Positions 1 to 32,000 of a stretch of DNA of 32,000 nucleotides are shown here, piece by piece. Source of the stretch: Acaryochloris marina MBIC11017. Lineage in GTDB: Bacteria > Cyanobacteriota > Cyanobacteriia > Thermosynechococcales > Thermosynechococcaceae. Location: NCBI RefSeq assembly GCF_000018105.1, contig NC_009928.1:90001-122000 (forward strand), given 5' to 3'. Positions within the stretch are counted from its first letter, which is position 1. Each line of letters opens with the position of its first letter. The notes beneath the pieces are model-generated. The model ran no database searches and was not told the origin of the DNA. It saw only the letters and a program-made list of their open reading frames with translations. The position numbers were made by a program, and so were the translations under genes.

Positions 1-205
1 TATGCTTTTTGAACTCCCTTTATAATTAAACCAATGTAATTGTGCAAAAATTGTGCAATCGGTCTAATTCAGTCAAATAAACTATGTTTGCTATAGATTC
101 TATTGACTGAGAAGCTTCTATACCTTGTTTCAGTAGAGGGCGCAGCTAAGAGATGAGAAAGACTGTCCTCTAATTCTTCAGAACGAGAACTATGGCAAGC
201 ATAAT

Positions 206-261
206 AAAAACCCAGAAGAGTTAATATTCACCACCGATGAGGTGCCTATTTCCCTTCTGGG
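206..261 (-). terminator. Probable intrinsic terminator downstream of cpcA
   Basis: The stem is cccagaag (211-218) paired with cttctggg (254-261), with a long structured loop. On the minus strand it is followed by a U5 tract (A-run 206-210). It lies 55 nt after the cpcA stop. The same structure is duplicated at 13228-13283. Confidence 0.5.
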
Positions 262-315
262 TTTTCAATTGCTAGAGGAGGGTGGCAGCAATTTTAATCG
301 TTAGACCACGATGGG

Positions 316-804
316 CTAGCTAAGTGCATTGATGGCATAGTCAATATACGAGTTGGCTTCAACAGCCCCATCACCACTTAAGCCATGGTTTGCTTTGATA
401 TATTTCAGCGCTTCAACATACCAACTGGGTGACAAGTCAAAGGTGCGGTTGATCTCTGCCAGTCCGCTCACTAAATAGTCATCCATGGGACCTGTCCCAC
501 CCACCACACAGCAGTAGGTGATCATGCGCAGGTAATACCCTATATCGCGCACACACTTGTCTTTGCCCCGCTGAGTGGAAGCATAGTTATTTCCCTGTAA
601 TGAAGTTGTGTAGGGAAACTTCTTGTATACGGCATCAGCGGCTTGAGAAGCCAGGCTATCTGCTTTCTCGCTCAATGCTCTTGCGGCTTGTAAGCCCGTC
701 GATGCTTGACGAAAACGTCCAAAAGCAACCTGGAGTTCTGTTGAGCTGAGGAACTTTCCTTGGGAATCGGCTGAAGCTAGGGCCTCAGTCAAAGGGGTTT
801 TCAT
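316..804 (-). CDS. cpcA: C-phycocyanin alpha subunit
   Basis: The 162-aa product starts MKTPLTEA. It contains the [11 protein letters not shown] bilin-attachment Cys region and ends in the typical [10 protein letters not shown]. It lies 68 nt downstream of cpcB in the canonical cpcB-cpcA order. Confidence 0.95.
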
Positions 805-872
805 TTCTAAATTTCTCCTAATTACCGATATCTAAATGGGGCGCGATGGATGGCTATTTCTAACGAGGCCCG

Positions 873-1391
873 TTAGCCTACGGCGCGTGCCGCTAAGTCG
901 AAGTAGTCGCTGACTTCTGAAATCAAGCTGGAACAATCTCCTTGAGTGACGCCATTAGGGTCACTCGCAATTTCTAATGCTGCATCTCGCATCTTGCTGA
1001 CGCTCAGGGACATCGACTTGGTTGGGACACCCAGTGTTTGATAGGTTTGCTTGAGGCCGTTCAAACAGCGATCTTCAAGAATGCTGGCATCACCGGCAAA
1101 GATGGCGTAAGTCACATAACGCAGAATAATTTCCATGTCTCGTAAGCAAGCGGCCATCCGACGATGGGTGTATGCATTACCACCCGGCTGGATGAGTGAA
1201 GGCTGCTCCTCGAACAAATCACGCGCCGCATTCGCAACGATGGTAGACGCATTACTCGTGATTCGATTGACGACATCCATCCGCTTATTGCCATCCGAGA
1301 CGACAGCTTGCAGGGCTGCGATCTGGGAATCACTCAGAAAATCCCCTCGGGCGTCTGCTTGTGAAACTACTTTCGCAAATGCATCATACAT
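873..1391 (-). CDS. cpcB: C-phycocyanin beta subunit
   Basis: The 172-aa product starts [14 protein letters not shown]. It contains [11 protein letters not shown], the [20 protein letters not shown] motif (Cys-82 site) and GDCS (Cys-153 site). Confidence 0.95.
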
Positions 1392-1703
1392 AGTTCTATT
1401 GGAATCTCCATAAATGTCATAAATGCGCTTTATTTCATGTGTGTCTTAGTACTGAAATAAGCTAAGAATTTCAATAATCTTGACCTTAAACTGCAAATTG
1501 ATGAACAATTTGAGAAGGTAGCCAGAAAGATTATCCAACTTAGAGAAACATCCTTCAGCGAGAACAGCGCAAAAATTTACGGAATTTTATAATATTTACA
1601 AAGTTATGGATTTGTGAGATTTTCTGCTATGAAGCTAGAGCTAACACACCATTTGGGTGGTGCTCAAGCGGGTAACCATAGAAGTGAGCTTGGCCTAAAC
1701 TCT

Positions 1704-2426
1704 CTAGGGCTTCAGGGTATAACCTACCCCGTGTACGGTATGAATTAGTTTGGGGTTGCCGCTGCTATCCCCAAGTTTGCGACGTAAGTGTGAGATATGA
1801 ATATCAACGACCTGAGTGTCAACGTTAGCCTCATGGCTATATCCCCATACTTTATGCAAAAACTCTGACCGCGAAATAGGTTCTCCTGGATGGGTCGCTA
1901 ACAATTCCAATACACTAAATTCCATATGGGTAAGGGAAATACGGCTACGTCCCTTGAAAACCTGTCTTTTGTTGGTATCGACTGTTATTGAACCAAATCG
2001 AATGACACCATTACTTTGATGATGAAAAGGAAGAGGTTTTGTAGTCTCCATTCGGCGAAGAATAGACCTAACACGCGATTCCAGCTCCTTCAATGAAAAT
2101 GGCTTAACGACATAATCATCGGCACCCATTTCTAAGCCAGTAATTCGGTCAACGACATCGGAAAGCGCAGTTAGCATAATAATGGGGACTCTTGATGCCT
2201 TGCGAACTGCTTGACAGACCCCGTAACCGTCCAACTTAGGCATCATCACATCTAAGATAATCAGGTCAGGACGTTGATCATAGAAGACATCGAGTGCTTC
2301 CACCCCATCAGCAGCGGTGTAAACTTGGTAACCTATTTTGGAAAGGCGTGTGCTTAAAACTCGTCGAATGCTGGCTTCGTCATCCACGACCAAAATGGCA
2401 GGCGGATGACTCCTCATACTATTCAT
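1704..2426 (-). CDS. OmpR-family response regulator, RpaB/Ycf27-like paralogue
   Basis: The receiver domain shows ILVVDDEASIRR, DLIILDVMMPKLDGYGVCQ, IIMLTAL and DDYVVKPFS. The C-terminal winged helix shows THMEFSVLELL and TVHGVGY. The receiver domain closely resembles cyanobacterial RpaB as I recall it. Confidence 0.85.
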   Translation of the reverse strand: MNSMRSHPPAILVVDDEASIRRVLSTRLSKIGYQVYTAADGVEALDVFYDQRPDLIILDVMMPKLDGYGVCQAVRKASRVPIIMLTALSDVVDRITGLEMGADDYVVKPFSLKELESRVRSILRRMETTKPLPFHHQSNGVIRFGSITVDTNKRQVFKGRSRISLTHMEFSVLELLATHPGEPISRSEFLHKVWGYSHEANVDTQVVDIHISHLRRKLGDSSGNPKLIHTVHGVGYTLKP

Positions 2427-2679
2427 TAATTCTATGTTCGGATTAATCGCGTCTCAGATAAAACAGAATATTCAGTAAGCAAGAATCATTGATAGATGCA
2501 ATGTCTGGGCAGTTTAATGATGCAATCCACATGAAGCGACAGGATTATTTCCCTGTTGGCACCATTCAATATCAATGATGGCTGCTACGATAAACAAACG
2601 GCTGTATATCAAGCGTTATGATTCTCACAAATGTGTATTAAAGACCATTTGGTAAGATAAGTGAATCATATCCATGGTG

Positions 2680-2702
2680 AGGGTTGTCATTGAGACAACC
2701 CT
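2680..2702. terminator. 9-bp stem hairpin just downstream of the cpcG-like gene
   Basis: The stem agggttgtc (2680-2688) pairs with gacaaccct (2694-2702) around a 5-nt loop, 61 nt after the linker gene stop. There is no clean U tract on the minus strand. Confidence 0.35.
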
Positions 2703-2762
2703 ACTTTACTTCTCTTTGTCTCTAGCCTGAATTGTGTTTGCAGATCATTAGTCAACTCAAGA

Positions 2763-3581
2763 CTAAGACCCAATCACAAAGGAAGCAATTATCACACCAC
2801 TCAGTGCGCCAAAACCAATTAGAATTGCCGCTATAAGGCCAGTATAGCTACCGGATTCCTCTGAAGAAGAGCTAGCTGAGCTAGTTACTCGACTGGGTGT
2901 ACTGGGGCGACTAGTGTTGGAACGACTGGGTGCACTAGAGCGGCTTGGTGCACTGGAGCGACTCGGCGGGCTTGAACGACGAGCAACGCCCGAAGACCGA
3001 CTAGTTCTGGCAATACTATCCCGAAATTCCTCACCAAAACGAGTGACGTGAGCAAAGGTTAACTCACCGATCTCCTGCTGAGGGAGAATTCGACGGCGTT
3101 GATACGGAACTGTATCTTCCCCAAAAGTTTCCAAATACTCATCGGTATTAAGCAGCTCATCGATAAAGCCTTGAAGCCCTTTCGTAGCTAGCACAATCGA
3201 CCAAGCGAGAGTTTCTCTTTCGTTATAAACTTGGCGGCCTAACACCCGCTGGAAGCAAAGCTCAATAAAACGATAGTTGTTGTTGGCATCATAATTCAGC
3301 CGCCGGAAGGAATCAGATAAGATCAAACCCCGGATAAAATCCTTGACGGTAATCTGCCTGGCTTTGAGTTGGGATTCCAGGGTCGCCTGACGGTTAGCCA
3401 CTAGCATCTGTTGCTCATGGAAGATTTGCAGGTAGGCGGCATCAATGATGGTCGCAATTTCGTTAGGGGAAGGGAGATTCTCAGTCGTAAAGATCCTTGG
3501 CTGTTCATCACCCGGTACTTCAAAACCAGCTACACGCTGATTTTGAGACATAGGGGTGTACTCCAATAAAGGCAGAGACAT
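2763..3581 (-). CDS. cpcG: Phycobilisome rod-core linker, CpcG family, with a C-terminal hydrophobic anchor (CpcL/CpcG2-like)
   Basis: The PBS-linker domain shows FHEQQM, ITVKDFIRGL, SDSFRR, NNYRFIELCFQRVLGR and PYQRRRILP. I trimmed the start to the ATG at 3581 (MSLPLLEYTPMSQNQRV, the typical CpcG N-terminus), with AAGGAG 8 nt upstream. The C-terminus YTGLIAAILIGFGALSGVIIASFVIGS is a predicted TM helix. Confidence 0.85.
   Translation of the reverse strand: MSLPLLEYTPMSQNQRVAGFEVPGDEQPRIFTTENLPSPNEIATIIDAAYLQIFHEQQMLVANRQATLESQLKARQITVKDFIRGLILSDSFRRLNYDANNNYRFIELCFQRVLGRQVYNERETLAWSIVLATKGLQGFIDELLNTDEYLETFGEDTVPYQRRRILPQQEIGELTFAHVTRFGEEFRDSIARTSRSSGVARRSSPPSRSSAPSRSSAPSRSNTSRPSTPSRVTSSASSSSEESGSYTGLIAAILIGFGALSGVIIASFVIGS
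2890..2976 (-). repeat. Tandem 18-bp (one 15-bp) coding repeats inside the cpcG-like gene
   Basis: Five successive units each start with cgac or cggc: 2890-2907, 2908-2922, 2923-2940, 2941-2958 and 2959-2976. They encode SSPPSR-SSAPSR-SSAPSR-SNTSR-PSTPSR between the linker domain and the TM tail. Confidence 0.8.
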
Positions 3582-4069
3582 ATGTAAAACTCCTTGACTA
3601 AAAAATGGCCAAAGTACTGTGTAAATTGATAAATTCCAATCAAATGGCAATAGTAGAAGGCCGCTCGATATTTGAATATTGCTAGAACTTCCTTCTAGGA
3701 TCTAATGATTCATCGTACTACTGAAGCGGCACCTTAGCTGACGTCTAGCTTGGAAAGTAGAAATTTGCAATATTTACTAGAGGTTAAAATACTCTGAATG
3801 GTCTAACTTCTGATAATAGCCTTTTAGCCTCTATATAGAGATTAGATTCTCCCGTATCTTCTCATGTTTTTTAATTAACATAGGTATTCAAACCTGACTG
3901 GGTTAAGATTACATTCTGGATGTGCAGTACTCATGGGTCCATCTGCAGAATCTTTACTTAAAAATTGAAGCATGATGAGTTTATATGCTTGAGCCTCAGA
4001 TTAGGAAAACGGTAGAAAGACAGGTTAATGATAAAAAATGAATATAATTCCATGTTCAATCTAGTAGGG

Positions 4070-4177
4070 GTTGATTCCCCGCTGCTTGCAGCGAAGAAAT
4101 GGAATTGCGATCCAAATCTACGGTTTGCTATCAAGTCGTATTTCATACCCCGTCTGCTTGCAGCGAGGTAGTTGATT
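4070..4177 (-). repeat. Two degenerate copies of a hairpin-bearing repeat about 28 nt long, 71 nt apart (possible CRISPR remnant or REP-like element)
   Basis: The plus-strand cores are ccccgctgcttgcagcga (4077-4094) and ccccgtctgcttgcagcga (4148-4166). On the minus strand they read CTTCGCTGCAAGCAGCGGGGAATCAAC and CCTCGCTGCAAGCAGACGGGGTATGAAA. Each has a CGCTG/CAGCG stem followed by a G-rich 3' handle. Only two copies are present and no cas genes are in the window. Confidence 0.3.
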
Positions 4178-5612
4178 AGACTGTATAATCATTCACTCGA
4201 TAGGTGTTTGAGTACTGCAATCTTACTTACTTGGTATCCATAAAGATTTATGAGGCGAGATTTGTCCTTCCTTCAGTCAAAGTAGCCAGTATCTAAAAGA
4301 ATCCAAGCAGTTTAATCCTTTCATTAATTATAGAAATCGAACTGTTTTGACAGATAAATGAATATTTTTAACTACTTATTTAGAATCATGCATTAATTCC
4401 AATACCTTGGTGAGTTAAGCATTCGATGCAAGAACTTATCTTCGGTCTAAAGATATCCATGATAGATTTTCAATCATAAAGATACCTATCGATTGGGCGG
4501 CTTAACGGAGTTGTGAGTCGCCTTTTCCTTGCAGGGGATAATCCGAATTTGACCTGTCCCTGAAAAAGTGGATAGGTAGTTTATAATGCTGACGCTTGTT
4601 CATCGCTTTAACGCCGTCAAAGTGTTTAGAGACTCATGACTCCTAGATGTCCAGCCGCCTCCACCTTGACCTTCAATGTTGGGTACTGTCAGTTTTATCC
4701 TCACTTGTTTACAGATGTCAAAGTTCCTTGGTCCCCCTCAGACCTCGAACAAAGAAAGACTCGACTGGATCTTGCAAGTGCTATCGGGATATCCACTCAC
4801 TCTGAGTCATTGATGAGATAGGAGACCTCAAAAAGGACACACAGCCTGATTACGTCCAACACCGGCATCCTGGCAATTGAGGCAAAGTTGGCAATGGTAT
4901 CGTTGCAGTCACTGCTACCGACGTTGAGGAAAAATGACATTGCCCTTCATGTTCCGAGTGTACCAACCCAAAAGTCGCATCAAAACTGAAGATGTTTATC
5001 AAAGCAAACCTGAAATTTCGGGTTCGATGATTGATGACCTCACTGTAAGCCCTGTCAGCTAAATTTATTTTGTTAGGAATATTTTTTATATATGGAAGCA
5101 ACGATATAACTTGCTTGTAAAAACTGGAGCTTCCTCAATATATGGCTTCTCAATGTAGTTATCGCTGATATATCCTATATTTTCTATGAAATATCGGATC
5201 TTTGTAAGCGGCAGTAATCATTTATTCGAATCTATTCAGATGACTCTACTGGAACGCGCTGTATGACAGGAGCTGATTAATCTTAAGCACCTTGAGAAAC
5301 AACAGACGTCAGGAAATACAAGGTACCTATAATTAAGATTTGTTTTAAACATACTGCACTATAGTATGATACTTACTGAGAATAACAGTCAATAAGAGAG
5401 TCTTTATTTTATCCATCTGATTTCCGAAAAGAAGTTGCAACTATCTCGGTCTTAATTTAGTTTCATCGCCTGAGACACAATCCCTAGCACTTGCTGAGGG
5501 AAGTTTTCTTTGTCCAATTGGTGGCGAACAGATACCAACTTCAACCATCACTTGACATTTTCCTGGTTGGGATGATCAACAAGAAATAATTAATTTGGAA
5601 GGAGACTTTTTT

Positions 5613-6647
5613 ATGCAAACCTACGGTAACCCTAATGTTACCTACGACTGGTGGGCAGGTAACTCCCGCCTAGCAAGCTCTTCGGGTTTATTTATATCCG
5701 CTCACGCTGGACATGCCGGGCTCATATCCGTCTGGGCAGGTGGTTTCACCCTATTCGAATTGGGACGATACAGCCCTGATTTCCCCATGTGGAGCCAAGG
5801 ATTGGTTCTTCTCCCCCACTTGGCAGCGGAAGGGATTGGCATCGGTGCTGGTGGTGTAATCGTTGATCCTCAAACGATCTTTGCGGTTGGCATGGTGCAC
5901 ATCATAGCTGGTGCGGTGTTAGGTGCTGGAGCACTATTTCATCTACTCAAAGCACCTCACGACTTGAGTGAGGCTTCTGGACGAGCGAGTACCTATCACT
6001 TTGAATGGGATAACACAGAGCAGCTTAGCCGTATACTCGGGCATCATCTACTCATTTTGGGATTCTATGCCCTGCTGTTTGCAGCTCGAGGTATGTTTTG
6101 GGGTGGGTTGTACGATCCTGATATCCAAGATGTCAGATTGGTGACGAATCCAACCCTTAATCCAGCCGTCATATTTGGTTACCAGACTCATTTTGACAGT
6201 GTTGATAATCTCGAAGATATTGTCGGTGGCCATATTTTCGTCGGTCTGTTCATTATCGCAGGGGGCATTTTCCACCTGTTGGTTCCGATGTTATCTTGGG
6301 CCAAAGAGCGGGTTCTTGTGAATGGAGAAGCCATTCTGTCCTATTCTCTGGGAGCAGTAGCTTTCTTTGGATTTTTATCTGCCTATTGGTGTTCTGTAAA
6401 TACCTACGTATGGCCTGAAGAGTTTTACGGTCCTGCCTTACAAATCAAGTTTGGAATAACTCCCTATTTTGCTGATACGTTAGATCTCCCTGTTGGTGTG
6501 CACTCTGCTCGGTGTTGGTTATCCAATGCTACCTATATCTTGGCGTTCTATTTTCTCCAAGGTCACCTATGGCATGCCCTCAGAGGTCTAGGCTTTGATT
6601 TCAAGAAGGTAGATGAGTTCATCAATTCCATGGCTTACGAGACATAA
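5613..6647 (+). CDS. pcb: CP43-like chlorophyll-binding antenna protein (Pcb/IsiA family)
   Basis: The product starts [19 protein letters not shown]. It contains [21 protein letters not shown] and six hydrophobic helices, and lacks the large CP43 lumenal loop (about 344 aa). I trimmed the start to the ATG at 5613, with GGAGA at 5601-5605. Confidence 0.9.
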
Positions 6648-6795
6648 GCTATTACGGTTAAGGACAAGATTTGGAAAAATACCATGGCTCTAAAAATCCT
6701 CTGAAGGGCAATCTAAACAATCAAATAGCTTGGATTTGACCTTCTTTGACTGAGAGCTAATACGACTCAACTCAATGTGTTGAAGAAAAAACCAA

Positions 6796-6835
6796 GGTAA
6801 GGGTGTGAACAACCTGGGCATTTCACACCCTTACC
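6796..6835. terminator. Strong 14-bp stem hairpin between pcb and hemH
   Basis: The stem ggtaagggtgtgaa (6796-6809) pairs with ttcacacccttacc (6822-6835). An A-run lies upstream on the plus strand, so the U tract is on the minus strand. It may terminate pcb readthrough and/or a minus-strand transcript. Confidence 0.4.
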
Positions 6836-7175
6836 ACCTTAATCATAATGAAGCAGGATATTGCAAAAACTGAGGCACTTAATTCAGCGGTCAACTAGTT
6901 TGTGAAAGGTCTATTGGTAACGTGGCTCTAATCAGAGGATGAGCTTTTGATTGGTATTACTCCTATAAAAACTAATACAAATTGTCAAAATTTATTGTTT
7001 ACTTGCGAGTTTTCTGTATTAACTTTGTGCTAATCATCATTAAATTCATTGAGTCAAATTAAGATGTTCTTTTCTTGTAACAATATTTGATATCTTTACA
7101 ATTGTAATGAAAAACTTGAAGATAGGCCTTGGTTTGACGGTATGTCTGAAAGTTGAACTCATCTGAGCCATAGGT

Positions 7176-8336
7176 ATGAGCCGAGCAGGAATATTGCTGT
7201 TAAATTTGGGAGGGCCTGAGAGGCTAAGAGACGTCCGCCCCTTTCTATATAATCTATTTTCAGATCCAGAAATCATCCGTTTACGCTTTCCTGTTTTACA
7301 GGCTCCGCTTGCATGGTTAATTTCTGTATTAAGGTCTAGTAAATCTGAGAAAAACTACCAAAAGATTGGTGGTTTTTCTCCCTTGCGCGAGATTACTGAG
7401 TCCCAGGCATTTGCATTACAACAGGCATTATGTTCAGCAGGCTATCCGATTAAAACCTATGTAGGGATGAGATATTGGCATCCCTTTACGGAAGAAGCCA
7501 TCGAGCAAATAAAGCGAGACAGAATCACCGATCTCGTCATTCTTCCCCTTTACCCGCAGTTTTCAATTAGTACCAGTGGATCTAGCTTTCGCCAACTAGA
7601 GAAAATTTGGATGGCCGATCCAGGCTTGCAGACCATTAACTATACAATCATTCCTTCTTGGCACGACTGCAAAGACTATATTCGAGCGATAGCTGATTTG
7701 ATAGATGGCTGCATTGATCAGCAACCTGATGCCCATCAGGCCCATTTATTTTTTAGCGCTCATGGTGTACCCGTCAGCTATGTCGAAGAAGCTGGCGATC
7801 CTTATCAAGATGAGGTTGAGAAATGTGTGGGTTTAATTATGAAGGCCCTAAACAGGGATATACCTTACACATTGGCTTACCAAAGCCGAGTAGGTCCAAT
7901 TGAATGGCTGAAGCCTTATACGGACGAGGCAATTGTCGAAGTTGCACAACAAGGGTATAAAGAGCTAGTTGTTGTCCCCATTAGTTTTGTCTCAGACCAT
8001 ATTGAGACCCTCGAAGAAATTGACATAGAGTATCGGGAGATAGCGATCAATGCTGGGATAGAAACTTTTATTAGAGTTCCTGCCCTCAACACAAATCCAG
8101 ACTTTATTCAAGCCCTAGCCAAGTTGGTCATTCAAGCCTTAAGTGAACGCCCTGTTTTATTTAGTGATGTTTGTCCAGAGAACGCAGTGAAATTGTATCC
8201 TCAAGAACAATGGGCTTGGGGAATAACTCCCTCCGCAGAGGTCTGGAATGGGCGACTAGCTATGTTTGGGATGTTGGGAGTACTACTTGAATATTTCGTA
8301 GGATCTGGACCGCTACATTTATTAGGCTTAATGTAG
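7176..8336 (+). CDS. hemH: Ferrochelatase with a C-terminal CAB/Hlip-like helix
   Basis: The N-terminus is [32 protein letters not shown]. It also shows [25 protein letters not shown] and [15 protein letters not shown]. The C-terminal [17 protein letters not shown] matches the chlorophyll a/b-binding motif typical of cyanobacterial HemH. Confidence 0.92.
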
Positions 8337-8497
8337 TCATGGTCATAGTGAGGATGTTTAACCTGCCTCTCTTATTGGACTATTAAGAAATTGTAATGGA
8401 AGGGTTGTTCAAATTAACCTAATGTAGCTAACAAGGTTATCTTTTTCACAATTAGATTTTTTATCAGCAGTTATCATCAAGAAATGGGAAGTTTGGC

Positions 8498-9214
8498 ATG
8501 AGGGAAAAATTATCAATTCAATTGAGTGAAGGCACTAAAAAAGCTCATACAATGGCAGAGAATGTAGGCTTTGTGCGGTGTTTTCTAAGAGGAGCAGTTG
8601 ACAAGACATCTTATCGGAACCTCATCGCAAATCTATATTTTGTCTACACTGCGATGGAGCAGGAACTACGAGTTCTCAAGAAACATCCTATCATTTCCAA
8701 GATATATTTTCCTGAGTTAAATCGTAAATCCAGTCTTGAGAAAGATCTCTGTTTCTACTATGGAAATAGTTGGCAAGAGTCTATAGAACCATCTGCTGCT
8801 GCAAATAACTATGTAGAAAGAATTCATGAAGTAGCGACTACTCATCCAGAGCTACTAATTGCACACTCATATACACGCTATTTAGGCGACCTTTCAGGAG
8901 GACAAATTCTCAAGGGTATAGCTGAGCGTTCGATGAATCTATCGAATGGCGCTGGGACTGCCTTTTATGAATTTGAGTCCATCCCTGATGCGAAGGAGTT
9001 CAAGGAAGCCTATCGTCAAGCACTGAATGAACTGCCAATCAATGAGACGGTTGCTCATCAAATTGTAGATGAAGCTAATGCTGCATTTGGGCTCAATATG
9101 TTGATGTTTCAAGAGCTTGAAGGTAGTCTCATTAAAGCGATTGGGCAGATGCTTTTCAACACGCTCACACGACGCCGCAAACAAAACGGTCCTAACCTTG
9201 CGATAGCTGAATGA
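8498..9214 (+). CDS. ho: Heme oxygenase (HO-1 type)
   Basis: The product shows LSEGTKKAHTMAENVGFVRCFLRG, YRNLIANLYFVYTAMEQEL and AHSYTRYLGDLSGGQILK, and is 238 aa long. Confidence 0.9.
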   Translation: MREKLSIQLSEGTKKAHTMAENVGFVRCFLRGAVDKTSYRNLIANLYFVYTAMEQELRVLKKHPIISKIYFPELNRKSSLEKDLCFYYGNSWQESIEPSAAANNYVERIHEVATTHPELLIAHSYTRYLGDLSGGQILKGIAERSMNLSNGAGTAFYEFESIPDAKEFKEAYRQALNELPINETVAHQIVDEANAAFGLNMLMFQELEGSLIKAIGQMLFNTLTRRRKQNGPNLAIAE

Positions 9215-9293
9215 TTTAGTTCATTATTCCTTTTCTACGGCTTGTTTTCCATAACACCTCAACACAGTTTTAGGCTTAACTCCTTGTTTCGCT

Positions 9294-9322
9294 AAACCTC
9301 TGTTTTCAACAGAGGTTTTTTT
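9294..9322 (+). terminator. Intrinsic terminator after the heme oxygenase gene
   Basis: The stem aaacctctg (9294-9302) pairs with cagaggttt (9310-9318) around a 7-nt loop. It runs into a T7 tract (9316-9322). Confidence 0.7.
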
Positions 9323-9503
9323 ACTATCTTCGCAGCTTATTGATTCCAAAAGGGGTATGGCAACGATTAGATACTGTTGGCGAATTCAATATTATTTCTG
9401 AGCTAAATATTATGGCGCTTTATTCCCATCGGCTTGGATCAACACTAGGGAACACTTAAGGAGCGATCAAGGTAACCTGAAGTCTTAATATCACTCCCCT
9501 GAA

Positions 9504-9926
9504 TTGCTCCTCCGCATGATTTCAACCCCTGCAATTTCAGCCACACTTCTGCCAAAGATCCGCAAAGATATTGGCATTCAGGCTCTATCAAAATCAATTC
9601 CCATTGCTCGCATTGCTAGAGAGAATCAAACCAGTCGTAAGTTTGTCTATGAGCTGAAAGCAATTGCTGTACAAGCGTTGGATGAATCCTTCCTCAGCGA
9701 TAAAGCGGATGACGCAGTTCTGTTCTATCTACCGATCACCAAAACTTGGTTGTTCCAACTGATTCTAGTCTTGGTGCTGATCTGCCATTCCTCCTATCGA
9801 GGTGTTATTGAGCTGTTGCGTGATCTTTTCGACTGGTCCATCAGCTTGGGAACAGTTCGCAATCGCTTGCAAGTCGCAGCAGCCAAGGCAGAAGAAATGA
9901 TTGTGCGTCAACAAAGTGTGGGATAG
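9504..9926 (+). pseudogene. N-terminal fragment of a transposase-like gene (family not identified), cut by the IS1-like element
   Basis: The fragment has an HTH-like IARIARENQTSRKFVY followed by LICHSSYRGVIELLRDLFDWSISLGTVRNRL, which I associate with cyanobacterial IS proteins. The ORF ends where the IS1-like coding remnant begins (19-nt overlap). Confidence 0.4.
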
Positions 9927-10730
9927 GAAGCTAAGTCTCGCCATTCCCACGCATGCTCCGTCAGCCCAGCACGTTGTGCAGCCGTATTTTTGAATCGTGA
10001 GTGGCACCAGATCCAGTTGAAATAAGTCAGCACCAATCTTAACATCATCGCACTCTGTTGCCAGACTTTGCCAAATTTATTCTGTCGTCGATGCCAGCGC
10101 CCGATCTGTTGACGAAGTATGCCATTGGTCCGCTCTAACCGTTGGGTCAAGACTTTACTCACGTGATGAATCACCTCATCGGGGAATTGTCGTGATCTCA
10201 GCCATCGGTTTGCCAATGGTGATAGGCGGTTTTGCCTTCAGTATTCTCAATTAATTCTTGAGCAAGTTCATCGGTATGTTTGCCAATGCGACCGCTGAAC
10301 ACCAAACCACTGTCTTTGGCGAGACTCAACACTATCCAGCAATCGCCGACGCTCAACTCTTCTGGTTCACAGTGCTTTTGCTTTTTTTAACAAAAGACCA
10401 CAACTCATCCGCATTGATGACATCGGTCGAAACGGCTTGAATGTCTTGATTGTGAATCATTTGGGCTTTATGGCTCGCTGAACGAACCATGCTTACACAG
10501 GTGTTATAGGACACACCTGTGATGCGAGATAGGCCCCTCAGACTAATGCCTTCAGCATAAAATTGAAGGATGGCCTGGATGGTTTCAAAAGAGATCTGAC
10601 GGCGATAATACAGGGTATCAAAGGTCTCACTGAAGGTTTGGTTAAAGTGTGGGCAAAGGTAGCGTTGGCTACATTTACTGGTTTTACCCTGTTTGTGGGG
10701 CTTTGGATGACCACATAGAAGACATTACAT
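9908..10730 (-). mobile_element. Decayed IS1-family element (insA / insB' remnant)
   Basis: In the minus-strand InsA frame, ATG (10730-10728) is followed directly by TAA. The frame then reads CLLCGHPKPHKQGKTSKCSQRYLCPHF (a degenerate zinc finger) and LRGLSRITGVSYNTC (HTH). An A7 slippery run (T7 at 10382-10388) leads in the -1 frame to CWIVLSLAKDSG...YHHWQTDG. A further frameshift follows, then the supplied 102-aa ORF with RLERTNGILRQQIGRWHRRQNKF, an IS1 C-terminal pattern. Confidence 0.7.
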
Positions 10731-11251
10731 GAGGAAATAAAACAACTCATACCAATTTCGTGTAGGGATGAACTACTCAATATTTTGAAGTGAAGTATTG
10801 ACAGTGCTTTAGCAGCTTAATACAGGTCATCTTGAGAGGTAATTGGTATCAACTCCCTATCGGTTTAGCAAACCCACACTTTTTTGATGCACGACCAAAG
10901 ATTCCAAAGTGCATAGCCTAACCTGATTAGGTAGAAATAGACCTCAAGCCATCGAGAAATCATGGTTTATTTTGCTGTGGTAGTGTTACTCAAAATCCAC
11001 TGTTTTTAAACCATGCCATTTTTTATCAAATTTACCCTAACTTCGCTAAACCACTAGGCAAGCTTTTTGCAATGGCTGGATTACTACGAAGTTCTTTTTG
11101 ATAGATCTTGAATTAAATAATTTAAGAAACTTAAATGGATTGAGATTGAATAAAAATGAGGTCAATCTATTAAACATTTATTGCAATCAGTAAAAACTCG
11201 ATATTTATCTTTATGCTACCTTGAAATAATGTTAACTTAAAAGACAATTCG

Positions 11252-11812
11252 ATGATACTAGTTGATTGGCAAAAATTGGCAAAAATTAATGAACTTAAAG
11301 AGTATTTTGAGGCTGATTTTATTGGTTTTCAGGAGCGAATTGAGTATCATATTCTTGCCTTAGAAAATATTGATGCTAAAGAGCTTGATAAGCTGGCTTT
11401 GCTGAGAGTTCTTGAAGTTACTAATGGATGTACCCAGTGGGGATTTAGACGAAAAGATCAATATTGTTTATCGGTAGAGAAAACTCGTGAATGCATGAAT
11501 ACTGTCATGGGTTTTATTTTGTCAAAAAAAATAGATCTTCCTAGTGGGGAATCAATTTATTTTGCTAAGTCCACTGAACAGTTAATGGATGAAGTACGTG
11601 AACTATATCATAATGCTTTTAAGAAACATCATGCTAGATCTGAGAGAGAATTCTATGCTAGGTCTACAGCAATATTCTTGGTGTGTGGCTATAAGCGATT
11701 AGAAGTTGCAATGCAGGTAGTAAATAAAGAATTTGTATCTTTGTTTACAAAGCATTATCTGGACAAAGGTCAAAAATATATTACTCCCTATATTGAGGCT
11801 ATCGTTCCTTAA
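11252..11812 (+). CDS. Hypothetical protein (186 aa), AT-rich orphan between IS remnants
   Basis: This is a long ORF in an AT-rich context where stops are frequent. I recognise no motif in it. Confidence 0.45.
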   Translation: MILVDWQKLAKINELKEYFEADFIGFQERIEYHILALENIDAKELDKLALLRVLEVTNGCTQWGFRRKDQYCLSVEKTRECMNTVMGFILSKKIDLPSGESIYFAKSTEQLMDEVRELYHNAFKKHHARSEREFYARSTAIFLVCGYKRLEVAMQVVNKEFVSLFTKHYLDKGQKYITPYIEAIVP

Positions 11813-11980
11813 ATTAATAGCAGGTAGTATGCGTAAAGTCTTATAGTAATCACTTAGCTTTGCTGTTGCTGTATGGCTGAAATGAAAGAGAAATCGGTAA
11901 AGAGGCTACTCTAAACTAGAACGAATCCTTTCTTCTATTAGACCTCTTGCAATATTCATTTCACGACGTGTAACGGATAG

Positions 11981-12996
11981 CTTCGGCCAGTGAAAGTCTA
12001 TGACGGAACGACCGTGCTGATGGCCGATAGCGCTGATAATCAAGCGGAGTATCCTCAACATGGCAATCAGGCCGCTGGATGTGGATTCCCGATTGCCCGG
12101 TTAGTGGTGTTTTTTTTGCTTAATCACAGGCACGGTAGTTTCGGCCTGTATTGCTCCGTGGAACATGAGTGAAATCGTCATCAGTCGGCTGCTTTATGAG
12201 GATCTTGAGGTTGATGATGTGGCAATAGCAGATCAAGCCTATGGCAGCTATGTTGATCTAGCCCTGATTCAACAACAAGGGGCGGATGGGGTTTTGCGTA
12301 AACATCATGCCCGCCACACAGACTTCCGCAAAGGACATAAAAATGGGATAGGAGACCACCAAGTCACATGGCGAAAACCAACCCGGTGTCCAGCCCACAT
12401 GAGTAAGGAGGAGTTTGCGACGATTTCCAAAACGTTGACGGTCAGGGAGGTATCGCTTCGCCTATCGCGTCGAGGCTTTCGAGACCAGTTCATCATCGTC
12501 GTCACGACTTTACTGGATGCTCAGCGCTATAGTGCTAAACAATTGACTCGTTTGTACAGATGGAGATGGCAGGCGGTTGAGGTCAATTTGAGACACCTCA
12601 AAACCACCTTAAAAATGGAGATGCTCACAGCAAAGACACCTGAAATGGTGCGCAAGGACATTTGGTCCCATTTGCTAGGTTACAACTTACTCAGAAGCCT
12701 CATGGAACATGCTGCCCCTTTGGCAAAATATGACCGCTCTCGACTCTCTCTACAAGGGGCTCGACAACACTTGAATCAGATGCTGGGATTATTAGCAACG
12801 GCCACACAAAATACCTGTCAACGGTTGTATGCTCATCTGCTTGAGAATATTGCGACTGACCTTCTGCCTGTTCGACCCCATCGGCTCGAACCCAGGGTTG
12901 TTAAACGAAGGCCTAAGCCTTTCCCCAGAATGAGACAACCGCGCTCTGTACTCAAAGCCAAGCTGGCTACTTGATTAAGGTTAAGTCAGTGACATT
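11981..12996 (+). mobile_element. IS4-family transposase remnant, 5'-truncated and frameshifted
   Basis: The product shows VYDGTTVLMADSADNQAEYPQHGNQAAGCGFPIARLVVFF followed by LITGTVVSACIAPW...DDVAIADQAYGSY (DDE region). The reading frame opens only at 11981, so roughly the first third of the transposase is missing. The frames switch at a T8 run (12110-12117). The element abuts the cpcA fragment at 12997. Confidence 0.75.
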
Positions 12997-13188
12997 GGTC
13001 CCATGAATGACTATTTAGTGAGCGGACTGGCAGAGATCAACCGCACCTTTGACTTGTCACCCAGTTGGTATGTTGAAGCGCTGAAATATATCAAAGCAAA
13101 CCATGGCTTAAGTGGTGATGGGGCTGTTGAAGCCAACTCGTATATTGACTATGCCATCAATGCACTTAGCTGGCCCATCGTGGTCTAA
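12997..13188 (+). pseudogene. cpcA: 3' fragment of a second cpcA copy
   Basis: The fragment encodes (M)[55 protein letters not shown]. This is identical to the last 55 residues of the intact CpcA except for D to N. The TAG stop is changed to TGG. Homology begins abruptly at the IS4 remnant. Confidence 0.9.
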
Positions 13189-13227
13189 CGATTAAAATTG
13201 CTGCCATCCTCCTCTAGCAATTGAAAA

Positions 13228-13283
13228 CCCAGAAGGGGAATAGGCACCTCATCGGTGGTAAATATTAACTCTTCTGGGTTTTT
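13228..13283 (+). terminator. Duplicate of the cpcA terminator
   Basis: The stem cccagaag (13228-13235) pairs with cttctggg (13271-13278), followed by T5 (13279-13283). This is the reverse complement of 206-261 with 2 substitutions. Confidence 0.5.
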
Positions 13284-13434
13284 GTAGATTTCATCCATAA
13301 TAAAAAAATTGTTGTGAAATTTATTCGTCAAGATGAATTATATTAACCTGCAAAAGTACTAGCAGCATGTCACATAAATGAATCTATAAGTTCCTATAGA
13401 CGCAAGATTGATCTTTTTTAAATTCAGGTAACCA

Positions 13435-14259
13435 ATGACAAATCGCGAAAATCAACCAGAAGGACAACTTACACCAACCCAGATGATAAAAAATCTTAAA
13501 GGGAGCGACTTGGGATTAAGAGTTTATGCGGCTTGGTGGTTAGGACGATTCCGAGTTAAAACTTCTGATAGTATCAATGCTTTGATAGGTGCCTTAGAAG
13601 ATGAAGATGATAGAACAGATGCAGGTGGATATCCACTTCGACGTAATGCAGCTCGAGCTTTAGGGAAATTGGGTGACAAAAAAGCTGTTGTACCTCTTAT
13701 GGAAGCACTAACCTGTACAGATTTTCATGTTCGTGAGGCTGCAGTTCAATCATTGGGTATGCTGGGAGATCAATCGTGTATCACAAGCCTTGTACAGCTG
13801 CTTCAGGACAAAATATCAGGCACAAACCCAGCCCCAGAACTACCTAATCTTAATCAACCTTACGATTCAATTCTTGAGACGCTAGGTGAGCTTGGAGCAT
13901 CATCAGAATTACCATTAATCAGTTCTTTCTTAAATCATGAGTTGTTACGCATCCAATTCTCTGCAGCTCGTGCAATGTATCAATTGACATCCTCTGAAAT
14001 AGATGCAAAGCAGTATGCTGACAGACTAATTGAAGGTTTATCTCATCAAGATTTACAACTTCGAAGATCAGTACTACTAGATTTAGGCGCAATAGGATAT
14101 TTTCCAGCTGCAAAGGCAATCTTTAATACCTATGCGGAAAATAGTCTTAAGTTAATTTCTATGAAAGGGTTATTAAAACATGAAATCCAGAATGAAAATA
14201 ATCCTACTTTGTCTGAAAAATCCGTTATTTTAATGGAGTTAATTGACAATCTAATGTAA
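13435..14259 (+). CDS. cpcE: Phycocyanobilin lyase subunit CpcE (HEAT repeats)
   Basis: The product shows LRVYAAWWLGRFRV, ALEDEDDRTDAGGYPLRRNAARALGKLGD, FHVREAAVQSLGMLGD, LNQPYDSILETLG, DLQLRRSVLLDLGAIGY and ENSLKLISMKGLL. These match CpcE along its whole length as I recall it. It lies 245 nt downstream of the cpcA fragment, consistent with an ancestral cpcBA-E arrangement. Confidence 0.85.
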   Translation: MTNRENQPEGQLTPTQMIKNLKGSDLGLRVYAAWWLGRFRVKTSDSINALIGALEDEDDRTDAGGYPLRRNAARALGKLGDKKAVVPLMEALTCTDFHVREAAVQSLGMLGDQSCITSLVQLLQDKISGTNPAPELPNLNQPYDSILETLGELGASSELPLISSFLNHELLRIQFSAARAMYQLTSSEIDAKQYADRLIEGLSHQDLQLRRSVLLDLGAIGYFPAAKAIFNTYAENSLKLISMKGLLKHEIQNENNPTLSEKSVILMELIDNLM

Positions 14260-14759
14260 TAGAGAATACTCTATCTTGGTTATATTGATTGAGAGCACAA
14301 TTCAAAGATAATATTTATTCTGCTGGTGATACCAATTTCATTAAAAGGATGAATACTCAATATTCTGTAGGGATTATTGCTGGATTCTAGCAGCTAAATC
14401 CAGCTCATACATATAGAAAATTAGTATTAAGAATATGTTTTCAATATGATCATGAAAATAAGTGACTACATCCAACTATGGTTTTTCTATAAATATAATT
14501 TAAAGTAAAGTCCAGAAATATATAAAGTTAAGTCTATAGTTTTTGACACGTGTACTTAGTATAAATAATCATCAAGAATTAATATATTTCATAAGAGATA
14601 TGCAACAATAGGATTTATTATTGAATAAGTGTAATGTAAATTCGGCTTAGGATATATTTGGTTTTTTGAACTTAAATTGAATCACCATAAAATAATTAAT
14701 CAAGATTTGCATTGATCTATATAATCAATTTTTAATCACATACAAAATAAACTTTGAAA

Positions 14760-15353
14760 ATGACCCACTCTACTGATTCATATACATTAGCAAAATGGCT
14801 CGCTGCAGAATTCAGTAATCAAGCTCAAGCCATAGAAAATCCACCACTGTATGCTCATATACAAGTTAGTATAAGACCTTTGCCCAGAAAGCTATTGACT
14901 GGGTATTGTTTATATCTTGAACAAGCATATGCCTTTATGTTAAAAAAACCTTATCGTACGAGGGTAATACATATACTTGAACATAAGGATTCTATCTTAA
15001 TTGAAAATTATGAACTTCATAAAAAAGAGCTTTTTCTTGGTGGAACTAGAGACCCTTTGATATTGAATAAAATCTCTACTGAGCATTTAATTAAGAAAGA
15101 AGGTTGTGACATGAACGTAGAGTGGACTGGTCATAGCTTTGTTGGAACAGTAGTCCCAGGGAAATCCTGTAAAGTTGTACGGAATGGGAAAACAACTTAT
15201 TTAGATAATTCCTTTGAAGTTGATCAAAATAAATTTATTAGTATTGATCGGGGGAGAGATCCGGAAACCGATGAGCTTATTTGGGGATCAATTGCAGGCC
15301 CTTTTCATTTTTCTCGCATCAAGAGTTTTGAAAATGAATTGATCGCTACTTGA
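14760..15353 (+). CDS. cpcT: CpcT/CpeT-family bilin lyase
   Basis: The product shows LAKWLAAEFSNQAQAIENPPLYAHIQVSIRPLP, LYLEQAYAFMLKKPYRTRV, GCDMNVEW, PGKSCKVVRNGKTTYLDNSFE and DRGRDPETDELIWGSIAGPFHF. The start is taken as the ATG at 14760, because the track start at 14754 is a TTG. Confidence 0.85.
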   Translation: MTHSTDSYTLAKWLAAEFSNQAQAIENPPLYAHIQVSIRPLPRKLLTGYCLYLEQAYAFMLKKPYRTRVIHILEHKDSILIENYELHKKELFLGGTRDPLILNKISTEHLIKKEGCDMNVEWTGHSFVGTVVPGKSCKVVRNGKTTYLDNSFEVDQNKFISIDRGRDPETDELIWGSIAGPFHFSRIKSFENELIAT

Positions 15354-15762
15354 ACTATTTTTAACTTAAAGTGAGTTTTTTTTGGAATTTAAGTACTCAT
15401 TAGTAAATACTTATGTATATAAAAAAATTTGAAAAATGGTTTATCTAGAGTTTTCCTTCTATTGGATATTTGTGATTTTTAATGCTTCAAAAAAGCATCG
15501 ATATTATTCAATACAATAATATTTTGAATTCAAGTTTAGCTATATTATTCAATCTGGAAATCCGAAATTTTAAGTAATAGTTAAACTCTTGCCACAATCT
15601 AATGGCACCAGTTATATTACTTGGAGATTCTGATAAGTATATGTGGAGCTTTTTTTTCAGCTACTACCAAGATATTTTATATCAATTTAACCTTTTTAGA
15701 ATTTTAAATATTTACTATAATCTTACCGGAAGTTAAAAACGATATATAAATATATAAAAATT

Positions 15763-16686
15763 ATGAGTCAAGAAAGGTTTAAAGCTCTTATATATAAGAA
15801 AGATTTAGATCGAATTTCTGGATGGGTCATGGCACATCCTAATTTAGAAACAGGAGGTGACTTATTTGGTTTCTGGACTCATACTGGTTCTCCGATAATA
15901 CAATTTGTTTTAGGTCCGGGAGTAAATAGTAAACATAATGAATTTAGCTTTTATCAAGACAAAGAATTTTTAGTTCAATCAGCTGAAATTCTTATTAACG
16001 AATATGGATTGCAACATATTGGAGAATGGCATTCCCATCATCAAATAGATCTTGCAAAGCCAAGTAATGGCGATATAAATACAGTAAATAGTGCTCTTCA
16101 TAAGCACAATTTTGATAAATTTTTACTATGTATAGCTAATTTAGAGCCAGTTGAGGATATTGATAGTTTTAACACCAGTCTAGGAGCCTTTTTATTTGAA
16201 AAATCTAATTCTTATTATAAAACTGGAGCATGGGTAGTTCTTCCAGAAGATAGTCCTATTCGAATGAATTTAATCCAAAAATATAAATGGAAGAAGAGTT
16301 TCCTCCATGATCCATTTCATTCAGAGAGTTGGAGAGGCAATATCTTAGAAACTAAGCTAAGTGATCCTACGATGATATCAACAAAACCAATCGAAATCTC
16401 CAATCATGTATGGTACAGATCTTTCGAGGGTCAAGCCTTACTTAGGGCCGTACACAATGATTTAGATGAATCATTTCAGAATTTAAAAATGCTTATAAAA
16501 CCTTCTGAAGATATTTATTTTGTGTTTTATGACCAACAGAGTAAATGGCGTGTTGATTTGCCAGTAGACTATCCTCTATCATGTCCAGAAATATTTTTAA
16601 ACGATGAAAAAATTGAGTTTATTAATTGGGATAGAAGATTATCGCGAGAACTATCTAGACTAATATTTAATTTGAATGGCATATAG
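15763..16686 (+). CDS. JAB/MPN (JAMM) metalloprotease fused to a C-terminal Cys-less E2/UEV(RWD)-like domain
   Basis: The N-terminal roughly 170 aa carry E29 in NLETGGDLFG and then H90-S-H92-x8-S101-N-G-D104 (EWHSHHQIDLAKPSNGD), which is a complete JAMM zinc and catalytic signature. C-terminal residues of about 218-307 read ALLRAVHNDLDESF..IYFVFYDQQSKWRVDLPVDYPLSCPEIFLND. This is the helix, beta-meander and YP..P flap pattern of the UBC fold, but with no Cys-containing active-site segment. Confidence 0.75.
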   Translation: MSQERFKALIYKKDLDRISGWVMAHPNLETGGDLFGFWTHTGSPIIQFVLGPGVNSKHNEFSFYQDKEFLVQSAEILINEYGLQHIGEWHSHHQIDLAKPSNGDINTVNSALHKHNFDKFLLCIANLEPVEDIDSFNTSLGAFLFEKSNSYYKTGAWVVLPEDSPIRMNLIQKYKWKKSFLHDPFHSESWRGNILETKLSDPTMISTKPIEISNHVWYRSFEGQALLRAVHNDLDESFQNLKMLIKPSEDIYFVFYDQQSKWRVDLPVDYPLSCPEIFLNDEKIEFINWDRRLSRELSRLIFNLNGI

Positions 16687-16700
16687 TTAGGGTAACTAAC

Positions 16701-17144
16701 ATGAGTTGGAGTCTAGTACAACAAAAACGCTTGCTAAAAGAAAGAGAGATATTATCACAGTACTTTAAAGCATTTGAATGGGTTAACCCAACAGATAGTT
16801 GTAATACATGTATCGAAGGAGATTTATTAACTAATTCAAAAAATAAGTATCAGATCAGAGTTTACGTTCCAAGTGATTATCCAAATTCAAGGCCTGATAT
16901 GGTTGTGGTCTCTCCTGACCCATTGATAGGTTTCAATGGTAAAAATTTGCTTGATTTTGGAGCAGATATGAAGATGCACACATTGTCACCAAGGAATGGA
17001 CATGTAAATATATGCCATTATCGAGATTGGTTACCTAACCTGACTCTTTATCTTGTAGTTCTAAAAGGTAGGATATGGCTAGAGGCATTAGATGCTTATA
17101 GGAATTCTGGTTTAGAAATAAGTGAGTATTTACCACACATGTAA
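16701..17144 (+). CDS. E2 (UBC)-like protein with a candidate catalytic cysteine
   Basis: The product has an N-terminal helix QKRLLKEREIL. It then reads YQIRVYVPSDYPNSRPDMVVV (UBC flap) and MHTLSPRNGHVNIC105HYRDWLPNLTL. The latter corresponds to the HPN..G.IC...W.P..T active-site segment. The gene starts 14 nt after the JAB gene stop, so the two are probably co-transcribed. Confidence 0.65.
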   Translation: MSWSLVQQKRLLKEREILSQYFKAFEWVNPTDSCNTCIEGDLLTNSKNKYQIRVYVPSDYPNSRPDMVVVSPDPLIGFNGKNLLDFGADMKMHTLSPRNGHVNICHYRDWLPNLTLYLVVLKGRIWLEALDAYRNSGLEISEYLPHM

Positions 17145-17166
17145 TTACTCCCTTCCCGCCATAAGA

Positions 17167-17724
17167 TTATGGAACAAGTGAAAATATAAAATTCAGGCTG
17201 TTTTGAACTTGTTCAGCCGATAGAAACTGGTTAGCAGCAAAGAACTCATGGAGCTGTTGTTTGATCTGTGTCAGGGTCGTTCCAAGAGGGAGATGGTGCA
17301 GACATCGTAAGCGTAGTAAGTGAATCACATATTCAACCAAGTTCAACTTGGGAGAGTAGGACGGCAAATATAAAAACTCAACTTGAATCGATTGGGTGAG
17401 CCCCATCTGCTCTAGATGGATAGCGAGTTGGGAGCGCATCTTGCCCTTATGGGTCGGATTGTTATCGAGAATAAGGCACAGTTGAGTGTAGCCCAGCTCA
17501 ACGCTATCCAGACATAGGCCTGCAAAGTACTCAGAGATATCTTCCGTTTTAGCCTGTGGGCTCAGAGCGAAATACTCTTCGCCACTGTGGGCATCGACGC
17601 ACAGTAACCCATTGAGCTTGTTGCGAGCCCGCTCATTACTCTTGACCTGTGGACGAGTGTTGCGTTCTGCCCAGCCATAGAACAAACTAGGACGCTCAGA
17701 CACCGCAAATTCGTCAAAGAACAA
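17167..17724 (-). CDS. IS630 transposase, DDE catalytic part (orfB)
   Basis: The product shows ILFFDEF, YGWAERNTRP, LILDNNPTHK and YLPSYSPKLNLVEY. It is in the +1 frame relative to orfA, and removing one A from the A7 run would fuse the two ORFs. Confidence 0.8.
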   Translation of the reverse strand: MFFDEFAVSERPSLFYGWAERNTRPQVKSNERARNKLNGLLCVDAHSGEEYFALSPQAKTEDISEYFAGLCLDSVELGYTQLCLILDNNPTHKGKMRSQLAIHLEQMGLTQSIQVEFLYLPSYSPKLNLVEYVIHLLRLRCLHHLPLGTTLTQIKQQLHEFFAANQFLSAEQVQNSLNFIFSLVP

Positions 17725-17731
17725 GATGCGC

Positions 17732-18265
17732 TCATCCGATTGTCGTGATTGCAGTTTTTTTAACAGCCGCCACCCACTCTTTCTGGGCGTTCAGGTCAGC
17801 ATTCGCATAGTCACGATGGGCGCGTTGGTAAGATAACCTCAACTCTGATAGCAATTCGTAGATACGCGAATCTTTCAGCTGCACCTCGAATCGCTGCTCA
17901 ATCACAACGGCTAAAATTGCACCTGTCCACATATTGCGGTCAATACCATAGTCTGTCGGACGTTGCGTCAGAACCATCTCTTTGAGTTGTTGTTGTTCCT
18001 CTGGGCTCAACCGACTAGGTTTTTGATGTCGAATGGATTGGACCAAGCCCTGGAGTCCACCATCGAGATATTTGTCCATCCAACGCGTTAACGTATCATA
18101 GCTACACCCCACTTGTTCGCTCACTTGGGTACGACTGTGTCCTTCATTCAGCAATTTGATCGCGGTCAAGCGCTGTCGAATGTAGTGTTGTTGATTGCGG
18201 TAGTAGAATTTCTGCCACTCATCCGCATCAAAAGGCTTGTCCAGAAAGGCTTGTGTTCGATTCAA
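17732..18265 (-). CDS. IS630 transposase, N-terminal HTH part (orfA)
   Basis: The product shows LLNEGHSRTQVSEQVGCSYDTLTRWMDKYLDGGLQGL. The start is uncertain: the track ORF runs beyond the IS end, and the first in-element candidate is the TTG at 18265. The ORF ends just after an A7 run (T7 at 17755-17761). Confidence 0.65.
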   Translation of the reverse strand: MNRTQAFLDKPFDADEWQKFYYRNQQHYIRQRLTAIKLLNEGHSRTQVSEQVGCSYDTLTRWMDKYLDGGLQGLVQSIRHQKPSRLSPEEQQQLKEMVLTQRPTDYGIDRNMWTGAILAVVIEQRFEVQLKDSRIYELLSELRLSYQRAHRDYANADLNAQKEWVAAVKKTAITTIG

Positions 18266-18429
18266 TGTGACTATTTGCTCTTTTCCCCATTTTACAGCGG
18301 GAAGGGAGTAATCAGAGCTGATTGCTGAATAATGGATAAAGCTAACTAATTGGCAGAAGTGTGCAATGCGTCTGAACATTCAGTCCTCACTACAGTCTTG
18401 AATATATGAGCTGTCTTCCTTTGATTGCC

Positions 18430-19095
18430 CACCGTGAGCGTAGAACCTACCCCAGTGATATGAGTTATGCGGAGTGGGATGTACTTCGTCATCTACTGCT
18501 TCCTACTTAAGGATTCGGAAGACCTCAAATCGTCAGTCTCAGAGAAACCCTCGGTGCCATATTCCATGTCCAGCGCAGCGGTTGACAGTGTGAAATGCTT
18601 CCCCATGACTTCCTCTCTTACGAGACAGTCTATAAGTATTTTAAAAATTGGCATCGTAAAGGTATCAGGTAGACCATTCTCACTGCCCTACGGCATCAGC
18701 TCTGAGAAGGCGTGGGTCAAGCAGCGGACTTCAGTGTGGTGATTGCAGACTCTCAATCGGTGAAAACAGCAGAAAAAAGGGTTCGGTCTATTGACAAAAG
18801 CGAATATCTCAAAATGATTAGGAGCTGTGGTGGTTTTAGATGAGCATCGGGAACGTTTGTCTCGTCTAGAGGTTGTTTGAGTGGACCAAGGGTACTCTGG
18901 AGAAAACTTTGAGTGAGCGGTATGGAAGGTATGTGGTGAGCAAGTGCGCAAAGAGATGATCAAGCGAGAGACTCAGGGCTTTCAGATATATCCTAAGCAC
19001 TGGGTTGTTGAACGATGTTTTGGTTAGCTGAATCGCTATTGTCATTTGGGGAAAGACTACGAGCTCTATCCAGAAACGAGTGAAGACATGATATA
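18430..19095 (+). pseudogene. Heavily decayed IS5-family transposase with an internal deletion
   Basis: A single frame reads YPSDMSYAEWDVLRHLLLPT*GFGRPQIVSLRETLGAIFHVQRSG*QCEMLPHDFLSYETVYKYFKNWHRKGIR*..IADSQSVKTAEK. The text then jumps, in another frame, to VDQGYSGENF..GFQIYPKHWVVERCFG*LNRY..GKDYELYPETSEDMIY. There are at least 4 in-frame stops and the central catalytic part is missing. Confidence 0.7.
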
Positions 19096-19107
19096 TGGGT
19101 ATTTTTT

Positions 19108-19641
19108 TTGACTGATCATGCATCGATTAACAAATTTAGTTCCGCCATCTGCGATGCTCAATCGGTCAAAGTGGGCAATCCCCGGTGTCACTCGATTGGG
19201 TTTGATGGTGGAAAAATGGTCAAAGGTCGTAAACGTCATGTGCTCGTTGATACTTTAGGGCTGGTTTTGATGGTGATGGTCACTGCTGCCAATATCTCTG
19301 ACCAACGAGGGGCCAAAATACTGTTTTGGAAAGCTCGACGCCAAGGTGCGAGTTTGTCCCGTCTAGTTCGGATATGGGCCGATGCTGGCTATCAAGGACA
19401 AGCTTTTATGAAGTGGGTAATGGACCGTTTTCAATATGTCTTGGAAGTGATCAAACGCTCAGATAATCTAGCGGGGTTTCAGGTTGTTCCCAAACGATGG
19501 ATTGTAGAACGGACGTTTGGATGGTTGTTGTGGTCTCGACGTCTTAATAAAGATTATGAGCTTTTGACCAGAACAGCTGAAGCGCTCGCATATGTGGCGA
19601 TGATTCGACTCATGGTTCGAAGGCTGGCGCAGGAGTACTAA
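19108..19641 (+). pseudogene. 5'-truncated IS5-family transposase (C-terminal DDE part intact)
   Basis: The product shows DAQSVKVGN..GFDGGKMVKGRKRHVLVDTLGLVL, IWADAGYQG, VVPKRWIVERTFGWL and RRLNKDYE. The N-terminal roughly 100 aa (YPSD..WRMLP region) are absent. Confidence 0.8.
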
Positions 19642-20209
19642 AACTTCTCAAACAGCCTCTTAAACGATACTTGTATTCAACCTTTTTGTCTTGTAGTTAA
19701 GAATACAGTTTTTTGTAATCAAGCATAAATTTAAACTGGCCATAGAAAAATTGTCATTATGGTTTGATAATTAGTTTTTATATAACTAATAAAATTTCGT
19801 AATTAAGATTCCATCATATACTTTGAAACTACAAAAAGTTGAATAAAGGGTAAATTTGGATACATTTTCTTATAGTGAAATTTAGATCTAGTGAAAGGAT
19901 ATATGAATATAAAATCAAACATAGATGGAACATTTCTGTAGGTTTCGATACGTTCTATTGCCTAAACGCTAGCTCCTGAGAAGCTAACCAACAGGAATGA
20001 TTAATTCAGGAAGGAATGTAATATTTGCTTTGTTGATGGGTAACATTACTCTAATTAGGTTCAGATTCCTGAACTGTCAGAAATAAAATAATGTAACCAT
20101 CAGTATCATTTGTAACAGAAATTTCCTTAGAACTAGAGTTTGTTTACTCAAGGCTTGTGTACGAAAACTGATTCAAAATTTAGGTTTTGATTCCATATTT
20201 TGTATTTGA

Positions 20210-20250
20210 ATATACCGAAATAAGAATTGATTATTCTAATTTCGGTATAT
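20210..20250 (+). promoter_or_regulatory. Inverted repeat immediately upstream of the 147-aa orphan gene
   Basis: The arm tataccgaaat (20211-20221) pairs with atttcggtata (20239-20249) across a 17-nt spacer. It ends 36 nt before the ATG at 20286. It could be an operator or an attenuator; its function is unknown. Confidence 0.3.
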
Positions 20251-20285
20251 TTCTAAACTAATTTCTATTATTGGAAAAAATAACC

Positions 20286-20729
20286 ATGAGAACAGAAACT
20301 AATAATCTAGGTAATGTAAGACTTAAAAGTCAAAATAATGATATTTTTAGTGGATTTGATACAATAATCCCAGTTCTAAAAATTGGTGGCTGGTCTACTT
20401 ATGATGTTGGATATGGTCAACAAAAGTATAAACATAAGGGCTTTGACGTAATTTTCAAGGGTTTTAAAACCCAGGCTTTCATGAATATAACTATATGGCC
20501 AGCATCATATGATATTGGCCTTACAGTCTCATATAAGAATAAAGAAAAAACAGTAATACTCTATAGACATACAGATATAGCAGAGCCATCTAGTTTATCC
20601 AATGAAGTAATTATCGATATAGCTAATAAGGTTGGGACTGATTTATTAGAAGAACTAGTAAAGCTAAATCTTACAGAAGACCTAGAAAAAAGGTATCCAT
20701 GGATCCATGATCCAGACTTTATCAAATAG
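20286..20729 (+). CDS. Hypothetical protein (147 aa from the ATG), AT-rich island
   Basis: This is a long open frame in very AT-rich DNA. I recognise no motif in it. Confidence 0.5.
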   Translation: MRTETNNLGNVRLKSQNNDIFSGFDTIIPVLKIGGWSTYDVGYGQQKYKHKGFDVIFKGFKTQAFMNITIWPASYDIGLTVSYKNKEKTVILYRHTDIAEPSSLSNEVIIDIANKVGTDLLEELVKLNLTEDLEKRYPWIHDPDFIK

Positions 20730-20787
20730 TGGAAAAGAGCGATAATCTGTAAAAAATGGCTTTGGCTTTAATGGTTAAGTTTTCTCG

Positions 20788-21498
20788 TTACTTATGGATA
20801 GATGGGTGCGAATATGACAGAGAATTTAATAGTTTATTCTCAAATTTCTGAGCAAGCTTAGATGTAGTCATTGCAGGTATGCTTTCATTTAGGCGTCCAA
20901 CAACTAGCATTGCACCTAATCTATTTCTTCGAAAAGCAACCATTTCTGAAAATAAAGTCATATTCCTTGCCTTCGCCGTCACTGCCATACCAGTGGAAAC
21001 TTGGCCTATTGTTTGAGATAAGGAAGGGACAACTCTTTTTTCAATAACATTTACCGAACCCAAATAATAGTTACTCTTCTTAATCCCCGCGACAAACTTA
21101 TCTAACGCAGCAGGCTGTTCTAACCCCAAGTCAAATATTTGAATAGCATTTTGATTATTCAGAGGGGTAACAAACCCAATTATGAGCGTCCATTTATTCA
21201 AATTCATATAAGTGACTAAATCTGTGATCTGAATCCCATTGCCACCAAAATGATCTTTCATGGTTGAAGATATTGCCCCACGGATAAGTGAATTGATTGG
21301 GGTTGGGACTTTTCGAAACCCTGGAGGTAAATCAGCCAAAGTTAACTTTGGCTGACGAGGACTATCAGCCGTGACTGGAATCGCCACAGCGAATTTGGGA
21401 CTAGTATACTTCAAAAGGTAGGAATCAAATATTCCGATTACGATTCCAACTATTAAACTAGGGAATACTAGATTGATAATTTTAGTAGTTTTAGCCAT
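20788..21498 (-). CDS. Hypothetical membrane-anchored protein
   Basis: The N-terminal hydrophobic helix is IINLVFPSLIVGIVIGIF, and the rest of the protein is soluble. The start is taken as the ATG at 21498. The gene is convergent with 20286-20729. Confidence 0.55.
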   Translation of the reverse strand: MAKTTKIINLVFPSLIVGIVIGIFDSYLLKYTSPKFAVAIPVTADSPRQPKLTLADLPPGFRKVPTPINSLIRGAISSTMKDHFGGNGIQITDLVTYMNLNKWTLIIGFVTPLNNQNAIQIFDLGLEQPAALDKFVAGIKKSNYYLGSVNVIEKRVVPSLSQTIGQVSTGMAVTAKARNMTLFSEMVAFRRNRLGAMLVVGRLNESIPAMTTSKLAQKFENKLLNSLSYSHPSIHK

Positions 21499-21730
21499 TA
21501 ACAATCGTTGTTATTACAGTATTAATGAGTTGAACACTAAAATTGACTATTGAAATAAAGAAACACTCTTAAAAGTAGGATAAAACTTTTAAGCCGATGT
21601 TTGATAATAACTCTATGTAATGTCGTAAATTTTAAAAGTATTCTCCTAAACGATTGGGCGTTGAACAATGCCAAGTCTGATACTGGCTAACGAACCTCTA
21701 ATAAGTACAAAAAATGAAGAATGATTGACT

Positions 21731-22396
21731 TCAAGGTTTGCTGCTAGAGATTTTTGCTTCAATCCAGACATTCAGATCGTAAAACCCACCCCGCTGCTCA
21801 AACTGAAATCCACCGAGTAGCATTCCTAGCCAGATAGGAACAATTGACAGCTGTAGCTCCTGCTTTAGCTCGACCAAAGGCACCATCCCAGATGTCCCCT
21901 GTAAGTACGTTGAGATGGCATGTACCCATGCCAAAACATCCTCTTCTTCCAAGACTTGCAAGACTTCATCAGGTTGCTCAACCCTTAACTCAGTCTCCAG
22001 CTCTCCCAGCAACGATGCCTTGTCCTTGAGCACAACGATCGACTCACACTCCTCTTTGGGTAATGTTCGCCGAGTCACCGGGTCGGGTTCAGCAATTAGA
22101 TCATCGTCTAACACCATGGATTGCCGAACCATCCCTATTTCGTCATCCCAATCAAGGATGGGACCGTCATCGTTGTGGGCATCTCGCCAGTCCCTGAGGA
22201 AGACCTCCGCTCGCCGACTCAAGATTTCCGCCATCTGCAAAAGGGCAGTCCCCGCCGTGGATAACTTCTCCTCTAATGGCAACTGGGCTATCACTAAGTC
22301 CAATCGCTCCTGCAACTGCTGGAGGTCACTCTCCACTGGAACCGCTTCCGCTTGATTCAACTGCTGCCAAAGATCGAGTTCCAGTTGCAATGCCAT
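21731..22396 (-). CDS. Hypothetical acidic protein (221 aa)
   Basis: I trimmed the start to the ATG at 22396 (MALQLELDLWQQL), with GGAGG 9 nt upstream, 13 nt after the stop of the preceding gene. The product is very rich in D, E and L. Confidence 0.6.
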   Translation of the reverse strand: MALQLELDLWQQLNQAEAVPVESDLQQLQERLDLVIAQLPLEEKLSTAGTALLQMAEILSRRAEVFLRDWRDAHNDDGPILDWDDEIGMVRQSMVLDDDLIAEPDPVTRRTLPKEECESIVVLKDKASLLGELETELRVEQPDEVLQVLEEEDVLAWVHAISTYLQGTSGMVPLVELKQELQLSIVPIWLGMLLGGFQFEQRGGFYDLNVWIEAKISSSKP

Positions 22397-22409
22397 CGTG
22401 AACAACCTC

Positions 22410-22889
22410 CTACGGGAACAAAGGGCAGGGACGAATCGGGCATTGACTTGGATCCACTTCGACTTGCGTATCAAACTGATGCAGTACTTTTCCGTCTAAA
22501 TGCTCAGAGAAGCGGTTGAGTATATTCCTGGAGTATTTCGTCACATCAGAGTTAGTCCACCCCAGGGTATGGACAGGCTCAACGATCGCAACCCGCTTTT
22601 GGCCTATCCACAGCTCCGCTGACATGGCATGAAGGGGCGCATCCCTTCTCGCTCGATACATCCGTCGAATAGCCGCAGGTTTGACGGGGACTTCCACCGT
22701 AACTTCAGGAATCAGCTTCCCCGTCTGTAGTTGATATTTCCGTTTCTTATTTCGGTTATAGCGATCGCGGTGTTTATACGAGGAACGTCGCACATGGCAA
22801 CGCTGGCCCACCCAGCACTCCTTTAACTTTGCTTGGTCCACGGGTAGCTTGGAACATCGACGGCATTTTTCTGCGATCGCACGGGCCAT
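22410..22889 (-). CDS. Hypothetical protein with an N-terminal Cys cluster and a basic tract
   Basis: The N-terminus reads CRRCSKLPVDQAKLKECWVGQRCHVRRSSYKHRDRYNRNKKRKY, suggesting a zinc ribbon plus a nucleic-acid-binding tail. The gene starts 4 nt after the hicB stop. Confidence 0.6.
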   Translation of the reverse strand: MARAIAEKCRRCSKLPVDQAKLKECWVGQRCHVRRSSYKHRDRYNRNKKRKYQLQTGKLIPEVTVEVPVKPAAIRRMYRARRDAPLHAMSAELWIGQKRVAIVEPVHTLGWTNSDVTKYSRNILNRFSEHLDGKVLHQFDTQVEVDPSQCPIRPCPLFP

Positions 22890-22893
22890 CGTC

Positions 22894-23115
22894 CTAAACC
22901 ATTTGCATCATTTGAGGGGCAGGCAAAGTCCAGCCTTCCGCTTCGTAGAATTCCATCAAGGATTCTATGGCTTCCTGCCCATGTTTAGCAGCCTCTTCAT
23001 AGGTTTGGCCATCAGTAACGGGCTGCATCACCCGGTCAAATTCTGGTAACGACACTACATAGCATTGATCCTCTTCCGACCACTCGATCACCATTCGATA
23101 CTTAGTCTGAGTCAT
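22894..23115 (-). CDS. hicB: HicB-family antitoxin-like protein
   Basis: The product reads YRMVIEWSEEDQCYVVSLPEFDRVMQPVTDGQTYEEAAKHGQEAIESLMEFYEAEGWTLPAP, a HicB/UPF0150 N-terminal fold pattern. The start at 23115 (MTQTKYRM) overlaps the hicA end by 14 nt. No C-terminal DNA-binding domain is apparent. Confidence 0.7.
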   Translation of the reverse strand: MTQTKYRMVIEWSEEDQCYVVSLPEFDRVMQPVTDGQTYEEAAKHGQEAIESLMEFYEAEGWTLPAPQMMQMV

Positions 23116-23317
23116 TCGATAACGCCTCCAATTGCTGTAGCGCTTTCTGCACTTTGCGTTCCAAATAGAGTGGGGCATCTGCCCCATCTTTGCGGGCAAC
23201 CGTGATCACCTGGGGCAATTGAGGATGCTTCCAGTTACTGTGAGAGTATTTGCCCGGTCGGGAGATAAACCCAGCCTCCTTGAGCATAGCCTTGATCTCA
23301 CGAATCTTCTTAGGCAT
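23102..23317 (-). CDS. hicA: HicA-family mRNA interferase toxin
   Basis: The 71-aa product reads IREIKAMLKEAGFISRPGKYSHSNWKHPQLPQVITVARKDGADAPLY. This matches the HicA pattern K..E....L...GF...R..GSH..W.H. Confidence 0.75.
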   Translation of the reverse strand: MPKKIREIKAMLKEAGFISRPGKYSHSNWKHPQLPQVITVARKDGADAPLYLERKVQKALQQLEALSNDSD

Positions 23318-23370
23318 CCACCTCTCTCTCCAGCGATGATATAGCAGATGACCTCACTCTACCATGCTTA

Positions 23371-23444
23371 TTAGTCAAAGTTTAGTCAAAGTCCAAATAA
23401 TGATTCATTGGGTTATGTGTACGGAAATTGCCATTGACGTACAC
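23371..23444. promoter_or_regulatory. Repeat cluster in the divergent hicA / recombinase promoter region
   Basis: There is a perfect tandem 11-mer, ttagtcaaagt x2 (23371-23392). There is also an inverted repeat, gtgtacg (23417-23423) and cgtacac (23438-23444). Both lie between the two divergent start codons (23317 and 23478). Confidence 0.4.
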
Positions 23445-23477
23445 TAAAATGGACGTGGATTCAGATCGGCGATCGCA

Positions 23478-24524
23478 ATGGAAGCATCAGGGTTAGTTCG
23501 CTTAGAAATCGATGAGTCGGCAGTTGATGTCGATTTGCTTAGAGCAGTCTTGGTGGAGAAAACCAAACCCTCCACGCGGGAAGGGTATACCAAGGATCTG
23601 GTGGACTTCTTTTTATTCGTGACCCAAGGGGAAATGGTCTATGGAGTTGAGGGACCGAAGCGAAAAAGTGAGATAAAGGCGCAGGTGAAGAGGGAATTAT
23701 CTAGGCTGAGTCAATCCTTTGTGGGGATTGGCAGACTGAAGGCTTTAGAATTAGCCGCTCGGTATCGAGAATGCATGATGCAGCGAGGGTTACAAGCGAA
23801 TACTATCAATCGGCGGTTGTCCGCAGTGAAGTCCATGGTGCGGATGGCCCGTCGTTTAGAGATGTGTGATTGGACTTTGACGGAAGTTGATGGTTTAACG
23901 GTGAAACCTTATCGAGATACCAGAGGAATTACAGCCTCTAAATTTCGACTGATGATGGTATTCATCAATCGGTTTTCCCTAGCTGGGGCTCGGGATTTCG
24001 CCATGATGACGCTACTCTGGGAGGCGGGATTGCGACGGTCTGAGCTGGTGGGCTGTGATGTCCGTCATTTTGACTCGGAGCAGAAACGGTTGTCGATTTT
24101 AGGGAAAGGAAGGAACGAAAGGGAGTGGATTGATTTGACGGAAAGTGGGGTACTAGCGATTTCAGAGTGGCTGAAACTACGAGAAGTTTATGCCCTCACG
24201 GAGCCGTTGTTTATCTCGTTGGATCGGGCGAATTGGGGGTCGCGGTTGTCAGGGACATCGGTATATCGAATTGTCCGGGCTCTAGCGAAGAAGGCTGGGG
24301 TGAGCGAGAACTTTGGGCCTCATAAGGTACGCCATAGTGGCACAACGACTTATTTGGAAATGACGGGTGGAGATTTGCGCGGAGCACAAGCTTATTCCCG
24401 ACACGCCAATCTCAATACGCTCAAGTTCTATGATGACAATCGCAAGCAGCTTCAGAAGAAGGCGTCTGCGAAGTTGGCAGAGACGATCTCTTGGAATGAG
24501 GCATCAAGTGAGTCGTCAGATTAA
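23478..24524 (+). CDS. Tyrosine recombinase (phage-integrase/Xer family)
   Basis: The product has an N-terminal SAM-like domain. The catalytic region shows GLRRSEL (Arg), HKVRHS (His-x-x-Arg) and SRHANLNTLKFYDD (His...Tyr). Confidence 0.85.
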   Translation: MEASGLVRLEIDESAVDVDLLRAVLVEKTKPSTREGYTKDLVDFFLFVTQGEMVYGVEGPKRKSEIKAQVKRELSRLSQSFVGIGRLKALELAARYRECMMQRGLQANTINRRLSAVKSMVRMARRLEMCDWTLTEVDGLTVKPYRDTRGITASKFRLMMVFINRFSLAGARDFAMMTLLWEAGLRRSELVGCDVRHFDSEQKRLSILGKGRNEREWIDLTESGVLAISEWLKLREVYALTEPLFISLDRANWGSRLSGTSVYRIVRALAKKAGVSENFGPHKVRHSGTTTYLEMTGGDLRGAQAYSRHANLNTLKFYDDNRKQLQKKASAKLAETISWNEASSESSD

Positions 24525-24730
24525 GGCTGCTGCAACCAGTTCAGTCGTGAAGAGTTAATCACTATCTCCACTTAAATGCGCTGGGATCTATATTTGCCAG
24601 TAGATTTAGAGGATTTTGCCGGTGAAGCGGTAGCGGGTTACTCCCGCTGATTTTAACATGCTGAGTCCTTAGAAAATAATCGCCTGACCTGAAAGCCCTG
24701 CCTAAGCTTGCTTTGAGAAGTAGTCCCTTG

Positions 24731-25432
24731 TTACTCAGATCGGTGATCCTGCAACCAGTTCACTAGATCAGCAGGTTGCTTAAAGTCGGGCAATGCCTCA
24801 CCCAAAGCTTCAATCTGAACTAGGGATAGAGCTCGGATCTGCGATCTCAACTCAGGAGCAACGTCACCAATACGACGGGTGAGTAGGCGAAGAATAAGAG
24901 ATTGCCCCTCTTCCTGACGGCCTTCGTCCAAGGCTTCCTGGTATACCTTAGTTTGCTTGAGTTCGCTTAAGCCCAACATGCTCTCTATCTCTTCTCGGCT
25001 CAATTGTGGAAATTTATAGACCACAATTGTTTCAATTAACTCCATTATCGCCGCAAATCTTGGATTTGTCTGTTCTTGAGGCTGAACCCTTGAAAGCAAA
25101 GCTTGAGCCTGGGTGGCGGTATCTCCTGAATCAGCCACAATCAACTGCATCAGTCCCACGCCAAGAGAGTCAACGGATTCATCCAAGTCTTCCAAGTAAA
25201 CGCGATGCACCTGATAGCTATTCAGATTGGCCCGGTACACATGGGGATAGTCCGTCTCAATACTGCGTTTGGGGTAGATAACAACGGCTTGCCAATCGAT
25301 GGTGTTGGGATGCAGATTCAGATACAGATAAATCTCCGAAAAGAAACGCTGATAGAAAACCGGGTCACGTTGAAACTGAACTTCGACAAACCAGGCAGTC
25401 TGGTCTACAGCCTCCGGGGTGGGCAAGAACAC
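24731..25432 (-). CDS. Rpn/DUF2887-like PD-(D/E)XK nuclease with a DUF4351-like C-terminal domain, possibly N-terminally truncated
   Basis: The product shows FVEVQFQRDPVFYQRFFSEIYLYL and WQAVVIYPKRSIE. The C-terminus reads SREEIESMLGLSELKQTKVYQEALDEGRQEEGQSLILRLLTRRIG. The only start is a GTG, and the conserved (L)DGVF Asp lies upstream of it in the same frame, which has no ATG back to the stop at about 25508. Confidence 0.6.
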   Translation of the reverse strand: MFLPTPEAVDQTAWFVEVQFQRDPVFYQRFFSEIYLYLNLHPNTIDWQAVVIYPKRSIETDYPHVYRANLNSYQVHRVYLEDLDESVDSLGVGLMQLIVADSGDTATQAQALLSRVQPQEQTNPRFAAIMELIETIVVYKFPQLSREEIESMLGLSELKQTKVYQEALDEGRQEEGQSLILRLLTRRIGDVAPELRSQIRALSLVQIEALGEALPDFKQPADLVNWLQDHRSE

Positions 25433-25522
25433 TCCATCAAGGCATGCAATTGAGTTGATGGATATTCTATGGGGAATGGCGATCTGAATTTTGAGCTGAC
25501 TGTCGTAAATTTAATTGAATAG

Positions 25523-25741
25523 TTATTCAATTAAATTGGACTGCATAATCATAGCCTGTAGTTCTTCATATTCCATCCCTTGAGTTGCCATTGCTAGGCC
25601 AGCATGAGCTCTGGCTATTCCTTGTCTTGCCTTTGGACTAAAGTCGTCACCAGCTTCCTCCGCACATTCAATAATTTTTACCGCCAGCGTTAAATTATCA
25701 TTGACGAGTATCAATGCATTGGCTAAATATAGGTTAGACAT
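25523..25741 (-). CDS. Hypothetical small protein (72 aa)
   Basis: This is an ORF only, with no recognisable motif. Confidence 0.35.
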   Translation of the reverse strand: MSNLYLANALILVNDNLTLAVKIIECAEEAGDDFSPKARQGIARAHAGLAMATQGMEYEELQAMIMQSNLIE

Positions 25742-25956
25742 TCGAGCGCCATCTCATTTTTAAGGTCATTAACTTTTAATTTAATAAGGTCTTTCCAAAA
25801 TAAACGGGATATCACTGAGCTATTTTCTTGGTATGAAATTCAATCCAAAATGTTTTTTGAAATCAAAAAATACATCAATATTGGCCTATTTTTTACCATG
25901 CAAAAATTTCGAAAATTAATATTCCTAGGCTATCAATCTAAATATTGAATTGCTAT

Positions 25957-25992
25957 ACTTTATCCGCATGATGATCATCATGCGGATAAAGT
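25957..25992. repeat. Perfect 36-bp palindrome
   Basis: The sequence actttatccgcatgatga|tcatcatgcggataaagt has 18 of 18 complementary positions around the centre at 25974/25975. It lies in an AT-rich 610-bp intergenic region upstream of the ferredoxin gene. Confidence 0.9.
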
Positions 25993-26351
25993 GATAAAAC
26001 TACGAGTTCTAAACAAGCAAGAATCAAAAAGACTGATTTAATTATAACGGCTTTTTCTGGATACTAATTGATGAATTTTTATCTTGCTTGCATGTAGTTT
26101 TTCATTTAAATGCTGTGAATAAATAATCCAATAAGGTTTCTGGTTCATGCCCATGATTCCCTCTCAGATCAAGGTCATTCATCGGCCAACGATGCCTAGA
26201 GTTAATGAATGGAGACCTGAATTGATTTGTCAATTATTGAAGCTTCTTCAATTTTCAGTGTATTCGCTGAGGATGAAATATAAATTTTTGTAAACAATAG
26301 AAAATAACTAAGTATTCATCTGTTTATTGAGCATGGAGATAGACACAAGCA

Positions 26352-26663
26352 ATGGGTTACGACGTCACATTAGTGAATGAAGCAACGGGAGAGGAGAACA
26401 CAATTTTTGTCTCGGAGGATGAATTTATTTATGATGCAGCGGAATTAGAAGGAATTGAACTTCCCGCCTCTTGTCGTTCTGGATCTTGCATTACTTGTGT
26501 GAGCAAGGTTGTTAATGGTGATGTTGAGCATGATCACTCTATCTTGAGTGATGCAGAAGAGGATGCTGGTTTTATGTTGACCTGCTGTGCCTATGCCCGG
26601 TCTAATTGCACGATTCTGGTGAATCAAGAAGATGAGCTGCTAGATTTCAGCACGGTAGCGTAA
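26352..26663 (+). CDS. Plant-type [2Fe-2S] ferredoxin
   Basis: The product shows YDVTLVNE...LPASCRSGSCITCVSKV...GFMLTCCAY. This gives the C-x4-C-x2-C...C ligand pattern, and the product is 103 aa long. Confidence 0.85.
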   Translation: MGYDVTLVNEATGEENTIFVSEDEFIYDAAELEGIELPASCRSGSCITCVSKVVNGDVEHDHSILSDAEEDAGFMLTCCAYARSNCTILVNQEDELLDFSTVA

Positions 26664-26740
26664 ATAATCTATGACTTTTCCCGAAACTTATGTACTGCAT
26701 AGAGAAGGTAACATCTTAATTTGCATGTTCTACAGATTGA

Positions 26741-27013
26741 TTAGCCTTGTTCAAGAACGTCGGGATTAAACTCATACACCTCTTGACAGAACTCAGATAG
26801 GTCTTCTGGTAGAGTGGAAAAATTGATCCCAACCGTCGCGTGGTCCACTTCCACCACTTCAAACTCAAATCTTTGGGACCAGGCTATCAGCCGATCAACG
26901 ATATCCTCCGTTTCGACATCGCAGTTGATGCCGTTGGTGCCCAATTTCCGAATCTTCTTAATGGCTTGAGTCAATTCGCGCAGCAAACCCAGCAGGGATT
27001 TGGGAACATCCAT
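26741..27013 (-). CDS. Hypothetical small protein (90 aa)
   Basis: This is an ORF with an acidic C-terminal half that ends FNPDVLEQG. My recall of any matching domain family is vague and not trusted. Confidence 0.45.
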   Translation of the reverse strand: MDVPKSLLGLLRELTQAIKKIRKLGTNGINCDVETEDIVDRLIAWSQRFEFEVVEVDHATVGINFSTLPEDLSEFCQEVYEFNPDVLEQG

Positions 27014-27065
27014 TCACTCTCTAATCCCATAAAACCACATCCGCACTCAGGTTATTTCGAATAAT

Positions 27066-28933
27066 TTGGCCCAATTGAAGGGTTGACACTGTTGGCGAAT
27101 TCCAAGAAGTCACGCTGGTAATGGCTGAAGTATCCTCTTGAAAAGAGATACACGAGTTTTTGCTAGTGGAACATCATTAAACCAAGCGTCTAAGCGGACA
27201 AAATTGAGAGCAATGGCACAGAAAACATTCTGTAGATGGCTCTTCGCTAACCCGATATACCTTGATTGGCGCATGCCAAATCGCCGTATTCCCTGTGAAT
27301 GGGTACTCTCAACACCAGCCCGCAGGCTATATTTTTCCTTGAACTCAGTAGTTCGTTGTACCTGACGTCGTTCATTAAGGGCTTGATGTAACTCACGGGG
27401 ACGGAACGTCAACTCTCTTGGCTGGGTCTTTGATTTCGTACATTGAGATCGCACTGGACAACTTCGGCAAGTGGTCCCCTGGAACCTTGCTTGAATGACA
27501 TCCTTTCCGTGAATATCCTTTCCAGGCAACCATTTCGTACTGAAGTGGCCTTGAGGACAGACAACCTTCTGTTGGTCCCAACTGATGAGGAAGAAGCTCG
27601 AATCAAATCCGTTTCCTGCCTTTGCTTGCCAACTATGATTTTGACGCACTGGACCAATAACATCCATGTCATATTCTGCTTTGCTATTCACCAAATGCTC
27701 TGCCGAGAGGTAACCCCCATCTAACAAATGCTCTTTAGGCAACAACTGTTTTTTAGCCAGAGCCAGGTGAATGGGTTCAACAACTTGATCATCTGGAACC
27801 GTTGCACTGGTGGTGTGCACATGAGTGATGAGACGTGGACTTTCAGGATCACACACTTCTGTTAAATGAACTTTATAGCCCACCCAATCCATACTTCTTT
27901 TATTGCTATAGCGGGCTTCGACATCGTAAGGAGAATGAATGGATGAATCAGAAGGGGGCATATCCTTCACTTTTCGCCATTCGACTGTGCCGTCTGCATT
28001 GGGCGGGTAGAATCGCTGGAGCCAGACTTGTCGCAGAGTTTCCACTGCAGGTAGATGCTTTAACCACGGTGGTGAACTAGGGGCATATATGGCGTCAAGC
28101 AGTGTCAAACCATCTTGACCGATAGTACTGCCCAAAGCTTTGCGTTCGCTATCGGGTTTGGGCAAGCGATAATTCTCTATTCGTCGACCATAGCGATCAA
28201 ACCAGTCATCGTGCATGTGTTCGCTTAACCACTGTGGATCTGCGACAACCAAACTATTGAGAGCAGCCCGAAAGGTTTCACCAAATAACTCCAACCGATT
28301 GAGGGTTCGGATCGACGCTAGGATATGGGTCGCATCCGTTCGTTGTTGATGGTGTTCTTTAAGGAACCCTTTTGCTTGAAGGTGCTCAAGGAAGCTATCA
28401 AATAGCTGTTGTTCCTTGTCACCCGCGATCAGACGCTTGCGAAATTCACTCAAAACAGAATAATTAAATCCAGAGTCTCTCAGCGGTAGGCTCAGGGCAT
28501 ATTTCCAATCTATCCGGGCTCGAACGGCATCAGCCGCTTGACGGTCTGAAAGATTCTCAAGAAATTGCATGATGCAAACTAGCACAAGCTGCCAGGGGGA
28601 TAGAGCTGGTTGTCCTTTCTTCGGAAACAGATCAGCAAAATCGTGATCGTGATAGATAATGCCAAGTTCATCACGTAGTTGCATATACAGATTGCCATCA
28701 GGAAAGGCAGCCCTAGCTACTTCAATGGTTTCACTGGGGATGTCCAACAAGTCTGTCGGGCGCATAGACATAACAATGAGCCTCCAGAGTGAGCGTGATT
28801 GAGTTTGAGTTTTAGCAGTACCATACCTCAATCCACAAAAGGCTTACTGCATCAAGTGTTAGAAGCTATTTTCAGCCGACTTAGATCATTGCGGAATATT
28901 TCGCCAACAGTGTCAACCCTTCAATTGGGCCAA
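27066..28933 (-). mobile_element. Intact IS1182-like insertion sequence
   Basis: A perfect 34-nt terminal inverted repeat is present: ttggcccaattgaagggttgacactgttggcgaa (27066-27099) and its reverse complement (28900-28933). An alternative reading gives 32-bp IRs flanked by a direct AATTT (27063-27067 and 28932-28936). The element carries one long uninterrupted transposase ORF. Confidence 0.85.
27110..28771 (-). CDS. IS1182/IS5-superfamily DDE transposase
   Basis: The N-terminal domain shows LSPWQLVLVCIMQFLENLSDRQAADAVRARIDWKYALSL. The C-terminus shows RAGVESTHSQGIRRFGMRQSRYIGLAKSHLQNVFCAIALNFVRL. I trimmed the start to the ATG at 28771 (MSMRPTD), with GGAGG 9 nt upstream. Confidence 0.85.
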   Translation of the reverse strand: MSMRPTDLLDIPSETIEVARAAFPDGNLYMQLRDELGIIYHDHDFADLFPKKGQPALSPWQLVLVCIMQFLENLSDRQAADAVRARIDWKYALSLPLRDSGFNYSVLSEFRKRLIAGDKEQQLFDSFLEHLQAKGFLKEHHQQRTDATHILASIRTLNRLELFGETFRAALNSLVVADPQWLSEHMHDDWFDRYGRRIENYRLPKPDSERKALGSTIGQDGLTLLDAIYAPSSPPWLKHLPAVETLRQVWLQRFYPPNADGTVEWRKVKDMPPSDSSIHSPYDVEARYSNKRSMDWVGYKVHLTEVCDPESPRLITHVHTTSATVPDDQVVEPIHLALAKKQLLPKEHLLDGGYLSAEHLVNSKAEYDMDVIGPVRQNHSWQAKAGNGFDSSFFLISWDQQKVVCPQGHFSTKWLPGKDIHGKDVIQARFQGTTCRSCPVRSQCTKSKTQPRELTFRPRELHQALNERRQVQRTTEFKEKYSLRAGVESTHSQGIRRFGMRQSRYIGLAKSHLQNVFCAIALNFVRLDAWFNDVPLAKTRVSLFKRILQPLPA

Positions 28934-28983
28934 TTTAAAGCGTAGATTAACGAGTATTTATGGCTCTGGAGAACTCTGAGGGT

Positions 28984-29017
28984 AATAAAAAGACAGCTTC
29001 AGAACTGAAAGCTGTCT
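28984..29017 (-). terminator. Intrinsic terminator for the 113-aa minus-strand gene
   Basis: The stem agacagctt (28991-28999) pairs with aagctgtct (29009-29017) around a 9-nt loop. On the minus strand it is followed by a U-rich tract (plus-strand ataaaaa at 28984-28990). Confidence 0.55.
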
Positions 29018-29298
29018 AAAAATATGCTGTGGAAGATTAGAGAAATGCTCAATTCTCATCTCTTCTCAATAGAGAGTACCCTAGTCGGAAATCAATATGA
29101 TCGGATGGGTCAATCTCTTACTAGAGAATTATCAATGGCTCACTGATGAGTTGAAAAGCTAGAATTATCTCGAGGATCATCGAATGTCCTAGTCGGTGTT
29201 TGCCAAATTGTGTAAAACCGCTTTAACCCTTTCGGAGTGACATCAATATCATCATTTCTTAAGACCAATTCACCATTGGCGAACGTACAACCTATAGC

Positions 29299-29640
29299 TC
29301 AGAGAATGCCAAGGAACTCTTCGCGATTGGCTATGACGGGAATCACTTCATCCAACTCTTGACTGCTGTATATCTGTGCCACTTGATTTAAGCGCTCAGG
29401 ATAGTGATCATCCAATGTCTGCGTATAGTAAAACAGCAATGGGGTTGGATGATCATCTCCAAACAGGGCATTACAAATGCAGGTGGAGGTCATCAACATC
29501 CACATGGCAATCTTCTTAGGATCTGTAGACGGATCCCGCGCAATATCCAAAAGCAAATCCATCAAGTTATTCCTTAGTGGAACATTCAGGATAGCCTCAA
29601 CGTTTTTCCAAACAGCAAGGGTACTGGGGTTCATCAGCAA
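29299..29640 (-). CDS. Hypothetical protein (113 aa)
   Basis: This is an ORF only, with no recognised motif. Confidence 0.45.
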   Translation of the reverse strand: MLMNPSTLAVWKNVEAILNVPLRNNLMDLLLDIARDPSTDPKKIAMWMLMTSTCICNALFGDDHPTPLLFYYTQTLDDHYPERLNQVAQIYSSQELDEVIPVIANREEFLGIL

Positions 29641-30289
29641 GTCAGCCTTGTGTTCATCATCTTATTGGGATACCTAATTTCCACCCATAATTTCAAGTTA
29701 TCCCTCGTCCATCTGTAAATTGTTCTGGGTTGTAGTACCCCGTCATTGATTACTTGCCACAACCAATCACTAGAACATCTAAGCACCAATTAATTTTTGT
29801 GTTGAACCAAAATAGTGGATTTATTGGTATTAATAAATCATCATGAAATTGCTAAGAAAATCTATAACTTTCCCAGAGCTAATAGCGAATAATCCTTATC
29901 AAGCAGATATCCTGCTAATTCTCAGAGAGCTAAAATTATTAAGATCTAAGTAATTAGTTAGTAAAGTTTCTGTATTCAGGGATAATAGAGTGATTGAATC
30001 ATGGGAGTCTTGCAGGTAAGCTGATTGCTCTCTTTGTTTAATCCTTAAATACACATATTTTTCATAATTGTGTTGTTTTCATCTAGGTTGATAAACTTAG
30101 CTTGAAGAAAAGTATTATCTGATTTCTTGATTCTATTTTCCTATGTAAATCTATCCACTTAAAAATTAAGATTTTCGTCTTTCTTGATTTATTTGAATTA
30201 GCCTACTATCAATAATAAATAAGGAATTATTGAAGAAGATGTCTCCTGATATTTTCGTGTAATTTTTTATTTCGTTGGAAGGTCTTTTT

Positions 30290-31258
30290 ATGGACGTTAG
30301 CCTAATCATATCCAATATTCTTAATCCACCTGTGCTGTTCTTTTTCCTGGGTATGATGGCTGTTTTCGTTCAATCTGACTTAGAAATACCAGCCCCAATT
30401 CCGAAGTTATTCTCACTTTATCTGCTCTTTGCAATTGGCTTTAAGGGGGGCGTTGAATTAGTTAAGAGTGGGATTACCCAGGATGTAATGCTCACCTTAG
30501 CCGCTTCAGTGCTAATGGCCTGTTTTGTCCCGCTCTATACGTTCTTTATTCTCAAAATTAAGCTGGGGAATTATGATGCCGCTGCGATCGCAGCCACGTA
30601 TGGTTCCATTAGTGCCGTGACATTCATTACCGCTAGTGCTTTCTTAACCGATTTAGGGATTGATTTTGATGGCTTTATGGTAGCCGCCCTAGCCTTAATG
30701 GAATCTCCTGCAATTATCGTTGGCTTGATTCTCGTTAACCTGTTTGCCGCCAACCGGGAACAAGACTTGGAATGGTCGGAAGTTTTAAAGGAAGCGTTTC
30801 TCAACAGTTCAGTGTTTCTTCTCGTCGGTAGTTTGCTGATCGGCGTCTTAACGGGAGAGCATGGTTGGGAAGTCCTAGAACCTTTCACCCAAGGATTATT
30901 CTATGGCGTGCTCACCTTTTTCTTACTCGACATGGGACTAGTGGCCGCTCGAAGAATTAAAGACTTGCAAAAAACCGGAGTTTTCTTAGTTGGGTTTGCC
31001 ATACTGATACCAATCGTAAATGCTGGTATCGGGTTAGGAATCGCCAAACTGATTGGCATGTCCGTTGGCAATGCGCTCTTATACTCAGTACTTTGTGCAA
31101 GTGCTTCATACATTGCCGTTCCTGCCGCAATGCGCATGACTGTTCCTGAAGCCAATCCGAGCCTCTATGTTTCAACGGCGTTGGCTGTGACCTTTCCGTT
31201 CAATATTATTGTCGGAATCCCTCTATACCTTGCTGGAATCGAGTTTTTATGGAGTTAA
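30290..31258 (+). CDS. sbtA: SbtA-family (DUF897) sodium-dependent bicarbonate transporter-like permease
   Basis: The product is a polytopic membrane protein starting MDVSLIISNILNPPVLFFFLGM, with FAIGFKGGVEL and two homologous halves. It is followed 5 nt later by a PII-like gene, the arrangement that defines sbtA-sbtB. The start is the ATG at 30290, with GGAAGG upstream. Confidence 0.75.
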   Translation: MDVSLIISNILNPPVLFFFLGMMAVFVQSDLEIPAPIPKLFSLYLLFAIGFKGGVELVKSGITQDVMLTLAASVLMACFVPLYTFFILKIKLGNYDAAAIAATYGSISAVTFITASAFLTDLGIDFDGFMVAALALMESPAIIVGLILVNLFAANREQDLEWSEVLKEAFLNSSVFLLVGSLLIGVLTGEHGWEVLEPFTQGLFYGVLTFFLLDMGLVAARRIKDLQKTGVFLVGFAILIPIVNAGIGLGIAKLIGMSVGNALLYSVLCASASYIAVPAAMRMTVPEANPSLYVSTALAVTFPFNIIVGIPLYLAGIEFLWS

Positions 31259-31262
31259 GGGC

Positions 31263-31568
31263 ATGCATCCTGTTAAGAAAATTGAAATTATTGCCAATTC
31301 CTTTGAACTCGGTAAAATTTTAGACGCTTTAGATCAATCGGGGGTTCATGGGCATGCCATTATTCGGAATGTGGCGGGCAAAGGGTTGCGAGGGACCACG
31401 GAAGATCTTGACCACACCATGCTGGATAACGTTTACATTATTGCCTTCTGCGCACCTGACTTGTTGAAGCCAGTCGTGGAGAATATTCGCCCTATCCTTA
31501 ATAAGTTTGGCGGGACTTGTTACGTTACAGATACTCAAGAAATTCGGTCTGTGCGCTGCATTTCATAG
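31263..31568 (+). CDS. sbtB: PII-like signalling protein SbtB
   Basis: The product reads MHPVKKIEIIANSFELGKILDALDQSGVHGHAIIRNVAGKGLRG..DNVYIIAFC. This is the beta-alpha-beta PII fold with a T-loop-like GKGLRGT. I trimmed the start to the ATG at 31263, because the track start overlaps sbtA. Confidence 0.75.
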   Translation: MHPVKKIEIIANSFELGKILDALDQSGVHGHAIIRNVAGKGLRGTTEDLDHTMLDNVYIIAFCAPDLLKPVVENIRPILNKFGGTCYVTDTQEIRSVRCIS

Positions 31569-31711
31569 CGAATGGCCACAGGCTTGGCATTTGTGATACT
31601 GTCCAGGTTCGCATCCAGAACGAATGGACTGACTGTGATTACTCAGACACCCGAGTGCCTTTAGACGCAAGATAACTCGACCACTTTGAATGGAGTTCCA
31701 CTTTTGTTTAT

Positions 31712-32000
31712 TCATGGCAAATCCTCCAATTTCATCTGTCCAAACCATTCCTGTTTTGTGGACGCATTGGCTTTTCGGAACAGCGCATCAAATTTCAAGT
31801 GGCAGGGCGCACAGAGAGCATTGAGATTATCTGGGTGATTGTTCTGTGGATCTTGGTCAAGGTGGGCCACCGTGAGAGTGAATCGCTGAGGTTTTTCTTC
31901 TTCCCCCTCTGAAGTGATCGGGAACCATTCAGGGTACGTAATCATCAGACAGAAAGCGAAGTGCAGCCGCTCAACCCCCGGTTTTCGACAGGGTTTACCG
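31712..32000 (-). CDS. HNH endonuclease, 5' end outside the window
   Basis: The product shows LTVAHLDQDPQNNHPDNLNALCAPCHLKFD, an H-N-H motif with a CxxC. The frame stays open upstream of the M at 31945 to the window edge (..GKPCRKPGVERLHFAFCLMITYPEW). Confidence 0.7.
   Translation of the reverse strand, partial: GKPCRKPGVERLHFAFCLMITYPEWFPITSEGEEEKPQRFTLTVAHLDQDPQNNHPDNLNALCAPCHLKFDALFRKANASTKQEWFGQMKLEDLP

Follow-up and report, generated by a model that had tools for sequence, protein, structure and literature searches.

The described bacterial systems closest to the locus analyzed here are Type II CBASS, Bil and Bub. Protein conjugation by these systems was demonstrated only recently, and every newly found family has brought unexpected chemistry. 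Type II CBASS offers an E1 substrate that ends in Phe-Ala, namely the cGAS of E. cloacae, whose remnant is ‘Phe-Ala’ (Ledvina et al., 10.1101/2022.03.31.486616). Bil follows a four-gene logic of modifier, E2, JAB and E1, conjugates a small protein to targets and is antiviral (PMC11601596; 10.1101/2023.09.26.559546). In Bub systems, the JAB frees a Ubl that is made as part of a fusion (PMC11601596).

We analyzed a stretch of 32,000 nucleotides from Acaryochloris marina MBIC11017 (hereafter, the window). An initial annotation, made from the letters alone, had singled out two adjacent genes as an orphan module: one for a JAB protease fused to a UEV-like domain, and one for a separate E2-like enzyme. 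This pair is the 5' half of a conserved operon, whose order is JAB-UEV, E2, small protein, E1. We estimate, at a probability of roughly 0.7, that the pair is the first half of a four-gene ubiquitin-type conjugation cassette that is broken in A. marina, and whose chemical steps we infer.

The operon shares several properties with Type II CBASS (Cap2/Cap3; type 6b of Iyer et al. 2006). Both combine a ThiF-type E1, an E2 with a catalytic Cys (putative in our case) and a JAB isopeptidase, and both do so with no E3. The JAB here is nearest to Cap3-type models, the setting has something of the flavour of a defence island, and in neither system need the activated C-terminus be Gly-Gly. However, the E2 and E1 are separate genes here, whereas Cap2 is an E2-E1 fusion. 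Moreover, a UEV/RWD-like domain is attached to the JAB, the N-terminal part of the E1 is a domain of its own kind, and the candidate substrate is a dedicated protein of about 60 aa. No CD-NTase gene was found among the window ORFs that were scanned or among the conserved neighbours, and there is no effector gene.

Bil (BilABCD; 6c/CEHH; ISG15-like) has the same gene logic of modifier, E2, JAB and E1. However, its modifier is a beta-grasp Ubl ending in Gly, whereas the candidate here terminates in GFF or GFA and shows no sign of a beta-grasp. The Bil E1 has the multidomain architecture IAD-AAD-CYS (two adenylation domains plus a Cys domain), while the E1 here has one ThiF domain, and the JAB here, unlike that of Bil, is fused to a UEV-like domain. 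Bub (6E, DUF6527; row 6e of Iyer 2006) also has a Cys-less E2-fold domain, and its JAB frees the modifier from a fusion precursor, as the JAB here may do. In Bub, however, it is the Cys-less E2 that does the work, by serine oxyester chemistry and as a fusion with the Ubl; the JAB and the E1 form a second fusion, and the system includes a DUF6527 serine protease. Our operon, by contrast, has both an E2 with a Cys and, on the JAB protein, an E2-fold domain that lacks one, and no DUF6527 protein occurs among the annotated or Pfam-scanned neighbours.

There are also resemblances, and they are only that, to two eukaryotic assemblies. Ubc13-Mms2 consists of an active E2 and an E2 variant without the Cys, and in BRCC36-Abraxas-BRE (BRISC/BRCA1-A), a JAMM protease works with UEV-domain partners. 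These components are separate polypeptides that act on ubiquitin, whereas here the protease and the UEV-like domain form one chain, and the modifier is something other than ubiquitin. Finally, the Pup-proteasome system of actinobacteria uses a tag of about 60 aa as well; Pup is probably poorly structured, and its conserved C-terminus must be processed. The operon studied here runs into a Clp/Hsp100 gene in several phyla, which recalls the association of Pup with Mpa. However, Pup is ligated via a side-chain carboxylate by the glutamine-synthetase-like PafA, and no E1, E2 or JAB enzymes take part.

The JAB-UEV fusion protein and the E2

The features of the window are collected in Table 1. The product of the first gene, a protein of 307 aa, is a 100% match to an Acaryochloris marina protein, and the protein search that established this returned 205 homologues. 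Seventeen contigs encode the identical protein, and there is also a variant of 97% identity with the same gene order.

Table 1. Features at and around the gene pair, in window positions
Feature	Position	Strand	Basis
cpcE-like HEAT/PBS-lyase gene	13435-14259	+	Pfam HEAT_PBS 2.8e-23
cpcT	14754-15353	+	Pfam CpeT 3.7e-66
Gene for 307-aa JAB-UEV/RWD fusion protein	15763..16686	+	identical to A. marina P0001
JAMM/JAB metalloprotease domain, aa 1-173	15763..16281	+	motif, PADLOC, Foldseek
JAMM codon E29	15847-15849	+	
JAMM codon H90	16030-16032	+	
JAMM codon H92	16036-16038	+	
JAMM codon S101	16063-16065	+	
JAMM codon D104	16072-16074	+	
Cys-less E2-fold (UEV/RWD-like) C-terminal domain, aa ~216-307	16408..16683	+	flap motif LPVDYPLSCPEIF
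Gene for 147-aa E2 (UBC-fold) protein	16701..17144	+	model, Foldseek, conserved residues
HPN-equivalent His93 codon	16977-79	+	
Putative catalytic Cys105 codon	17013-15	+	
IS630-family IS (DDE_3 transposase and HTH ORFs)	17144..18312	-	Pfam DDE_3 1.9e-17, HTH families
Terminal inverted repeats of IS630 element, 24 nt	17144-17167 and 18289-18312		
Degraded, frameshifted IS5-like element	18400..19700, limits approximate	+	Pfam DDE_Tnp_1 8.2e-22
DDE_Tnp_1 ORF of IS5-like element	19108-19641		

A complete JAMM signature had been claimed for this protein. E29, H90, H92, S101 and D104 are indeed all present, and in an alignment of 39 homologues from several phyla they are invariant. PADLOC JAB models match the domain at 1.9e-13. 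More specific profiles fall short of their thresholds: the NCBIfam model 6A-MBL cap2_3 gives an E-value of 3.3e-7 with 29.2 bits (cut-off 320), the NCBIfam Cap3 model reaches 18.9 bits (cut-off 200), which is not an equivalog score, and Pfam Prok-JAB reaches 18.1 bits, under its 25-bit cut-off. With an AlphaFold model of the whole protein (pLDDT 88), Foldseek retrieves BRCC36, CSN5 and Rpn11 at an E-value of 3e-9 and, when AMSH is included, at up to 1e-6, all with probability 1.0; of these structures, BRCC36 matches the JAB domain best. The conserved residues and the predicted structure together confirm a JAMM/JAB metalloprotease domain with an MPN fold, for which an isopeptidase function is predicted.

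In the predicted model, a low-confidence linker (aa 174-215) separates the JAB domain from a C-terminal domain of about 90 aa. This domain is folded as a helix, four to five strands and a final helix (H221-237, E239-245, E251-257, E260-266, E276-279, E282-284, H291-305). As a single sequence, it gives weak matches below cut-off to UQ_con, RWD, the VPS37A UEV-like domain and the UEV domains of BRE, the BRCC36 partner mentioned above; all of these belong to one superfamily. The match to E2s became convincing only after the alignments were widened. When a profile of 55 C-terminal domains was compared by hhalign to the first half of the E2 family, it matched at 92% probability (E-value 6.8e-7) over 46 columns, which run from helix 1 through the PxDFPxxxP flap; a narrower comparison to a close E2 alignment had given 60% probability over 23 columns. 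The homologue alignment has no conserved Cys in the domain. Based on the 46-column profile-profile match and the modelled topology, the proposal of a Cys-less UEV/RWD-like domain holds. Such a domain is present on 68 of the 81 JAB proteins of the family, and by analogy to Ubc13-Mms2 it is plausible that it pairs with the E2.

The E2 gene begins 14 nt past the JAB-UEV gene, on the same strand. Its 147-aa product had been described as UBC-like with a catalytic-type Cys. Profile searches do little to recognize it: the Pfam matches are all under cut-off (UQ_con at 13 bits versus 27; Prok-E2_E, PF14462, at 15.6 versus 25 and covering only residues 15-72), and an E2 profile compared to the PDB by sequence alone found nothing meaningful. 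It was the fold search alone that identified the UBC fold. The best 50 PDB matches of the model (pLDDT 92) all have this fold, and nearly all are canonical E2s, such as UbcH5, Ubc9 and Ubc13, with a few Ube2V UEV chains among them (probability 0.95-1.0, TM 0.41-0.55, E-value 2e-3 to 1e-2). Cys105 and, 12 residues before it, His93 are invariant in 32 of 32 close homologues. In a broader alignment of 149 sequences, namely 148 family representatives and the window protein, Cys105 is found in 136 and His93 in 142. Structure searches and residue conservation had been named in the initial annotation as ways to check its assignments, and both bear them out: MPN and UBC folds are retrieved, and the putative active-site residues of both proteins are conserved. 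The 147-aa protein is thus confirmed, by conservation and by its model, as a UBC-fold E2 with a catalytic-type Cys, and it is predicted to form a thioester.

A conserved operon and its candidate modifier

The JAB-UEV gene followed by the E2 gene occurs in 80 genome loci. Among those from other species that have enough flanking sequence, a ThiF-type E1 gene lies beside the pair in every case (65 of 65). These loci belong to at least seven phyla, comprising cyanobacteria, actinobacteria, Bacteroidota, Caldisericota, Kiritimatiellota, Verrucomicrobiota and Fibrobacterota; Planktothrix agardhii, Microcoleus sp. and Segatella copri are among the bacteria with an intact operon. Four annotated loci also have the order JAB, E2, E1, and no locus has the E2 and E1 joined in one gene. 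The designation ‘orphan’ is therefore apt for this A. marina site, but not for the system, to which an E1 normally belongs.

In the family E1, of 437 residues, Pfam recognizes one ThiF domain (~145-307), which is preceded by an N-terminal domain of about 125 aa. For this N-terminal domain, we found no sequence match in the PDB, no similarity to a solved structure and no likeness to the JAB family. Across 67 E1 sequences, the invariant features are GLGSxG, DxDR..E..N..RH, D243, R248 and four Zn-type Cys residues. An additional residue, Cys188, is present in 59 of the 67. Because no non-zinc Cys is universally conserved, it is uncertain whether the E1 takes part in a thioester step.

The distance between the E2 and E1 genes takes one of two values: about 200-230 bp, or about 20-40 bp, in which case the E1 is about 60 aa longer. 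Iterated HMM searches found a protein of about 60 aa that is coded between the E2 and E1, or else fused to the E1, in 65 loci (63 after removal of duplicates, with 51 standalone copies and 12 fused to the E1). Its motif is LVFDPxTGELVV...PDAV...DGF[FA]. The end of this motif is GFF in 30 copies, GFA in 25, PF[FY] in 5 and GYF in 1, while two fused copies have none. In most loci, the protein ends in [D/E]GF[F/A] plus 0-5 variable residues; the tail beyond the motif has no residues in 7 loci, 1-3 in 27 and 5 in 12.

We found no relationship between the small protein and any entry in Pfam, NCBIfam or the PDB, nor any significant Ubl or beta-grasp match. It is important to consider that weak matches obtained with single members, namely Multi_ubiq (0.02) and TmoB (0.022), are not significant. 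Judging from its sequence, the small protein looks like a processed modifier precursor. Such a precursor would account for the fact that no beta-grasp ORF ending in GG had been seen. Thus, the family’s modifier is likely to be the ~60-aa protein ending in GFF or GFA, and not a beta-grasp protein ending in GG. The suggestion that an E1 and a modifier should be sought as conserved neighbours in other genomes was productive, although the neighbour found in the 63 loci is this protein and not a GG-ended Ubl.

Among GTDB representative genomes, the system is found in 141 species, and its E2s form 333 cluster representatives. The initial annotation had allowed that homologous loci might prove both common and already annotated as a known system; they are common, but no curated model covers them. 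No Pfam, NCBIfam or PADLOC model describes the operon, and the best matches are generic or below cut-off. The view that a JAB-UEV fusion lies outside described architectures is supported in the same databases, where no curated family corresponds to it. The arrangement is not among operon types 6a-6e of Iyer 2006, and it is undescribed in Kaur 2020, Chambers 2023, Ye 2024 and Ledvina 2022 (10.1101/2022.03.31.486616). Keyword searches of the literature returned no description of the operon, but it may already be mentioned in Burroughs 2011 or 2012. Apparently, then, the operon is a further, undescribed variant of the bacterial ubiquitination-like systems.

The split operon of Acaryochloris marina

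The operon of A. marina ends with the stop codon of the E2 gene, beyond which lies transposon debris. An element of the IS630 family is inserted at a TA at this stop codon. Beyond it is the IS5-like element, which stands where other species carry the small-protein gene and the E1. The initial annotation had seen neither an E1 nor a GG-ended beta-grasp Ubl in the window, and our searches agree: using three E1s, two STAND NTPases and the small ORF as tblastn queries, together with six-frame HMM searches, we found no E1, small modifier or STAND gene in the window below an E-value of 0.1. The six-frame HMM searches also found no remnant of the small protein or the E1 at the IS5-like element.

It might seem most likely that the IS630 element caused the break. 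However, this is ruled out by a sister-strain contig (L097), on which the IS630 site is empty, with a flank that equals window positions 18313-18355, yet no small gene is present downstream of it. A further contig (L006) ends at window position 18311. Since the sister strain has neither the IS630 element nor the small gene, the break is older than the IS630 insertion, and the IS630 element is a later, strain-specific insertion.

The intact cognate E1 of A. marina (P0208) is encoded at another locus (L090), away from the window but apparently on the same 273-kb replicon; the window does not occur in PLSDB. The small gene of about 60 aa is absent from both the window and this E1 locus, and A. 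marina is the sole informative locus without an adjacent E1. With the E1 elsewhere, the small gene not found and IS DNA following the E2, the A. marina copy may work only in trans, or not at all. The activity of the system at this site is doubtful because the modifier gene is missing from the window.

A less charitable reading, which we consider a real possibility though not the favoured one, is that the A. marina copy is a non-functional remnant, in which the JAB-UEV and E2 genes would have survived only because the operon broke recently. The isolation of this pair from any E1, the lack of a small ORF at the E2 site as well as the E1 site, and the abundance of IS elements in the region are all consistent with decay. 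However, the two ORFs and the distant E1 show no truncation, and none of their invariant residues has been lost. The identity of the protein on 17 contigs, and the preservation of the gene order around the 97%-identical variant, also argue against a mere remnant. Moreover, the break predates the IS630 element, so the genes have survived some time apart, and the absence of the small gene is known for two A. marina sites.

The cpcE-like gene and cpcT lie directly upstream of the JAB-E2 pair, and they occur in the same order in other A. marina contigs. The AT-rich setting that had been noted is real, with a GC content of 0.32-0.38 over the module and both genes (0.35-0.38 for cpcE-like and cpcT versus 0.32-0.35 for the module). 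The gene for P0208 is preceded by one for a 217-aa HEAT_PBS protein, also in AT-rich DNA. No cpcE, cpcT or HEAT neighbours were found in the other ~80 loci, about 20 of which are cyanobacterial. The linkage to bilin lyases is unique to A. marina.

Possible mechanism and biological role

If the small protein is the modifier, the JAB would trim its tail, or would free it from the E1, to give a carboxylate at ...GFF or ...GFA. The E1 would then adenylate this exposed carboxylate, the small protein would be transferred as a thioester onto Cys105 of the E2, and it would finally be linked to an amine of a target protein. The JAB domain may also be able to undo this linkage. The fused UEV/RWD-like domain could dock the protease on the E2 or on the modifier, as seen with Mms2 and Ubc13, or with BRE and BRCC36.

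The genes near the system differ among phyla. In 13 cyanobacterial loci, a STAND NTPase gene is divergently upstream, and on a Bradyrhizobium plasmid, a nuclease and a TIR protein adjoin the system. In Bacteroidota, Kiritimatiellota and Fibrobacterota, the gene directly downstream encodes a two-ring Clp/Hsp100 unfoldase. Radical SAM and amidohydrolase genes are nearby in 6 loci of Bacteroidales or Kiritimatiellae, an EamA gene is beside the system only in Caldisericota, and no conserved transporter or immunity gene was found near the system. Based on the STAND, nuclease, TIR and Clp/Hsp100 neighbours, the operon’s role is likely to be defence or stress proteostasis. Viral contigs yielded only three weak matches to the JAB domain, all in other architectures, which rules out a phage-borne system.

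These observations lead to a broader proposal, which we put forward tentatively, as the odds are somewhat against it. The operon would represent a new family of systems in at least seven phyla, in which a modifier precursor that is not a beta-grasp protein and ends in GFF or GFA is matured and removed by the JAMM-UEV protein and is conjugated by a dedicated E1 and a Cys-containing E2. In Bacteroidota, Kiritimatiellota and Fibrobacterota, the tagged proteins would be passed to Clp/Hsp100. If this is true, bacteria would have in this operon their own equivalent of the unfolding that ubiquitin or Pup directs, or else a new system of antiviral tagging.

The substrate, however, might be different. 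The E1 and E2 could activate the C-terminus of a larger partner, either the E1’s own tail or the STAND NTPase, in which case the ~60-aa protein would be a regulator, adaptor or inhibitor. The JAB’s proximity to Cap3-type models points in this direction, as Cap2 of Type II CBASS activates the C-terminus of the CD-NTase. In addition, E1 tails in cyanobacteria and actinobacteria resemble the end of the small protein (...EDNIFAS, ...DDGFFG, ...TTGFFGGAR), and the STAND NTPase of the 13 cyanobacterial loci is a possible partner. However, E1 tails are unconserved beyond these two phyla, the STAND gene is found only in cyanobacteria, and the two STAND C-termini that were compared are unlike. The small gene is the sole partner conserved in every phylum, and its product has a conserved C-terminal motif with a variable tail and is repeatedly fused to the E1. 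For these reasons, we consider a larger substrate unlikely.

We regard it as quite improbable that the operon belongs to a peptide natural-product pathway, in which an MccB-like E1 adenylates the C-terminus of a ribosomal peptide for ligation to a non-protein partner or for cyclisation. The candidate substrate is short and peptide-like, and the E1 has an extra N-terminal domain, as does MccB, where this domain is a peptide clamp; the radical SAM and amidohydrolase genes of the 6 loci would also fit. However, two hallmarks of protein conjugation, namely a JAMM-UEV protein and an E2 whose Cys and His are invariant, occur throughout the family. Few loci have the radical SAM genes, no transporter or immunity gene is conserved, and the N-terminal domain of the E1 is unlike any solved structure.

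We give scarcely any credence to the early speculation that the module tags or de-tags phycobiliproteins or their lyases, since the position of both halves of the split A. marina operon directly downstream of HEAT/PBS-lyase-type genes in AT-rich DNA is an adjacency found in one lineage, within an IS-rich accessory region, and most hosts are non-photosynthetic (Bacteroidales, Caldisericota and actinobacteria have no phycobilisomes).

It is important to emphasize that the Acaryochloris copy, a split and possibly inactive version, is of limited importance in itself. The features of the conserved operon are unusual in three respects: a protease of the deubiquitinase type is fused to a Cys-less E2, the likely modifier is a short protein with a terminal Phe or Ala in place of Gly-Gly, in which no ubiquitin fold can be detected, and in gut Bacteroidales and their relatives the operon is linked directly to a Clp/Hsp100 unfoldase. 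For annotation, the operon provides a context for several hundred proteins that are now called ‘hypothetical’ or ‘Mov34/MPN/PAD-1’, and for E1s mislabelled as ‘molybdopterin-synthase adenylyltransferase’. Should the small protein prove to be conjugated, E1-E2 cascades would accept a wider range of substrates, and bacteria that have neither Pup nor proteasomes would offer a testable system of tagging and unfolding.

Domain architecture of the gene pair

The initial annotation described a JAB protease fused to a UEV-like domain, followed by a separate E2-like enzyme, and this observation was confirmed at the site where it was made; the interpretation put on it holds in part. The two ORFs (gene 1 and gene 2) run in the same direction with 14 nt between them, their DNA has a GC content of roughly 32-35%, and a database search returned an Acaryochloris marina protein identical to the 307-aa product of gene 1. 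Several transposase genes also lie in the window.

Features of the window and of the separate E1 locus
Feature	Position	Strand	Remarks
CP43/Pcb-like chlorophyll-binding protein gene	5595-6647		further upstream in the window
Ferrochelatase gene with C-terminal CAB-like helix	7176-8336		further upstream in the window
Haem oxygenase gene	8498-9214		further upstream in the window
cpcE-like HEAT/PBS-lyase gene	13435-14259		adjoins the module on its upstream side
cpcT	14754-15353		immediately 5' of the gene pair
Gene 1, 307 aa	15763-16686	+	ORF
JAMM/JAB domain of gene 1	residues 1-173		PADLOC, invariant residues, AlphaFold/structure matches
C-terminal domain of gene 1	residues ~216-307		helix, beta-meander, final helix (AlphaFold model)
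Gene 2, 147 aa	16701-17144	+	ORF
IS630-family element	24-nt inverted repeats 17144-17167 and 18289-18312		first base coincides with the final base of the E2 stop codon
A. marina E1 locus	L090:1653-3831		E1 preceded by a 217-aa HEAT/PBS-lyase-like gene

The JAB domain of gene 1 matched PADLOC JAB models at 1.9e-13. The complete JAMM signature read in the initial annotation was borne out: E29, H90, H92, S101 and D104, whose codon coordinates we verified, are invariant in 39 homologues, including actinobacterial and Bacteroidota proteins, and the domain in the AlphaFold model (pLDDT 88) matched BRCC36, CSN5, Rpn11 and AMSH in a structure search, with E-values down to 3e-9.

The C-terminal domain is preceded in the model by a low-confidence linker. 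Single-sequence and small-profile searches gave only sub-threshold matches for it, all to one superfamily: UQ_con, RWD, the FANCL UBC-like domain and the VPS37A UEV-like domain, as well as BRE UEV domains and a large number of E2s. Compared profile to profile with the adjacent E2, the domain at first gave a marginal match. Using hhalign, 55 C-terminal domains aligned to a wide E2 alignment with a probability of 92% (E 6.8e-7) over 46 columns, which comprise helix 1, the meander and the PxDFPxxxP flap. Because of this match, and because no cysteine is conserved in the alignment of the C-terminal domain, the fusion of the protease to a Cys-less E2 variant is supported. It is a trait of the family, the UEV-like domain being detectable in 68 of 81 members. 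A further JAB-UEV homologue (P0052, 489 aa, 36% identity, E 1.6e-71), on a 713-kb contig, is annotated as coming from the coral Stylophora pistillata, and is explained either by a contaminating symbiont or associate or by horizontal transfer.

By sequence methods alone, gene 2 falls below every curated cut-off (Pfam, NCBIfam, PADLOC and PDB profile search). Its model is confident (pLDDT 92), and the 50 best PDB matches all have the UBC fold, nearly all being canonical E2s with a few Ube2V UEV chains. Cys105 lies within an I-C-H motif, and His93, 12 residues upstream, has a position like that of the HPN histidine. Both are invariant in 32 close homologues; across the aligned family (n=149), Cys105 is found in 136 proteins and His93 in 142. 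Fold search and conservation thus uphold the reading of gene 2 as a UBC-like protein with an active-site-type cysteine. At a membership cut-off of E<=1e-10, the E2 family has 333 cluster representatives among 1.84 billion proteins and is rare but coherent. Four members of ~310 aa (P0278, P0306, P0325 and P0367) have two stretches that match the E2 profile; these may be tandem E2-fold proteins, which could be an alternative way of pairing active and inactive E2 domains.

The operon in other bacteria and its candidate modifier

When one genome was scanned for each species, 141 species proved to have relatives. The 80 loci taken for analysis come from cyanobacteria, actinobacteria, Bacteroidota, Caldisericota, Kiritimatiellota, Verrucomicrobiota, Fibrobacterota and further groups. 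The annotated loci of Halomicronema, Microcoleus and Planktothrix have a ThiF-family gene after the JAB-UEV and E2 genes. Across every ORF of the loci, HMM searches gave the order JAB, E2, E1 or, in actinobacteria, E1, JAB, E2. The E1 adjoins in 65 of 65 informative loci, i.e., those with at least 1.8 kb of sequence beyond E2, and so the term "orphan" in the initial annotation did not hold; in A. marina the operon is broken. By this gene order, the pair in the window makes up half of a conserved operon.

The E1 has canonical adenylation motifs and four zinc-type cysteines, and also carries an N-terminal domain of ~125 aa for which no relatives were detected. In cyanobacteria and actinobacteria, its C-terminal tails (...EDNIFAS, ...DDGFFG, ...DDNIFK, ...TTGFFGGAR; for example L002:12865-12948, the E1 ends of L012 and L020, and A. 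marina L090:3745-3831) resemble the C-terminal motif ...EDGFFxx of the small protein described next, a resemblance absent from other phyla. Such a tail could act as a pseudo-substrate that inhibits its own enzyme, or serve as a site of self-conjugation.

The spacing between E2 and E1 falls into two main classes: ~200-230 bp, or ~20-40 bp, in which case E1 has ~60 aa more. The interval codes for a ~60-aa protein, which an iterated HMM recovered in 65 loci (63 without duplicates). This protein has a short N-terminal helix-like segment, a conserved, hairpin-like LVFDPxTGELVV motif and a C-terminal [D/E]GF[F/A]. Of the copies in the 63 non-redundant loci, 51 stand alone and 12 form an in-frame fusion with E1. 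The motif at the end reads GFF in 30, GFA in 25, PF[FY] in 5 and GYF in 1, and was not seen in two fused copies. It is followed by no residue in 7 loci, by 1-3 in 27 and by 5 in 12; in the fused copies, what follows is E1 itself. A conserved C-terminus that precedes a disposable tail or a fused partner is the hallmark of ubiquitin-like precursors. The small protein is likely to be the modifier of the operon, and comparison with Ubl, beta-grasp, Pfam, NCBIfam and PDB entries gave no significant match. In Bub systems, it is the JAB domain that releases the modifier from a fusion (PMC11601596), and in Type II CBASS a known E1 substrate has Phe-Ala as its C-terminus (10.1101/2022.03.31.486616).

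A Bacteroidales subclade (L057, L067, L073, L075 and L077, also L080 and L085) has a short JAB protein of 230-253 aa without the UEV-like domain. The small protein is fused to E1 in five of these seven loci, and loss of the docking domain and fusion of modifier to E1 seem to go together here.

The broken copy in Acaryochloris marina

The initial annotation saw no E1 and no GG-ended Ubl in the window. The absence stands, as tblastn and a six-frame HMM search of the window found no remnants of the E1, small or STAND genes; it is accounted for, like the orphan appearance, by the operon being broken and its modifier unconventional.

One candidate cause of the break is insertion of the IS630-family element, after which a degraded IS5-like element follows. 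We rejected this explanation because a contig from another sample (L097, a sister strain; E2 97% identical) has an empty IS630 site and yet no small gene within the 89 bp after the shared flank (L097 3885-3927, equal to window 18313-18355). With the IS630 element removed, ~43 bp 3' of the E2 stop are common to the two Acaryochloris strains, with complete divergence beyond; the point of divergence may mark where a further mobile element ends or where recombination took place.

The A. marina E1 of the family (P0208) is intact (E 4e-182) and keeps every invariant residue; the largest contig that carries it has 273,121 bp, as for the JAB-UEV protein. The 245-bp AT-rich gap before this E1 contains no small ORF. 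As the window holds no partners and the E1 lies elsewhere without a small ORF, the operon is split and the modifier gene is absent from both fragments. The window copy is probably crippled.

In base composition the two fragments are AT-rich (GC 0.32-0.38, compared with ~0.47-0.49 for the IS630 and PDDEXK genes that flank them). Each lies downstream of HEAT/PBS-lyase-type genes, and a single imported island may be the origin of both. The genes at 5595-9214, together with the cpcE-like gene, cpcT and many IS elements, look like an accessory pigment-metabolism region. On the minus strand at 22894-23317, overlapping small ORFs of 71 aa (start MPKKIREIKAMLKEAGF...) and 101 aa look in translation like a HicA/HicB-type toxin-antitoxin pair, beside an ORF (23478-24524) whose translation is tyrosine-recombinase-like.

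Gene neighbourhoods and relation to known systems

The bilin-lyase neighbourhood proved to be confined to A. marina: no cpcE, cpcT or HEAT homologue lies beside the operon in any locus outside it. Neighbouring genes vary by lineage. In 13 cyanobacterial loci, a divergent NB-ARC/HTH STAND NTPase is found upstream. In 10 Bacteroidales, Kiritimatiellae and Fibrobacter loci (L044, L051, L056, L058, L059, L061, L063, L074, L084 and L086), a two-ring Clp/Hsp100 ATPase gene lies 2-50 bp 3' of E1 on the same strand, the gap in L063 being 13 bp to ~260 bp depending on the start codon chosen. This gene (e.g., L059:3569-5773 and L056:12495-15098) encodes a product of 734-867 aa (1245 aa in L074) with AAA, AAA_lid_9, AAA_2 and ClpB_D2-small domains, and the next gene often codes for a membrane protein whose C-terminus carries an SH3_3 domain. 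In L072, L003 and L018, the Clp/Hsp100 gene is at a larger distance from E1. The position of this gene after E1 suggests that the tag may feed an unfoldase. Radical SAM genes (~450-510 aa) recur at a distance of a few kb or less from the operon in certain Bacteroidales and Kiritimatiellae loci (L056, L058, L059, L061, L069 and L082), joined in L056 and L058 by an Amidohydro_2 gene (examples of these genes are L059:8168-9526, L056:2555-4006 and 4008-4760).

A distant relative of the JAB/E2/E1 triad is found on the Bradyrhizobium barranii conjugative plasmid pBb323S2b (L089:4017-10387). Its JAB protein (346 aa) has no detectable UEV-like domain, its E2 has ICHW, and its E1 (483 aa) carries the small-protein motif fused at the N-terminus. 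The genes that come next code for a hypothetical protein, a protein with a dsDNA-nuclease domain and one with a TIR domain. With an IS630 element and a VapC toxin gene also near this triad, the locus looks, from its gene content, like a defence island. Overall, the lineage-varying neighbourhoods suggest a possible role for the operon in defence or stress proteostasis.

The operon shares the E1/E2/JAB logic of Type II CBASS, Bil and Bub (10.1101/2022.03.31.486616, 10.1101/2023.09.26.559546, PMC11601596). However, it has neither the CD-NTase nor the E2-E1 fusion of Type II CBASS, neither the beta-grasp Ubl nor the multidomain E1 of Bil, and, unlike Bub, it has no DUF6527 protease among the neighbours scanned and its E2 has a catalytic cysteine. 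The arrangement JAB-UEV, E2, small protein, E1 is not among the operon types 6a-6e of Iyer et al. 2006, and the curated models of Pfam, NCBIfam and PADLOC capture neither the E2 nor the JAB-UEV fusion nor the small protein. We found no published description of the operon in the literature covered, which does not include Burroughs et al. 2011. Among bacterial ubiquitination-like systems, the operon appears to be a so far uncharacterised variant, and it is the window copy, though probably crippled, that leads to it.
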